From contig CAVUCU010000004.1 of NCBI GenBank assembly GCA_963740085.1, positions 641,996 through 705,995 of the forward strand: a stretch of DNA of 64,000 bases. Reading direction: 5' to 3'. The position numbers and the translations under genes are program-made. Under the pieces are notes generated by a model. The model made no database searches, had not been told where the DNA came from, and saw only the letters and a program-made list of their open reading frames with translations. Shown in pieces: positions 1-64,000 of this stretch (positions are counted from its first letter, which is position 1; each line of letters opens with the position of its first letter). Source of the stretch: Nitrospirota bacterium (GTDB lineage Bacteria; Nitrospirota; UBA9217).

Positions 1-39453: not shown

Positions 39454-40530
39454 TTATTTTTTTCGAAAATGCCCCTCTCGCATTTTCAACAAAACCAGAA
39501 ACTTCTTATAATTTGAGTACGTATATAAATTGGCATTTCTTGAGTAGATTACGGGTTCTCCAAGAACCATATCAATTTTTGTGATTTTGGCCAGAACGAT
39601 AAATTGATTGGGGTTTTTAAATTCTTGATCATATTTTAAAAAGTATACATTTGATTTATCCATGCCCTGAAGGTTAAGCCCTACAAGTTCCTCTTTAGTT
39701 GAAAGGATAGTAATATTTTTCCCGGTTTTAAATTTTATATAGTCGCTCCAGTAAGGAGCGAAAGTTACCGCTATATTTATATGGCCATATAATGATGGGG
39801 CATAAATTACACTATTTTCGGGAATAGAGATAAATTCGCCCGTTTTAAGCAGCTGGTCAATCGTTCTCCACTTGAGATGGGACTGTGTCTGGCTAAGGGT
39901 AACGTGATAATTTGAGTAGTCGACGATGAAACTCGTAATGGCTATAATAAGGCCTACAGATACAGCATACAACAATAATAACAACTTATGGGATGAGAAT
40001 AACTGTTTCACATAAATTATCAATATTGTGAAAAACAAAACTGTTCCAAAATATGAAAAGAAGGTAACCGTATGAGCTAATGAACCAGCAGACACAACCC
40101 AGTACTGATATTTTGTTGTTAACGCTATAAGAAAGACGGGTGCAATGAAGAGTGTTATGGACAATAATGCGGTTAACCAATAGGTTCTCTTGCTGAAGTT
40201 GGTGGATTTATGTTGAATGAGGTGATAAACTAAATATGAACTGATCAATGCCTTGGTAATCCACTCTACCCTGGCATTCTTAACAATATGAATAATGCTG
40301 GAACGATGGCCCTCAAAAGCGGCAGAGTAATCATTAAACATCGGGGTAAAATGACTATATATATAAGTTGGCAGAGAACTAACGCTATATTGGTACATAA
40401 CTTTGGCAAAAGAGATGAAAGAAAAGTGGGAAATAATATTTCCCTCATAACGAGACGGATAAAAATGTCTAAATGTAAAATAGATGGCTGCATATATGAA
40501 TAACGCTGCTGCATGAGGGATAATTCTCAA
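39454..40530 (-). CDS. polytopic membrane protein (C-terminal part of a putative GT-C/Wzy-like glycan-modifying enzyme)
   Basis: It has many TM helices, AT-rich codon usage, and a 4-nt ATGA overlap with the upstream ORF. It might be one gene together with 40527-41132. Confidence 0.4.
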   Translation of the reverse strand: MRIIPHAAALFIYAAIYFTFRHFYPSRYEGNIISHFSFISFAKVMYQYSVSSLPTYIYSHFTPMFNDYSAAFEGHRSSIIHIVKNARVEWITKALISSYLVYHLIQHKSTNFSKRTYWLTALLSITLFIAPVFLIALTTKYQYWVVSAGSLAHTVTFFSYFGTVLFFTILIIYVKQLFSSHKLLLLLYAVSVGLIIAITSFIVDYSNYHVTLSQTQSHLKWRTIDQLLKTGEFISIPENSVIYAPSLYGHINIAVTFAPYWSDYIKFKTGKNITILSTKEELVGLNLQGMDKSNVYFLKYDQEFKNPNQFIVLAKITKIDMVLGEPVIYSRNANLYTYSNYKKFLVLLKMREGHFRKK

Positions 40531-41132
40531 AAAAGCTTTCGAAAATGCTTCTTGAGTTTGTTGATTGGGATCACTTCTATAAAAAAAGAGACAAAGATAA
40601 AAAGAACAAAATACATCGCGAATACTTCATAAAGTAATAACGTAAGGAAAAACAAAACGGTACTAATAATCAGGCGACTTATTTTATTTGTATCAACATA
40701 TTGCTTGAAATAAATCAAGCATATCATAAAAATACAGATGCCTGCATGAAAGACAAACGGGTATGAAGTTAAAAGGTAATGGTCCCACATATTCTGTAAA
40801 CCGACTAAATAAATAATGATGAGAAGAACCGCATAATGAAGCGATCTGTAAAATGTATAAATCATGTATCCAAATAATAGAATATTTACAATTATAATGC
40901 CGATAGAAATGAATTTATAATATACAAAGTTTCTTACGAGATATGGTACTTTGGCGAATTGGTAAGCAACAGGCATGAAAAATCTGCCTTGATCTTTAGC
41001 AATATTAATTTCACCGGTAATTCCAGTATGTTTTGAACTACTTAATTCTAGCACCATGTCGTCATTCGTAGTAAAACCAACATTGATTAATGGATAAAAA
41101 GTAAAAACGATCAATATGCCAATCATTAACAT
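40527..41132 (-). CDS. polytopic membrane protein with a DD motif in the first extracytoplasmic loop (putative GT-C fold N-terminal part)
   Basis: TM1 is followed by GFTTNDDMVLEL and then multiple TM helices. GT-C enzymes (ArnT, PglB, PMT, GtrC types) carry an acidic motif in this position (established knowledge). Confidence 0.4.
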   Translation of the reverse strand: MLMIGILIVFTFYPLINVGFTTNDDMVLELSSSKHTGITGEINIAKDQGRFFMPVAYQFAKVPYLVRNFVYYKFISIGIIIVNILLFGYMIYTFYRSLHYAVLLIIIYLVGLQNMWDHYLLTSYPFVFHAGICIFMICLIYFKQYVDTNKISRLIISTVLFFLTLLLYEVFAMYFVLFIFVSFFIEVIPINKLKKHFRKLF

Positions 41133-41910
41133 GATGGCCGAGCTAACCTTTTTGTCAGAAACTAAATTTCCATCAAGAAAATCCTCTTCCCGAACGCTTA
41201 TTGATTATTGATAATATTCAGCAATCTGCTCCAATATGCCTCGATTGAGTAGTTTTTCAGGAAGAACTCCCTTACGTTGGAGTAAAATCCTTCACATCTG
41301 ACTTTATCAAGCATCGTCGTATTCAGCACATCACGAAACTACTCATAGGGATCGTACGCGCATCCCGCTTTTGAGTCCACGATATGTTGGTTCAAATCAA
41401 AAACTGATCCAAACGGTCTTTTATGCCAAAACCGACAATGCTGTTCGGGACCTTATCTCTATAATAAATGTTCCTCGATTTTTCTCGGCATTGGTCATAA
41501 AAAGATGCGTAGAGAGAGGCCATGAAAATGAAGTAGTCGTCGTAGTCGTCTTAATAGCCCGATATATATTCAAGGAAGTGACTGGCGCATAAGGCCCTTC
41601 AAATTTCATCCACTCCTCACTAAGGCCGAGCGCAGTTTTCTTTTTTGGTATGCTGCGAAAACCGCGCTCACAACGGCTTCGGATTGTTGAAAGATCCCTT
41701 GCGTCTTCGGCAGCTATAACAGCTCAAGAAACAGGCTGAGGATGTATCCGATGACGGAAACACGATATGATTTCGTTATGACAAATCTCATCAGAAGGTC
41801 TTTTATGCGTGCATTATTCCCCTCCTCCTCTTTTGAATATTACAAGTTTGAGAGGATTTCAGGCTTTGATAACTGTCCACTCCTTGATTTATCTAAAAGG
41901 AGTTGGAATC

Positions 41911-43986
41911 CTAAAGCATCCGGTTCTCTTCCCATGATGGTCCGATAAGCATTGTGCATGATTTTTTTGTGATAATGTCGATGATTTGGCGAGCGCTATC
42001 CGCCCGATTCAGCCTCGGCATGTCATCGGACTTCGGATGCCTGCTCAATCCACAAAGACTATTGAGTTTTTTTACGTCCGCAAGGTCAGCGGCTTCCGTC
42101 CCGTTGAAGAAGTATGCAGACCGGCCCGCCACCTCGCGGAACACTGGAATATCGCGGCATGATCGGCAACTTGTGTTTGGCGGCCTCGATGAGCGGCAGG
42201 CCAAAACCTTCTCCTTCACTAGCAGCGATCAAGCAGGTGCTGGACAGCGTAAACTTTCTCCATATATTCATCGCTAGTGCTTTCCAGCCAGAATAATCGT
42301 TTGCCCAATTCGTGATGGTTGCGCGAGGTATCTGCCAGCGACCCCATCTTCCAACCCTGCTTGCCGACGACAACCAGATTCGCCTCAAAGCCCTCTGTCC
42401 ATAACTGTTCGAATGCGGCGATTGTTTGGATATGCCCTTTACGTGGTTCAAGCGTACCAACCATCAAGAAAATCGGACGTTTAGCTAGGAGACTAACACT
42501 GCCCCGGCATTTTCTGGCATGCCTCTCAATGGGCAGGATCGATGCAAATGTCTGCTCCCAAATGGTGCCAGTCAATCTTGAATGGCCGCTAACGGGCTGG
42601 CAGTCCTGTTTGTCTTTAGCCAGTCTGCAAGCTCACCAGCTACTGCTTTGGAGATGCAAATGGCACCATCGCTTTCGGCAACGGCCTTCAGCCAAGCCTG
42701 ATGCTGCTTTGTCGCCTCCTTAGTAAAAGCCTCGGGTAGGTTAATCGGCAACAGGTCATACACCACGAATTGAACCTGCACACCACGTTTGCGCAACAGC
42801 TGGAAAAAGGCTTGCTGCGCCGGCACGACTTCTGGCTGTAAGTCCAGCCCGAGAAACACACTCCAGCCCGAAACTCGATGGTGTCGTCTGATAGGGCCAA
42901 TCCCGGACAGTTGAGGAAGCTTAAAGTGAACTGCCGTGCATAGCGGTAGCCTTCGATCAGTTGTGGCATATACGGGCTCAACTTTGAAGCCTTCCAGGCG
43001 AATGGATGAGCAGTTCCTGCAGGATGCTGCGCACCACGCGCTGAATTCCAGTTTTCGAGTCACGCTGGACCAGTTTTCGAAATGTCTACCAATAACTGAC
43101 GGGGGGCGAGCAGTGGCGGGATGGAAAGAAATCGCTTCAGCAATAGGCACCCAAGCTTGCGAGTCTGACGGCGGTTCAACACAGGCCAGCGCACGTATCA
43201 AGGCAGTCACGTTGGTGTGTGCTGCGCGGCACATCGTCTCGATTGCCTTCTCATACTGGTCAGCACAGTCTCGCGGATCATGGCGAGTAAGAATGATTTC
43301 CCGTGCTTTAATACCTAGTTGTTGTCGACAAGCTGGTTCTCGCCACAGTGTTTCTAATGCGTTGACCAACTCATTATCACAAAACTCATCCGGAAGTTTC
43401 CAAACACCATCTTCCGCCAAGTCCGCCATGCTGCCATTGGCATTGACGATGGTCGGAATACCGTAATTCATACAATCGAGCACTGAGGCCGAAGTTTCTC
43501 CACGGGAAAGTGTGCGCAGTTGCACAGCCACATCAGCCGCCGCGAGGTAGTGTCGGAAGGTGGTGATATCAGTCCAACCTGTGATGCGAATACGCTTACT
43601 CAAGCCGCTTTGGCGTATCGTGTCGAGCATCGCAGCGCCATATTCACTGCTATGATTTTCACCGACGAATACTAATACGCAATTGCCGTTTTTTGCTAAA
43701 TCCGAAGCTAGCCACGCATTAAAGCAGGCGTTGGTTCAGTTTAGTGAGGTCCGAGCACTCCAAAACTACACACTGCAAAATCATCATTCTCCAATTTCAC
43801 GGCAGGCGGCGTAGCTCCTCCGGCACGGATCGATATCAAAGGCTGGGGACGCGTAGCAGTGGAATGAGCGGCCCAATCGGTCAGCAGCGCCTTTTTGTTA
43901 ATCCAATGGGTTTGCAAAGCCGCCGCGAACTTCTCGGAATGCACAATCACACCGTGCGCATTTTTTAAGGCATCTCTAGGTTGCAT
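41911..43986 (-). pseudogene. decayed glycosyltransferase family 4 gene remnants, with at least three frame changes
   Basis: GT4 fragments lie in different frames: RITGWTDITTFRHYLAAADVAVQ...CMNYGIPTIVNANGSMADL, then RPIFLMVGTLEPRKG..LVVVGKQGW..KRLFWLESTSDEYMEKVYA, then STCLIAASEGEGFGLPLIEAAKHKLPI, then RDIPVFREVAGRSAYFFN, plus GVIVHSEKFAAAL at 43741-43986. Confidence 0.6.
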
Positions 43987-44120
43987 GGATAGCGCCAGGG
44001 CACTTCAGCAAAGTAACTGATGCATCAAATAAATGCTGCAGCATGGCCGCATAGCCATGGTTTTGATAGAGTGCATTTAATCCAAGAATCAGATCCTTGG
44101 CCACTAAAATGCATGTGGCC

Positions 44121-45698
44121 CTACGACACCAGATAGAAAAAAGTCATGCAGCACGATCGATACCCGGTACCTTTCTCCAGTAAATCAAACATGTGCTGAT
44201 GTAAGTAGTTGTTGCCAAAATGATAGAGCACCCGGTCGTAACGGTCTGCGTGAGATCTGAGCCATGCCGCGCTACGTATTGTGCAGTTAGCCTTGATCCA
44301 CGAGTCGGATACGATATCCTGCGCCACAATCAGGTCGATATCATAATGACGTGAAAGCTCGGGCAGCAGCTCTGCGCTGTAATCACTGATCCCGCTATGC
44401 ACGGGTGGCAAAGGAGAGACATACGCCATCTTGGGTCGACGGGCGGGCCTGTTATCGGTCAATGGTTGGTGGGCCTTCTTAACATACAACGCCTCAACAG
44501 CAGCAATTGCCCGTTGCGCGCTGGTATCCCATGAAAACCGCTTGGCTTGTTCAAGACCATGTTGCTCCAGATCTGCCCGGAAGGCATCGTCAGTCAACAC
44601 CTGCGCGAGTTTTTCAGTAATGGACGTATCGTTCATGGGGTCGAAGAGGGCGTCATCCCGGCCTATCACTTCCGGCACACTGGAAGTGTTGGCGCCAATC
44701 ACTGCCCGACCACAGGTCATCGCTTCCAGCGCTGGCAAGCCGAAGCCTTCATGCCATGAGGGGAACACGAACGCTTTGCACAGGCCGTATAGCGTCAGTA
44801 GATCTTCTTCAGGCACAAACCCGGTCAGAACCAGTTCCTCAGCCTTCAGCCCCTGCTCCTTGGCTAGCGTTTCCAGTGCACCACGGCTGTCAGGCGTCAG
44901 ATTAGCGCTGACAATTACCAATTGGTGGCTTGTTTGTAACGGTTTGGGCAGTTTAGCGTATGCGCGTATAAGACCTTCAACGTTCTTACGGTGGTCAATG
45001 CCGCCTGTATTCATTACAAATTGCCGATGTAAACCGTAACGCTGGCGGACCTCTTGCTCTCGCTCACAGTCGATATGCTGTGGCTGAAATTGCGGGTCAG
45101 CCGCCGAGGAAATATTGACACATGCTACGGAGGGAAAACCGAGGTAACGGATCCCCTCTCGCCGAGACGATTCGGAAATTGCAAGCAGAAGGTCGGCCCG
45201 GCGCAGATGATCGAGTTTGTTCTCGTACCAGGCCTCCACCACTGGATTTTCCAAGTAGGGATTGCGCTGGATCAGTGGAATCAGGTCATACAGGATAACC
45301 GCTGTTGGCACGGTGCGGCTCAGGGTGCCGATGCTGGTGACCGCATTATCGCGTGCCCCTTCGAACAGGCTACTGACGAGAACAATATCCGGCTTGAAGC
45401 TGCCCAAAAAAGCCTCGCGAACCAACTCGGCAGTGCATCGGCGCCAATCGTTTTCCTTGCTTACATGACACACCGGTTCCGGCGACTTCCAGACACCGAT
45501 ATTTTTTTGCGGCAGCAAGCCATCAAAAGCGGCACGTATCGTTTCAATGGTGTCTGGAAACAGCTCATTGAGAGCGAGAAACACCGTGTGCATACCACGA
45601 TTACGAACGATGGCCTGAGCTAAGGATAGCGTATAACGTCCAATGCCATGTTGCTGATTACTGCCCTGCGCTCCTTGCATATCAATCACAATGCGCAT
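44121..45698 (-). CDS. glycosyltransferase (WbdA/WbpX-like mannosyl/rhamnosyltransferase, GT4-like C-terminal domain)
   Basis: MRIVIDMQGAQGSNQQHGIGRYTLSLAQAI N-terminus, and C-terminal FVFPSWHEGFGLPALEAMTCGRAVIGANTSSVPEV. Confidence 0.7.
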   Translation of the reverse strand: MRIVIDMQGAQGSNQQHGIGRYTLSLAQAIVRNRGMHTVFLALNELFPDTIETIRAAFDGLLPQKNIGVWKSPEPVCHVSKENDWRRCTAELVREAFLGSFKPDIVLVSSLFEGARDNAVTSIGTLSRTVPTAVILYDLIPLIQRNPYLENPVVEAWYENKLDHLRRADLLLAISESSRREGIRYLGFPSVACVNISSAADPQFQPQHIDCEREQEVRQRYGLHRQFVMNTGGIDHRKNVEGLIRAYAKLPKPLQTSHQLVIVSANLTPDSRGALETLAKEQGLKAEELVLTGFVPEEDLLTLYGLCKAFVFPSWHEGFGLPALEAMTCGRAVIGANTSSVPEVIGRDDALFDPMNDTSITEKLAQVLTDDAFRADLEQHGLEQAKRFSWDTSAQRAIAAVEALYVKKAHQPLTDNRPARRPKMAYVSPLPPVHSGISDYSAELLPELSRHYDIDLIVAQDIVSDSWIKANCTIRSAAWLRSHADRYDRVLYHFGNNYLHQHMFDLLEKGTGYRSCCMTFFYLVS

Positions 45699-46483
45699 CA
45701 GTTTTTCCCCGCTTTGATGGCTTTTTGCAAGTCAGCATAGATGCGGGTGGCGCGGGGAGAAAGGTTCTTTACTAACGGCGCGGCATCATCACTGTCCGCA
45801 TATTTAATTGCTGCGTCGTCACTGTCCGTATATTTCATTGAAGCACCTATGCCCACACCAATGATCAGCCCCGATCTCGCAGCGAACTCGCGCAGTCGTT
45901 GCACGAGTCGAGGCTGTTTGGTCAACATGGTCTTCACATGCGCTTTCAGGCGATAGTTGGAAAGGGTCTTTCGCATGACCCACAGCACCAGCGGCTTGAC
46001 CATTTGCTTTATCAGGCGTGGCATCCAGAGTACTATACGCTTGGTTATCAATACAATAAATTTGGCTATCCTCACAGCCTGACGAAGCGGCCAGGTGATT
46101 AGCCAGGACTTGCTTGTATAAACGTCCTGAAGCTCACAGTTGAGACCTTCGGCCACTTGATTAAGTTCATCAATTTTCGCTTTGGCCGCATCCCATTCAT
46201 TCTGTAGCCATTGGCTATTCGCTTGCAGACGGGTATTATGCTCGTTAACTCCATTCAGTTCGGCAGCAAGCTTCTCCGCTTTTTGATTGGCCGCATCCCA
46301 TTCATTCTGTAGCCATTGGTTATGCGCTTGCAGACTGGAATTATGCTCGTTAACTCCATTCAGTTCGGCAGCAAGCTTCTCCGCTTTTTGATTGGCCGCA
46401 TCCCATTCATTCTGTAGCCATTGCACGGAGGCTTCGGCTTGCGTGATCAGTTCTGTCTCTCTTGCCTGGTGTGACGCTATCAC
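45698..46483 (-). CDS. coiled-coil repeat protein; candidate WbdD-like chain-length ruler/terminator module
   Basis: There are 2.5 perfect copies of a 35-aa heptad-rich unit, QWLQNEWDAANQKAEKLAAELNGVNEHNSSLQAHN. The gene lies between FkbM methyltransferase fragments and a GT4 in an ABC-dependent O-polysaccharide locus. Confidence 0.5.
   Translation of the reverse strand: MIASHQARETELITQAEASVQWLQNEWDAANQKAEKLAAELNGVNEHNSSLQAHNQWLQNEWDAANQKAEKLAAELNGVNEHNTRLQANSQWLQNEWDAAKAKIDELNQVAEGLNCELQDVYTSKSWLITWPLRQAVRIAKFIVLITKRIVLWMPRLIKQMVKPLVLWVMRKTLSNYRLKAHVKTMLTKQPRLVQRLREFAARSGLIIGVGIGASMKYTDSDDAAIKYADSDDAAPLVKNLSPRATRIYADLQKAIKAGKN
46150..46445. repeat. tandem 105-nt direct repeat (about 2.5 copies) inside the coiled-coil gene
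   Basis: The unit starting ggccgcatcccattcattctgtagccattgg recurs at 46184, 46289 and 46394 with near-perfect identity. Confidence 0.8.
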
Positions 46484-46510
46484 CCCTTACAAAAATAGGA
46501 ACTCGATCCG

Positions 46511-47140
46511 TCACATTACATCGTCAAACACATTTGGCGGTGAAGAAAATGCCTCAGCAAGCTCGGCATGTTCCTTTGCCACATAAAAACGATTGAGCCC
46601 GTCAAAGTAAACAAACTGATATTTCGCTGCAGTGAAAATAGGGTCCCAGCCTGCGTAGTCTGTCTCGGGCGAGCCGGGAATGGTCGCCTCAACCACCATT
46701 ACCCAGGGACGCAGGGTTTGGCTGTCCCAGCCTTTCAGCACCTTTTCTTCAAATCCTTCCACATCAATTTTGAGCCAATGAACTTCTTTTCCCGACAGCG
46801 ACCGCAATGCTGATTTCAAAGTCAAAACTGGCACCTGGATCCTTGGCGATCAAAACCTCGCTCCGTTTGATGGCGTTCTGCGAACGCATCCTCGACGGTA
46901 CTGAGGCCGGTGCCTGGAATGACATTGAACTCCAGCGTGCCTTCGGTATCAGCCAACGCAACTTGCAGCACCGTTCGTCCGGTCTGTCCTGGCGCAGCAG
47001 TTCGGCATATTCAGGAACAGGCTCAATGTGAATACCCCGCCAGCCGTGCTCATAAAAGGCTTGCTCACAGAATCCACCACCGGGTGCTGCGCGCCAACGT
47101 CGACATAAACTCCGATTTCACATGCTTGAGCGCGCGCCAA
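46511..47140 (-). pseudogene. FkbM-family methyltransferase broken into fragments
   Basis: The C-terminal fragment ORF 46511-46834 (HWLKIDVEGFEEKVLKGW) and the N-terminal-like fragment 46949-47140 (IGVYVDVGAQHP) are in a different frame. Confidence 0.45.
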
Positions 47141-47189
47141 AGCATCACGTCTTCAAAATTTTGGGCGTAAGAGACAAAACTCATTGTGT

Positions 47190-48430
47190 ACCTTCCTGAC
47201 TCTGGCGAGAAATGACAAATTGGCCATCAAGCCAGTTACTGCCAATAAAAATGTCGCGGTTTCCATTGATCACATCAAACACCAGCATGTTATCTATCCA
47301 TTCAAAGTTATCGATCAGATGAGTATCTGTACTCACAAGAGCTGGAGAAACCGAGTACGAACCCGGTCCCAGGGTGCAGGTAAATGCAACTTGAAGACAA
47401 CGGTTTCGCCTGTTTTAACGCCTCTTGTATTTGGTGCGTGTGCCAGGTGTTGGTACCCCACACCACATGGCCTTGCTTGTCACGGATCATGTAAGCCGAG
47501 CACGAGCCGAGGTATTCGGCATGAATCGTGAGCTTCGAGCCGCAATTCCACCGCCTGGCCGATTTGCGCGACGGCTAACTCGGTGCCTGTAGCAGCATCT
47601 AATAGTTGAAGTGATTTACGCGCGCCTCGCCCGTTCCGCTCCTGGTAAGCAACCAGCCATCTTTCTTGCGGCGCTGCTCAATGCTAAGTTTTGCGTTTTC
47701 TTTTTCTGCAATGAGGGCATTGTAGTAGTCCACAACTTCGTCGGGCTGTCCGTCTTTAAGCACGCCTCCCTTATCCAACAAGATGACACTGTCGCACAGG
47801 GTGCGCACGACATCCAGACATGGGTAACCATCATGATAGAAATGCCTTCGACTTTAAACTGCCTGATACGATCAAAGCTTTTATGCTGAAAATAGCTGTC
47901 ACCAACACTCAAAACCTCATCAACGATGAGTACATCTGGCGTCACTGCCGTCGCCAGGGCGAAGGCCAAGCGGGCATTCATACCGCTCGAGTAAACCCGC
48001 AGGGGTTGATCGAAAAACTCTCCAATCTCGGCAAAATTCTCAATGTCAGGCATCAAGATCGTCAACTCGGAAGTGCTGAGTCCCATCAAACCACCAGAAG
48101 ATAAACATTTTGCCGAGCAGTAAAGTCTGGATTGAATCCTAGTCCAAGTTCAAGAATTGCGCTGATACGTCCATTGATTTTTACGCTTCCAGTACTAGGG
48201 CGAACGGTACCGGTGATCAATTTAAGCAAGGTGCTCTTCCCTGCGCCATTCTGGCCGATAATCGCCAATGCTTCGCCTCGGCGCAGAGTAAAATTCACAT
48301 TTTTCAGTGCCCAATATTCATGCACATGCTGCGACGGAAATCCAAACCATTGTGAAAACCGTGTAAAATTGTTGCGATACGTGGTATAGCATTTCCCCAC
48401 CCCTGAGACATTCAGAACTGTATCACTCAT
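47190..48430 (-). pseudogene. wzt: O-antigen ABC transporter ATP-binding protein Wzt with at least two frameshifts and a degraded C-terminal domain
   Basis: Walker A GQNGAGKST (48086-48430), then ABC signature YSSGMNARLAFALA and Walker B LIVDEV (47616-48089, a different frame), then RTLCDSVILLDKGGVLKDGQPDEV (47599-47808, a third frame). Remnants such as GHVVWGTNTWHT lie further downstream. Confidence 0.7.
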
Positions 48431-49221
48431 AGTTCATCCACTAAATCAGCACTGGCCCGACGAAAGACCAAAAATGAGATCATGAACAAAGTTGCTGATA
48501 CCAGGATTGGGATCAGCAAAGTTCCCCATTGCGGGAAAGTGTTATAGAGCATGGCATCCTGATAAAGTTTGACCAGAGGCGCCATCGGATTAAATACTGC
48601 AAGCCAACTCAGACTCTTCGACAGGGTGCCTGATGTGTAAACGACTGGAGTAAGCCAAAACCATATTTGCATGACAACGGTGAAAACTTGTCCGACATCG
48701 CGCACAAATACGTTGAAGACGCCCAGCAAGACACCGAGGCCGAATGCAAACGCGGTGACCACAAGCATCCCAATCGGTAAAACCACCCAGGCAACACCGG
48801 GAAAATGGCCAAAAAATAAAAAGACTACTGCTGTAGCAAGAAGCAATAATACGTGATTCAACAGCGCGCTGCCTCCCACAATTACCGGCAGACAAAGGCG
48901 GGGGAAAGAGATTTTTTTAAGCACACCAGCGTACTCGATAAAGATAGTCGTGCAACGGGTTATGATCTCGGCAAAAAATCCCCACGCCGCCATGCCAGCC
49001 ATCAGGTAGATGGCATAGCCGGCTTTATTTGTCACTCCTGGTAGTTTTGACCCCAAAACCTCTGATAATACCAGCGCATAGATGGCAGCTTGCATCAATG
49101 GATGCAGGATAAACCAGAGCGCCCCAAGGCTGGAGCGCGCGAATCGACGCTTTAATTCCCCTTGTATTGATGAAATAATAAAATGCCGGAATTTCCAAAG
49201 GGCCTGAATAATTTGTTTCAA
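48427..49221 (-). CDS. wzm: O-antigen ABC transporter permease
   Basis: ABC-2 permease of 264 aa with about six TM helices. RRFARSSLGALWFILHPLMQAAIYALV is typical of Wzm/KpsM. Its ATGA overlaps wzt. Confidence 0.8.
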   Translation of the reverse strand: MKQIIQALWKFRHFIISSIQGELKRRFARSSLGALWFILHPLMQAAIYALVLSEVLGSKLPGVTNKAGYAIYLMAGMAAWGFFAEIITRCTTIFIEYAGVLKKISFPRLCLPVIVGGSALLNHVLLLLATAVVFLFFGHFPGVAWVVLPIGMLVVTAFAFGLGVLLGVFNVFVRDVGQVFTVVMQIWFWLTPVVYTSGTLSKSLSWLAVFNPMAPLVKLYQDAMLYNTFPQWGTLLIPILVSATLFMISFLVFRRASADLVDEL

Positions 49222-49479
49222 TTATATTCTCCTCATTGCAGTCGGACTCGGCAAAAGCTTCATCTTTGAAAGAATACCCGCAATCAGGTAGATGCCGTAG
49301 CTGTAAGTATTTGATGACGCACCCTGCAGACGCGCTCCCATGACCTGCGAAAAAATTATGGTGTACACAAAGATATTCACCAGGGGCCAGATAAAGGTCC
49401 AGAAGACCCCAAGGACGGAGCCTGAGTACCGTTCTGTAAAATCTCGTTTTGTCAGTTCTATTAATAAGCTTATATTCAA
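49222..49479 (-). pseudogene. N-terminal fragment of a second, divergent Wzm-type permease
   Basis: ELTKRDFTERYSGSVLGVFWTFIWPLVNIFVYTIIF is a Wzm N-terminus, but only about 85 aa before a stop. It is directly adjacent to the intact wzm. Confidence 0.45.

Positions 49480-64000: not shown

Follow-up and report, generated by a model that had tools for sequence, protein, structure and literature searches.

A frameshifted gene for a probable WbdD-type O-polysaccharide terminator with a tandemly duplicated coiled-coil segment in a Nitrospirota genome

The window analysed in this study, a stretch of 64,000 nucleotides from a Nitrospirota bacterium, carries on its minus strand a cassette of four glycan genes. 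These are wzm (48427..49221), encoding an ABC-2 permease (PF01061), whose frame is open and apparently intact, with no lesions compared with the Wzm of the relative L001; a wzt pseudogene (47184..48430) for an ABC ATPase with a Wzt_C carbohydrate-binding module; a wbdD-like pseudogene (45701..47184); and a wbdA-like pseudogene (41968..45698) for a multi-GT4 polymerase. An earlier note on this DNA had singled out an open reading frame (ORF) of 261 codons (45698..46483, minus strand) between FkbM-type methyltransferase fragments and a GT4 gene, near wzm and wzt. This placement was confirmed: the FkbM sequence lies upstream, the GT4 gene begins at the ORF stop, and wzt and wzm follow beyond the FkbM sequence. 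The stop of the ORF overlaps the ATG of the GT4 gene (TGATG), likewise in intact orthologues. The cassette lies in a larger polysaccharide island, which also contains a Wzx-type flippase, and at the edge of the cassette a second wzm survives as a remnant. The gene content of the window is unlike that of E. coli (an aminofutalosine-deaminase-like gene, a stand-alone HldE kinase domain), and megablast of positions 44000-49300 against complete E. coli genomes gave no match.

Frameshift-aware alignment was performed against the 540-aa L001 orthologue and the homologue P0007. The wbdD-like pseudogene could be aligned from MSFVSYAQNFEDVMLWRALKH at 47184 through to the stop, giving a conceptual product of approximately 497 aa in which an FkbM methyltransferase, a linker, a coiled coil and an anchor at the C-terminus follow in this order. 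Six frameshifts were located (47115, 47059, 46976, 46845, 46513 and 46485), all confined to the methyltransferase and linker portion. Two apparent in-frame stops just 5' of the ORF result from the +1 frameshift at 46513 and the -1 frameshift at 46485 (GGGGG to GGGG), and protein P0012 of the relative L015 reads unbroken across the counterpart of the 46513-46485 stretch. The full-length homologues P0007 (412 aa), P0011 (418 aa) and L001 (540 aa) all join an FkbM domain to a coiled coil and the same C-terminus. Because the homologues align through the GTG at 46483 into the upstream methyltransferase fragments, and because methyltransferase and linker are interrupted by six frameshifts, this GTG is an artefact of the ORF-listing rule. 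It is also a poor start, as its only Shine-Dalgarno-like run abuts it directly with zero spacing, and a promoter and terminator scan yielded no signal exceeding that of shuffled sequences, nor any promoter-like site 5' of the ORF on its strand. In our view, the ORF does not constitute a separate gene and represents the last 261 codons of the pseudogene of approximately 497 codons, that is, an undamaged 3' remnant comprising coiled coil and anchor. The ORF itself is real, but the idea that its product is a free-standing protein had to be given up. The suspicion that the methyltransferase fragments were once fused to it proved right, since both the homologues and the frameshift-aware alignment span the two parts. 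The window holds no intact, expressible wbdD-like gene, given the six frameshifts between 47115 and 46485, and the partner genes wzt and polymerase are also broken.

The methyltransferase remnant (46511..47184, minus strand) contains four -1 frameshifts. Its fragment 46511-46834 matched PF05050 with 42.6 bits (cutoff 22.7, E 9e-11), and the reconstructed protein matched TIGR01444 (fkbM_fam) with 72.4 bits (cutoff 37.7) over model positions 1-137 of 143. With the frameshifts bridged, the remnant showed 80-87% amino acid identity to L001 and P0012. The head is thus FkbM-type (PF05050, TIGR01444); neither a class I SAM methyltransferase nor a kinase was found as the head of the window protein.

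The coiled-coil stalk occupies ORF residues 1-125 (46109..46483, minus strand) and was assessed by a heptad-register statistic against shuffled sequences, Fourier analysis and AlphaFold2. Hydrophobic occupancy of the a and d positions was 81%, against 49 ± 4% in shuffles (z approximately 8), and none of 5000 shuffles equalled it. The dominant Fourier period was 3.5 residues, and AlphaFold2 returned one helix over residues 2-122 (pLDDT 91-98). The coiled coil proposed earlier was therefore borne out, with one register running over residues 1-125 and a single predicted helix over nearly the same range. Coiled-coil Pfam families and PDB chains gave only sub-threshold matches for the stalk. Asn stands at a positions twice per 35-residue unit, and this might favour dimers.

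Within the stalk, two full tandem units of 105 nt (35 residues, five heptads) lie at 46214..46423 on the minus strand, followed by a third, partial copy at 46182-46213. Tandem Repeats Finder gave a period of 105 nt over 46182-46423, with 2.3 copies, 97% matches and no indels; the 35-residue unit is QWLQNEWDAANQKAEKLAAELNGVNEHNSSLQAHN. Unit 1 (46423-46319) and unit 2 (46318-46214) are identical at 101 of 105 nt (96%), and the four mismatches all change an amino acid and all fall within the last 21 nt. In the third copy, identity is confined to the first 32 nt (QWLQNEWDAA), and all similarity is lost thereafter (48/105 mismatches). The earlier note had described 2.5 perfect copies; the 105-nt tandem repeat is real, but there are 2.3 copies and they are imperfect. 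It had also reported KY(T/A)DSDDAA twice near the C-terminus, and this agrees with a 30-nt direct repeat present in two copies (45776-45835, minus strand), which encodes KYTDSDDAAI and KYADSDDAAP with 8/30 mismatches and sits in a disordered, poorly conserved linker (residues 208-236, pLDDT <50). Both 30-nt copies were also found in L015, so this duplication is older than the split between the window and L015 lineages.

The repeat of the coiled-coil gene itself is different in L015 (42 nt in three copies, against 105 nt in two copies in the window), and the expected variability of the repeat configuration between related genomes was therefore observed. In the window ORF and 10 homologues, 11 proteins altogether, each of the 18 intervals from one QWLQNEW motif to another was a multiple of 7, and the anchor always followed the last motif at 38 residues or at a distance differing from 38 by a multiple of 7. 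At six loci, tandem repeats had periods of 42, 63, 63, 105, 252 and 252 nt, each divisible by 21. As far as these sequences indicate, changes in stalk length are heptad-quantised and often stem from recent tandem duplications. Such spacings and periods fit a length-tunable ruler.

The C-terminal region (45701..46117, minus strand) consists of the YTSKSWLITWPLR motif, basic amphipathic helices, a disordered linker and the terminal helix LSPRATRIYADLQKAIKA. ORF residues 128-200 have a high hydrophobic moment, are rich in Lys and Arg and nearly lack Asp and Glu; the AlphaFold2 helices beyond the stalk cover residues 125-204 and 243-260. Pairwise BLASTP between the ORF and WbdD(O9) was not significant, and the homology was visible by profiles only. 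With hhalign, profile A1 aligned to WbdD(O9) residues 564-652 with a probability of 94.3% (E 1e-7) and to WbdD(O8) residues 269-420 with a probability of 94.2% (E 1e-7, 148 columns), while the C-terminal-only profile A3 scored lower against WbdD(O9) (probability 66%, E 6e-5). The family and WbdD share the motifs SxSWR(I/M)T and S(P)RAxxIYxxLK. Individual motif pairs linking the family to E. coli WbdD are SRSWRMT and NSRSWRITQPLR against SKSWLITWPLR and, in the terminal helix, SRAMSIYNELK against SPRATRIYADLQK. Judged by these profiles and motifs, the ORF's C-terminal region is homologous to the membrane-binding, WbdA-recruiting C-terminal region of WbdD. Outside this region, no homology to WbdD was found by sequence, and searches of PDB sequences returned nothing with P0007 (phmmer) and only generic coiled coils with profile A1 (E at least 0.09).

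The suggestion that the ORF is WbdD-like gained support both from the hhalign probability of 94% to WbdD(O9) and WbdD(O8) and from the operon context. The gene order wzm, wzt, FkbM-coiled-coil protein, GT4 was found in L001, L002, L006 and L007, that is, intact orthologues stand with a wzt bearing Wzt_C and a multi-GT4 gene. L001 Wzt contains Wzt_C (108 bits, E 5e-31) and is 40% identical to Wzt(O9); the L001 polymerase (1235 aa) has three GT4 modules, the first 44% identical to WbdA(O8). In the window, GT4 module 1, adjoining the ORF, has 39% identity with the N-terminal module of WbdA(O9) across 399 aa (E 1e-96). The reconstructed window Wzt matched PF14524 (Wzt_C) at its C-terminus with 90.9 bits (cutoff 30.4, E 1e-25), whereas the short wzt fragments had no Pfam match before the frameshifts were bridged.

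The cassette has decayed extensively. Compared with L001, wzt has six frameshifts (48100, 47819, 47619, 47494, 47421 and 47386; 289/416 residues identical to L001 Wzt) and the polymerase gene has 21 lesions against the 1235-aa protein. Its first module (44121-45698, 525 codons) is open and ends at a frameshift without a native C-terminus, and the lesions lie in the remainder. Together with the six frameshifts of methyltransferase and linker, this makes 33 lesions in approximately 6.5 kb. Frameshifts abound in wzt, the methyltransferase and the greater part of the polymerase gene. The cassette is dead in the window genome, and the proposal of a working ruler there was not upheld. A stretch of 2.3 kb (46484-44163) is lesion-free between flanks with one lesion per 100-160 nt (P = 8.5e-6 under uniform placement), which simple uniform decay does not predict. 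A test for extra selection on this block gave no support, as its dN/dS against L015 (0.42-0.57) was no lower than that of the lesion-ridden GT fragment (0.46). The cassette, approximately 7.7 kb, is common to the window and L015, where it has 83% DNA identity and is broken at different sites between intact flanking genes. The downstream flank aligns at 78%, but the upstream flank differs, with no similarity beyond window position 49232. The decay in L015 is independent of that in the window.

We believe that the ORF is the intact-looking 3' part of a pseudogene whose ancestor was probably a WbdD-type O-polysaccharide terminator of an ABC-transporter-dependent pathway. Several other explanations were considered. 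The lesion-free block consists of exactly the ORF and GT4 module 1, with all 33 lesions elsewhere in the 6.5 kb, and the two may have survived as a working pair. In that case the WbdD-type anchor would hold a mannosyltransferase module of the WbdA type at the membrane, now in the service of a different glycan pathway of the island. The TGATG overlap of ORF and GT4 gene, shared with intact orthologues, would suit such a pair, as would the recruitment of WbdA by the WbdD C-terminal region in E. coli (PMC3482155). However, the pair lacks a plausible start, with the GTG zero-spaced from its Shine-Dalgarno-like run and no promoter-like site upstream; dN/dS in the block is not below that of the damaged GT fragment; the same block is broken in L015; and the 525-codon GT ORF is terminated by a frameshift. 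We consider a surviving pair unlikely.

Slightly less likely still, in our estimation, is that the frameshifts are sequencing or assembly errors and that the organism has an intact wzm-wzt-terminator-polymerase operon, with the ORF as part of a live WbdD-like protein of 497 aa. Nearly all lesions are single-base indels, several in short homopolymers (AAA to AA, GGGGG to GGGG), and dN/dS values of 0.2-0.6 against L015 indicate selection during most of the divergence. Yet all 33 lesions fall within approximately 6.5 kb of the 64-kb window, in which the genes tested at other places (MiaB, PgmG, GalE, the HldE kinase domain and an acetolactate-synthase-like protein) match their family models over the full length. 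Two lesions are stop codons, many are insertions away from homopolymers, and in the independent L015 assembly the same cassette is damaged at other sites while the flanking genes are intact. Finally, the ORF could encode an unrelated repeat-bearing coiled-coil protein (SMC-like, phage tail fibre or cytoskeletal) that merely lies among glycan genes, as weak sub-threshold matches to crescentin, tropomyosin, keratin, SMC and tail-needle coiled coils might suggest. All of these matches were below curated cutoffs or had E of at least 0.09, as is typical of composition matches, and the check for unrelated repeat families that the earlier note had proposed gave no Pfam match above cutoff. The C-terminal module shared with WbdD is present in every true homologue and lies near wzt in 9 of the 14 genome loci fetched. 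The synteny of the orthologues and the hhalign alignments to WbdD(O9) and WbdD(O8) effectively refute this identity, which we regard as hardly credible.

The molecular-ruler model has been established through engineering of E. coli WbdD. Beyond the demonstrated gene structure, lesions, coiled-coil register, homology and synteny of the window gene, its methyl capping, ruler action and former function would follow the WbdD paradigm by analogy. In the ancestral protein, the N-terminal FkbM-family SAM methyltransferase would cap the growing glycan, and a parallel coiled-coil stalk of approximately 120 residues (approximately 18 nm) would keep it away from the membrane. The basic amphipathic helices would rest on the membrane and bring in the GT4 polymerase of the WbdA type, and a short conserved helix would form the end of the protein. 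A chain would be capped only once its length let it reach the distal methyltransferase; Wzt would then recognise the cap through its Wzt_C module, for export, so that stalk length would set the modal chain length. The 105-nt duplication would have added exactly five heptads (approximately 5 nm) with the register unchanged. Studies of WbdD have described the coiled-coil ruler, a membrane-associated C-terminal region that recruits WbdA, and capping that is needed for Wzt-CBM-dependent export (PMC3482155, PMC5082667, PMC11231755, PMC9445017); in E. coli, the WbdA-recruiting part is this C-terminal region (PMC3482155).

The closest known counterpart in layout is WbdD(O8) of E. coli O8 and K. pneumoniae O5, a terminator with a methyltransferase as its only catalytic domain (425 aa in E. 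coli IAI1, L018:23456-24733). Like the window protein, it has no kinase domain, it is encoded in an operon of wzm, wzt, wbdD and a triple-GT4 wbdA, and it has in the same order a methyltransferase, a coiled coil, an SxSWRIT-PLR motif, basic helices and a terminal SRAxxIYxxLK helix. In contrast, its head is a class I enzyme (Methyltransf_11/25), while that of the window is FkbM-type (PF05050/TIGR01444), and the window coiled coil is longer, carries a recent 35-residue duplication and belongs to a pseudogene. WbdD(O9/O9a) of E. coli and K. pneumoniae O3 is a trimeric kinase-methyltransferase (708 aa, L017:7966-10092) with a documented coiled-coil molecular ruler of approximately 200 A (PMC5082667, PMC11231755). 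It shares with the window protein an extended coiled coil between catalytic head and C-terminal region, besides the C-terminal homology and the related Wzt and WbdA noted above, but the window protein lacks the kinase, has another methyltransferase family and shows no significant pairwise similarity. Both WbdD proteins matched Methyltransf_11/25/31, and WbdD(O9) also matched APH/Pkinase. In the ABC-transporter-dependent systems of WbbB (K. pneumoniae O12) and ORF6 (O7), terminator and polymerase are fused, with the terminating enzyme at the coiled coil's distal end (PMC11231755). In the window family they are separate proteins with different domains, and the terminating chemistry (Kdo or methyl-phosphate) is different; the same anchor module is fused to downstream GT modules in the relatives L005 (2222 aa), L008 and L009. 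In Pseudomonas syringae, the common polysaccharide antigen locus contains the TET operon (wzm-wzt-wbdD-wbdA), which shows high variability and is swapped through recombination (PMC7820976). This operon is a similar four-gene transport, elongation and termination cassette, but it is functional, its WbdD is annotated as a SAM-dependent O-methyltransferase, and no coiled-coil repeat was reported there.

The C-terminal module of the WbdD(O8)/(O9) type occurs in approximately 1400 protein clusters, joined to FkbM methyltransferases, class I methyltransferases or carbamoyltransferases as interchangeable capping enzymes. Among 82 full-length proteins with the same anchor, 34 were FkbM-type and approximately 36 class I, and the stalks from head to anchor spanned 53-366 residues. 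The window gene is a pseudogenised addition to the known WbdD-type terminators. We tentatively speculated that the coiled-coil ruler of this family can be re-sized, its length evolving through whole-heptad tandem DNA units (42, 63, 105 and 252 nt at six independent loci), and that close lineages such as the window and L015 may reset the modal length of their O-chains by repeat slippage or unequal recombination. The duplication in the window could be one such step, taken shortly before the death of the cassette. Were the copy number of the repeat to vary within populations as well, the result would be a contingency-like mechanism for O-antigen length. For the window genome itself, the finding has little importance, as the cassette is a dead relic. 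The comparative picture, however, provides evidence from natural variation for the molecular-ruler model, and orthologues differing mainly in repeat number form a ready-made allelic series for relating stalk length to O-chain length.

We believed that the ORF at 45698..46483 (minus strand, 261 codons), the presence of which was confirmed, is most probably the tail of a pseudogene. The protein search returned 11 relatives at 30-48% identity and one fragment at 87%, and one source labels a homologue "O-antigen chain-terminating methyltransferase". An N-terminal FkbM domain is present in the full-length relatives P0007 (412 aa) and P0011 (418 aa) and in P0004 (381 aa), the longest of the partial ones; it is followed by a QWLQNEWDAAK-containing helix and then a C-terminus, both as in the ORF. 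After placement by tblastn and frameshift-aware alignment, the relatives aligned continuously with the window between MSFVSYAQNFEDVMLWRALKH (47184) and the stop codon (45701, minus strand) only when six frameshifts (47115, 47059, 46976, 46845, 46513, and 46485) were bridged, and the reconstructed 497-aa protein matched TIGR01444 (FkbM family) above the cutoff. The earlier note had asked whether the upstream methyltransferase fragments were once fused to the ORF, and this alignment answers that they were. The GTG start is an ORF-calling artefact, because both of the "in-frame stops" that directly precede it are the product of a +1/-1 pair 28 nt apart, and the shifted frame reads SSSYFCKG where the closest relative has SSYFCRG. 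The neighbours were as described: fragments matching PF05050 (FkbM) lie upstream of the ORF, with the split wzt pieces and then wzm further upstream, and the ATG of the GT4 gene overlaps the stop codon of the ORF.

The rest of the cassette was decayed as well. Aligned to the intact orthologues at genome locus L001, wzt carried 6 frameshifts and the wbdA-like polymerase gene 21 lesions (19 frameshifts and 2 stops), all downstream of 44163, while wzm had none. The genes tested elsewhere in the window matched their family models end to end, which argues against a general assembly error. The metagenomic relative L015 has the cassette in common at 83% nucleotide identity over window 49232-41510; it is degraded at sites other than those of the window, and its flanking genes look intact. 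Because dN/dS between the two was 0.2-0.6 throughout and the lesions lie at different sites, we concluded that the genes were under selection in both lineages for most of their divergence and were then lost independently and recently. The divergence between window 41500-49232 and L015 2881-10057 was mosaic: dS was 0.34-0.43 in wzm and wzt but dropped to 0.15-0.26 beginning with the 3' half of the methyltransferase. The indels were very unevenly distributed, with bases missing at approximately 190 sites in L015 and 15 in the window, which reflects either a strong deletion bias in L015 or its lower sequence quality. By these lesions, the terminator gene, the transporter ATPase, and the polymerase are all inactivated in the window genome, a point that the earlier note missed, and the role of chain-length ruler proposed for the ORF cannot be attributed to it there.

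Within this 6.5-kb cassette of 33 lesions, a block of 2.3 kb (46484-44163), comprising the coiled-coil/anchor ORF and GT4 module 1, had no lesions. The flanks carry one lesion per 100-160 nt, and the probability of a gap of this size under uniform lesion placement was 8.5e-6. This could mean that the surviving anchor and mannosyltransferase pair is still in use, but neither a start signal nor a promoter-like site was found for the block, and its dN/dS against L015 was not reduced, so we consider continued use improbable.

The ancestral gene can be compared with a known system. In the intact loci L001, L002, L006, and L007, the order is wzm, wzt, the FkbM-coiled-coil protein, and a large GT4 protein; in L001 these are Wzm (264 aa), Wzt (416 aa, with a Wzt_C carbohydrate-binding module, E 5e-31), the terminator (540 aa), and a triple-GT4 protein (1235 aa). 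The window wzt also encodes Wzt_C after frameshift bridging. This architecture is common to the E. coli O8/O9 polymannose system, for which E. coli HS (O9) and IAI1 (O8) were the prototypes compared. GT4 module 1 of the window was 39% identical to the N-terminal module of WbdA(O9) (E 1e-96), the L001 GT was 44% identical to WbdA(O8) (E 1e-102), and the L001 Wzt was 40% identical to Wzt(O9). The family profile A1 matched WbdD(O9) residues 564-652 (probability 94%, E 1e-7) and WbdD(O8) residues 269-420 (probability 94%, E 1e-7, 148 columns), and the C-terminal-only profile A3 matched WbdD(O9) with a probability of 66%. By eye, VYTSKSWLITWPLR in the window corresponds to IHRSRSWRMT (O9) and LHNSRSWRITQPLR (O8), and LSPRATRIYADLQK to TSRAMSIYNELK (O8). 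Pairwise BLASTP of the ORF against WbdD(O9) was not significant, and PDB sequence searches gave no matches. Because of the profile matches and motifs in common, the C-terminal region is taken as shared with WbdD, which differs in its methyltransferase head (Methyltransf_11/25 with or without a kinase, against PF05050 in the window). The WbdD-like reading was thus borne out for the ancestral gene by cassette architecture and the C-terminal profile match (probability 94%), and the structural and functional guess behind it was essentially correct. The window gene, now a pseudogene, adds a new member with an FkbM-type head to the coiled-coil O-antigen terminators, a class already known.

The predicted coiled coil was confirmed. 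Residues 1-125 follow one heptad register ("a" positions QIVWALNNWALNSWIALK, "d" positions IEALALVLLALVLLALLV) with a hydrophobic a/d occupancy of 81%, against 49+-4% in shuffles and reached by 0 of 5000; the top hydrophobicity period was 3.5 residues, and proline was absent. The AlphaFold2 model (mean pLDDT 81) has a helix at residues 2-122 (pLDDT 91-98), helices at 125-175, 177-189, and 191-204, a disordered stretch at 208-236, and a terminal helix at 243-260. The disordered stretch contains the KY(T/A)DSDDAA x2 repeat, found as noted before as a 30-nt direct repeat at 45776-45835 (minus strand, 8/30 mismatches). No run of 18 positions within residues 128-200 holds more than one acidic residue, and the region is basic and strongly amphipathic. 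This fits binding to the membrane surface, a property that has been described for the C-terminus of WbdD (PMC11231755, PMC3482155). The 105-nt array (46182-46423, minus strand) is real, but it is not the 2.5 perfect copies claimed: Tandem Repeats Finder gave 2.3 copies with 97% matches and 0 indels. On the coding strand, units 1 (46423-46319) and 2 (46318-46214) differ at 4/105 nt, all four amino-acid-changing and all in the last 21 nt (HNSSLQAHN vs HNTRLQANS), and identity in the third copy is limited to 32 nt (QWLQNEWDAA) and is lost thereafter, so the array is a single recent duplication. The 35-residue unit is exactly five heptads, so the duplication would have lengthened the stalk by ~5 nm (assuming a rise of ~1.5 A per residue) with the register undisturbed.

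The surroundings of the cassette were also inspected. Directly upstream of the intact wzm, an 85-codon ORF at 49222-49479 (minus strand) is what remains of the N-terminal part of another wzm (40% identity to L001 Wzm residues 15-78); this remnant and the end of the L015 similarity at 49232 suggest that the cassette was exchanged into this position through recombination within wzm. The stretch 38000-42000 has a GC content of 37-39%, against ~50% elsewhere. Within this low-GC stretch, two adjacent hydrophobic ORFs (39454-40530 and 40527-41132), with no Pfam match, may encode a membrane protein of the O-antigen polymerase or ligase type, and ~840 nt (41132-41968) hold no sizeable ORF. A larger glycan island (35416-38723 and 49660-53937) encloses the dead ABC-transporter cassette; it carries a Wzx-type flippase (50689-51978), a class I methyltransferase (53284-53937), GT4 genes, and NDP-sugar genes (nucleotidyltransferase, 4,6-dehydratase, and DegT aminotransferase). 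The ABC-transporter pathway may have been replaced by a Wzx-dependent one.

The C-terminal module profile matched 1394 representative clusters at E <= 1e-3, and among 82 full-length members the head was FkbM in 34 and a class I methyltransferase in approximately 36. At other loci, the module is joined to carbamoyltransferase or PIG-L/GT2 heads and to fused GT tails. The module common to WbdD (SxSWRIT-PLR) also lies inside giant fusions (L005 5382-12047, L009 3904-6867, and L008 3343-5382). One of these, at 2222 aa, combines a head of the carbamoyltransferase type with a coiled coil, the anchor, two GT4 modules, and a GT2; in others the head is a PIG-L deacetylase plus GT2, or a class I methyltransferase is joined to a GT4. 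These domain combinations hint at other terminating chemistries, such as carbamoylation.

In the window ORF and 10 homologues, all 18 QWLQNEW spacings were multiples of 7 (21 to 77 residues), and the last motif always lay 38 +/- a multiple of 7 residues from the anchor. The methyltransferase end lies 53 to 366 residues from the anchor in FkbM-type members, and this distance fell into a single residue class modulo 7 in 12 of 22 of them. Tandem DNA repeats were found in the coiled-coil region at six independent loci, and each period is a whole number of heptads (21 nt each). Besides the window, these were L015 (5508-5631, 42 nt), L003 (8100-8260, 63 nt, 97% match, gene intact), L004 (3239-3529, 63 nt), L005 (7421-7971, 252 nt), and L006 (7259-7726, 252 nt, with a run of N inside that presumably marks a gap left there by the assembly). 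Between relatives, too, the repeat is arranged differently, with a period of 42 nt in L015 against 105 nt in the window. The pattern across the family is to be expected if nothing but the length and register of a spacer is constrained, and it agrees with the ruler model (PMC5082667, PMC11231755). Among the by-products of the analysis, we find this evolution of the stalk by tandem repeats in heptad steps the most interesting.
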